A DNA stretch of 61,970 bases, filler included, from Choristocarpus tenellus KU-1152 (taxonomy: Eukaryota; Protista; Phaeophyceae): assembly GCA_964200185.2 (NCBI GenBank). It is 8 parts of 8 records of this genome, joined end to end, with 100 filler letters (N's around TTAATTAATTAA, not from the genome) between each part and the next. Parts side by side here need not be neighbours in the genome. Positions count along the whole stretch, not along the records: positions 1 to 10,556 come from CAXNAD020002857.1; 7 more parts are not named here. One strand, given 5' to 3'. Positions 1-61,970 of the stretch are shown here, one piece after another. Every line of letters begins with the position of its first letter. Within the stretch, counting starts at the first letter, position 1. The notes under the pieces were generated by a model that saw only the letters and a program-made list of their open reading frames with translations, had not been told where the DNA came from and ran no database searches. Position numbers and translations under genes: made by a program.

Positions 1-1004
1 CTATCACATAATCCACCAGTGGTGTCTATAGTGTATCAGCAGCACTATCTACGAACATAAGATACTTTGGCTCCTGGTCTCGGTAGGCAAAGGGAGAAAC
101 GGGGTGGTTGCCCGAAGGGAAGATTGGGGAAGAGAGCAGTGTGACTGCGTACCATTGCGCTCAGAAAACGCCTGAGCAAAAACCCGGGTGTAGAATATCT
201 TAGTAGTCGACAGTTGGAGCAGGCCGTGGCTGTTTGGAAGCTGTGCAAGGTGGAGTGGCTTAAGGAAACAACAAAGGTGTTAGGGTTGGGCTACAAGGAC
301 TCTGAAGCCCGAAAGAAGGTTGAAGAGGCTCGCAAGGCGGAGGAGAAAGCGATTTTAACAAAGGCAGCTGTGGAGGCTTTTCGATACAACCAAATCCTTT
401 ACTTAGAAGAGGTCGCGAAGCAGGTGGAGGTAGCCATTGATGTGGACGCCAGGGAAGAAGAGGAGATGAGATCGAGACTATGTGCACACTGATGGTTTGG
501 TGTCTCCCACTTTTTGCCAGATGCCGTACTTTCCCTTTTGTTCCTAGACTTAGGGTTGGACGTATAAAGTTGATTTTAAGGTTTTCTACAAGCCTGCATT
601 CATTTGAGAAATCAACACAATTTTCGATCAACTCAAGCCCGTCCTCCCTCGCCCTTGCACTTTGATGATAAAATACCACCCACCCAGGAAACACAAACGA
701 CACCCATTTCTGGCGCTCAACTAGGAAATGTGATAGTAAGGGCTCTAACATGACGAATCCTGTACGTGTGTATAAACGACGGGAAAGACCGTAAAACAGT
801 GCTTGAGATGGCAGCAGGATATGCAATGATCAGGTTGGAAACTGTGAGTAAATGGGAGAGAGCTGAGTTGTTTGGGTTGGTTTACATCACTCATGGTCTT
901 AGACAGTTCACACACAAGACTCCTTCAATTGTCCAAGACAATTATGTCGACTGGTTTGCCACAACCTGTGCCTTCTTTGGCGTTAAAGATGATATCAATG
1001 AACA

Positions 1005-4000
1005 TTGGAGGGCAGGGTGGAGCCTCTTAGAGTGGGAGAGATTAACCTCATCAAGGGGGAGGATGTAAGTGAAGAAGGAGTCACCAAGGCCAAGAAAGCA
1101 TATGTCGTCCTGTTGAGGAGCACCAGTGGTTTCTACACATGCATTGTTTGCAATGCAGCATCTCCTGCCGAGGCATGGAAACAGCTAAGGGAACATTTTC
1201 TCGTCCATTGAGATGAGGAAATGTTTGATTGCAGAAAATGGTGTTGAATTTCAAAATGCCAAGGGGGCCTGACCCCCAAATCACTTTCGCCATGATGTTG
1301 GACTGGGTGGGTCGGATGGCTATGATGGGACATGTGATGTCGGAGCAATTTCTTCAAGTTGCAATGCTGGACTGTTTGGACCGTGACTACCAGATCACCA
1401 AGCACTACTTGCAACATTACAGTAATGGTGAGCGTTCGAGGGCTATGATACAAAATGCTGCTTGTTCGCACTACTTCTCCCTACAACAGGCAGCTAACCA
1501 CAGGGAGCTTGGGAGCACTCGAGCCACAAGAGCTGTGACCTCGTAGAAGAGATTACTGAACGTCTACCGTGGAGGTGGCCACAGTACAGTTAGTCACCAT
1601 ATAGACCCTGAAACGAGAGGATCTCGTGCCAGGGGCAAGACCAAGGCATGCGAAAAATGTTTCAAGTGTGGGTTGGTCAGACATGCCGATCCTTGCACGT
1701 TTGAAGGACTGTGGTACAGCTGTGGGAGTAGAGGGCACCTGCAGTACTTTTGTTTCAGGATAGGGTAACCCCGTCGAAACAGGCAAAAGAACCAGCTGGA
1801 CTCCTCCCCATCACCAGTCCCTTTGCTGGTTACTTCTTCAGCTTTACAAGCAGAGCGTGAGCATAGGAGGTTGAATGTTAAGTTGGGGACAAGGGCGACA
1901 GATTCTAGAGTTATCCTATCAGATGGGGAGGGTCTTCCACGTGTTGCTGAGTGGGACGAATCAATGTATACAACTGAAGTTGAAAGGCTGGAACCCCCCG
2001 ATGACTCACCCCCTGTCGCAAATGTCTCGGCTGCACTCACGCGCATTAAAGTTTTTTCTTGCATTTTGAACCATGCTGGTGAGCCCATCCTCCGTTGTAC
2101 AGCAAGTGAACAGAGAATCAAGCTGTCAGGAGATCTGACGTCAATGGAATGTGTGGGGTGTGATAAGGGAATTCGAATAAGAGATCCCACCTCCAAGTCT
2201 AGTATGGTTCATGGTAAAGTACCGTTCACCTGTATTTTCATTGACCTCACTGGACCTAAGAAAGTGCGATCTCTTGGAGGAGTGTGGTATGCCCTGGTGA
2301 TTGTTGACAATGCAACACGTTTCATCTGGATATACGTGCTCAAGCAAAAGAAAGATGCAGCGAAGGCCCTTGGGTAATGGCACATGATTGAGGTCATCCC
2401 CAGTGGGCGACACGTATGTTACATCCAACCTAATCCTGGAGGTGAATGGCAAAGTGAGGAATTCAGACTTTAGTAGTGGAGATGGGCGCAGTGTAGGCAA
2501 CAACAAGAACAGGAGAACCCCAGCACAATGGCGTGGTCAAATGTCATATTGCTCAGGTTGACGGTGGCGCAAGGGCCACCATTTACTCAGTGGGGTTGGG
2601 TGAGAAAATGTGGTTGTGGGAAGAGGCATTCGCTCTCAACAGAAGCACCACTGCTGCAAATACGGGAATCTCACCTTGTCGTGCACTGTATGGAGAAGTG
2701 CGGTATTTAATGGCCGTATCAGCTTTTGGCACTCCTGGATACTACAAGTCCAACCCAATGCAGAAGCTTAGAAGTCATGGGTGACAGTGTATCATGCTTG
2801 GGATGTCAATGGATCAACCCGTGGTACACTTCGCGTCCTAGACCTCACAACAAATCACGTAGTCCAGCGAGCAGGCATTCATTGGCACCCCACAAGGGAT
2901 GGCAGGGTACGTTTTCCGACCTCAAATTTGAGCATGAAAGCGATGACGTAGATGATACTCCAGGATACATCCTTCCCCTGCATGCGTGCTGGAGGACTAC
3001 AAAAATTCAGGAGATGGGGAGTGATGATAGAATCTTCTGGATTGAAGGAGGATTAGGTGACGAAAATGAATCTGTAGATGCATGGGGCGAAGGTACTGAA
3101 ATAGGAGGAAATGAATTGGCCCCTGTGGATGATGGTAATAATGATGACAACGATGTCAACTGGATCGGATGGGACAATATCAATTGTTAAGGGAAAAGTG
3201 ATAAAAAAACCCAACAAAAGTCGAAGTGACAGAGAGCTTCGACATCTTAGTTCTGGAAATGGTCAGGACAACACCCTTCCTCACTGTACCAGATCTAGTA
3301 ACTGTCAAGATACTTCTGGAAAAGATGCTGTTTTTGTGATGCCTTCAATTTTTTTTATGTGTTTGTTTCCATTGAGACTATATCCTTGTGGTGTGCAAGT
3401 GGATGAGCTCCTTCCAGAACCCAAGGCTGTAACAGCAGGAAATAGATCTCCCGAATGTAATCCATGGGATCGAGCTAGAGCAGAAGAGATGTCTGGTCTG
3501 TTGTTGAACAATGTTTGGTTGGAGGCCATATTACCCGCTGGGCACATGGCAATAGACACTAAGTGGGTTCACAAGCGTGCGACCAACAAATTTGGTGAGG
3601 TAGTCGGATACAAGGCACGTTTGGTAGCAAAAGGTTTTCGACAGATTGGGGATTTAGATTACCAAGATACCTTGCTCCAACACCGTTGCCCGCATCTTTG
3701 AGAATGTTTTTGGACTAGCTGCAGACAAGGATAAGGAATCGAAGCATTGGGATGTTAAGTAGACTTTTATACAAGCAAATATTAGTCAAGAAATTTATGT
3801 TCGTTTAAGTAATGGATGTGATTTGTGGTCAGGAAAGATTGTTCGTTAAGTGGAAGCTCTTTATGGCATCAAACAGGCTAGCAGGGAGAGTTTAATAATT
3901 TGTTGGTGCACGTTTTTGGAACAATGTGGCTTTGAGCAATGCACAGAGCAGGTTCCTGTGTGCTACTCTAGACAGTGATTTCACACTTTTGTGGATGAAT
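1005..4000 (+). mobile_element. Decayed Ty1/copia LTR retrotransposon internal region (gag, zinc knuckle, integrase, truncated RT)
   Basis: Gag-like AASPAEAWKQLREHF; CFKCG knuckle ~1657; pre-integrase H..C..C; rve motif IFIDLTGPKKVRSLGGVWYALVIVDNATRFIWIYVLKQK; RVT_2 motif AIDTKWVHKR..YKARLVAKGFRQ. INT-before-RT order indicates copia. Many stops and frameshifts; no recognisable protease or RNase H. Confidence 0.9.
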
Positions 4001-6725
4001 ACTTATTTCCTCTTTTCTAGAGCTAAAGCCTCCAAAGGAGGGTTGTTGCATTCAAGGTATGGAAAAAGGGGTATCAGGCAGATGATTTCAAAATCTGTAA
4101 GGAGTCCGGAGATGTTCTCAATGGGTGAATGTGGTTTATTGAGTGTTTGCTGGATGTTTGATATTACAGAGCAAGCAGTGCAAGCCTAGTGCTAGAAAGT
4201 GGACGTTAGACAGAGTAGACAGACTCAGGTGTTGCATAGACAATGAGTGACAAAGAGCAAGTGGCTGCCAATACCATCCTGGTAAGAAACATTAGAGAGC
4301 TAATCACTTCTAGAAATATCCTGAATAGCAGACATTGTGGGCAGTGTGTGACCAAAATTTGTGGGGTATGAGTACTATGCAAAAAAAGTGCTTGTGTTGA
4401 GTTTAACGTTGTCCTGAGTGTGCAAGATACACAAGACAGACGCATATTGCTTCTATTGTATGTGACATTTTATTGCAATGCTTTGTTGCATAAAGCAGAA
4501 TCTGTACGTGGTATAATATCGTAAGTAGCATACCTACAATTAATGCTCCCTATTGAATGAAATTATCGGGCTTGTGTCTCTCTCTTTTTTAACAGATACA
4601 AACACTGCAAAGAAGCCACATACCCTAACATGCTATGTTGATGTGGGAGGACAGTTATCATTATTGGTGGTTTTATCGTACGCAAGGTGTAGATTGGACT
4701 TGCCAAATCCGTGACCAGAGGCTTCCTAGTTGTTCAATCCATGAATATGTTCTGTAAGTTGTCACAGCAATTGGGTACTATGTTACACAATGACGAAAAA
4801 AGTAGGAGAAAAGGGAAAAATAGAGGAGGAAAGAGTGCACAAACTGGTACAATACGGCAGAGCACAGGGACAGGAACCATTCTCTGGTGCGCGCAGAGCG
4901 ATCGCATACTAATGCGGAAGCATCAATTCAAATCTGTTTGCCAGGAGACCGATAATTTGAAACAAACTATTCTAAAACCATAAATCCAACAACCTGTCCA
5001 GCAGTCCAATGTTTGGATCCAATTTAGTATACACCGTCCCTCCATACAAGAGTCAAACCAATCGAGAGGATGGCAGGGTTGCATTTTGAGGATCCCGAGA
5101 AAGGGCAAAAATATGTCATTTTCAAAAGTTGCAGAATGAGCCTTTCCTGAATTGTGGTGTCACTTTGTGTGTGTAAAGGAGGAAAATCAATTTTTGTATA
5201 TTATTGTGCACATAGAACAATGAAATAGTTTATTGTACAGGGTAAGAAATATGACTTAGAATACAAAGGGGTCCAAACCTGCCTACCGCTCAACTGGTTT
5301 GGTTCACAACAATAGACAAAGGGAGTGTCCTCATCCCAAAATGCTCATGATCATCAAAGTGCATCTGCTTCACCCACCACTTGGGCATTCAGCAATCAAT
5401 ATCCAGTTCCAATGACCTGCTTGCCACATGGTAGCGCATATGATATTATATTCCATTCATCCCTGTACTAGTAGTACCATAAATAAAGACTAGTATTATT
5501 TTGAACTATATAAACCTGCACTATGATGTTTGCTGTGGGGAAAGCCTCAAATTAGTCACTAGGTTGTTGCCATCACCCAAGGCCACATCCACATATCAAA
5601 AGAAAATGTATATTTTCTGACAACTGCATGTATATCCAACAAGTAGGGATCAGAGGCAATAATGAAGAGGAACGACAATAACAACGTAAAATGGCTCTGC
5701 AGTATACAACACCCCAAAAATAATTCACAGCAAGGTGCACATACACACACACAAATAGTTAGATATCCATTATACTACATGATCTAGGTACAGCAGGTGT
5801 AAGAATTCCCTATTCCATTGAGGCAGTGTTCTTCTGTTGCTGTCTCTCAACTAGGGAGCAAATGAAGGCCCTAAGAACTAATAGTGTCACTCAGTGGTGT
5901 GTTGCTGCCATTCTAAGGTTATGGCGTTGGGGAGGTTTTAACTTTGGTTCAGGTGGGGGCATGGCACATACTTTCATGACTGATATCATCTTGATGCCAC
6001 CAATGACCAATGTTTTTCTTGGTTGAGGGTGAAATGACAATATAAAAGGGAATGAGGGAAGAACAAGCTCCCATGAAGTAGGGGTATTGCAGCTCCTGGG
6101 GGAAATAGGCTCAGCAAAATCAAACGTGAACCAAAAGATAGGGCATTCATCTGGTACGATCTTGTTCAAAACATCTTCAGTATAGTGTCCTAGACAAGCT
6201 TGAGAGCGAAATAAATCTATTTCGGCCAATACAAAAACAACTATGCAAGATTCTTGAGAGAGCAAAAGTCTAAGTCCTATCTTCCTCCACACTAGGTTCA
6301 AAATAAATGAGGGAAAATTTCCTCTCCTGCACAACCATCCTAGTGGGCCATGTTTACAACTCTCCCTCCTGAGCATGGAGGCTCTAAATATACTCTTATC
6401 CCAGTACCAATTTCAGTCCTTCCTGTATACAACTTCACTACAAAATGTTAAACACCACTCACAAACGTATAAAGTAGCACAGCCTCCTCACCTCTCAGTC
6501 TGGACACAGTGTGCGCCCATAATGCCACGTTTCACTTCACCAAAACAATGTTCTGCATTCCCATCCATTCCAGATTCAGAAGTAGATCAGCGAACACATA
6601 CCAACCAGTCCCAATAGGAATTACTCAAATCCTGACATGTTATCCAGAATTGCCCACAGCAGTACCTTGACTCTCAAACCATATACAACCGAAGCTAAAC
6701 TAGAGGGAAATCATGTGTGCTGCCC

Positions 6726-8189
6726 TCAAGACTTCCTCAAACATACCATGCCATCTACCTTGTGGCTTGAGCAGAACTTTGCCCTACTGTCCTTATTACC
6801 AAAGGTGGGCTGTCGACCACATCCTGGTTGCTGGCAGCGGTCATGCTTAACATCCACCATACCATTCAGCTTATGTCCAGAGCAGTATCTTGCCTTCCGG
6901 TCCTCCTCGTAACCAAAGGCAGGCTGGCGAACACATCCTGGTTGGTGACAGCGGGCATTCTTGACATCCACCATTCCATCCAGCTTATGTCCAGAGCAAT
7001 ATCTCGCCTTCCTGTCCTCCTCATGACCAAACGTGGGCTGGCGGCCACATGCTGGTTGCTGGCAGCGATAACTAACTACGTCTATCATGATGTCAAGCTT
7101 ATGTCCAGAGCAGAATTGTGCCTTCCCTCCCTCATAGCCAAAGCTAGGCCAACGGGCACATTCAGGATGCTCGCACATGGATTTCCTGACATTTACCATA
7201 CCATCTAGCTTATGTCTTGAACAATACCTCGCCTTCCTGCTATCTACATAACCGAAAACGGGCTGGCGGGCACATCCTGACTCCTGGCAATACACACTCC
7301 TCAAATTCCTCATACCACTCAGCTTATGCAAAGAGCAGTACCTCAGCTTCCTGTCATCCTCATGACCAAAACTAGGCGAACGAACACACCCATGATGCTC
7401 GCATCGAGATTTCTTCACATTTTCCATACCATCCAGCTTATGTCTAAAACAGTACTGTGCCTTCCCATCCCTATAGCCGAAGTTGGGCCACTTGACACAT
7501 CCAGCAGGGTGTCGGCACCTGGCATTTTTCACATCCACCATGCCATCGAGCTTATGCCCTGAGCAGTACCTCACTTTCTTGTCCTTCTCAAGACCGAAGA
7601 CAGCGTAGCGGGCACATCCATGGTGCTGGCAGCGGGTATTCTTAACATCCACCATTCCGTCCAGCTTGTGTCCTGCGCAGTACCTAGCCTTCTTGTCCTC
7701 GTCAAAACCAAAGGCGGGTTGGCGGACACATCCTGTTTGCTGGCAGCGGGCATGCATAACATCCATCATACCATCCAACTTATGCCCAGAGCAGTACAAC
7801 GCCTTCTTCGACTTCTTCTGGTCCCCTCCATGACCGAAGCTAGGCCAGAGAATACATCCAGGGTGCTGGCACTGAACCTGCTTCTTCACTGCAGAAGGGG
7901 TAGCGACTGAAGATATCTCCTCGCGCAGTTGTGAGGAATGTGATGCTTGATCTGCTGTTCCCAGACCTCTCCGCTTTGCGTTTGGACCTGCTGCCGTTTC
8001 ATGATCCCTCTTGCCATACCCACCACCAGTTTTGGAGTTCACCATTCGCGGTTTCATTGTAGGGGGATGTCCTCCCAATACGCAAGATTGATCCTCGTCA
8101 GATATTAAAATGGGGTAGACCTCTTCTTGCTCGTTTGACAAGTCGGTTCCCAAGGCCGGGTTTGTATTTACAACAGGTGGTTGGTTCAT
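6726..8189 (-). CDS. EsV-1-7 cysteine-rich repeat protein (10 tandem ~38-aa C-x4-C...C-x2-H repeats, N-terminal bipartite NLS)
   Basis: Uninterrupted 487-aa ORF. Repeats CxxxGCxRxPxFG...ARYCSGHKLDGMVDVK match the EsV-1-7 family as I recall it. KR-x10-KRR at aa 60-74. Start codon uncertain because a GTAAGT lies at 8206-8201. Confidence 0.9.
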   Translation of the reverse strand: MNQPPVVNTNPALGTDLSNEQEEVYPILISDEDQSCVLGGHPPTMKPRMVNSKTGGGYGKRDHETAAGPNAKRRGLGTADQASHSSQLREEISSVATPSAVKKQVQCQHPGCILWPSFGHGGDQKKSKKALYCSGHKLDGMMDVMHARCQQTGCVRQPAFGFDEDKKARYCAGHKLDGMVDVKNTRCQHHGCARYAVFGLEKDKKVRYCSGHKLDGMVDVKNARCRHPAGCVKWPNFGYRDGKAQYCFRHKLDGMENVKKSRCEHHGCVRSPSFGHEDDRKLRYCSLHKLSGMRNLRSVYCQESGCARQPVFGYVDSRKARYCSRHKLDGMVNVRKSMCEHPECARWPSFGYEGGKAQFCSGHKLDIMIDVVSYRCQQPACGRQPTFGHEEDRKARYCSGHKLDGMVDVKNARCHQPGCVRQPAFGYEEDRKARYCSGHKLNGMVDVKHDRCQQPGCGRQPTFGNKDSRAKFCSSHKVDGMVCLRKS

Positions 8190-8639
8190 TGTGTCCCCCG
8201 ACTTACTCTTGTGACTTCACACTCAGGACCATTTAATGACAATTGTAGCTATTGAGGTTTGAGGAACTACGAGAAATGTTAAGTTTGATAAAAAAAAAGT
8301 CCAGTTTGATAAGAAGTCCCTTCTATTATTGTTGATACCTCAAGTTTATCATCCTGCAAATATCGTATCGATATCTGTTCGAGTAAATTATCGTTTTGCT
8401 CCCAATCGAAGAACTACGCATCAAAGTTATATTTAACTGACAAATGTGGTCATCACCTCACATCTGTTGAGGTCTGAACTAACCAGCATGGTTACTAGAA
8501 AATCCTCACAGCAGAAGAGGATGTTCCACCCAAAGATACAGCTGATGTACCTGCTGCTGGCAGTACTCCTTAGTTCGAAGTTGGCTGATCCTCACCCTCT
8601 TAGGCTGATCCCCTCAATCATCGACCCACACCCATGGCC

Positions 8640-9780
8640 CTTGCTTCTGCACAAACGATGATGGAAGTGACTGAAACACTCCGGGCAACATGAAATGGGA
8701 AGACTATGGGTCCCCACAATCTTCCAGTTGAGCTCCTAAAGCTTGAGCTAACAGGAAGAGCTTTCAACAACGCTGGTGTTGACTCTATGGAACCAGGAAG
8801 CTGTGCCACAGGTCTGGGAAGATGCTGTCATCACCATGCTCTACAAGAAGGACCACACCAATGGTGGGATCTACAGGGGCATTTCGTTCTTGGCACATGC
8901 TGGCAAAGTCGTTCTCAAAGTTGTTGCACAGTGGGTGGGGGATTATGTGGGATGGGAGAGCATGATGCATGAGGAATAGTGTGGCTTCAGGCCCCGACAC
9001 TCCACAGTGGACATGATGTACATTGTACATGCCCTCCAGGAGCTTGGCCGGGAAGGGTTTGTACCCCTATTCATGTGCTTTATCAATCTACAGAAAGCAT
9101 TGTACTTGGTTAATTTTGTCTCCAGTGTGCTGTCCTGGGCAAAATTCGCACACCCCCTGAATATAATTTCTATCATCCGCCATTTCACAATGGTTTGAGG
9201 GCATGTGCTGGCATGGATGATGAAGAGATCGCAGGCTCAAATTATCTGGGGGGCGGGGTGACGACTGTCCATTTGGGGCTAATTTTTCCATTGCGATTTT
9301 AGGGTGATTTGGTTGCATGCGTCGGATGGATAGTCCAAGTGCACTTCTCCTGGTCAGGGCCTTGAATGGGCACCCTAGTGTAGAGCCCCCCCCCCCCCAG
9401 ATACTTTGGTTCATAGACTGGATCGAGGTTGTGCAGGGTCCGTAGCAGGAGTGTGTTCTTTCCCCAATCCTCCTTGACATCTTCTCTACTGCAATGCTAA
9501 ATGCGGCAGTTAAGGAGTTCACCTCTGGCATGTCCATCTCCAATGACCTTGTCATCATCAAGAGAAGAGTCACAAACAACCAAGTCAGAGGAGGAGGAGC
9601 ATCATGGAATGGAAAACACTTGAACGGCTTTTATGGGATATATGTTTTTTTCTGATGATGCAGGCATTGTCTCTAAGACCCCAGGAGACTTGGTCAGGAT
9701 GATGACAGTGCTTGTGAAGGAAGTCAGATAATTTGGTCGAGCTTTATCGGCACAATAAAGATGGAGGCTATATGTCTTCG
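8640..9780 (+). mobile_element. Decayed non-LTR (LINE, RTE-like) reverse transcriptase fragment, interrupted by a MITE
   Basis: VPQVWEDAVITMLYKK..YRGISFLAHAGKVVLKV; CGFRP..STVDMMY; FMCFINLQKA; QG..QECVLSPILL; F-SDD (YADD-like) near 9650. Frameshifted. Confidence 0.85.
9234..9412 (+). mobile_element. MITE family A (~180 bp) inserted in the LINE RT
   Basis: TIRs GGCTCAAATTATCTGGGGG ... CCCCCAGATACTTTGGTTC; homologous to 49697-49874 and 55891-56074. Confidence 0.85.
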
Positions 9781-9819
9781 CCCTCCTAAGAACAGCCGAT
9801 TTCAAAAATTGAGGATGGA

Positions 9820-10036
9820 GCTTTTCATTGAGGATTGGCTTGACCCAAAATTGACTGGGATAAAGTGTTGATATGTTTTTTTTTTATTACAATTTATGTA
9901 CTAAAAATCAGGGGTGTCTGGAACAAGCATGTTGACATTTCCTAACAAACATGATAGCCAATTTTTCCTCAAAATTGAAACATTGGATTATGGCCCCCAA
10001 TTGGACATGACTCTACCCTCTAAGATACTTTGTCTC
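9820..10036 (-). mobile_element. MITE family B, degenerate copy
   Basis: Ends in CTCTACCCTCTAAGATACTTTGTCTC; internal similarity to 38571-38830. Left boundary approximate. Confidence 0.7.
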
Positions 10037-10556
10037 AAATGGTCTGAGTGATACAGACCTGTGTGAAGAATAATAATCACTGGTCCGAAGGTGACAGCGA
10101 GGTGAATGGGTGCGGCCTCTGCATTCTTCTATGGTCCTCTGTCCGTTTCGATGAGAGCGCCTGTCCCAGGATCTTGACCTGGAGTGAGATCTGCCACTAG
10201 TGGAAGACCGAAAACGAACATGCTCTCTGTGCCTGCCTCAACGTTCAGCAGCGTGGACATGGTTGTAACCAGAATTCCCTTGAGTTGTGGTACTGGGCTG
10301 GAATCTCTCGGAATCATTGATTCCTTGCAGAATCTGTGGGCTGGAGGCGACCTCAACTTCTCGCGAATACTGTGAGCCAGACATGTCTGCGAACCTGGGA
10401 GATAAAGGGCAACGTGACAACCAAAAGAGAACAGGGATGTGTGAGTAGATGAATGCAGAACAATTAACTACCTAGGCAACGTCTCGACCATGGCGGTCAA
10501 AGACTGTTAAGAATATGCTTTTTATTCATGTGTAAAAGAAGATTCTGTAGAAGAAA

Positions 10557-10656
10557 NNNNNNNNNNNNNNNNNNNNNNNNNNNNNNNNNNNNNNNNNNNN
10601 TTAATTAATTAANNNNNNNNNNNNNNNNNNNNNNNNNNNNNNNNNNNNNNNNNNNN
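10557..10656. other. Artificial contig linker (N44-TTAATTAATTAA-N44); identical linkers at 20664, 29403, 32165, 43417, 46950, 57303
   Basis: Seven identical 100-nt N blocks with a central all-frame-stop 12-mer. Confidence 0.97.
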
Positions 10657-10892
10657 CCCCCCCCCCAAAGCTCAGCATCAAACTTATCCAACCAACATGG
10701 GTCACCGCTTCGTAGGACACAGATTGCCTCTAAGGTCCAATACTCACCAAATTAGACGTTTCCCACCCTTGCTTGATTTAGGAGCTCGTGCAACGACCCC
10801 TATACTGTCCTCACATCAGACATAGCATTGGATACTCTAGTCCACAACCTAGAATGATCACACCATAGACCTTAATTCCAGTTCGTGCTTAC

Positions 10893-13365
10893 TTGGAACA
10901 TCATAGCCCCAGCAAACCAGGGGCTAGTCCCGGCTATCCACCAGGAGCCACGAATGTGGGCAAGGGGGAGGAGTTGATACACCACATACACAAACTCTCC
11001 TTTGGTGGTGGTCAATGTCAAGAGAGAACAATTACAGGAAGGTCAGAAACACATTTGGGGGGTTGGCATTGATTCTGTAGGCGTTCCATGGCATTGCAGG
11101 GGTGTGATTTTAGAAGCTCAACAGCCTGGATTGCTGAGGACAAGAGTGCACAATAGATTTTGCATTTGGAAGGGGGCACTGATACATTTTCAAGGGAGTC
11201 AAGAGAGGACTACCTCACAATTTTGAGAAAATATATTGAGTGCATCCGTACAATGTAAAATTTTTCAAGGGAATCAGTACTCTCCACCGTAGGTATTGAT
11301 ATGCTTCAAATGCATGTATGTGGATGCGCATACATCCCGATAAAAAGAATAAAAACACAAAAAAATAAAAGGGGATGGGAGGAAAAGGGCCCCTGGGGCA
11401 GGACAGGGTGTGAGGAAGAAAGGCAACCTGTAAATTTTTTCTTCCTCCTTCCAAGTTGAAGCCTCTAACTGTGAGACGATAGCAAATTTGAGACTGATGA
11501 GACACTGCAATCAACCACTATTTTTGAAGACACAGGTTTTTGATATTTGTGTCCAATCACAGTCTTGATCCCCCCCCCCGCCACTGTTATACCTGCCTTG
11601 CGTAGAGATGGCAAAGCAACCAATCCACACACAAACACACACAAACAAACAAAAGGATCATCTTTATTGATTAATCCATCCTGGCATGGTGTATGTGTAT
11701 GCCATGCAAAAGGCAGTGGAAAGATTAAGATAGTATATTGTCAAGTTAACCACCCCTACTCCTTTCCAGGAGTATTTGCTGGATTAAGTTTCTGCTGTAT
11801 TTAACAAGTACCAAAGACTGGGTTGCTATTCTGGTTTAGGGCTAGGCTTGGCTACACTACTGTTACAAACATGATTTTACTTTCCCTGCACTCTCAGCAG
11901 ATCCTCCAAGGGTACTAAGACTCAACAAAGATTCTTATCCACACCAAACTATCCGTACCAAAACTCACCAAGCATAATGGGTGCCCAGATAATAAATGCC
12001 CAGCTTGCAGGTGTGAAGAATCTGATGGGAGGGGGAGGAGAGCTCCTGCCAGAGCCATCAGCGGCTGCACTCCTACTACCATCAAGGCGCCCACCAGTAA
12101 ACACTGCCTTCATATTCCCACCCCAGGCCAACAGAGTGAGTACCTGGCAGAGGAAAAGAGATGGGAGGGTGTTGGAGAGAACAGTCATGGAACGGCAGCA
12201 GAGTTTGTAGTAGGGGTAGGGCAGGTGAAGGCAGCAGAAGGTGCCACAACCTCCAAGGATGAAGAAACAAGGCATGGAAGAGGAATATGGGGCCATTCCA
12301 TGAGAACAGGAGTGGCAAACGATGGGACGAATCAGCTATTGACATCTATCCTCATGGTCCCTTCTATTTTGCCCTCTTGTCTATTGTGTGTACATAGGGA
12401 TGGTAGTGGTCTGTTCTCATTGATAAGATGAGGAACGTAGAGCGTGCATGCCTCCAATGGATTTTTCTTGCTGTTTTACTTTTGTTTCAGATATTCGGGA
12501 AAAAAGATGACTGGGGTTTTTTGCACCCGTCAAGCGATGGCAGGATCGAGATAGCACACCTGCCAGGGATCCAGGAAGGGCACCACCCATGAAGACTGGA
12601 GCAGGTTCGACTGAACCAGTTCGTAAAGGCATCCACTGCCCAAAGCTGCCAATCCAATTATGCCAATAGCACGGCTCCTGGGCTGCAAGGAACAGGCAAT
12701 TCATTCGTGTTAGTAGTATGGTAGGCAGGGGAAGTAGGGTGGACTGTTGAGAACAGCGCAAAGGAGAGGGTGTGCAAGGGCGAGAGGGCGAAGGATCTGC
12801 TAATCAGGAGCAGGTATAGAGCGATACTAGGTATATGATTCATAGCACCTATCAACATTGACAATAAAACCTACCAACAGTTGGGCATTAGTCTACCATC
12901 ATCCCAAACCACACCTCCCTCCAGAAAATGATGGGCATTCACCTTATCGGGTATATGTGGCAAGTAAAATTTCCTTGGTATCCCAGAAGTCATCTGTCCC
13001 TGACGTAGTAGCGGTCGTGGTGACTTGACCGGCTTGACTGTAACCTTGGGTGCCGCCTTTGGTGCAACACTCGCATCTTTGGCGGGCTTTGCGGTACGGA
13101 AAAGCTTGCCTCCTTCGCGCATTTTTGGGGGGGCTGGGACTTTCTTCGTTGATTTTGGCTCCGAAGAACTAGATGTGGCCAGAGATGACGATGATAACAG
13201 AATTCGCTTGCGGGGAGTGGATGAGTGTGAAACAACCTGTTTGGGACTGTGTTTCTTCACACGTACTTCTTTCGCTGCTTCTGCGAGAGGGTGAAAGAGA
13301 ACTGCAGGAAACACTGCCAGGAGTAAATAGATCTTAGACCTAGGTTTGCAGTGGGTATGGGGCAT
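10893..13365 (-). CDS. Multi-exon membrane protein with FTPAxWAFxIW motif (TspO/DUF1774-like), 3'-partial; exons 13365-12943, 12682-12560, 12143-11969, 10999-10893
   Basis: GT-AG junctions with consistent phases give ...PDK|PRSRAIGIIGLAALG...DPWQ|VLTLLAWGGN..GGRLDG..FFTPASWAFIIWAPIMLG|EFVYVVYQLLP..SPWFAGAMMFQ. Family name from memory. Confidence 0.7.
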
Positions 13366-15400
13366 GTTGGTAGGACTGTAGTTCAAGCATATGAGTAAGG
13401 GAAAAGGGGCGATTCCTGACTCATGTTTCAAGGCGATAGTGCTGAAGGTAACTGTATTTTTCATTTCAACAAAATTGGAAAAGTGGGAAAACAAGAAAAT
13501 TCAACACCCCTACATCAAACGTAAATACCATCACATCAAGCAAGAAGTAAAGATGAAAGCGTGTAAAGACATCCCTAATACATTCTTTCAGGCATCCTTC
13601 CGCAACTCTGCTTCCAATTTTCACTCAAATGGGATTTAGGGTTGTCGAGTATGCCTTGCTGTTGAAAGAACACCCTTGTCAATCAAGGATCTTGGGAGAT
13701 CTGGCAGACGCTAGGCATGCCAAAAAATTGCGTGAAGGCCGCCTAAGTTAGAATTCAGAGCTTCTAGCTGGTCAAAAGCAAGCGCGGTGTGTCCGTCGGC
13801 ACGTCGGATGTCTCGCAAACGCTGTGGCACCATGAAATTCAAGACTTGTGTGGTGGGTGTAAGCAAGTTTTGCAGACAGAACGTACCCTTGATTAGTATC
13901 ATTTGAAAGCACGGCTCCTCCAGAGGACCGTGACCCACTTCAGAGTCATCTTGACGTCCTTTTGTGACTTCTAGCTTTGAGTCAAATCGGCCTTGTAATT
14001 GTTGGATTATCGCTTGTTTCCCGTACCACAAGGCATATCAAATCGACAATGGGGTGCTAAACCTCCCAGTCTAGGCAAGCAAGTTCCAGAATACGGCGCA
14101 ACAAGCACTGAGATCCTTCAACCGTTGCCACTAAAGATATTATGTCAGCGGTCAAGAGTTATGGTGAGGTTCATATCAGTTGCAACCGCTTCCTCCCCAA
14201 AGTAACGTCAAGGCCTGCAACCCATTTCAGATTCATCTCGACGCCCTTACACAACTTCCTACCTAACATTCGGGCAATCGACCTTGTAGCTGTCGAACTA
14301 GGCCTCGTTCTATATCATAAGACTCATCAAGTCATCTCTGGGTGCTAACGCTCGAAAGCTGGGGAAGAAAATCACAACAACCAAGCCAGCACTGAGACCC
14401 ATCCATGGTTGTCAGTTTGGATAATGTCAGTGGTCAACTTGAAAAACGTATTAACCAGGAAATTGCAAGGACTTCTTAGAAGGAGAGGGGAAAGAAGGCC
14501 TAATTTGTACCCAAGTCGTTCTCTATAATTGACTGCTGGAGGTAATACTGACTCAACCACTACTGTGATCAGTGCCTACTGGATCTTCAAATCTTTTCCT
14601 CAGTCACTGGTAATTCAACCCATCTTAGACTCGTGTCCTAGTAGACATTTTTCGGATGCTAGGATGTGCTTGCATACATCGTATATACATCCACAATTTG
14701 GGCCACAGATATTGCCATGCCTGGCAATATCTTGTGTTACATAGCTTTGCTACTATATCACAGACAACTGAACAAGGAAATATCACCAGAAGGTCGTGCA
14801 GGTTGACTTTGCCAACAAAATTCGTACACTTATTGTGCTAAATCAATTACGTCCCTTAAACTCATGAAGAATGAGGTTTGAAGCGTAACAAATAGCTTTC
14901 TGTTTGAGGTACCTACCAAGAAAAAAGAACCACCAAGAATAGAATCAAACCCCTAATTGGATCGGAGGAAGCAAAAGGTGTCGCTTTCTTCCTTTCAAAG
15001 TCACAGGAGAGGCAAAGCACCTGTTTGAAGGTAAAAAGAAACTTCTCTATATGCAACATAGAAGGAAATGGTCTCTCCAGAGGGCCAAAATATTCATTTT
15101 TGTGTAGGGCATCGAAGATGGATGGAATACCATCACTCTGGACTACCGCAGTGAACTGTATTCGAAGTCAAAGGATACTTGATTTCGTTTCACCAAGCCA
15201 GTGGTGGTTGAGTCCCTCTCGCACAAGGAGCAAAACAGTAGTAGTGAAGAACATGAGCATTGAGACAAGGAAAGAACTATGTACCGGAGACTGTCAATCA
15301 ATAATTCTATTTCAACTCTAACACAAATTTCAATGAAAGAATAGTATATACTGGGGTAAATGTGTTCATGCTGTCTGTTTTGTATCAAACTTTACCATAC

Positions 15401-16610
15401 CTCTCACGGGATGAAGTGTCCATCTTGTCGGAGCCAAGTCGGATCTTGAAGCCAGAAGACACAGAAGAGGAAGCAGCTTCACCTGACTGGAACATGCCAC
15501 CATTCTTCTTCGAGTAGATAGGGCGGATCAGGTTCTGAATATGTAGACACCAAAATGCATGAAGCAGAACATACCAAATTACGAACCATCAGGCAGGAAT
15601 CGTATTCCATACATAGGTAAAAATAAATATATGCCTTACGTGATGAAGCTCCTACTCTTACCCAAGTGGATAGATGCCATTCACAGGTAGATGTGAAATG
15701 TACATGCATATATGCGTTTTGCAAAATCAGTCTTGTGGATGAGGAGAGGTTAGTACAGAGTTAGCACTGACATCTGAAAACCTCGCAACCCCACATCCTA
15801 GTGGCCTGCTATGCGCATTTTGGAGTGTTCTTAGTCCTGAACTCACCTTTTAAAGCTTGGTGTCATGCACTATACCTTGTCTACCACAATACAATAGAAA
15901 AAGGCAGGGTAGAATTAATTCGGTTTGCATTTGATTTTTAGAAATAGAAGGAGGGTGGAGGACGAAAATTTCTCTCCATGACACCTACACGATGGGTAGT
16001 GGTCGTAGGCATGAGTGATGGATGCGCCAAGACCTTGCAACAAGAATATTTCCTGAGTGTTTCCCTCACCGTGCCCTTGTCCTCCGTCCACCAAGGTTTG
16101 CTTTGATCCATCAATGTTGAAGAATAATCAACGTCCCCTGGCAATCTTTTGGGCGATGAGCCTATTGTGTGAGCTTCGGACTTCCTGATCTTCTCCTGCC
16201 AGTCCAGCCCGGATTGTTTGTAAGGTCAAGGCTACTGTGAGCCCAACTTTGGAAAACCTACTATCGTCAATCCTCTAAAATATCGAAGTGTCAATTTCAT
16301 TATCTAAGGCTTTCTATTGTGTCTGGAGGAATGGGGAGGGTACAAGACTCAAGATGGATTCTTCAGAGAGTTGATTTCATCATAGTCTGGTTCCTCACAT
16401 TTCTGGATATGTGTTGTTACCTCTTCGATCCACCAAGGCTTAGTAGACCACCCAACAGTCGAAGCCACTACGCCTTTCGCTTCATGCTTGGACTTCGACA
16501 CCCCTCCACCCCGGAAGCGAACGTAGTGTAAGAAAGGTGTATCGCCAATGGGTTGGAGGTTTACGGTCGTCTCGTCATCCCTGGATATATGACCTACTCT
16601 TAGGGTGTCG
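15401..16610 (-). CDS. Hypothetical spliced gene divergent from HAT1 (candidate exons ~16610-16421, 16195-16070, 15534-15401)
   Basis: Three phase-compatible GT-AG exons: ..KPWWIEE|EKIRKSEAH..KPWWTEDKGT|NLIRPIYSKK... No recognised domain; both ends unknown. Confidence 0.35.
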
Positions 16611-17226
16611 CTAGCAATATATTGTCCATTGATTTGTGGGAAGTGTGCTGTGATTGTCGGCAAGATCACAGGTACAAGGAAAATTGCGGGGCCCAAAGCG
16701 AGTAGGCCCGGAGACGGCATAGGCCCATGCCCCAATCTGTCAAATTTAGACGGTTGCAAGTGTCGTAGAGTTGAACGCTTGGAACTTGGAACTTGGAACT
16801 TGGGAACCTTTGAAAATGAAGAACACAGAGTTAGGGGGGATACGAATGTTGGAGCTTGAAACTCCTTTTTGGAAAACACGCCATGCAAGGTTGTAGACAA
16901 ATTATCGTGTTACAATTTAAAAACACTACTTTGGTCACAACTACTGTGGCACTTGGTGGTGCTGGTTGGTTAGGGTCAGTTGAAATCAGGTTGTGGTCTA
17001 GGGGAGGGTTCGGCCAAGTCCTAGAAAGCTTTCCCCGCTAGCATCAGAATACCAAACGTTCACTAGCTTGTCAGAGGGAACACAGGGACAGGACTCAATT
17101 TTATGTTTTGTCCAAATCGTCGACTTTTCATCATTCCTACCAGTATCTGGTGACTTCTTTTGGAAGATCCACACATAGGGCTGAAATTACGCCCTTCAGC
17201 GTGCTTTAGAGACACCACCCATTGAT

Positions 17227-20200
17227 ATGAGCAGTCGTCCTGCCAAGCGGGTCAAATTCCAAGAACCAGGGAACAATGAAGTCATCGAATATTCGTCTGT
17301 TGGAGAGTCAGATAGAGAACAAGAAGAGGTAGAGCATCCGTCGTGCGGTGCAAACGATGCAATACAGATTGGCTTCGGTGAGTGCTTTGGACGGGGGTGG
17401 CGTTCTGTAAGAATTTTTGGGGTATATTGACATGCACTGGAGGTTTTGCCCTTATTAGATCGGTAGATAGTTTGCAATGAGTCTTGGAAAGGGTTGTGCA
17501 AGGTCTTAAGGGGTGGCATGCAGTTTGGTTATACTGTGTTGCTTGGTATGATAGTGAGGCGTGATAGAGGATTTTGAACGGTTTTGTTCACGGGCTTAAC
17601 ATGAAGATAGGAGATGATTCGTGATTGTGACGTCAACCCTTCCAAATCCGATATGATGTGAAGATCAAATAATTATTGGACAGATGAGGAGGCTTCCTTT
17701 CTCTAACCTCGCCACAATCTTCGGCGGCAGTGGAAGCATGGGAAGAGATAGAGAACGCGCTCAAGGGGGAAAGTCACCTGCAATGGCACAATCCAGAATT
17801 TACGCACCAACTCTTCGATGAAGAGTGCATCAAAGGCTACGAGGAAGGAGAAGTTGCCATTCAAGTGGTCCTTGGAGGGGTGTCGCTTGCATGCTTGGTG
17901 AAGATTGATATCCAAGGCAACAAGAGCACCAACTGTAGGTATTGAGCACCATTGGTCGATTGTACCCGTAGTAGTATTATCGTATTTCTGTATCAGCTGT
18001 GAAAAATCTCGTGTATCCTTGCCTTTATTTCCCTCATCAGCGTCTACCCCACCTCGCAAAAATATCTGTCATTGTTCATGAACAGAGAGGATATCATGTC
18101 TCAACTATCCAATGGGCTGCCAGAGGGGTACACAAGTGATAAGAAAGAGTTTGAAGCCCAGCTTGGGAAGGAGAAGGTGAGTGGTGAGGGTGCCAGTACC
18201 CCCCTCAATGAACAGACTGAGTACATCGCTACAGGAATCATGGGCAGATTGTGTGCATGAAGTCACAGTGTGTAATCGTTCATATTCCTTCTATATATAT
18301 ATTTACACACTTAAGTCTGGGCACTCTCCAAACCCATGGTTTGAAGCACTACATACAGCACTACTTCTCATGCTAACTACTGTAACTAATTGTACTGTCT
18401 CCACTCATTCATTGCTTCTTGCGCTATATCCTTGGATGCACAAGGCAGTATGAGCGTGGGATGTGCGAGGTATTTGTATATTTGCATCCTATACAGTAAA
18501 ATGGTCTTCCTTGTTTACTTATTGAGTGCCTGCCTTGAAAGCTGTTTTGACTCAAGCCTTACCTGCTTGTTGGACCCCGTATGGTCTCTCTCATATGAGG
18601 TACAACAGCAGTCTCTGACCAAATACTATCTTCGCCTTGGTATATCTTCATTTCTACACAGCAATCGACTACATTACACACAAATTGCTAGGGCCATTGT
18701 CCTTTGTGCAGGAAACGTTGATTCCCTTGAACTCTGCTCCGTGCAACACAATGTTGTCGCCCGTGTTTCCTCCAGACCATGTAATACTTCTAGCATGGTG
18801 TGGTGCAGATAGCGCTTTTGCTCCTCATGTCATTGAACGAGCACGTTGGACCAACGTTCGTCACACTGGCATCTCCCTGTTATTTCTTCCTCGTCCGCGT
18901 TTACTCTTAAAGGTTACCCATATCCTGCCTTTTTAAGTCTGGAACTTTTCTTGCCCGCTAGGCCCCTCAACTAATCTCTCTTCCCATAATTTCACTGCAC
19001 ATTTCTGCTATTTTGATGGTGCTTTTTTTTTTTAATGGCCTGAACAAGCGAAGCATCGGAATCCACCACACCAATACGTCTTCTCTTTTGTTCCCACCAG
19101 ATAAGGTTAGGGTTAGGGTTACGTGTGTTGCTGCACCTTTTTCTTGCGTGCTGTCGAGGAGTCTTGAAGTATCACATTTAGTTATGCAAGCGTCGTTATG
19201 GTGCTGTGCTTTGCGCAGGTTACAGAAAGGCCACTTCTACCGTTCGGATAGCAACATAATTCCTCAACTTCGCTTCCGAATATTGCAATGTGCAGAACCT
19301 TCTTTGCCGTTTCTTTGTATATTTTACTATTCTGTATGGCACTATATGCATCTATTTTACTATATGCGTACAGATCGAACGCTTCTTACCCTACTCTACA
19401 TGGTGGTACATGGTAAGGACCAAGTGCAGATGCAAATGCAGCAGTTGCGTGACTCGATTGAATTGCGTGAGGTTTGGATACCGTGTCGGGCGAGCTGGAG
19501 CAATGCTTTTTGTAAAGTCAGTTGGTGTTTGGAAGCATTGCACGGCCCAGCAACCTACATGTCTTTGAATTTGATACTCTGAGCACATAATAGATGTGAC
19601 ATCTATCTGTTGCGCAGCTAGTCCCACGACTTGGTGGCGCTTGATTCACCCCTCATAGATAGCACCGATTAAAAAAAATACTAATAACAAAAAAAATACA
19701 CTTGCTTCAGTAGGCTCGCCTTCGTTACTGAATCTCGAAACCCCTGCCGCCTGCGTACCCCTCAGGAATTTGAATTCCCTGGGCAGAAAATTCACGAATA
19801 CGCCCGAGGTGGCACAACCTTCTTCGTACACAGGGCCACAGGCAATCACAAAGGGGCCTGCGAATACCATGCCCAAGCTGAGCGCCTGGCCATCTGGTAC
19901 ATTGAGAGTGAGCTATGTGTAGTTACGCTTGTTTTTGCTGAAGATACCTTCTTTACTACAACATGGTCTTACTGCACATAGACTTTCGTAAATGATAGCC
20001 TCATATTTTTTGGGAAATGTTTGTATTAGAAAGGTTCCTTGTGTGTGTGTTTGTGTGTATGTGTGTGTGTGACTTAGCCAAGATGTAATGGGCAAAACAG
20101 CTACAGGACAAAGCCATGAATCCAATTGACTTAATGCAACAAATCGGCTCTTTCCATCAGTGTGAACGATGCTTTTGGTGCCATGTTCCCTTACCCCCTT

Positions 20201-20501
20201 CAATCTTGATTTTAGTACCCTTACTACTTTTTTAGAGCATGGTGTATTTCAATTCAATGTCTTGATACAAAACCTGTGCCCTTGTTTTGTGCGAGAAAAG
20301 CTGCTGATTCTATAGATCTGAAAGACGATCGATGGGAGATCTTTTACATCTTTGGAGAGAAGCAGCAAGATATTTTGAACAAGAAGGAGCGACGCCGATC
20401 CCTCGTGGGCTATTTCACAGCCTTCAACTTCAGGAACCCCATCAAGGGCATCAGCTTCAGGATATGCCAGGCCCTCGTCTTCCCAATGTACCAACGACAG
20501 G
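17227..20501 (+). CDS. HAT1: Histone acetyltransferase type B catalytic subunit, 3'-partial; exons 17227-17377, 17731-17938, 18086-18176, 19766-19907, 20301-20501
   Basis: Spliced product contains ANDAIQI, HNPEFTHQLFDEECIKGY, FPGQKIHEY, YHAQAERLAIWYIETADSIDLKDDRWEIF, LVGYFT, RICQALVFPMYQRQG (acetyl-CoA motif A). All phases consistent. Confidence 0.93.
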
Positions 20502-20764
20502 GTAAGCTCCAATATGCACTCGCCTTCCTTGAACCCTAGAAAACCTTTCTATTTTTTTCAAAATGGACTGATGTTGGGTGTGGAGTATGAAGTGCACTTG
20601 CAATGTGCTGTGCTTCACCCCCCCCTCCCCCCCCCCCCCCCCCCGTGCGCGCGCGCCTCATGTNNNNNNNNNNNNNNNNNNNNNNNNNNNNNNNNNNNNN
20701 NNNNNNNTTAATTAATTAANNNNNNNNNNNNNNNNNNNNNNNNNNNNNNNNNNNNNNNNNNNNG

Positions 20765-20960
20765 CCCCCCCTGCCTGGTGCCAAACCCTCCACCAAACTA
20801 TTGCCACCCTTGGCCTCACCCCTAGCATTGCTGATCCTGGCAAGTACACTAGAGGGGAGGCTGAGCTTATTCTGTTTGTGTATGTAGATGACATCGACAT
20901 CACTGACAGCAACTCCAGCCTTAAGGATCAACTTCCAGACACTCTGACAAAGAACCTACC
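20765..20960 (+). mobile_element. Copia RT fragment
   Basis: AWCQTLHQ...ADPGKY...LILFVYVDDI; nucleotide similarity to 27005-27200. Confidence 0.75.
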
Positions 20961-21618
20961 ACAAGTATGCTTCGAAGACCTTCCATCTTGGCTTCTTACC
21001 ACCCCACAGGAAATTGACTCTTAGCCAAGTGTTCCTTTGTATTACTAGAATTGATTTATGTTTCACTCTCGAAACATATCGTGATTATTTTTTTTTGCAA
21101 GTCCTGGAGATTATTTTATTCTTGAATTTGATTTCCTTTTTCGTCATCACCCTTCTGGGGGTTTTTTCTTCATAGCCGTACGTCGCACTCCTTCAACAGC
21201 TTTCCACTTCTTTCAGTAAGGGGAAGGTATTGGAACATTGGGTACTCATCTTTGTGATATTGCGACAATACAGTATTACTAGTTCATACTGACTGTGATT
21301 TGCACATCCGTAGGGGTCATTACTCAACTTTACATCATTGGTCCTACATCGTAGGTTCATCAATTACCATTACAACTACATGGTTTATAGCAACATAGAA
21401 CCGTTGACATCTATCAAACATTCAAGCATAGTATGTGGCACATGAGTTGTCCCAGATTTGGATTCAAGTTTATTTTCATCTTCACAACAGAACCACCAGT
21501 TGTATCTCATATATTGTTTATTATTTTTCCTGGCTGGACAGTCCCCACTTAGACACCGAGCTAGCTCACTCTGCACTAAGTGTACCTGATATACAACTGG
21601 ACGCCACATATTCGGAGT

Positions 21619-21874
21619 GAGTCAGTGTATCTTAGAGGGTAGGGCCGCATCCATTTGGTGGTCAAAATCCAATATTGCGGTTTTGATGTCATTTTGACTG
21701 TCGTGTTTGTTAGGAAGTATCAATATCCTTGTTCCAGACACACCTTTTCATAACGTACACATTTTCCTACTCCAAAATGTTTCGGAGAAGGAAAATGTCA
21801 TAAAAAAACATGGGAAGCCAAGCCCCAAACGGACAAAGAGGGCAAGACTCATACTTTCTAAGATACTTTCACTC
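21619..21874 (+). mobile_element. MITE family B (~258 bp), TSD AGT
   Basis: GAGTCAGTGTATCTTAGAGGGTA ... TCTAAGATACTTTCACTC; AGT on both flanks. Confidence 0.9.
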
Positions 21875-22349
21875 AGTGAAAACATTCACAAAACCCTTCT
21901 TCACTAGGTGACAAGCCTCTACATAGAGGATGGATCTCTCTCTTCCTTTGAATATACCAAGGAATATTCAACATCGACGTACCAAATAACCTATGCGCAA
22001 AGCATGTCGCAAAGTTCACCAGCACAAACACATCAGTGCTTCACTGCATGCACTATGACACCTCTTTACCAACCAGCCTGTCATAGTACAATAGACCACA
22101 ATTCATTCAATCCCAGGTTCCAGCATTGCCCCTTGCAACATGGTCACATTTTAAGGCGTACAATGTGCAAGGTAGGTGGGATGTCCTGGAATAGAACCTG
22201 ACGAGTGCCATGATTGCTGGAGCGAACAAAATGCTCAAGGGACATAGTGGAAGCGCCAAGTCTGCCTCTACAATCCACATGAAAGGATGAGTGAGACACT
22301 CGTCCTAATCCGTGGATTCAGCATCTATGGATAACGAGGTTGATGAACT

Positions 22350-22608
22350 GAGCCAAAGTATCTTGGAGGGTAGAGTCGCGTCCATTTGTGGATCAAAATT
22401 CAATGTTGCGATTTTGATGTAATTTTGGTTGTCCTGTTTGTTAGGAAGTGTCAATATCGATGTTTCGGACACACCTTTTCATAATGTGTACATTTTATCT
22501 ACTCCTAAACATTTTTGAGTAGTAAAATGTCATAAAAAAACCCCATTGGATCCAGGCCCCAAATGGACAAATAGGGCAAAACTCGTACCCTCTAAGATAC
22601 TTTCACTC
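22350..22608 (+). mobile_element. MITE family B, TSD ACT
   Basis: GAGCCAAAGTATCTTGGAGGGTA ... TACCCTCTAAGATACTTTCACTC; ACT on both flanks. Confidence 0.92.
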
Positions 22609-23049
22609 ACTGGACTCTGATCCGTTGTTGGTGGTTGAACCCATGGTTTGGATGCCTTCACCAGTATTGTGGTCTTACGTTCATCTCAATGTTCATGTTC
22701 AGTTTCTGCTTTCGACTCTTGCTACTGACAGTGCCCTCTGATTTTGGCATTAGGCAAGCTGAAGAGCAAAGAGGAGCACCCGTGTCTTCGGGAGGCCCCA
22801 CTGTCCTTAGATAACCCCAACTGTCATACTCTTTTTTCACTTCTTCAAAAAAACTTAGGGGAGGTTTCACACACAGGTTAGGATTAGGGGTAGGGTTAGA
22901 GATAGAGTTAGGTTTTCAATAATAAGTGTACAAAAGATTTTTAAGTATGACAGTGGGGCTCCCCTCCCCTGTCCGCTGGAATGCTGGTATATATAGGTTA
23001 AAGCTGAGCCCTTCGCCCTACATCTGAAGTCACCAAATGGTGGTTGACA

Positions 23050-23360
23050 TGAACTGTATGGTTCTGTGGTAGTAGTGTGGTTCAATCAGATGAGCATATT
23101 GAGGAGAATCACTGGGCAAGATGAACCAGACAAATCAAGGTGAACCATTCATGAGAGGACCAGGTATGGTTGGACAAATACTAGCATGGAAAGTGAGGAC
23201 TGACGAGAGAATTAGCAGAGTAACAGGAGGCGACTCCAAAAAGGAGTCCCTCACTTCGTGGAATCTCTGAATAAAGAGAGCCCCACCTGTGGGACTGGTC
23301 TCTTTAAGAGATTCCATGGACTTTGACTTACTGAAGATGCTCCACTGGAATTCCTGACAA
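23050..23360 (-). repeat. LTR-family copy (homologous to 43517-43839 and 28470-28600)
   Basis: Reverse complement contains CCATGGAATCTCTTAAAGAGACCAGTCCCACAG and GTCTGGTTCATCTTGCCCAGTGA, matching the other copies. Boundaries approximate. Confidence 0.65.
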
Positions 23361-24043
23361 GGAACCTCAAGCATACGATAGTTTACGCTTATGGAAATCA
23401 TGGTACGACAACAGGCAACCCTGAGTTCACAGTTGAATAGCACATCTTACAATGAGATATGATGGTGGAAGCTAAACATTGTCTTGTGTACCAAGATCAA
23501 GGTTTCTTACATTTGCCATTGACTTTGGGATTAATTTTGTTTTCTTGAGCTTGCTTAATCTGAATCGATGTAAAGTCGCTCTCAACGTAAACAATCAAGT
23601 TATATAACCAAATAATGTAAGCCTAATGATGGGAGAGCCCTTGCAGCAGTAGACCGATTTGTGGACAGGGGTGTATGGATGGAATGTGGTAGGAGTTCGT
23701 ATTATGCTGGTGGACATAAGTGGAGTAATGAAAGTCAGTTTAACAGAAAATAATAATAATAATAATAACTAAAGACACTCATCAACACATTGAGACTTCA
23801 CTCTCTAAAAATTCTTGACTAGAGCTGTTGCAAGTCCAACAAGGAACGGAGTCCTTACAGTCTGAATATCTTTAGCTATAGATCATAATTCGATCGAATT
23901 CTCGGGGCCTAGCCAGAGGTTTGAGAGCCAGGCATGTGATTTGACCGTGGCAGGTGGTTACATGACCGCAGAGCTTGCTGAGTTGCGGTTAGTGCGTGCA
24001 TGTCATGACCAAGATCAGCTGAGCAGTCGACGAAGAAGGCCTT

Positions 24044-27000
24044 ATGATGTCTGAAGGCGGGGGTGAGACTCCACACGAGGAAGGTATCTTTGTTCAGTTC
24101 TCAACATTGACATTGCATGTGACTGATGTTGAGACCCAATGTTTGGAGGACCTAATCGAGGAGGATGTACTGGAGTTGCTGACGGCAAGACACACGTACG
24201 AAGAGAGCTTGCGCATCTACTATGGCGAAGGTATCATGCGGGAGGTGATGTTCAATCAGGCGGAGACCTTGGATGCAGGAAAAAGACAAGTTCTTGTGGA
24301 GGACCTCAGACACAAGTGGAGAGAAGCTGGAAAAGGAGAAGCTGCGGAGGAGATGTTTCTTGCCTCACTTAAGGAAATCGCAGGTGTGAACGAGGCACTC
24401 GAATGGGACTGAGTGAGAATCCGTGATTATATGTACAAGGCTGCCACAAGATGGGGTCAGAGTCTATGGAAGGGCCCTGCAGAGGAAGCCCCTTACATAT
24501 TGAGAACTATAACAGATGGATTTACTTTTTAATGAAGGAGGTGAGTTGAAGGAAGGTCCGTCAAAGGTGATGCCTGAAGCTATATTCTTGCAGGCCCTAC
24601 CCCTTTGCACTTCCAAGAAGAGAGTGTTGGCTGAGGGAGCTCATGATGCAAATGTAACGAAGACTTCTACAAGTCGTTCAAGCCAGTGAAACGACATGCC
24701 CTGAGTTTCAAGGAGTAGGAGGATATCGTTGCTATAGAAGGTCGCAAAGAGAAACATCTTGACAGGAACCAGACAGGGGCCAGTCCAAGAAACAGGATTC
24801 GGGATTCAGAAAAAGATAAACTTAGAGGTGCAGGTCAAAGAAAAAACCCAATACAAGATTAAGAAACCTACAAACACTTGCTTCAGATGTGGCAAGAGAG
24901 ACCATAAGGAAAGTCAATGCCAACCTGCCGTCCTGGTGCGGATTTCTTAAATGCAACATGCTCAGGATGTTCCCGGGCAAAGGCCACAAACATTTGCAGG
25001 TGGGCCCACGCAAGATGAGTGATGACATCCCCTGCCTCCGCAGGAGGCCCAATTCGTCTTGCACTGCTCAAGGGACTCCAGCCACCATGGTCAAACACTA
25101 CAACCTCCCACTCAGTCCTAGGAAAGTAGGAGAGGAGCTGGTACAGGGGGCAGATCTATCCAAGTCGGTGGCAAAGAATATGCAGATACTCCACTGTTTC
25201 CTGCTGATCCCGCTACGGGAATGCACTTCATGGCAACCTCTGAGGCTCTTACGTCTATGTGACAGGATGGAGTGCAACTTCAGGCATTGACATATGAGTG
25301 ATCTGACCACCAGGTGGCATTGACATGAAAGGTAAGACACCTTTTGCTGCCAAGGCCCTGTTCAACAGCAGTGCAGACAGTCAGCAGGGATGACAGCCAT
25401 TACAACGGGGCTGGAGGCCAAGCCCAAGGCATATCATGGGGGCAAGGTAGTACCTCATCCGGTCTCCCATCATAATGAAGTTTGTGTAACAGATAGCACC
25501 ACTGCCATGATAACAAAGTCACAATTCCAACGTACATTGCTATCCACTCCAGATATGGGTACCTGATGTAGAGGAATCGAGTTAGTGATCCAGGCAATGA
25601 TGATGTGATCATTATCAGCAACCAGACCATGATAGAAGATCTTCAAATTGAACTACGGACTCTTTGTCACCTACCCCATCAACCAAGATATTCGTCAAGT
25701 TCACCAGGCCCTACACCCCTGAGGATAACTGCCTTGCTGAGCGCTAGTGACGCATCCTCCTCAACAAGGCCAGATGCTTTCTTAACACCACTGATCTACC
25801 TAAACAACTGTGACCTGAGGCCCTTGTCACTCCCACCCTTATCGCCATTTTTTTCCCAACCTCCACCCTCCACTTCAACACCCCCTACCATGCCTGGCTC
25901 CCACCACCCTGACCTGTCATATCATTGCATCTTTGGTGCCTGGGCCTATGTCCTCCATGTCCCCATAGAGGCAAACTGGAACACACACCTTGGAAAGGAC
26001 ATACAGTCGGCTACAGAATCAACAGCAATAGTGGAAGAATCTGGAAACCGCATACATACCATACACTCTCAACACACATCATGTGACATATATCGAAAAT
26101 CCTGAGCTGTTGTTTCCCTCCTTCTCCTGCCATGCCCCCATTCACTGAACTCAGTGCCATCAACCAGCCTAATCCCCCTCCCTTCAGTCCAAAGACTTCC
26201 CAACCCCCCACGACTCTCACTCCTTCACCATCGTCCGCCCCCCCAACCACTTCTGACCTCCCCTATCGCTGAGGTCTGCACTGAGGTCCCACCACTGAGG
26301 CCCACCCCCCCCCACTTTATATCCTGCTCAGTACCATGAACTCACCTCAACTCCTTCAACAACCTTGGTCTCCTAGAGGAGGCTTCCTCTGCGATTAGGT
26401 TCCTTTTCGCTCACTCCATCATCCTTGTTGGGGCATCTTCTCCAACTATCTCTCTCTCCACTACCCTCCAGTCCTTGTTTGTCCATGCCATCCTTCACCA
26501 CACCCTCTCCTGTTCCATTGTCCCATATCTTCTACGCTCCTTCAAGGAGGCTATGCAGTACTTGAAGTGGGAGCAGGTCATCCATATCGAGTATGGGCCT
26601 CTCCTCAAAACATGATGTGGAATGTGGTGAATGAATCAACTATCCTCACCATGGAAAACATAGTCTCAACATAGTGTCTATACGAGACTAAGCATCAATC
26701 GGATGACTCTATCTCCAAACGCAAGACCCACCTCGTCCCCAAGGGCTATACCCAGGTCCCTCACATCGATGTTTACAGCACATTTGCCCTTGTGGCACAC
26801 CTGGGCATCATTCGCACTCTCTTTTCCCTTCCCGCTTATCATGACTGGACCCTATTTTTAGTGGATCTCAAGCCAGTCTTCCTGTAGAGCACCCTCCATG
26901 ACCGCCTCTTCATCCGTCCTCCCCCTGGCTTCCCTTAAACTAATTCCTGGGGTCAACTGCAAGGGGATAATCTCCACATGACCCTTTACGGTCTTTGCCA

Positions 27001-28140
27001 TGCCCCTGTGCCTGGTACCAAACCCTCCCCTCCACCAATCCCTCATCACCCTTAACCCGTCTCCTAGCGTTGCTGACCCCTGTGTGTACACCATAGGGGA
27101 AGCTGAGATCATCCTCTTCCTTTATGTGGATGGCCTAGGTATCACCAGGTCCAATCCGACCTCACCGAAAGTACTCGTCAGCAACTTCAATATTGCTTCG
27201 ACAAGGAGGACCTGGGCCATGCTACCTGGACCCTCAGTACACAGATTCTTCAAGACCTGACGTGCACAAGATTCTACTTGATCAAGAACTGTACGTCAGC
27301 ACCACCCTGGACCACTTTGGTAAGTGTGGGTGCAACTCCTCAACGAGGCCTGACACGACGTAAGATTCTGCTTAATCTAGATCTGTACGTCAGCAACATC
27401 CTGGACCCCTTTGGCCTGTGTCTGGGTGCAACTCCTCAATGAGGCCCATGACCCTTAAGAACTCATACCCCACCCCAACACCCCTATTCCTACCCACAAG
27501 AATTACCTCTACCAGACCATGGTGGACAGCCTATGCTACCTTTCCATTTGCACTCACCCCGACATTTCCCATGCTGTCATGCAACTCACTTGTTACATGG
27601 CTGGTTCCTCCCGCTCTCGCCTTGTTATGGCCAAGGGTATCCTGCTCTACCTTTGAGGTGCCCCTCATTTCTCCTTTCGATGTTTTTTCTCCTCGTCCAC
27701 CTCCCCCTTCCCTCACAGGTATGCTGACACAAGGTGTGCCAACGAACCCAAACCCTACATCCAGCTATGTTGTCATGCTGGACCACCACCCTCTCACCTG
27801 GTCCAGAAAAAAGCAGTTGGTTCACCATTACCCTGTTCAGTACACAAAGTGAGAGTAAAGTCCTAAGCTTTTCGACCCTGGAAGCTCACCGTCTTTGCAG
27901 CCTTCTTTTATTTATCAGTTTGGAACCAAGAACGCCATCACCATTTCCGAGGACAACCAAGGGGCTGTTCATTTGGCCACCAATCTGGCTTACAGCTTCA
28001 GATCATACACCTCGCCTTTGTTTGAGAGACTTGCTGCTGGAGCGATCAAGGCAGTTAACATCAGTATGAAGGAGCAGCTTGCTGACACCCTCATGAAGAG
28101 CATCCACCATATCCTGTTTGAGCACTTTTTTTGGTCTCAA
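24044..28140 (+). mobile_element. Decayed Ty1/copia retrotransposon sequence (gag-like, CCHC knuckle, integrase remnant, RT, RNase H)
   Basis: CFRCGKRDHKESQC at ~24879; IFGAWAYVLHVP; K.HLVPKGYTQ; ADPCVY..ILFLYVDG; SSYVVML..PLTWSRKKQ; ITISEDNQGAVHLATN; EQLADTLMK. Multiple stops. Confidence 0.85.
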
Positions 28141-28207
28141 CTACTGGTGTATTTCTTCTTACGTTCAGATCGTTTTTTTCCCCTCTCCTGTGGAAAGCAG
28201 GTTTTCT

Positions 28208-29402
28208 GTTGTTATACCGTTATTGCCGTATACAATATACCGTTATACCAGTTGAGGTTGTGTTCTGAGAACTTCGTTTCAACTGTGTGGAGGATATTTG
28301 GAGTGATCTATTTCCGTGCCTTTCCGCAACGTCTATTTTGAGCACATTTTTCCAAAGGTGAACCTCCAATATCTGAAGTGTTTCTTTTCCAAAACCCATC
28401 TGAATCGTGATCCTCCCCACTTCCTCAGTTCCCCACTTTTTCTTGTAAGTCTTTTCAGTCCTTGTAGTGGTCCAAACATAACCTCGTCCTCTGAGTTACA
28501 GTTCATCTTGGTCTGTCTGGTCCATCTTGCCCGGTGAAGTTCTTCACCACACCACCCTTAGCTGAGTGAACTACACCGCCACAAAATCACCCGATTCATA
28601 TTGGTGACACCAGTGAACTCAGAGATAAGGTAGTGGGTAATTTCTGTTTGACCACTGACTCAAGATGTCGAATGCAAATCACGAAGAAAGCGGCGTGAAC
28701 AAGAATGTCTGCCTGAACACCTCAAAGAATCAAGAGAAGCAGATGAGAAAGTTGAAAAAAACGAATCAGTAGAGGACATGGACTCCTCAACCAACCATGA
28801 TTCCAATTCGTCAAGTCAATCGTCTACATCGTCTAATGATGTAAGAAACACAAACCGCAGACAAGTTTTCCCCCTGTCTTCCCCAGATTGTCGTCGTCAG
28901 ACAGGAACCGTGTCATCGACCTTTGAGCATCGTGCCCGCTCGGGTGACAGTGACGCTCGCCGTGTCCTTTTTCAGGACAATCCTGTCTCACCTCCAAGTT
29001 TCATTACTTGTGACATGGCCATTTTGCAGGCTCAGTTTGGCGATGCTCTTCCAGCGTTCATTGAGTACCACGTGAACGAATGTGCAAGAATAAACATTGT
29101 GTCACCCAAATGGCTTCAGGATCTGTTGAAGCTTCAAACACGGGGAAACTACATTGATCAAGTTCCTCATTTGGATTATGTCCAACTCCAAAGAGAGAAT
29201 CAAAATCTTCAGACGGAAGTAGAACATTGCCGAGCCGGAGAAGCTAATCTTACCAGGTCTTCAGCTCGGTTGTCGGTGTATCCACCCATGACAGTGTTAA
29301 AGTATCCCCAAAATCATCAAAGAGGGTAAAGGTGATAAACCCGGCGAGATTGCTTGATGTCTGTAGAGTGATTCATTAAATAGAGGTGGGGCATGCAAGG
29401 CC
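28208..29402 (+). mobile_element. 5' end of an LTR retrotransposon: LTR end (~28600), PBS-like TGGTGACACC (28602), gag-like ORF 28778-29329
   Basis: 28470-28600 is homologous to 43710-43839, which ends in CA. It is followed directly by TGG-initiated PBS-like sequence and an ORF. LTR start uncertain; cut by a gap. Confidence 0.55.
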
Positions 29403-29834
29403 NNNNNNNNNNNNNNNNNNNNNNNNNNNNNNNNNNNNNNNNNNNNTTAATTAATTAANNNNNNNNNNNNNNNNNNNNNNNNNNNNNNNNNNNNNNNNNN
29501 NNAAGGTATTGCCTCTTCCCCCTCCCCCGAGGTAGTGCTGCTATAGGGGGTGGGGGTATGGCAGGTATGGCACGTGGGTGGTCGATGGCTATTCAGATAT
29601 TTTGGGGGGGAGGTTTTGGTAGTGGTTCAGTTGCTAGTTTTTTTTTTATTCGAGAGAGCGAGCGGAGTGAACTGCTATTTTTTTTTGGGGAGGGGGGGTT
29701 TTGTTTGCAATTTTTGTTTTTTATTATGGTACTGTGTGCGTCTTGTAGGGGGGGGGGACCTTCAGGCTGGGTCTGTTGACTTTTGAAATGCAATGATGTC
29801 AGTCTCTCTGTCGAAGCAATCGATATTCATGCCT

Positions 29835-29860
29835 CCCTAACCCTAACCCTAACCCTAACC
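29835..29860 (+). repeat. Interstitial telomeric repeat (CCCTAA)4 just upstream of the XDH acceptor
   Basis: CCCTAACCCTAACCCTAACCCTAACC read directly. Confidence 0.9.
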
Positions 29861-29867
29861 CCCCAAG

Positions 29868-30064
29868 GTGATTTGCAGAGTCAAGCGGTTGGGCGGTGGC
29901 TTTGGAGGCAAGGAGACCCGATCTATATTTCTATCATGCGTGGCTGCTGTTGGTGCAAGTGTCACTGGTAGGCCTGTGCGACTGGCCCTGGATCGGGACG
30001 TGGACATGCAAATCACGGGACACAGGCACGCCTTCCTGGCACGATACCGGGCTGGCGCCGACAG
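29868..30064 (+). CDS. XDH: Xanthine dehydrogenase internal exon (molybdopterin-binding domain)
   Basis: [15 protein letters not shown]...[23 protein letters not shown]; bounded by AG (29866-29867) and GT (30065). Confidence 0.93.
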
Positions 30065-30123
30065 GTTAGCGAATGACTCCGTTGCTGGACGCTTTTTTGT
30101 GTTTTATTTTTTGGGAGGAGGGT

Positions 30124-30165
<42 letters not shown>

Positions 30166-30304
30166 GGGTTGTTTGTTGGGGGGGGGGGGAAAGGGAGGGG
30201 GGGATTCTGGCGGGTTTATCTTTACCAGGNNNNNNNNNNGGGGGGGTGGGGGGGGGGGGGGTTGGTGGGGGGTGGGGTGGGTGGGGGGGGGGTGTTTGGG
30301 TTGT

Positions 30305-30345
<41 letters not shown>

Positions 30346-32781
30346 TGAGGTGTGAGAAGTTGGGAAAGTGATGTTTGTTCCGGGGTGAGGGATACGAAGT
30401 GGATGATCCTATCGGGATTATCATCATCCAGTGGAGGGTGTGATTGTTTTGAATGGTGTTCTGGTTGAAGAAAGAATGATGGCGATTGTTTGTGTTATAT
30501 GTGGAGGCGTTTTGTTGTTTTGGCATGGCGAGAGCGGTAAGAAGCTGTCCTTCGCCCTAAGGTTAGGGAACAACCCTTGTGAGCAAGTAGTAAGATAGAT
30601 GTGTGTGTGTGTGTGTGTGTGTGTATCAGCTTCTCCCACTCTTACACCTTAGGTTTCCTAGTTCGCTTGTCTCTGGCTGGTGAAAGACCTTACATCACAG
30701 TACCACTAACATTGAAACATCCATGACAAGGCAATGTGTCTTGTGTGTGTGTGTGTGCCTGTCTGCTTTGTGTTTATTTATTTTTATTCGTGTGGACCCC
30801 AAGAAAGACGGTAGCTGGTGACTATCCGCTCATCACTCACCCCCAGTTCCTATCCCTTTTCTCATTGGTGCAGCAAGGGTAGCATCTGCTGTGCTGCTTT
30901 TGGTTGTACTGTGCTGCCTTAGCATGGGTTTGCTGTGTTTGTATTCCTGTATTACTTCAAAGCACATTTTCAAGTGTTAGTGTAGTATTGGTTTTTAGTC
31001 GAGAGCATTCTTTTAACTTTTTTGCATCCTCAACCCCCGGTTCCGCCACCGCCCCCATCTCCATTCCCATCCCATCCCATCCGTATCCTGCCCTAGAGCA
31101 TGAAACAACGATATGTGTGAGTATTATTTTATAGTGTATTGATTCCTAAAAATGTAACAGTGGTAGTAGAGGTAACGACTTTATCGCCAAGGTAAAGGAA
31201 TGCGCCATGTGAGAGCTTGTCTCTGTCAGTATGCAAGATTCGACACACTTCGATAGTTTTCCACAGCACGAGACTAAAAAGGGTATACCGATTTCAACAA
31301 GACAAAACAAGGTACACCAATTTCAATGTTACCAGTCGTATCCTCACCTGCGGGCTTCACTTTCACATCCCCAGGTTGGTAAATATAGTGTCCTATCCCC
31401 TTTATTCCATATCTAGGATACACCACCCCCCAAAAAGTAGCATTACTGTCCACTACACACATCAACAGCATCCGTTGCATTGACCTACCTTTTCCCCTCT
31501 CTCTCTCTCCCTGCACCCCGTCCCTCCGCCTCCCAATATTCTGAAAAATTCACATCTCTAGACAACAACAGCAACAACAACAATAATAATAATAATAATA
31601 TTAACAAAAAATGAGATGAAATACCACAACCTTTCTTCTTTTTTTCTTTTTTTTACGTCAATAACTTGTCCGTACCACGGACGGTTTTACAGAACGATTA
31701 TTACCGCATGGACGTAAATTCTTCCCCCCCCCCCTTTTTCTTCCTCCCCTTTTTTCTTTTTTTTTTTTTTCTTTCTTTTTTTNNNNNNNNNNCCCCCCCC
31801 CCCTTTTTTTCTGCATCATTTTTTCTCTTTTTTTTTGCTCATGCAAAAAAAAAAAAAACTCACCCTATCTTGCATTTTGAAAATCAGAGCATCGAACTAC
31901 AAGTCGTACAAATAATAATAATATTTTTAATAATAATACTTAAAACTTCTGACCCCCGCCCTTGCAGAGCGATTACAACCGAAACGATACTAACCCTAAC
32001 CCTAAGTTCTATAGGCGAGTGATATTCCCGAACAACAAAGAACAAAACCACTCTAGTGTTCTGTTGTAGTGGGTCGAAGGCGTTGTATGTACCCCCCCCC
32101 CCCCCCCCCCCCCCCCCCACGGCGAGGGAGCAAGTCGCGCGAAAAAAGGCGTTCGTGGCGAACANNNNNNNNNNNNNNNNNNNNNNNNNNNNNNNNNNNN
32201 NNNNNNNNTTAATTAATTAANNNNNNNNNNNNNNNNNNNNNNNNNNNNNNNNNNNNNNNNNNNNTTTTAGCCATGTTTTCAATTGACTTGGGGGTAACAG
32301 GTGACCTCATTTGGCCTGACATACTCTTTGAAGGGATCAGGAACAACCACTGACACAGTCATGAGAGAGTACTGTACGTAACTTTTTTGAAGATGCGCTG
32401 CCGTTGCATCATAGGGCACGACAAGCAACTTGGAAAGTATAACATCAGCATCCTTCCCTATTTTTATCCCCCTCCTGTAATTATTTTTTTGAACAAAATT
32501 CATTCTGTCAGCATTTTTTTTTTTTAACTTTTTAACACTACCCCCCCACCTGAACCCGGTCTATTGCCAAGGTTTTTTAACACTGTGTACGAGTCTTACC
32601 ACAGTCCAACCAGATCAAACAAAAAGGCACAAAAAGAGAGCACCGCACCAGCCAACACCATGCCCACTGCTGCTGACATTTGCATTCAGCCCCAAAAGAG
32701 GACAGCCTCAAACTTGGACTTGTATCCATTAGGGCTGTGAGATACTGAAGAACCCAACCCTATGTTACTTCCAGTAGAGGC

Positions 32782-35740
32782 TTAGACGCCATTGATTGGT
32801 GGCCCATCAGGAATGTAGACCGTTATACCATCCAGCGCCTTCGAGAGCTTTACTTGGCAGCCAAGGCGGGAGGCACCGGGAGCATAAAGGTTGTCCAGTT
32901 CCTGTGAAAGGGGAACAACAAGGAAGGTCGCCAATAAGCAGTAGGTGTTCGTTCAGGCAGGTATGGGCAAGAATCAAAATACAATCCTCCAACTCAAGAA
33001 CTGGAAATAGTAGAGCTTTAGCATGACATACGTCACAAATACACACCGCTTCTCTCTATGATGTGTGTGATAGCTGCACTACACTCGAAGCAACCACTTG
33101 ATTTATTTTATTTTTACTGCCTTTTCCCTTGAGGCATTATAGTTACTGCCAACAGCAACTGTAATGCCTTAAGAAAAAACTGATCCTAAGAGTGTCATGA
33201 AATGACCGAAAACTGCCACTCTTGTCTCTCATGGCAAGGTGGGTAGTGCAGCTCGATCAAGTGGAGTCAACTCATCACAACTCCTGTCTCACACATCTAT
33301 TACATGCCATGCATAAGACTTGAGTGTATCAGAAACACTTCAAAAGTGCCACGACACGACTCCTGTGCATAAAAATGCCATACATGTAATAGAAACCTAT
33401 ATAAAACCCTATATAAAAATGAGAAAAAAGAAGTATCATCACCTGCAATACGGCCCTGTGCATATGGAGGACAGGAAGAAAATAGTGCACATCTCATGCA
33501 TGCTTTATAGCAACCCAGAAGTACAATTTGGGCCAAAAGGTGTGTGGCATTGCACACTTAAAATATCAACGGCATTCACCCACACACACTACAGTGCTGT
33601 AGCCTGTCGCAATGGGTCATGGAGCCTTGAACATAGTTTTGAACAAGCAGGTAGATATATTACAGTTTGATAGGCAATAACCTATTGCATGTTGACAAAT
33701 GACGATGAATCAACTAAAATAACTCCCTCCACAAGAGAAGTTTATGTGCTCGGTGGTGACATTCAAATTCCTTGAGAAAATTGGGCTGGTGAGGACCTCT
33801 CAATGGAGGTAATATGTCAATCACAGCTTTATTGCAGTGTCAAACAGAATGGCTCGTGACTAGATACTTTACCTACCAAGCTCCTGCCAAGCAAATTGCC
33901 ACCAATTACAAAAGAACGTGTTTAAATATTCTATATGCAACTATAATAAAATATATATGGAATGCAAGTGGAACACATAGATAGCTCCTTTTGTTATCAC
34001 TGTCTTCATGACAGTAACGCCTGTAGAAGCACTACAAAAGATCCTTGTCGATGGCTGTGACTGCCACAGCATTGACAAAATTCACTTGAAAACAGAGCTG
34101 TTGTCAGGTATGTATAGTGTAGTAAAATGACATAATTTGGAAGATAAACCTTCTGAATGTTGAATACTACATATTGGTTTGATTAAAAACGCCAACGGGC
34201 TACCTAAAGTGCTAATACTATATCAAAATATGGGGTGAATGACCAGCCGTTTGTTCCAAATATATGTAAGTATGTCCCCACTACTGTTCCACAGACATTT
34301 TGCAGCTGATCGGGGAAAAGAACATAAAAGAACACAGTGGACCCAACAGTCTGTATTGCATTAAACATAGACTTTCCTGTACAATTGTCATACTATATGA
34401 TACAACCTGAAACGCATGATACACCTGTATTTCAAACCACTACAGTGTACTCATACTCACACACGCATGCCTATACATTCCTCCCCCGTATGCCCCTTTA
34501 CCTCAACACTAGCCACTACATGTGTCGCAACCACATTTAAATATTGCTTTAGCTGTCTACTGAAACAGCCAAAGCTTTCCATTGCAAAGGTGTTGAGGGT
34601 ACACCTACGAAGAACAAGTCCAAAAATCAGAAATAAACCACAAAACAGTAATTAGTATGATACTTGGTGGCCTAGTACTGTAGCCTGGCACGGAAGTTGA
34701 GCCAGCTGACCAACACATTCCAGCGAGAAGAATGAGGCAGACACCCTCTCTGTTCCGGCTCATGTAACCTCACCTGGAGGAGTTCAACCTCACCATCGAA
34801 TGGCGGTTCCAACTTCTCATGGAACTCTTGAGGGATCATGACATGGCAGTGGTTGCACTTTGGTCCCTCGCCATACAAGTCCTCTGTCCACGTGGCTGAA
34901 TTGCGTGACTGAACCGGCAGCCCTAGGCCTGCGCATGGTCCTTCCAGCTCGACCTGGTTCAGTCAACAATACCAAGGAAAGACGAGCGACAGGGACAGTG
35001 GCACAACTGAAGGTCAAGGGCAAGCACGGGACAAGAACCACGAGGCATGATAGGAGTGTCCATGAACTTGCCAGTGGGGAACTAATTCGCCACAAAGCCG
35101 CCTTTACACAGCACAGTTACAATTTCTGCTGACCTGTCAAATAATGTCGTTTGAGAAACGTTGAATGATGGTGCTAAATATACTGCCTATCGAACGTATC
35201 TCGCCCTCTCGCTTTCTCACTGTATACTTCAGTGAGGTCATTATCTCTGGCTAAGGGGAAGAAATGCATATGCACATACCTTATGAGCCCTTGCCACGTC
35301 AATCAGGTTTTGACCAGGGAACGCAGGCACAGTCAGTCGCTTGCCCTGTTCGGGAAAGAGGAAGACCAGGGGTTTTGTATGTGTGGGTGACCTCATTCAC
35401 GCTTAACTAATCTAGTAATGGTTTTATAGCTTGAGCCTAAACTATATAAGTGGTAATTGAATAGCAATCGATATATAGATCTCAATATTGGTGCTCACAC
35501 GAAGTATAAATCACTAGTACAACCACGTTGTGCAGCGATTTGGAGGCAAGAAAGGTTACAATAATCTGAGAGTCCTTCATTCCCCTCACTCGCCTCAAGA
35601 TTGACAAAAGTAACATTGACAGTTGACTCCTGAACTGAGGGCAAGCTCGGTTGAGCTGTGGACAAGCTCCGTTGAACTGGAACTGTCGGGTGGCTACACA
35701 TAGCCACCCCTCCCCTAGCCCTACTTGCCAACCTCAACAT
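32782..35740 (-). CDS. Mitochondrial adrenodoxin-like 2Fe-2S ferredoxin, 170 aa, with inserted loop; exons 35740-35594, 35345-35280, 34953-34774, 32901-32782
   Basis: Arg/Ser-rich presequence; VNVTFVNLE|GKRLTVPAFPGQNLIDVA; LEGPC...EDLYGEGPKCNHCHV; SRLGCQVKL; stop. First intron needs a GC donor. Confidence 0.88.
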
Positions 35741-38570
35741 ATTTCCCAGCCTGTTCTTTGGAATGGAAACGATATGCTCACTTCAGAGAAATGTTTTTGT
35801 TCTTGGCACTGGCCCAGTCCCCGTAGTCCGTCTGTATGTGCTTCACACCTAACAAAGACCGACTTGGAAGTGTCTCATTTTGACAAACGAGAAACGCAAC
35901 TGGTGTCCTATTTTGGACCTATATAGGGTTAGGGATAAGGAGGGAACTACTTCTACTCCTCCTAACAAATTGTGCTAGTTGGAATCCTTACTGGGCCTTG
36001 CCCTAACTATGGGGCGGCGCAAATTATTTAACCCCCTTGCGAAGGCGACGGATGCCCTGTCACAGAAGATCTCCCGACGGCAGGTCAAGGCTGCGATGGC
36101 GAGACAGTGGGGAACGAGACAGCATCACTGCACGGATGAATTCAATAAGCTTATGCGAGCCCTCCCCGCCCGCCAAGAGGATCTAGTAAATCCACCCCCA
36201 GAACTTCAAAACCTCTTCAATGCGCTGCAGGCTTGCGTGGAGAGTGCGGTGAGTTCTGATCTGGGACATGCTGACTTTGACGTGGTTGGCGAGTTGGTGC
36301 TATATGGGGTGCTCGGTGTGGACAAATTGTGGTTGCTGGCGATCGGAGATGGTACCCCTCAAGATTCACATTCGAATGTCTACATGGACGATGATTCCAG
36401 CGTTCAGCGCATAGTAATGAACGAGATACTTTGATTTATTGGACACCACGTTTTTTGGCCGTAAAAGGTTGAGAGTATCATGTCAAAGAAAATCTGCAAC
36501 GACACTCAACTTCATTCTCGATTGGTTTGGGGTGGGCCTAGGAAATAGGGGCACGAGGCATGTACAGGTGACAGGGCTCTGTTTTTAGTGGCATTGATCC
36601 TCTGCTGTAATATCGTTTGGGTGTCGTGTGTTACGAAGTGTTTCGTCAGCTCTTGAGCATCCAAGCCTGACTGTAGGGGAAATGTATGGTTGTGGTAACA
36701 AACATATTCCTTGCCTGACACGCGTCCCATCTATGACTCGCTCCTCATGCTCCCTTCCTTGCCCGCCTCCAGCCCAAGCAAAAAGTTTCAAATCCTATAA
36801 AGGCCATATTGTTCGAGTTGGCTTTAAAGGCGGAGCGGGAATAGCCGCGATGCACTTGCGCGTGAACCCATTGAAAAGGAACAGGCAAGGGAACAGGGCC
36901 CTGGCAGCAAGGGCACATTCCTCGCAAAATTGTTTTTTTTTTCTACTGGCTTGACGATGGAAATGGATGTATTTGTTGGAGGAAACTTGACCTGATGTGA
37001 TGGCGCCAAAGAGATCACGTGGATGGCCATTCAATGTAGCGGCCACCCTTTCCAGCTTGGGTATCATAAACGTAGGGTCGATCCCTCTGAAGGTATCCAT
37101 ATAGGGTGAGTCGGCACTTTTCCCCAACCAATGGTTGTGTCATGGTGTACACAACGTCCAGACGTAAGACCCTGCCACTTCTTCAGTTTGGGTATCATGA
37201 GTGCAGCCCTGGCGCCCCTCACTTTTGATGGCAAAAGGAACAGGATGGATGACAAGGTTGGAGTAGCTCATCTCTGCATGTCCCTTTTGTGACATTGTCA
37301 TTTTCCCTTTTATTGTTGTCATTATTTAATGGAAGGGCACAACATGTCACAGTGGGGAAGCTCAGCATTCCATTCTTTGGAATGCCCAAAATCAAGCCCA
37401 ATTGTTGTACAATTGATTTGTGCCCACCAAACCACCTGCCATGTACTTCCAGTCAATAAAAGATCATTACTCCTGGTAGGGACAGTGGAATCTTATCTGA
37501 GTGCTGTTACTGTTATTAGCTGGGATCACATATGTATGCATCTACAACACTCATAATTCATACTTTGAAATACTCAAGTATGAGAGAGGTTGCAGCAAGT
37601 CCATTCATATACATACATAATTTTGAATGTTTTGAACATATTGGTGAGTTTCCTATTTAGGCAGCCTCCTCCAGAAAAGAAGTCTTCTCCACCTGTACCT
37701 TTGTCACTGTTTTTGTATGGTGCTACTCCTGTCCTGCCTGCATCTCACACGCATATAATTGTAGTTATGGAATGATTCGATCAATACTCTAATCTCTCCT
37801 CTTCAAAATATTCCAATAATTAATAAAATGGAGTATCCCACGCAGGTTCCCCAATCCCCCTCTCAATTGCTTCACTCCTCAGTTTGCCACCAAACTACTG
37901 ACACACAAAATAATCGTACTGCAACTACAGCATCCTCTGTTATCTTCTGCCTCCATGGATGCTCATTTTTCAGACCTCCATATATTCCAAAAATTTGAGC
38001 ATTTACTCTTTCCCATCTGAGAAATGATTTCTCCACTTTGTTGTGGCTACATAATGAAAAACTCATCTACAAACTGGTTAAAGATTCTTATATTTGTACT
38101 TTTTTTCTTCTGAGGGTTCCACCACACAGGCATATTGACATTTTTCAGTCATCCTCATAGAGTTTTGTTTTTTATATGCCTGTCCCTTCGATTTGTGTGA
38201 GCTTCATAGTGATCAAGGGTCTTGAAATAGTGACGTTTTTGTTCTTAATACAACACATAGAGAAGTTAATTTTATCTACTGTATCAAATGGAAGGATTTA
38301 TACTCTTTGACATGATGGTGCATTTGCTTTTTAGTCTTGTTAATGTTTGGGCTGTAACACGTTGCATTTATACACTGCCCCAACTCACCACCTGACAAAC
38401 TCCTTTTAACATTTTTGAAGTATTGTATCTTGCTGTGCTCAACCGCCCCTACATTCCTCTTTAAATCTCTGGACTAGTCGTAGTACTTGACGAAATAGGT
38501 TCATTCGACCTATTACAATTTGCACCTATGGGCAGGCATGCTATGAGACAACCTAATGCAGTTATATGTA

Positions 38571-38830
38571 GAGTGAATGTATCTTAGAGGGTACAAGTTT
38601 CCCCCTGTTTGTCCATTTGGGGCTTGCCTTCCCATGGTCTCTTTTTGTCACATTATTCTACTCCAAAATGCTTCGGAGTAGGTAAAATGTGTACGTTATG
38701 AAAATGTGCGTCCGGAACAAGGATATTGACACTTCCTAACAAAGATGATAGCCAAAATCACATCAAAATGGCAACATTGGATTTTGGTCCCCAAATGGAC
38801 GCGGCTCTACCCTCTAAGATACTTTGGCTC
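38571..38830 (-). mobile_element. MITE family B
   Basis: Full length with both TIRs; flanked by TGTA on both sides. Confidence 0.9.
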
Positions 38831-39601
38831 TGTATGGTCAAGTTCCCCCTCCAGTAATGGTGGCACTTGAGGACAAAAGCTTCAATGCAAAGTGGTGTTT
38901 CACTAGGCACTTTCTGAGTGATTTGATTCATTGGAAGAGAGTTAACGACATGGCATCTCAAGGACAACAGCATTGACTTAGAACATGTGCACCATTTTGG
39001 TGTCAATCTGTGATGTACTAACTGCGAACATTGCTTGAACAGCTTCATTCTTACCTCTCAATTTAGCGAGCATCCCATTATGAAAGGGTCACAACACACA
39101 TAACATTCATGTTCCTTGTTCCACAACCCTGGGGATACGAAGATGTGACTAGGCTATCACTCTCTGACTTACCATCAACAGCCATCAGAGTTCCTCCACA
39201 AATAGAAAGGTACAGTGGGTGGGGGAAGAAGGTGAAAAACATTCATTCCCTCAGTCTACAAAAACTCATCCCACAAGCACTATCACACAAAGCACACACA
39301 CCATATGTTCTCTCAATCAAGGACCCCCCAAAACCTCCTCCACAGTGTAAAGGTAGATAAGAGCTCTTGATCAAAATAATCAATTTGCTCACAACAAAGA
39401 AAACAATGGGGAGATTAGCAGCCCCCAACCAGTCAGTAAGGTCTCTCTCTACATGCATAAACTCTTAAATTCTCATTTGTACCATCAAACAGAAGATGAA
39501 AAACCAGTGTCTGTCCTGTCGTACATCAACAATCAAATATGTACCTAGCCCTAGCCCCACCCTCATCCCATCCTACACAAACCTCGACCCTGCTGGGAAC
39601 C

Positions 39602-42600
39602 TCATGAATCCAAGAGGTTGTCAAGGTCATCGTCAGACCAGTTGGCACCATCATCTCCCTTTTACCACAAGGAGGACAGGGCATACCAAAGGAAGGGGAA
39701 GGGAGGTAGGAAGGGGTGGGGAGATTGTGGGCTGGGAACACAAGCAGGGGTCTTATCATTCTGTAAGCAAGCAAACAAGTGATGTCGGTGAAGTAAAAAA
39801 TAAATGCTACATGACAATCTTTGAAGAGACTTCTTGACAATATTTCTCAGGCCTTATTAGATGTATCAAATGGATTCCCCCTTGTATGCCTTTCAACATG
39901 AAAAAAAGTAGACTACACATTTTACCAGTAACTCACACTTCGGACCACTCTGGAATAGACTCGTCTATACACCACTCCTGATTGGGTGAGGAACAACACA
40001 TACAAACCACTTGAACACAAAAGGTCATGGGTTGTGAGGGTGTGCAAATCATCAGTCATGTATTTATACTTTACCCTTGAACGCTTAACCAAACAACAAA
40101 TCCACATTTGAAAACTTCTACAATTTCTGCCTGGTGAAGAACTCCCACCTCCACGAGCATGTACTAGTTGTATGTGGGTATGAAATGAATGTTACCCTTC
40201 AATATGTCCATACAACTCTTCAGGTGAGAGATGTAAAATCAGCATGAAGCTGGGTGGGGTTATGATTTATGCTACTCACTGCTTATTCTTTATCACGTCC
40301 TGGATTAATCTGTTCTAGCCCTAGGCGGCATCTAGTCATCAAGCCACTGCTATAAATCCATGTACTTTTGTAGGATGATCAGTTATGCACCACGGACTCC
40401 CTATTCAAACTGCAGGGTATTTGGGTCATCTTCCATCAAAGCGTGACTTTTTCCTGTACAAAATGTGGGCGGTGAAGACCCGGGGCATACAAGCCTTTTC
40501 CTCAATTTTTTCTTTTGTGAAACCACGACAGAGCAACAAGACTTGTTTGTGCCACACCATTCACTGAGCCAACTCAAGCATAAGCCGCCTACATTTCTAG
40601 CAAAGAAACCCTAACCCTAACCCCCAAACACACCTCAACTTGCACTGCAATCACCAAAAGGAGTAGTGACAGGAACGGATCAATCAGTGGAATTTAACTT
40701 CTTTTTTTTTAATATTGTTTTTTTACGCATGCAATATTTTCACCACATAGCAGAACTATAAACCACCCACAAGTGGAACTAAACCGGCGGTCCGGCCAGA
40801 CCCTTTACCCGTCCCCATCGATTCAATCCTAACCCTAGCCCTAAACTTAAACCTAAGAAGAGTGCAATGCACATCAGGCGATAGAGGGAGTCCACCCTTT
40901 TGTCAAGCACGAGTCCTTCTCAGGACGTAAGCGCAATAAATGACACTACCTACCTCCATTCAACATGTAAGACAGTTTAATCGACTAAGTATCGTTCATC
41001 GTAAGATGTCCTCAATCCATCACCTATTCAAAAAAATAATAATGGAAAACGTGATTGCTCAACAGAACAGAATCGAGAAAGATCTCTGTGATGTCGACAC
41101 TGCTCTATACCCTCAAGCAAAACGCCAACATACTTATAGACGCTACCGGTGATGACATCATTTTCCTGTAAGATCTACATCGTCTATCATACCCTGAAAC
41201 AGTAGCAGGAAAAAAAACACACGCCCATGTCCAAATTCAACTCCAGTGTGAAGTGGGCGGCGTTCCATTGGCGGGAAGATCGTGTTCTGTTTTTGTTTTC
41301 TAATATTTCTCAACACCTGGTTCTTCCGACTGCACCCAAAAAGTGGCACATTGTAGTAAATACTCCCGATTAGTTCGTCGCACTAAGAATTAAACAAGAA
41401 GAGCACCAGACTAACCTTGCCACAAACTAATGTATGACCCTGGAGGAACGATCTGACAAGACAGTCCGTGCTTCTGCTATTGCCCCCCTCGCTTTGTTTG
41501 CTTATACATATTGAGATGGATCAAGAACGTAAGAAGCCTTCAACACCACTTTCATAGTGGGAAGAGGAGCACTACTACAGCAACATCCCAAACACATGCA
41601 AATAGAACCGTCTCCTTACCTCCACTTCAACAGCCCCAAAAGAACAACGTGAATTTTTTGGCTGCGCCTGCGACCGCTGTGGGGGGGGTCTGCCACTAAA
41701 TGTGGGCTTGGCCTCAATACCCAGCTCCTGCAGGGAGGGAGTACACCCGAGGGAGTACACCCGAGGGAGTACACCCGAAAAACAAAAACGGGATGGAAGA
41801 GCCAGTGCCAAGAAAGACAGATGCAAGGTAGCATACGAGTGAAGGGAGACATGCTTCTAAATAAGCAAAGGAAAGTAACAAATAGGCATCATCAAGCCTC
41901 TGCACATGCAACCTGGGAACTCTGGGCAGCTACAGCTGGGATGCAGATACATTCTACAGTCGAGTCTCCTTCCAAGCGGCAAACCTGGACACATTGAACA
42001 TATCGCCAAGCAAAGAAAGCACCTAGAAAACAGCTGCGAGCATTCTGCCTCACCAGCCCAGTACTTGAAGCAGAGGGCTTATCATATCAGAAAAAAAAAG
42101 AAAACAGAAAAAAAGCTCTCTTTTGTTCCCCTCCCTCGTCCCCCTTCGCTCAGTTCATCAACAGCATCCTACCTCTCTTTTTTGTCACCAACATTCATCA
42201 GTCACACTAAAAACAAGAGCAAAGCAACAACTCACCGCAAAAAGATCATCATCAGGTAAGATCCCCGGTGCGTCAATATGGGAAACAGTCCCCTTCCCCT
42301 GTATCTTTCTGGCAGCTCTGCCACTATTATCCACCACATTTCCAGATGAAACACCCCCCCTCACGCCTCGCAATGTTGTAGACTCTGCTCTGCTACCACC
42401 TACGCTTAGCCCATTGTCCAGAGATATGCTTGTCATAGGAGCTGAAGAAGCAATTCCACCTACCCCCATTCCCAACCCCGAAGTAAGATGCGAACCAGAG
42501 TCTACTTGAGACTTCAAAGTTGCGGTCAGTGGTGCCATCTCAATGTCAGAACCCTCCCCAGTTTCCCAGTCCCAATTATCCCCTCCAGTGCCATCTGACT

Positions 42601-43416
42601 CCTGCCCTGTGGGAACCCTGTTATGGAACGAGTTGGGTGCATGGCCCAACAAAGTATAGAGACCATGCATAGGAGCAAAGGGGTAAGTAGGTGGGTGGGG
42701 AAAGCATAAGCCATCAATCGAAATCACAAAAAAATCACACATGAGTCTATACTACCATATTCCCTGGTAGTGGAGGGCGTGTCCTATCACCAACTTCACA
42801 GGAATATAACAGTGGGGGAAGTGACTTGAACAGTCCACAAAATGACCAAACAAACTGAAAGGTCACCTTGCCACAATCTCGCACCAGCCAACTCCTTTTA
42901 GCACAAATGTGACACCAAGGTAACAGGGGAAGAAGGAACACTGGAGCGCAAAAGAGCAATGTGCCCTGCCATTTAAACCCTCGCAAGCCCTCTGTTCCAA
43001 CAACTTATATTCTATAGGGGATGTGTGCATAGGGAGAACAAAGGGGACAAGGTTTAGGAAGTGAAAGTGCAACACACTTACTCGACATAGTTGGACCCTG
43101 TATTCTCGGCCTTAGAGCGCTGCCGACACTGTACACAAATCCCCACAAGACCAAGCAGCACAGCCACCATCACAAGGACCCCCATTACAAGGAAATAAGG
43201 TGGGCTATCCATGCCCATCACCCCCCCTCTCCCCTCTTGCTTCGCTTGTGATGGTACCAGTGAAGGCAAGGAATCTTCACAGGTCTCAATTGCATCCAAA
43301 GGAAGGGGAAGACCGACCTCAACACAGCTGCCCCCATATTGTGAGTCCCTGACACGCCAGGTGCAGCCAAGGGGCCCATTTTCCCTTCCCTCACTGTTGG
43401 CATCCAGGCAGTCAAT
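39602..43416 (-). CDS. Single-pass membrane protein, 5'-partial: PSI-like Cys motif, TM helix, acidic Trp-motif tail; exons 43416-43082, 42617-42236, 41727-41620, 39658-39602
   Basis: Phase-consistent GT-AG exons: DCL..GCTW..GSC; FLVMGVLVMVAVLLGLVGICV; DNWDWE; DDDLFA|ELGIEAKPTF; GDDGANWSDDDLDNLLDS*. Last exon least certain. Confidence 0.65.
41737..41778 (+). repeat. Perfect 14-bp tandem repeat (GGGAGTACACCCGA)x3
   Basis: Read directly; lies 7 nt from the minus-strand acceptor AG at 41729-41728. Confidence 0.9.
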
Positions 43417-43516
43417 NNNNNNNNNNNNNNNNNNNNNNNNNNNNNNNNNNNNNNNNNNNNTTAATTAATTAANNNNNNNNNNNNNNNNNNNNNNNNNNNN
43501 NNNNNNNNNNNNNNNN

Positions 43517-43839
43517 CATCCATGATTCCACTGGCGGGCCTTCCGTCAGAATGAAACCATGGAATCTCTTCACGAGACCAATTCCACAGACTGGGAAAAC
43601 TCGTCATTCAGAGTTGTCACACATGGAAGATCAACTTTTTTCTCACGTCTTGACTTGTGGTGATAAAGCCCCATCTTTGAAGATGCTTGCTTATCACTCC
43701 TCAATTTGCACTTGTCCAACCTTAACCTCGTACCCTCCGTTACGGCTCGTCTTTGTTCGTCTGGTCCGTCTTGCCCGGTGATTCTCTTCGTCACCCTTGC
43801 CTCAGTGAACCATGCCGCCACAGAATCACACGATTCACA
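43517..43839 (+). repeat. LTR 3' portion (solo or 3' LTR) ending ...CGATTCACA
   Basis: Homologous to 28470-28600 and 23050-23360(-); ends in CA, followed by unrelated AT-rich DNA. Confidence 0.65.
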
Positions 43840-44215
43840 ATAAAGATATCTTAAAAAGAACTATTTCGGTATTTAATGAGATGAAACGCCTTCGACGTCG
43901 AATCATTTTGAAGGAGAAGAACAATAGTATGATTCTGTATTTTTTTATCATGTACTTTTTTTTGTCTTGGTTTTCTTTCCATCTCATATCACTACAATTG
44001 AAAAGAATGGAAAGAGTTGGATGGATATATGATTCTACAGATTAGTATATGTACCTTTCTCATCTACCAATAACCAATATCTTTTGATGCGAATCCATGG
44101 ATACTGTAACATGCTCGAATAATGTCAGAGGGCATAATAATATATTATGAATGTTAATGCTTTGTCACATTTTTGTAGATGTATCAGGGGGAAATAAATG
44201 AAAACTATACATATA

Positions 44216-44347
44216 TCAGTATAAGCCCTAAACAAATAAATACATCTCACTTCTATTCCAACATGAATTTTTTATCACCTATTTATATTTAGTGTTTTAT
44301 AGTGGTTTCACATTTATGATATTTTATCTATTTAGGGCTTATACTGA
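44216..44347. repeat. Inverted repeat (17-bp perfect arms, ~30 bp imperfect) in AT-rich DNA
   Basis: TCAGTATAAGCCCTAAA (44216-44232) / TTTAGGGCTTATACTGA (44331-44347). Confidence 0.8.
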
Positions 44348-44750
44348 CATATATTAAGTATACAGTATGATATTAGTTAGTAGTAATGTGTATGTATTAA
44401 TACCACTTAAGTATTCAACTACAACAATAGTCTAAATCTCCAAATACTTCAAATACAAACGTTAAAATGACAGTACAAACAGCGTTTGATTCTTACAGTG
44501 AATAGTTCTACTTATTTTTACAGGTAAGAGATAGAGGTGTGTATAATAGGTGATCTTGCATTTATGTATCACCTGTCCACAGATCTATTGTAGTTCGGTC
44601 CAGATCTTAGAGTGAGACCTCAAAGCGTCCTACAATTACTCTGCCAGCACATCGTTTGTCATTTGGCACACGTTGTGTGCCACCTATTCTTTGCATTTGA
44701 AACTCAAGCAGTTACAAGATCCACAACACACCCACCACATGTTTGTTACA

Positions 44751-45300
44751 ATGGTCAAATTTACGGTCGCTGCCCTCTTGGGGCGACTGCTGTTCAGTTG
44801 TCCACAGGTCGGGCAGGATGCGGCGGCCATTAGCGTCACTTGGGCTGGAGGGACTTGGGGAAGTTTGCTTCTTTTCCTTGTCTGCGCTCTCCCCCTCGCG
44901 GTGGTCCTCGGTTTCATCTTATCGGGAAGGAGCGACGACGGGAGCGATGCGGAGGGAGATGGAAAGCTGGTCCTCATTTCAGGTTGCGATTTCGGGTGAG
45001 ATTGGTCCCAACATACAGGACAAACAAGGATTGAATAGTTGCTGCATCCCTTCCATGTGGTAGCTATTCCTGAGGTAGTTTGTCGATGTAATTGAGAGTA
45101 CGGAGCTTGCGAGACGTGCTTCATTCTGCTCTCACCTTATAGCTCTATCCTGATTTAGGATCGGAAACCTGGCGGCGAAGACTCTACACAAAAAAGGTTA
45201 CAAGGTGGTGGCAGGCTGCCTAACAGTCAACGGGGTTGAGGATCTTCGGCGGGAGTGTCCTGGAGTCATTGCTATGAAGTGTGATGTAACCAAGGAGCAG
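44751..45300 (+). CDS. Membrane-anchored short-chain dehydrogenase/reductase (RDH/BDH1-like), 3'-partial; exons 44751-44995, 45159-45300
   Basis: TM segment, then VLISGCDFG|IGNLAAKTLHKKGYKVVAGCLT...CDVTKE (Rossmann GxxxGxG). Confidence 0.88.
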
Positions 45301-46874
45301 GTTCGATACGAATGATGTGACATGTTCTTGATGTGTGTCTGGGTTCGGCTTTGGCGATATGTTACCCTCATGTATCATAAAACGACGTCGTGCTAGGTTG
45401 AAATCTCCACATCTAGCGTAGGACGCTCCCTTAGTCTAAGATATGGATAGATATGTGTGAGATCTTACTAAGAACCCTGAAACTTGCCCAAGAGTCAGCG
45501 AAGAATAGCAGGAACCTAAGGCGATCCTCCCTGTGAAGTTTTCGAAATATTTTTCAGAGAAGAACCTTGAATGGTATATTCCACAACCACATATATAGGT
45601 AGGTTAGTGTGCGATAATCCTGATCTTCTGGTCTCTGCTATGGGGCTGAAATAACAATATACGTGTATGGGGAGGTACGCTTACTTGCTGTTTTTCCTTT
45701 CATGCCATCTACTTTCGTTCTGTCCCACTTCCAATCATTTACACTGCAATAGGCTTCCCATCATCATAATATCTTATTTTCCTCCCCCCTTCTGGTGAAT
45801 CCTCTTCCAAAGATAACCTTCACTTCGTCAATCGCTTGCGAGACCTAATTGATGGGCTTGATCAACCCTAACTCCTACTCCATGACGCTTCTACCACTAG
45901 TAGGAGTTGTATGTGAGAGTCCCTACTATCAGCTATTGTTTTGTTATTCTACACTGTGCACGATATCTTAAACACTACTGTATGTACGGCATCCTACTGT
46001 GCAGTGATTTTCATCTTCAACCCCCAGTACACTGCTGTTGTGCTCTATATATACCCTCCTCTGTGCACACGAAGATCTTTCTTAACTCATTTTTGTATGT
46101 TTTTTTAGATAGTCTGATGTTGTGACACTCTCTGGTAGAGTGTCCTTGTAGCTCAGTGGCTAATGGACTGTTCCCTGCGTACATTTCGGGGTTGGAACAC
46201 GACACTAGCCTATTCTGTTTTTGATAATTCAAAGTTCATGTGGCGAGCACTACGTCTCGTACACCTGTACTGTCTTATCTGCCGCAACACAACAAAACGA
46301 AGGAAACCAAGAATGATGTGGAGCTGAGTCCATCACAGGATTCGAGAGAGGAAGCGAGCAAAGATTGGTGGGACTACTGAACCCAATGAAAAAAAGTAAC
46401 CCAAGAATGGAGGAAGTACAATTAGTCACATTGCAGCAGTTAGTTGCCAATATGAGACGTAGTGCGGAGTGTGTATTGCCTCTGATCATGGACCAGGATA
46501 GCCTCTGGTAGAACAACATATCCTTTAAGAAAAAAGCACCCAATAGCGCAAACTTCCCTCTTGTAGGTGTTGCAGATTGCTGATATTTCCTAAAGATTGC
46601 AGTGCCTGCCCTGACAAACTTCTTCACCTGAAGCTGACATTAAGATTTCACATATTGCTTTGAGATCGCTTAGTATGTCTCCCACAAAAGGTATGCTCAA
46701 CCATCAACATCTCAATATATAAGGGATGGCAGAGCCCATTAATAGTCCAATGACATATTGGGCAGATATAACATTAATTTTTATCGGTGGTACATGTTTT
46801 GCAGCTGCCCATGTCAAAAACCCAAATTAGTCATTTCTCCACTCTATCAAGGCTTCACAATTTTTTCTCAAAGA

Positions 46875-46949
46875 GAGTAAAACTATCTTAGAGGGTACAA
46901 TTTTTCCCTGTTAGTCCATTTGTGGGGCTTGGCTTACCATGGGGTTTTT
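46875..46949 (-). mobile_element. MITE family B, truncated by gap
   Basis: GAGTAAAACTATCTTAGAGGGTAC...GTCCATT terminus. Confidence 0.75.
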
Positions 46950-47049
46950 NNNNNNNNNNNNNNNNNNNNNNNNNNNNNNNNNNNNNNNNNNNNTTAATTA
47001 ATTAANNNNNNNNNNNNNNNNNNNNNNNNNNNNNNNNNNNNNNNNNNNN

Positions 47050-47106
47050 CCCCAATGGACCCCCCGGCGGTACCCCCCCCCCCCCCCCCCCCAGATACTT
47101 TGGGTC
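47050..47106 (+). mobile_element. MITE family A terminus, truncated by gap
   Basis: CCCCAGATACTTTGGGTC end. Confidence 0.7.
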
Positions 47107-47750
47107 TAGGGTTCATTTTTGGGTGAGAAAACATATTTTCTGACATTGAAGTGCCTGGACAAAACATGATCATATCCAGGGAATACATTTTTCCAAATCC
47201 TGAGGTTCTGACAGGTGACCTACAGAAAAATTGAGCATTTAGGCGATCACCATCACAAGAAAACACCTGTCTGCGAGCAGTTTGATGTCATATTCTGAAT
47301 AATTAAACAAGTAAACCCCCAATTTTGCTGCCATTAAGCAAATACCCTCTTGGCAGCAATGTGCCGCTGACCAAACTGCTGCAACATACTTAGTTGCCAT
47401 AGTCACCTCTAGGTAAGAGACTAAGTGGGCAAACTGGTCAGGAGGGGAGGAGAAGATATAAGTGTCGAGGTGATATATGTGTGTGTGTGTGTGTGTGTGT
47501 ATGTATTTAAGGAATCAATGCTTCATTAGCTCTAGAAAAATGTGTGTGAAACAATTCTACAGCACCTGTAGGTAGAAGGATCTCCTTCTCCCCCCCTATC
47601 GGTTTCAAAAGAGATCTTGCTCTTGAGTACGGAGAAGATACAAATTGAAGGTGAGGTGAAAAGGAAACACTGTTACTTTGAGAGGAACGTGATGGGAGAC
47701 TAGGAAGGGAAGAGATGAGGACTAAGATGGCGTAAAGAGAGAGAGGTTAC

Positions 47751-50700
47751 CTGCACCGTCCAGCCCATGGGACAGGTGAGAGTTTCGAATGAGAGGTCTT
47801 TAGTGCGACTTTTTGCTGTGACAATCCGTCCATCCTCTACACGGAAGAACAGGAGGTCATTGGTGCTGCAAGGAGAAATGGGGAAGAAGAGAAGGAATGC
47901 AGTGGTCTGTCAAAGTCAACTACACATTTCAAACAGAGCATGATAGTACATGCAGAGGTCATAGCTCTCTTGCTGGAGAGGACAGTCTTGATTGATAGTT
48001 TGCAACTGGAGAACACTACACATTGGACATGCAATACCCCAACAATAACTTACTCAGCATATATCAACCCTGGTACATCCTGGCAGCAATTTGAAAGACT
48101 GGTGATCACTACCTCATAGAGCAAGTCTGAGCACTTATAGAAAGAGCAGTACTAGAAATATTAGAGGTGTTGGAGGAATTTCCTGGAGCACAGAGCAGAA
48201 TATTCCCAAACCACACCGCTTCAAAATAGCCCGATCCAACCAAGGTCAAAGTGCAGTTCGATCAGGTGTCAGAACATCATACTACACCTTGTTGTTGCCT
48301 GCAGAATCTCAAGGGTGTCTGAGAAGTCCACATTGGTCACTGAACCTCCATCCTCAGGCTTCGCTGCAAGTGATAGAATGGGTCACTTAGTGTCCTACAT
48401 GACAGATACAATGCATCTTGAGCAGGAGCACTGTGGGTAGGTTGTGGGTATGAGAGTCTTACCCAAAGAACTCTATTGAATTACATCAAACGTGACTTCA
48501 GTATGTTCATCATTGGGTGCAGACAAGTAGCACCACGGTCCCACGAAATGATCACCCAATGGTCTGGTGTTGATGCACTACTTCATCAATGGAGTAAAGG
48601 ATGAAGAATGGGAGGTGACGACTGTTGTTCCTTGCAAAATCATGCGTGCTTCTTGTCCTCATTGAGCTCAACCCCACTGCAATGATTTTGCCACCTCTAT
48701 GTTAACCCTCAAAATGAACTCAATCTCAACCTGGACTTCAAACACCTTTACATCTCAACTCTTTTTCCCAAACCCTGCCATCGTTTAGTTGCCAACTGGG
48801 TGCCCTTGCCTGTTGAGGTTTTGAGGGAGTAGTGGTCCTTAGCATTGTGTATGAAGATCTGTCCATTGCTACAGGCAACAGCAAGAAGAGACCCATCTTT
48901 GGAGTACTTCATATCGGAGATCCAGGCCTTGGCATTACGGACCTGTAGTTAAAAAAAAGGTAGTGGTGAAATTCTTAGCCTAATTGATGCCTGGGTATAC
49001 CTTGCCAGGCTCGAAGGTGAAAATGGTTTAAATCCAGAATATAATTGTACCCTACACATCCTTTCCACTTGGTCAAACTAGTCTGGCGTGGAGTTTCAGG
49101 TGTACTGTGTAAGTTTACGTTTCTTCAGGAAAATGCCCACTGATGGATTCAAACAAAAACCTTGGTCACCCACTACCAACCCCTACCTCCTCCAAGACTT
49201 CAAGGGTATCTCCTGATAGGATCATGATTGCACCCTCTTTGACCATGGCGCCTGGATCTCCCCCCAGTCCCACAGCAATATGTTCGCCAGAGGGGGAGTA
49301 TGCTAGGGCCCGCGCAGCAGAGTCTATGCGAGCTTTTTTCTCTAAGCGGCACCTGCTAATGCTCCATACCTTTCCATGGGAAAAGGGTAGAGAATGGGAT
49401 TACAGGCAAGGATGACTTATAAGGAGGAGACTGAAGATATTAATGAGTTTATGTTGAGGTGATGCGAGGAGCTACTGTGGAGTTGCAGGGTTGGGGATAA
49501 ATTGGAAGTAAGCCCAGGAACTATACTGGTTGGCAGCATTTCTTCAGTTATAGCTCATGGCAAAGTTGTTGAGGCTTCCAAGATATGTAGCTAGTTGTGA
49601 GGTAAGGCTTCGTTGAGGTGGTATGGTCGATAGAGATGACATGTAAGGCGTGTTGCATCAAACCGATTTTATCTAACAAGGGGGGATCACAGTAGAGACC
49701 CAAAGTATCTGGGAGGGGGGGGGGGTCTACACCAGGGTGTCCATTTGGGCCATAAACAGGAAATTTGCACTTATATTATCCATCCGACGTATGCAACCAA
49801 AGTGCACAAAATCGCGACATGAACAAATTAACCCCAAATGGACAGTTGCCACCCCCCCCAGATACATTTGAGCCAGATTTTATGGTGGAAGGACAACAAT
49901 CCATTTAGGATGACATTGGTATTGCGCTTGTGTTCTTCTCTCCTTCTGACCCTCTAAACCTTGCAGTGGCAGTGCCCATGCACCCCCCATTCCCACATGC
50001 CCAAGTGATTTTCCTTATGCACCTGACAATGTCTCTCCACCTAGCCCTACCCCTGCCTTCATTGTTGATGGTAAAGATCCAACACATTTAAGAGCATAGG
50101 GCCGTGTCCGTTTGGGACCACAAATACAATGTTGTGGTTTTGATGAATTTTGGCTACCGTGTTTGTTAGCAAGTGTCAATATCCTTACTCCGGACACACC
50201 TTTCATAATCATACTCTGAAATTTTTCAGAGTAGCTATCTATGTTTGCACAGGAAATCGAAAAAGGGCATAAAAACCCGTGGGAAACCAAGCCCCAAATG
50301 GACAAACAGACCAAAACTCACACCCTCTTAAATGCTTTGACTCATACAGTGTGTTCAAGTTTCTCACCCTCACAAAGGCATCGTCTCCCACGGTAGCAAA
50401 TTTGTCAGGGTCGACAGGGTGGCAAGCTAACCCCCGGAGCTGCTTCTTGCCATGCCCTTCAGCCAGAAGGATGGTGAAACCACTGTGATGTGAAATTGAG
50501 AATAGCATTGCGGATGAGTTAGAGGAGCACTTCAACTTCACCATGGAGGTCAAAACAAACAAAAGCCGTCACCGTTTCAGACTCAGTGACCACTGCCTGC
50601 CACTAATACGTCTCTTTTTTCTTCCCATCATTACTTCGGCTAGGAATATCTACTACAATAATGTGACTGAAGGGATAGGGGACATGGAGTCCAAAACACA

Positions 50701-53700
50701 ACACTGACACCGAGAGAGCAGCGTCATTGCTGCATTCAGTCAGTAGGACCCACCCACTCTGCATCTTTCCCAACCCCCTACATAATACACGTGTTGTTTG
50801 AGAACATACTGATCTTGATCTCGTCAAAAATCTTCACCTGTCTCGTGCCACCTCAAATATCTCCCCTGCCCTGGTGCAAGCTAGGAACTTAGAGGCGTAC
50901 TTTATTGCACTGACCGAGTGCAGGACTGTGGAAGCTGGCCTAGCCTCGTGAAGAGCGTACTTTGAGTGACAGGTTGTTCAACCCGTAGGGTGATACATTT
51001 TTGGATGGATATGGTGATTGGCACATGCACAAAAAAGGGAAGGACATAAAAGGATTTAAAATGGAAAGGGGAGGTGGAAATGGTGTGAGTAGGCAAAGCA
51101 CGGGTGAGTATATGAGTGAAAGTATGTTAGGGTTAGGGTACGAGTTTTGCCCTGTTTGTCCGTTTGGGGCTTGGTTTCCCACAGGTTTTTAAAAACATTT
51201 TCCTACTCCAAAATATTTCAGAGTAGGTAAAATGTATACGTTATGAATAGGTGTGTCCGCAACAAGGATATTGACACCTACTAACAAATATAGATTCCCA
51301 AAACCTGAGAGTTTTGACTACTACTCTGTCTCTTCCTATTGAATTTTGACAAAAACGAGTCGGAGAGTGGACACTGAAAACAATACCAAGCTGAGAAACG
51401 GTCAGATTGAAAGTGTCTTAGAGGGTACAAGTTTTGCCCTGTTTGTTCTTTTGGGTCTTGGCTTCCCATGTTTTTTTTTATGACATTTTCCTACTCCAAA
51501 ATATTTCGAGTAGGTAATATGTATACGTTATGAAAAGGTGTGTACGCAATTCCTCTCAAGTAGCATAAACTCCTATGGTTGAAGAAAACATAATAATTTA
51601 ATTGTACATTTCGACCTCTCTGTCACAAATATTTACGCATCCACCACCTGAGGTGCAGATTTTGCTCATTCTGTCCCTGCCCTACCTTTTACTTTGGATG
51701 AGCCCCTTATGAGTCAAAGTCAATGAGAGGTGCCAAGAGTTGCATTTTAAGGATGCTGACAAATAGGTGCAAAAATGGGTTTTTATTACAAATTCGAATA
51801 GGATATTCTTAGATTGTGTTGGAAAAGTTTCAATCAGTTGAAAAATAAACACTCTCAATTGAAACCTAGAACTTCATAAATAGAAATATTGGTGAATTGC
51901 AAAAGATTGAAAAACTGGCTTACAATGGAAAACTTTCAAATCCTGGGTATCTCTCATTTACGTCGGCTCTTATATGGTGCCAGATAGTGCATTTAATATG
52001 GTTCAAGTTTGGGCAGTTCAATGATACGGCTATGGGGGCAGGTTTCGACAGTATTAGTTGCCCTCTACCGTCATCTTTCACTGTTACACTGTTACACTGT
52101 TACACCATGAGGACATCTCGATGACTACTACTTTTTTCACGGCAGCCATCGTCGTATTTGTCCACATTTTCTACGAATTGCTGGCCAAAATCCCAATACC
52201 TCATATGCTGGTATGGGAAGCATACCATTGGAAGAATGAGCCATGGAGCAGAGTTGATGCTGCCACCGCATGGCAGCCTTGATGGAATGTGATTATACCT
52301 TTGCATCTAGTCACTGGAACAACTCTGTCCTAGGCCCCCCCAAACGACTTTGTGCTATTTCCAGGTTTGTTTAAGATATATGCCAAGGTGAGTGCCCGAT
52401 GACCAGAGGAGGACTGCATAAGTCAGATCTTAATAAAACATCATGTCTTCCAAGTGACATTGAAGTTTGAATATCCATTGATGGCATACCTTCCATCAAC
52501 AACTACCCATCAAAAACTAACCTGAATGAAAATAAGCAGCAGAAAGTAGTAGCATTGCAAGTTGTAGAGTTAATATGTTTTAGTGGGTTGGATTTGTCTA
52601 TGTATCCTATTTTGGAGTACTTTATTGAGTTGTCCACCACATTTGCATATTTTCATGCAAGACAAAGCATCCAGTGGTGTGGCAGCCGACACCATAGCAA
52701 AAAATTAGATTACTTGGACAGGGGCAACCTTTGCATTGTTCATTACAAAACCGTTCCAGATAATAGTAGTTTCCGAAGAAACTCGGGCAAAAACATACCT
52801 GTGCGAAAAACAACTCAACCCTGAGTTCTCTAGAGCGTAAAAGCATCTTAGAGGGTAAGAGTTTTGCCCTGTTTATCCGTTTGGGGCTTCGCTTCCCATG
52901 GGTTTTATTATGACATTTTCCTACTCTGAAATGTTTGGGAGTAGGTAAAAAGTATACGTTATGAAAAGGTGTGTTCGGAACAAGGATATTAAAACTTTGT
53001 AACAAATACAATAGCCAAGATTACATCAAAATCGCAACATTAGATTTTGCCCCCCAATTGGACGTGGCTCTACCCTCTAAGATCCTTTGACTCATGGCCA
53101 CAGTAAGTATTCAGGATTGACTCAGTACACTTTCCAGTTATTCTAGTTCTTCCATTTCCTTGCTCCACTCACTTCCCTGTTTGATGCCTCATATCCGCCC
53201 GTACCTGTTTCACCTTCTGCAGCTCCAAATCCCACAGCCTCAGGAATCCATCCTTGCCAGCACTTATAAAGCCCTTTGTCCCCGCCTGCGCTACATCATA
53301 CACCGGTCCTGTATGTCCAGGGGTTGAACGCTCAACACGATGGCCCTGGCAACAGTAATGTTACAGCAGGGGAGGGAGGGAGGGAGGAGTGGAAAGATAT
53401 TACAACTATGAGTTGATACTCACACAAATTGGAAAAAAGGGTAAAAGTGATGGCACACAGAAGCTCACCACCCCCGTGTCACTGATGCCTTGGAAAAGCT
53501 CTCTGTGGATATCTTGAACGAGTCAAAGTATCTTAGGGTTAGGGTAGAGCCGCGTCCGTTTGGGGATCAAAATCCAATGTTGCGATTTTGACGTGATTTT
53601 GGCTATCGTGTTTGTTAGGAGGTGTCAATATCCTTGTTCTGGACACACCATTTCATATCGTATACATTTTACCTACTCTGAAATGTTTTGGAGTAGGAAA

Positions 53701-56349
53701 ATTATATAAAAAACTCGTGGGAAGTCAAGCCCCAAACAGATAAACAGGACAAAACTCGTACCCTCTAAAGTACTTTTACTCAACATGAGATATAACAGTG
53801 TGGGCAGGGAGGCCAATGGGAAAACAACAGTATGTTCAATTAATTCAAGCAAGCACTGAGAGAAGAGGTCGTTTTTATCCACCCCCAACACCGTGGTTCT
53901 GATCTGATGGCAATTTGGTACAGGAAAACAGCAATTCATTTCAAGCATGATGCCCTCCCTCATTCCTAAGAAACGCTGGTCTCAAGTCAACTCTGTAGAA
54001 TATCTCAGCCGTAGGGTTAGGGTTAGACCTGCCTTCCACGTGTAAAGGTGACCGGTGACTGTACCAGTGAGGACAACCTGGTCCTCTCCCATCCTAACCC
54101 CGCAAAGTACTGGCTGGATCTTTTTCTTGTAGCTTCCGGTTTGGAAATGGACAAATGGGGGAGAAGAAGGTGGAGGGCGAGGTGGCAATAGGTTTGTAGG
54201 AGATACGTTTATTTTATCTTGACTTCCAGGGGAAGTGAAGATCAACAGCATGATAAGGTTGATTGAACTAGAGAATTAACAAGGTTATTCCCCTCTTTGG
54301 ATTGAGCACTGTGCAAGAAATTCTGGATTTGGAATGGGTGTTGATACAAGGGCAGTCTTATCCCTTTGATATCCTTTCCATCTCACCCAAATATCCCCCG
54401 CTTGCGATGGAGTTCTCTAGCTCCATCCGTAAATCCAAAGAACTGCACAGCCCTTACACCGCCTGCCATGATAGGGAAGGACTTCGTGCCAGTGAAGAGT
54501 AGGCACAAGTACTTGTTATAGCCTGCACGAACTGTAGCTACTGCAAAGGTATCTGTCCACTGTCCTGACGGACTCCTGGGCAGAGGGACCGGCAGCGGCA
54601 TATAGGGTTGTGTGCTCAATATGTATCCACCTCAGTACATGCGGGTATTGATGCCTGCAAGGTGTGCAGGTGAATGTGTCTGGCTTTTTATAGATCCACA
54701 GTTTGTTCCTTTTTGCAGATAAAGAAGCTGCAATAACTTTAAATGTATGTTGTGTGGGGTGATCGGGGATTATCATTTGAGTGATATCAGCTGAGCAATT
54801 GTTGTTGTTGTTGCTATTGTGTGTGTGCGCGCATGTGTGTGCAGTCAATGATGTTCTCCTTTTTCTGTCCCTCCTATCCCCAACCACAAAATCTCTAGGT
54901 CATGATCTCTCACGTGTATACAGCAATTGTGTGCTGAGCATCATGACCCATGGATGCTAGCCACCGTCCGTCTGCTGAGAAGCACAGCAACGCTACTCCC
55001 CGATGATGTGCTTTTACCAGCCTTGACAATAGTGTCCCTGTTGCTGCATCCCATATCCTCACACTTGCCATTTGATACTCCATAACCCTCCCTCCTTCTG
55101 ATCCCATATTGGATCCAGATTTTGCATTCTTTCCTGCCCCTGAATCGGTGTAAGATCCAATGGCTGCTTCCCCTGAGGCTGCAAATCGCCCACAAGACGA
55201 GACAGTGAGGGAGATCACATCCCCCACATGCCCATGGTGGAACAGTTGTTGTCCTGTCCTGGGATTATAGATGACTACCAGGGCTGCAACAGGGTACAGG
55301 ATACCTGTCCACCTCAACCAAACAGCAAGTCCCATGTAACATTCATTACAGTAGGTGTGAATGGTAGTGAGTATTGACAATGGCGGTGGTTGACATTGAC
55401 AGGGGGTTAGAGATGAGGGCGGGTGTAGGAGAAAAAACTTTGAATTGAAGAGACTGAGGGGGCAGAGAAGCAGAGGGAATGAGGACTGGCGGACAAGGGA
55501 TAGCGGGTCTTCTGGAAGGTATTGATGGAGGTTAAGAGTTCAACAGGGTGTATCGTGATAATCTAGAGCTGTCAACTCTTTCGTCTGTTGTCAATCTCAG
55601 GGCTACATTAGGCAATTTGAGGATAATTAAGTGTGACCCTCTCGATAGCAAAATGTCTACTATGTTAATATGTGTCACTACAAACTGCTCTGGCAAAAAA
55701 CCGAGAGATTTGGTCATGCGAAATTTGTTGTGAACCAGGCTGAAAGAAACTGTGCCAGAGACCAATCAGGGAGCTTCCGATCAGCCGAGGAAATTAACCG
55801 CGGAACAGATCTTCACATGTCCTACAGTTGGTCTTCCTGCAGCTATACAGTATCTTGCTCCAATGAAAGGACACAAGTACTACAAATACTGGCTCAAAGT
55901 ATCTGGAGGGGGAGTGGCGGCTGTCCATTTGGGGCCAATTTTTTCCATGTCGCGATTTATTGGTGATTTGGTTGTATGCGTCAGATGGATGATGTAAGTG
56001 CACTTTTCCTGGTTATGGTCCAAATGGACACCCTGATGTAGACCTTCCCCCCCCCCCCCAAGATACTTTGGGTAACTTTTTTAGTTCCGCAGAGAAAGAA
56101 ACTATGAATGAACAAATGTGAAGACTGCTCTAGTAACTTGTCCTCTTTGTAGCACTGTCGAGTATTATAGTCAACGAATACAACCTGCTTCCTCACATAT
56201 TTCCACCATTCCCACCATCCCCTCTCTTTCCCTGACTCAGCCTCACCCTCTTGGTAATTGTAGTGAAGGTTTCCTCGGATGTCATTTGCTCGGCATCCAT
56301 GGGCTGCTTCTAAGCGAAGGGTCACATCAGGGGCTGATGCAATGCCCAT
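47751..56349 (-). CDS. EML: Echinoderm microtubule-associated protein-like (HELP + WD40 repeats, EML5/6-type), partial, at least 10 exons
   Basis: HELP motif APDVTLRLEAAHGCRANDIRGNLHY; GHVGDVISL..AASGE; VRIWD; WLASMGHDAQHTIAVY; KRGIFG; GHTGPVYDV..SAGKDGFLRLWD; EGHGKKQLRGLACHP..FATVGDD; ARALAYSPSGEHIAVG; WISDMKYSKDG; TLTCPMGWTVQ. Confidence 0.9.
49697..49874 (-). mobile_element. MITE family A, TSD AGA, intronic
   Basis: GACCCAAAGTATCTGGG ... CCCCAGATACATTTGAGCC; AGA on both flanks. Confidence 0.88.
50076..50343 (+). mobile_element. MITE family B, diverged, intronic
   Basis: Colinear with 22350-22608; decayed TIRs. Confidence 0.8.
51114..51547 (-). mobile_element. Two truncated MITE family B copies (51114-~51295, 51405-51547)
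   Basis: Each begins with a GAGTGAAAGTAT-like terminus and follows the family sequence before breaking off. Confidence 0.8.
52835..53093 (-). mobile_element. MITE family B, intronic
   Basis: Full length, both TIRs; TSD not preserved. Confidence 0.88.
53520..53781 (+). mobile_element. MITE family B, TSD AAC, intronic
   Basis: GAGTCAAAGTATCTTAGGGTTAGGGTA ... TACCCTCTAAAGTACTTTTACTC; AAC on both flanks. Confidence 0.9.
55891..56074 (+). mobile_element. MITE family A, TSD ACT, intronic
   Basis: GGCTCAAAGTATCTGG ... AGATACTTTGGGTA; ACT on both flanks. Confidence 0.9.
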
Positions 56350-57095
56350 CTTCCAATAGAGGAAAAAAAAAGAGAAGAGGATGTGTGTTCGTGAATGCGT
56401 GTTGCTCGTATGTCTCGTGTGGACTTGATGCTCTGCTAAGATAACTTAGTTTCAGGAGTGACCATGAGTGTGCGCTGTGTCCTATCAACAGGATATGGAA
56501 AATACATGTGTGTTGGCTTGAGATGGTTCAAAGCGCTTGATACAGCATCCAAAACTGTTCCATCGTTGAATGGACATGCTCAGCTCATGTATAAAGGAAA
56601 TAGTCGACAAGAACTAACTTTCGAGCAATAAAGGAGTGTTTGGCCAGCAAGCAGATCAGCAGAGTGGGTTGCCTGCTTCCTGCCGCTTTGAATCGAAATA
56701 ATTCGTAAGCGTTGCATCAATTGACTCGAGACAATTTGATTTACTAAGTTTAGTTGAAGCGTATGCGCAACACCACGAGGCTAGTGTTCCCCCACATGAT
56801 GAGGTCCTGACAGAGGCACGAAAAATTTGACTTTCCCTCATTTGTGTGACCTTTCTCCACTACTAAGAAGTACAGTCTCCTGTAATATCTGATATGGAGT
56901 TTCCATCGATATTTTGCTCGAGAAAGGCTGGAGAACATGTGACTTACAGATTTACGAAGAAGGACTTACCGAGGTTTCAAAAGAACTACGAGTACTCTAA
57001 TTAGCAAAAGATATTTACTTGCCCACCTTAAATAGTTGAGATACCTTTTGAGGAGAGAAGGTACCTATATACAAGAGATTAGAAAAACGAACACG

Positions 57096-57302
57096 GGCTC
57101 CGAGTATCTGGGGGGGTGGGGGGTGGTGGCTGTTCGTTTGGGGTCCATTTTTCCATGTCGCGATTCTTGCGTGACTTGGTTGCATGTGTCGGATGGATAA
57201 TGTATGTTCACTTCTCCTGGTCAGGGCCCGAATGCACACCCTGGTGTAGTTCACCCCCCCCCCCCCCCCCCCCACACCCCCCACCACACCCCCCCACCCA
57301 CA
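57096..57302 (+). mobile_element. MITE family A, right end lost in poly-C/gap
   Basis: Colinear with 55891-56074. Confidence 0.82.
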
Positions 57303-58305
57303 NNNNNNNNNNNNNNNNNNNNNNNNNNNNNNNNNNNNNNNNNNNNTTAATTAATTAANNNNNNNNNNNNNNNNNNNNNNNNNNNNNNNNNNNNNNNNNN
57401 NNCACGCCTCCGCAGGAGGTGGATGGGTGTAACTTGGAGGCATGGGAGAAGGCGCACCATGACCTACTTACACTTCAGGTATGATTCATAGATGGCCTTG
57501 GACGCTCACACGACGGCAGCAGTGGTGTGGTCTCAGTATGGGATAGAAGGAGTGACTTGACTGCGGGAGACAACTGATGCTTGGAAGGCGTGCTTCTTTT
57601 TTTTTTACCTTGTGTTTTTATGTTTTGTTCGCATCTCTGTGTGTGTCTTTCATTTTTTCTTGCACCTTTGTTCAATACACATGTTGGTGCCGTATGGTGG
57701 TGTGATGAGGAGGAGTAAGCCGTTGCACTGGGTGAATTTTGCTTCCAATGACCGGCCGTGGCAAGAATGATAACCCGACCACGATTTGTTAAATGTTTGT
57801 GAGATGACTTTGCCCCTCCTCCACCTCTCCTGCCTCTACTCCTACGCCTTGTGTTTGTTTGTTTCACCCTCCCTGTATGTCAGGAGTCAAATGCATATTT
57901 ACAGATGGGGCGCAGTTGGGAGCAGGTGACACCACCCCTTGCCATTCTTTCTTTGGCTGCCTCTGTTCTTGGCATGAGTTGTCCTCGTGGTACTACTTGT
58001 TCGATGTCATTGCCTCATTTTCTACTACTGCTGCTGTTACGACAGCGAGTGTAAGCTGTCGTTCTACTCCTCTTGCAGAGAAGTTGGGTTGGTTGAGACT
58101 CATGAGAAGGATTTTGACTTGTCAGTGACAGATCGATCTCCTGTTTAGTGTTGTAAATCGCTACAGTTTGTTTAATTGGAATATATAACCCAATAAATGA
58201 ACGGAAAAGGTCGGGTTATTCTGTTAATTTTTGTCACCATATAACCAAAAAGCATGACTATTGAAGGTGTCAGTGGTCACATAAGAACAACGTATTCACC
58301 GTATT

Positions 58306-58564
58306 AAGCCAAAGTATCTTGGAGGGTAGAGCCACGTCCATTTGGGGGCCAAAACCCAATGTTGCGATTTTGATGTAATTTTGGCTATCGTATTTGTTTG
58401 GTAGTGTCAATATCCATGTTCTGGACACACCTTTTCATAATGTATACATTTTACCAACTCCGAAACATTTTGGAGTAGGAAAATGTCATAATAACAACTA
58501 TGGGAAGCCAAGCCCCAAATGGACAACCAGGGCAAATCTCGTACCCTCTAAAATACTTTCACTC
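58306..58564 (+). mobile_element. MITE family B, TSD ATT
   Basis: AAGCCAAAGTATCTTGGAGGGTA ... TACCCTCTAAAATACTTTCACTC; ATT on both flanks. Confidence 0.92.
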
Positions 58565-59649
58565 ATTGTGTGTGGCATCACTATTGATACTCACAACCGA
58601 CTCACTACACATGTATGTAACTTTTAATGGCTTCGGAACTACCTGCTGAGACCTGTGCCGGTTTTGGAGGCCTTCTCCTTGCGTCACCACACACCACTTG
58701 GTGACATCCGTTCAGAAAGTACAGACTGAGTCGTGTGTTCAATTGGATTTTGATTGAATTTTTTGTGTAGTTGATTGGATTGCGGCCGTAAATTCTTTTG
58801 GTTCACAACAATGCTCATCTCTGTTTCTCATTCCTAAGATACCACGTGTCGTTTCATTCCTACCTACCGACTTTTTCATGTTTGGCGGTGGAGCTCTAGA
58901 TGCTTGAGTGATCAGGTCTATCCCTCTGTCAATCCAAGCGGAGTTTGAGCTCCTCCACACAGGACACACTTCATTGTTACAAAATTGTTTGTTGAGTTTG
59001 TTTTGATGACTCTATCTGGCACCCCCCGCCCACCCAATCGACCACCCCTCCACCCTCTTGCTCCTGCTGAATTTGATTCAAGATCCTGGAATCTATCCTG
59101 CTTTTGTTCAACTACTGGAAGGTGAGATGATGGTACCTTCTTTCTCTTGGCAGAATAAGATCCCATGTGGAGTAAAGTATCTGTAATACGCTTTTTTGGC
59201 ACTCAAATAGTGTTACCTGTTTTTTTTTCAAGTGTCAGATACGGTACCATCTTCATTTTTTTTTGTAGACGTAAACTGCGGAGGAGGATACAGGTATGTG
59301 GTCATTTCTATTTTGTAGGATAGTCAATGACACACTAGTCTTTAGTGGTTGTAATATTTTCAGAGTGGAGTATTCATGAATGTAACATGCACGTGGCCTC
59401 CCTGTCAATCTAGGTGAACCTGAAGGATGACAACATCGTCTTTGGGGACTCGGGTAAATCCACAGGAAATGACTACTTTGCTTGAGTTGCCTGGAATGTT
59501 TTACGGCAAACAGGTCTCGTGGGCTAATGACATCGAGGTTGCTACCTTGTGGTTCAACTGTAAGCTCGATTTTGAAACTCTGGTCATCAGAGACACACTA
59601 GATGCTTAGTAGGCTGCTGGGTCTAGGCTGCCACTCCTTTGGTATTGAT

Positions 59650-60250
59650 GGATCTAATATTTTTCCATATCTGAGCTCTGTGGTTTGGCTGGGCGGGTAC
59701 ACTCCATGTCCTGCACCCATCTTTTTGTGTGGCCCCCACTATTTGTTTTGATTGATGCATTAGACGAAGAGCTGATGAGGATGTGCTATTGATAGATGAT
59801 GATGGGCAGATTGCTTTAGTTGTGTGTGAAGTAGATATACTAGGTGATTATGCAGTGCAAGCTCCCTTACATTATTCTGTTGTCCATCCTGTACGGTGAA
59901 TGGTGTGCTCAAGGTGAGCCTCCTGTTTGGCTGCAAGGGCTAACAGTAGTAATGACTACCATAGTTGTTGTGCACGATAGGTGAAGATAAGCGGGTGAGT
60001 GTTATGCTATTCCCTTTATTCTGTTTCATTTAATTGTTCGTTGACTTGGGTTTTTGTGTGGATTTGAGGAAGCAAAGCCAAGGGAGACTTGGTGATCAGG
60101 AAGATGTCTGGATCTTTGCAGGAGTCAAGTCTCACCTTCCCTCATCTACGGAGTGAACTCCTAATGGGCTGAGAAGGACACTGACGCAGTTTGTAACACA
60201 GATCTGACTGTTGCAGCATGCACTTAATTAGGTCAGGTAGTGTCATGCAT
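59650..60250 (-). mobile_element. Possible highly decayed LINE APE-endonuclease relic
   Basis: Only short motifs PDIFLIT (~60110) and HGVYPP (~59705) in plausible order; no open frame. Confidence 0.25.
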
Positions 60251-61945
60251 CAAGAATAGCAACAATTTGACGCACTTGGACAGGAGAACAATTATTGGTT
60301 ATGTTGAGAGGGTGGTAGAGGAGATTGTGGGGCAGTTAGCCTTTTTTAATCCTTGTTGGACAGTGATAAGTATGATCTGAGACCCTTCTGTTGGTGGTGC
60401 ATTGTTGATTTTCGTCTACTACTGTCTTTTTTTCCCTCAGTATGAGTGTGACTGGAATACCTTCAACATTCACTGAGAAAATGTGAAGACCAAAGATTGG
60501 GCGAAGTGTGCACAAGGTAGGATAGAAATAAGGTAACAATGCAAGTATTGGGGGTTGGTGATAACCTTTTTGAAACCTCAAGGGGGCATGGGTGCAAGGA
60601 GGGGGTCCATTGTGAGCATATACTACAGACGTTCGTGTAATACAACTCAGGTTAAGGGCTCGTCAGATATTTTGTTCAGCCTTGGGTTTTGGAGGGGGAA
60701 GAGAGTTGTATTTTCAGGATGGTCACTTGGCTCATCATGTGTTTGTTCCTTATTGTTAGTTACACCGTTGATGAGAATCTCATGGCTCCACTGCGTTGTA
60801 TCATCACAAAAATATCCATGCATTTTTTGGTGTGATGGTCTTTTTTAATTCCACAATACAATATATGTGATACGTAAATAATTTTTCTACTGTGATGTTG
60901 AAAGAAGAGTGCACGAATGAATTTTTCTGTGCACACACGATGTTGATATTACAACTTTAGTACCATCTTATCTTATGGTGAAGTGGTGCTAACTCAACAA
61001 GGAGTGATGCGATTGCCTGTTCTCCTTCCCTGTCCATGTTGCTTGCATTGGTTAAATGCGAAGTTCCAGTGCAGCCTTGCTGATGAAGTCGTCACAAACT
61101 CTCTTCTCATTCCTTTCCGCTTTCAGTTACACAAGTTTGCTTGTCTGTCAGCGCATTCTTGCGAACTCTTCTACCTTTCGTTGAAGAAAAGTAATATTGC
61201 TGTCTGAAAAATTGCACTTGCAATGGCATACATTCCATATTTGAAATTGGTTTATATTCCCTCAAAACACATATTCCATATACAGGAGGAATGTCTTAAT
61301 TTACCTTCCACAGCCCTTCATTACTTTCAACTCCAGAGAAAATGACAACTTGCTCTGCGGTATTTGTGGACAATTATTCTCAGGGTACTTGCTGTCTCCC
61401 ACCCCATAGAAACAAATAAGGAGAGAAGAAAGTCAGTATAATCTGACAACCATACTCTCTTGAACGCAATCAGAGGGAAGGAAATCCGCTAGCAAAGGGT
61501 CAGAAACGCTTCATGACACCCACTTACAGAAAATGCCATAAGTTCCTCTTAGTACTTACTGCCTGGCTATATCTAAGCAAAGGCTACCGGAGTATTGTCA
61601 AGATCCCCTATAGAGAACACACCATAGCAGGACAAGAAAAAATATGGGACTTTCATCTTGTGCACAAAGAAAATTTCTCAAACGCAATAGATTCCAACCG
61701 AAATCAGAACAGAGTGAACCAAAGACACATGGCTACGCGCAGTTGAAAGCTAGTGGAACCTCAAATACTATTTCCTACCCCATACAACTCACTGAAGTCA
61801 AATCTATAGAAAGATAGAGCAATATCTACACTCTATCTACATCACTTTTAAAGCGTGTTCATGCTCTACTACTTTGCTGTATGTGTATGTGTGTGGGCGT
61901 TCAACCAATCGTTTCATATCCTTATTCCAGCAAATATCCATCCCT

Positions 61946-61970
61946 GGGTCAAAGTATCTGGGGGGGGGGT
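61946..61970 (+). mobile_element. MITE family A terminus at window edge
   Basis: GGGTCAAAGTATCTGGGGGGGG. Confidence 0.7.

Follow-up and report, generated by a model that had tools for sequence, protein, structure and literature searches.

A gene on the minus strand of the window (the whole stretch of DNA analysed, 61,970 nucleotides including filler) encodes a 487-aa protein that consists of ten tandem EsV-1-7 repeats behind a non-repeat N-terminal region. It is virtually certain that the gene belongs to the EsV-1-7 family (PF19114), and it appears to be an ordinary, intact, single-copy host gene of that family in a brown-alga-like ochrophyte. For what the protein does, the explanation that we favor, with slightly less than even confidence, is a nuclear recognition array built of EsV-1-7 zinc modules.

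EsV-1-7 proteins form the largest orthogroup of brown algae, and the genes tend towards tandem clusters (brown-alga preprint). Among the members is IMM (IMMEDIATE UPRIGHT) of Ectocarpus, a developmental regulator for which five repeats have been reported (Phaeoexplorer preprint). The first-pass annotation of this DNA had called the molecular function of the repeat unresolved, and the literature still describes it as unknown, with the remark that it "may be a novel zinc finger." A literature search for experimental Zn, localisation or ligand data found none for any EsV-1-7 member.

Repeat array and gene anatomy

The Pfam profile PF19114 (EsV_1_7_cys) matched the protein at E=2.1e-136 with a score of 443.8 bits, where the cut-off is 25; the match falls into 10 stretches, each of which spans profile positions 1-33/35 or more. 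No other Pfam family reached its cut-off in the 487 aa, and no catalytic domain was found. The repeats are 36-42 aa long, follow one another head to tail (Table 1) and are 47-76% identical to repeat 2. Tandem Repeats Finder reported a period of 114 nt with 8.9 copies and 66% matches over 6790-7806, and a second repeat search gave a spacing of 114 nt as well. All ten repeats (10/10) carry the pattern Cys-x4-Cys-x16-18-Cys-x2-His, apart from a Cys-x5-Cys in repeat 4 and a longer loop in repeat 1.

These results agree with the first-pass annotation, which had described a Cys3His array of ten 36-42 aa repeats over aa 107-487 that lacked a catalytic domain. It had also listed the residue pairs at two positions on either side of a conserved Pro, X (column 9) and Z (column 11), and all ten pairs proved exact, including the Y/V pair at which that Pro is replaced by Ala. 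Its scaffold C-x4-C-x-R applies generally but breaks down in repeat 1, where Leu takes the place of Arg, and in repeat 4, which has Lys there along with the altered Cys spacing.

Table 1. Features of the EsV-1-7 gene, in window coordinates
Feature	Position	Strand	Details
CDS, complete, single-exon	6726..8189	-	487 aa + stop; stop codon 6726-6728
Non-repeat N-terminal region	7872..8189	-	aa 1-106; pI 6.3; no Pfam domain
Bipartite NLS-like motif KR-x10-KRRGL	7962..8012	-	aa 60-76; single pattern match in protein
Repeat 1	7746..7871	-	aa 107-148; X/Z W/S; Leu replaces Arg; long loop
Repeat 2	7632..7745	-	aa 149-186; X/Z Q/A
Repeat 3	7518..7631	-	aa 187-224; X/Z Y/V; Pro10 to Ala
Repeat 4	7404..7517	-	aa 225-262; X/Z W/N; C-x5-C; Lys replaces Arg
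Repeat 5	7290..7403	-	aa 263-300; X/Z S/S
Repeat 6	7176..7289	-	aa 301-338; X/Z Q/V
Repeat 7	7065..7175	-	aa 339-375; X/Z W/S
Repeat 8	6951..7064	-	aa 376-413; X/Z Q/T
Repeat 9	6837..6950	-	aa 414-451; X/Z Q/A
Repeat 10	6729..6836	-	aa 452-487; X/Z Q/T

The ORF listing gives an uninterrupted frame with an ATG start and 0 internal stops; just 9 codons are open 5' of the ATG (496-aa frame), and repeat 10 lies directly before the ORF end. An identity look-up showed that the exact 487-aa protein is absent from the protein database, and a search for RNA genes found none. Two ORFs on the plus strand, 6828-7208 and 7620-7910, were rejected as candidates because they are only antisense shadows of the array.

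The N-terminal 110 aa have no relative in the protein database and one weak paralogue in the genome (contig C9865, 34% identity, E=2.6e-6). In the Phaeoexplorer preprint, an IMM-specific N-terminal domain is the criterion for IMM orthologs; the lack of a database relative for the N-terminal region here would argue against orthology with IMM. This region does contain the bipartite pattern KR-x10-KRR that had been noted earlier (aa 60-74, 8012-7968), which chance produced in 0.8% of shuffled versions of the first 106 aa. The paralogue on C9865 that shares the N-terminus keeps the motif in part, with the KRR half only, in one of two copies. Judged by this motif, the protein may be nuclear. The array, in which the first-pass annotation had noted basic loops, is basic (pI 9.33; 70 K+R versus 39 D+E), and the 120 best homologues have a median pI of 8.66, with none below 7.6.

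Predicted fold and zinc ligands

A database search found 842 homologues. Across 942 homologue repeats, the metal-ligand columns C1, C6 and C23 are 99-100% conserved and H26 is 95% conserved, with Cys as its main substitute (3%). AF2 modelled four repeats with a pLDDT of 93.6 and a pTM of 0.60 and a single repeat with a pLDDT of 85.8 and strands at 12-14, 19-22 and 31-33; DSSP on these models describes a module in which a Cys knuckle is followed by a beta-hairpin and then by a Cys-x2-His turn. Given the invariant ligands, the His-to-Cys exchange and the compact model, each repeat probably binds one Zn through Cys1, Cys6, Cys23 and His26. The geometry of the array appears to be regular, because Atlas models of other arrays, each predicted independently, superpose with a TM of 0.80 (rmsd 2.6 A, 151 residues).

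Searches for a solved relative by sequence, with the single protein and with a 145-repeat profile, gave chance matches only (E >= 0.9), and Foldseek runs of the four-repeat and single-repeat models against the PDB returned none at E<=0.001. The best score of a wide VIA-align search against the PDB was a Z of 2.5, to RING domains, which is not significant. In the Atlas, a shape search yielded nothing but further EsV-1-7 clusters, and a search by features with PF19114 excluded gave no usable match. The weak PDB matches all belong to treble-clef-type Zn modules (RING, B-box, LIM, ADD and the nsp13 ZBD). Their Z of 2.0-2.5 does not show homology, and the DSSP pattern of the models fits a treble clef, to which the module may belong. 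The first-pass annotation had likened the array to those of TALE, PUF and C2H2 proteins, a likeness that does not extend to the fold: none of the PDB searches gave significant similarity to a nucleic-acid-binding module.

We picture the module as a minimal treble-clef-like zinc finger, in which the Cys knuckle would lead into a beta-hairpin (Phe12-Gly13 / Tyr22), a one-turn Cys-x2-His helix and a third short strand (Met31-Val32). Stacked head to tail, ten such modules would form a regular basic rod, preceded by a disordered-looking N-terminus with the NLS-like motif.

Variable columns and the candidate ligand

The rod may serve as a nuclear recognition array for a polyanionic partner, most probably DNA or a chromatin-associated nucleic acid. 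Binding would take place through a multi-residue variable surface made up of positions in the knuckle, in the first strand and where the helix begins (columns 2-4, 7, 9, 11, 14, 21, 24 and 25), with X and Z as two determinants among several and not as a self-sufficient two-residue code. That the ligand is nucleic acid or chromatin is a tentative suggestion, to which we give not quite an even chance.

In this genome, X is both the most variable column (3.69 bits) and the fastest evolving, with a nonsynonymous rate of 1.02 (CI 0.79-1.29) that is close to neutral, against an overall pN/pS of 0.42 (50 independent repeat pairs) that indicates purifying selection. Z ranks seventh in entropy, with six other columns at least as variable, and has a rate of 0.55; at least ten columns of the repeat are variable in the genome. 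Because the exact protein and relatives of its N-terminus are absent from the database, orthologous and paralogous repeats were compared in homologues instead of in the gene itself, using 30 independent collinear ortholog-like pairs, mostly viral or metagenomic. Within one protein, the repeats were least identical to one another at X and Z (0.16 and 0.14), and the identity of these two columns between matched orthologous repeats was 0.52, above that of the other hypervariable columns in 97.7% of bootstraps.

Acidic residues account for at most 1% at X and Z (162 + 942 repeats). The same holds at variable columns 8 and 35, and the knuckle columns 2-4 contain 10-40% D/E. The residues Q, R, S, T and N are frequent at both X and Z, and hydrophobic residues make up 24-36% at X and 33% at Z. 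The first-pass annotation had seen typical base-contacting side chains at these positions; the scarcity of acids and the abundance of Q, S, T and N agree with this, but about a third of the residues are hydrophobic. Across the family, the pattern at X and Z fits that of recognition positions. The covariation of X with columns 33 and 36 of the repeat before it is of much the same strength as that with its own neighbours, and DSSP marks a beta-bridge at column 9 in the second of the four modelled repeats only, with another at linker residue 38 just before it. These marks suggest that X may sit at the junction between repeats, in which case its repeat-specific identity and its few acids could reflect inter-repeat packing rather than contact with a ligand.

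The array could instead be a scaffold for protein-protein interaction, a zinc-stabilised repeat platform on which the variable surface would determine the protein partners, such as acidic proteins; we consider this unlikely, but it has several observations in its favor. Large repeat families in Nucleocytoviricota are commonly regarded as protein-binding, giant viruses have expanded families of ankyrin and FNIP repeats, and RING-type modules usually bind proteins. EsV-1-7 is itself abundant in Nucleocytoviricota, and its only structural neighbours, all of them weak, are RING, B-box and LIM, although a Z of 2.5 is no evidence of homology. The hydrophobic share at X and Z and the spread of variability over about ten columns point the same way, as does a 2026 preprint in which EsV-1-7 is classed together with FNIP as the largest virus-derived orthogroups. 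A scaffold is harder to reconcile with the uniformly basic pI, with the exclusion of acids from the variable strand and with the recruitment of EsV-1-7 to the N-terminus of a transposase in Ectocarpus. That fusion is not reproduced in the present genome, because no EsV-1-7 repeat lies within ~1.5 kb of any of the 22 DDE_3 transposase remnants.

In its strict form, the reading of the first-pass annotation amounts to a code in which the X/Z pair beside a fixed Arg specifies one nucleotide per module in the manner of TALE, PUF or PPR proteins, and this we regard as very improbable. In favor of such a code, the geometry is regular with a period of 38 aa, X is the fastest-evolving column, and in homologues X and Z set the repeats apart more than any other position does, and are kept between orthologous repeats, never acidic (<=1% D/E) and rich in polar residues and Arg. 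However, Z does not stand out in this genome, variability is just as high in many other columns, and X and Z do not covary (MI z=0.8), occurring in 79 combinations in 162 repeats. Nor is the Arg fixed: 51% of repeats in this genome have R at the position, and homologues show K30/T24. The fold is unrelated to that of the code families, and the scaffold is far less uniform, by the identities to repeat 2, than that of TALE repeats. We likewise give little credence to the wider proposal of a new class of modular nucleic-acid binders, sequence-specific and unrelated in structure to the known ones, which the EsV-1-7 arrays of giant viruses and brown-alga-like hosts would make up; in it, the exposed residues on the first strand of each 38-aa zinc module (columns 7, 9 and 11, perhaps also 14, 24 and 25) would specify successive bases, and the arrays might be reprogrammable.

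For a module that is confidently predicted yet has no solved relative, and that occurs in uniformly basic arrays, the family-wide analysis supplies targets for mutagenesis and a testable prediction: columns 9 and 11 were seen to be repeat-specific, ortholog-conserved and never acidic. If nucleic acid is read module by module, the arrays would be a new programmable binding scaffold; if the ligand is a protein, this would explain a major repeat family common to virus and host.

Genome context and known systems

The rbcL gene of the same assembly is 91% identical to that of Phaeophyceae, 90% to Chrysoparadoxa and 89% to Vaucheria, which by sequence places the genome in the brown-alga/xanthophyte group of ochrophytes; the brown-algal origin given in the first-pass annotation is upheld in the sense of a brown-alga-like genome. 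The gene is a new member of a known, expanded family, since the genome carries at least 404 candidate EsV-1-7 repeats; all of those scored (150/150) were above the PF19114 cut-off, and many contigs between them hold dozens of paralogous arrays. It is one of many, a ten-repeat addition to a family that Pfam lists and that has been counted across brown-algal genomes. Ten paralogous arrays contained no credible second domain; matches to DKNYY, CMV_1a_C and LisH (0-1 stretches) overlapped the repeats or fell below the cut-off and were rejected.

The flanks of the gene are host repeats and transposon debris, made up of a copia remnant, for which no LTRs were detected in the window, and a 466-bp element with at least 40 copies in the genome. 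An anti-transposon role suggested by the copia neighbour was rejected, as nothing connects the remnant with the array; for the antiviral role that the first-pass annotation had also raised, the analysis turned up no support. The nearest database arrays are giant-virus or metagenomic proteins of 36-49% identity, and homologues also occur on giant-virus-like contigs and in Nucleocytoviricota clusters. It is very unlikely that the gene is a relic, whether as a piece of an endogenous insertion from a giant virus or as a duplicate that is unexpressed and decaying: its single exon, its metagenomic and giant-virus best matches and the debris on its flanks would suit one, but the frame is open over 1461 nt with all four ligands in 10/10 repeats, the family is under purifying selection (0.42), the contig has no viral hallmark gene, the flanking repeats are those of the host and paralogous arrays abound.

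The protein has its immediate counterpart in the EsV-1-7 family (IPR043822; IMM, phaeovirus EsV-1 gene 7), with which it shares the HMM repeat, the ligand pattern, the tandem layout and the lack of any other domain, and its brown-alga-like host likewise has the family in greatly expanded form; IMM differs in having five reported repeats against ten here. Treble-clef fingers (RING, B-box, LIM and GATA-type) have the same knuckle, beta-hairpin and helical turn as the predicted module; the knuckle carries ligands 1-2, and ligands 3-4 lie where the turn begins. GATA-type fingers space their ligands as C-x2-C-x17-C-x2-C, which the EsV-1-7 spacing resembles. Unlike treble-clef families, EsV-1-7 arrays would hold one Zn per module with no cross-brace and string 10-21 modules head to tail, and their structural scores to those families are only at Z 2.0-2.5.

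The TALE, PUF, PPR and C2H2 arrays are, like EsV-1-7, basic tandem arrays of 30-40 aa modules with a regular (here predicted) geometry, and they too have a few repeat-distinguishing, ortholog-conserved positions, as found in EsV-1-7 homologues. They differ in fold and in their restricted vocabulary of residue pairs, whereas variability in EsV-1-7 extends over about ten columns and its nucleic-acid binding is putative. The expansions of KRAB-ZNF genes offer a parallel at the level of the family, being likewise large and fast-diversifying, with a tendency to tandem clusters and a near-neutral putative contact position; those proteins carry KRAB as an effector domain, in contrast to the EsV-1-7 array, which has none.

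The gene and its surroundings

Positions 1-10556 correspond to contig C2857 of a 164-Mb assembly in 27,310 contigs, and they carry one long ORF, which begins with ATG and encodes a 487-aa protein. The first-pass annotation had read this ORF as an array of ten EsV-1-7 repeats, and a Pfam scan confirmed that reading: PF19114 (EsV_1_7_cys) matches ten stretches (whole-protein E=2.1e-136), and no other Pfam family scores above its own cut-off in the protein. Repeats begin at aa 107, 149, 187, 225, 263, 301, 339, 376, 414 and 452 and extend C-terminally up to the final residue; their DNA is a 114-nt tandem repeat of 8.9 copies with 66% match. With repeat columns numbered from Cys1, all the residue pairs that had been listed at columns 9 (X) and 11 (Z), on either side of the conserved Pro10, proved exact, including the replacement of that Pro by Ala in repeat 3. 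The scaffold described as near-invariant departs from that description in small ways: the scaffold Arg is Leu in repeat 1 and Lys in repeat 4, and repeat 4 is spaced C-x5-C. The array has a pI of 9.33, versus 6.3 for the N-terminal region. The NLS-like pattern noted ahead of the array, KR-x10-KRR, is indeed present at aa 60-74, its sole match in the protein, and shuffling the N-terminal 106 residues produces it 0.8% of the time. Almost certainly this is an intact and typical EsV-1-7 gene, and as such a new addition to an already known family. Two plus-strand ORFs opposite the array are its periodic antisense shadows, not genes.

Upstream in window coordinates lies a degenerate Ty1/copia remnant, for which no LTR pair was found within the window. 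A dispersed element at the far end has no tRNA or Rfam match and is a candidate SINE, MITE or solo LTR. No RNA genes were found on the 1-10556 piece.

Features on contig C2857 and on other contigs of the same genome
Feature	Contig	Position	Strand	Remarks
EsV-1-7 gene	C2857	6726-8189	-	487 aa
Plus-strand ORF	C2857	6828-7208	+	126 aa
Plus-strand ORF	C2857	7620-7910	+	96 aa
Ty1/copia remnant	C2857	~200-4700	+	broken frames (stops, shifts)
Integrase core fragment of remnant	C2857	~2222-2362	+	frame broken
RVT_2 fragment of remnant	C2857	~3507-3671	+	frame broken
Dispersed element, ~466 bp	C2857	10039-10504		at least 40 copies elsewhere in genome, 82-91% identity
Paralogous array	C9865	724-2493 (retrieved piece)	-	seven repeats
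Longest array seen	C2490	245-3040 (retrieved piece)	+	932-aa open frame, 21 repeats
rbcL	C1	101332-105249 (region)		plastid-type, 488 aa

Relatives in this genome and beyond

The gene is single-copy, its closest paralogues having at most 72% DNA identity. Its N-terminal 106 aa have no relative in the protein database and one weak relative in the genome, the array on C9865 (34% identity). In that paralogue the N-terminal region occurs twice in tandem ahead of the repeats, and both copies have lost the NLS-like motif's first basic cluster. Across dozens of contigs, this genome has at least 404 candidate EsV-1-7 repeats, and all 150 that were scored exceed the cut-off; the arrays range in length from 2 to 21 repeats and are without a second domain. 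The longest array has a 135-aa non-repeat N-terminus. The rbcL protein encoded on C1 shares 91% identity with brown-algal proteins, 90% with Chrysoparadoxa and 89% with Vaucheria, values that place the genome within the brown-alga/xanthophyte group of ochrophytes, as a brown alga or close sister; a 139-aa ORF follows rbcL, at the site of rbcS in red-lineage plastids.

The EsV-1-7 family has no members in animals or land plants. Its expansion dates from the ancestor shared by brown algae and raphidophytes, and a single species may have as many as 335 genes, often in tandem clusters. A 2026 preprint describes these genes as the largest brown-algal orthogroup, with viral affinity, and reports that those of Ectocarpus are without any other Pfam domain. 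One member, IMMEDIATE UPRIGHT (IMM), governs early sporophyte patterning in Ectocarpus and is labelled "a protein of unknown function" in the literature; we found no paper reporting structure, metal analysis, localisation or a ligand for EsV-1-7. A word search yielded 842 homologues, of which the best are 36-49% identical. Most are metagenomic, and the named sources include "viral metagenome", a 1.6-Mb "uncultured virus" contig and Monoraphidium. One homologue, P0028 (47% identity), lies on the 240-kb JGI metagenome contig Ga0439241_0000035, which looks like a giant-virus genome; its genes are dense on both strands and include a kinase, an SF1 helicase and an AAA protein.

Predicted fold of the repeat

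Repeats 2-5 were modelled with AlphaFold2 from an alignment of 140 four-repeat homologue segments, giving a mean pLDDT of 93.6 and a pTM of 0.60; a single-repeat model reached a pLDDT of 85.8. DSSP assigns no regular structure to the C-x4-C knuckle, pairs Phe12-Gly13 with Tyr22 in a hairpin, places a one-turn helix that includes His26 at residues 24-26, immediately after Cys23, and marks a third strand at 31-33. As the first two putative ligands sit on the knuckle and the last two start the helical turn after the hairpin, the model suggests a treble-clef arrangement. Given this confident, compact model, the invariant Cys3His set and the replacement of His by Cys in 3% of homologue repeats, each repeat is probably a one-zinc, treble-clef-like finger. 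Atlas models of other arrays, predicted independently, superpose on the four-repeat model (TM 0.80, rmsd 2.6 Å, 151 residues), which favors a regular rod over a beads-on-a-string arrangement. Shape matching in the Atlas led only to EsV-1-7 clusters, mostly from Nucleocytoviricota and one from Chlorophyta.

No solved structure related by sequence was found, and Foldseek searches with the four- and single-repeat models gave no match at E<=0.001. An exhaustive aligner gave a best Z of 2.5, far below significance, with the MEX-3C RING (2.3 Å, 35 residues), the IDOL RING, a TRIM B-box and the nsp13 ZBD as its top matches. Separately, the column 31 Met of H-K-L-D-G-M (e.g., window 7653-7655 in repeat 2) is present in 95% of repeats in this genome and 99% of 942 homologue repeats, exceeding the His ligand in conservation; core packing, an inter-repeat contact or another role are candidates.

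Candidate recognition positions and proposed function of the array

The first-pass annotation had proposed that the X/Z pairs, beside a fixed Arg at column 8, could read DNA or RNA module by module. Among 253 distinct repeats from 50 loci in this genome (162 intact), column entropy was highest at X (3.69 bits), followed by columns 7 (3.52), 14 (3.37), 25 (3.33), 4 (3.24) and 3 (3.17), with Z and column 21 at 3.04 each. We then took 50 independent nearest repeat pairs (63-96% DNA identity) for Nei-Gojobori counting, scaling each column's nonsynonymous rate to the overall synonymous rate; overall pN/pS was 0.42, computed from uncorrected proportions over short, partly saturated repeats (pS 0.42). 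The rate was 1.02 at X (bootstrap CI 0.79-1.29), the top column in 89% of bootstraps, and 0.55 at Z (CI 0.37-0.78), similar to other variable columns. Between repeats of the same array, identity was lowest at columns 25, 14, 9, 7 and 4; Z was mid-range genome-wide, yet lowest within the studied gene. Within this genome, therefore, X evolves faster than any other position and Z is unexceptional. The supposedly fixed Arg is R in 51% of repeats. The 162 repeats contain 79 different X/Z pairs, with no covariation between X and Z (MI z=0.8). The strongest within-repeat covariation genome-wide joins column 2, after Cys1, to column 21, before Tyr22-Cys23 (MI z=11.2), and could arise from contact between the two across the zinc site or from subfamily membership.

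In the wider family, sampled through 942 repeats of the top 120 homologues, entropy places columns 7, 25, 9, 24, 14 and 11, in that order, near one another, and column 8 is K30/T24. From 30 independent protein pairs, each aligning collinearly along 80% or more of its length with 56-84% identity, we obtained 225 matched repeat pairs, treated as ortholog-like by collinearity alone and drawn mostly from viral or metagenomic homologues rather than the gene's own orthologs. Between repeats of one protein, no other column shows lower identity than X (0.16) and Z (0.14), both being lowest in 92% of bootstraps. In matched repeats each stands at 0.52, versus 0.38-0.47 at columns 3, 4, 7, 14 and 25, and their mean exceeds that of the other hypervariable columns in 97.7% of bootstraps. 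Similar relative conservation occurs at columns 17, 19, 20, 24, 35 and 36. Acidic residues make up 0-1% at columns 8, 9, 11 and 35 in both the genome and homologue sets, versus 10-40% D/E at the equally variable knuckle columns 2-4; about one-third of residues at X and at Z are hydrophobic. Contact residues that face a negatively charged partner would be expected to differ among repeats, persist in orthologs and avoid negative charge, and this pattern is the strongest support we found for the choice of X and Z, qualified by the similarly conserved columns and the hydrophobic share just given.

A further qualification is that covariation links X to columns 33 and 36 of the repeat before it (z ~9, against a generally inflated background). 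In the second modelled repeat only, DSSP assigns column 9 a beta-bridge, with another at the immediately preceding linker residue, 38, so X may lie at the repeat junction. In that case inter-repeat packing on the acidic, conserved columns 29 and 33 could give rise to this pattern with no ligand involved. As a lead, the proposed mechanism is partly supported, in that X in this genome, and both X and Z family-wide, look like recognition positions; its specifics found no support.

Tc1/mariner-type transposases carry their DNA-binding domains at the N-terminus. In the Ectocarpus Tc1/mariner element TcMar-2_Ec32, EsV-1-7 is fused at the transposase N-terminus. Because of this fusion, the uniformly basic arrays, the acid-free variable strand, the repeat-specific and ortholog-conserved positions, the IMM regulator phenotype and the NLS-like motif, we tentatively favor a nuclear recognition array that would bind a polyanionic partner, with DNA or chromatin-associated nucleic acid as the likeliest candidate. 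Its main rival, a protein-binding scaffold, is rather unlikely, although it draws on the kinship of the weak structural matches and on the manner in which giant viruses use repeat families. A strict code, in which the two residues X and Z specify one base, is improbable, and the same holds for a relic or viral insert. The results gave nothing that speaks to the antiviral or anti-transposon role suggested in the first-pass annotation.

The locus itself is of moderate-to-low interest; the question that merits experiment is that of the EsV-1-7 family. Among known systems, the weak structural matches of the array (RING, B-box and nsp13 ZBD) are zinc modules, of the same broad kind as the predicted repeat.
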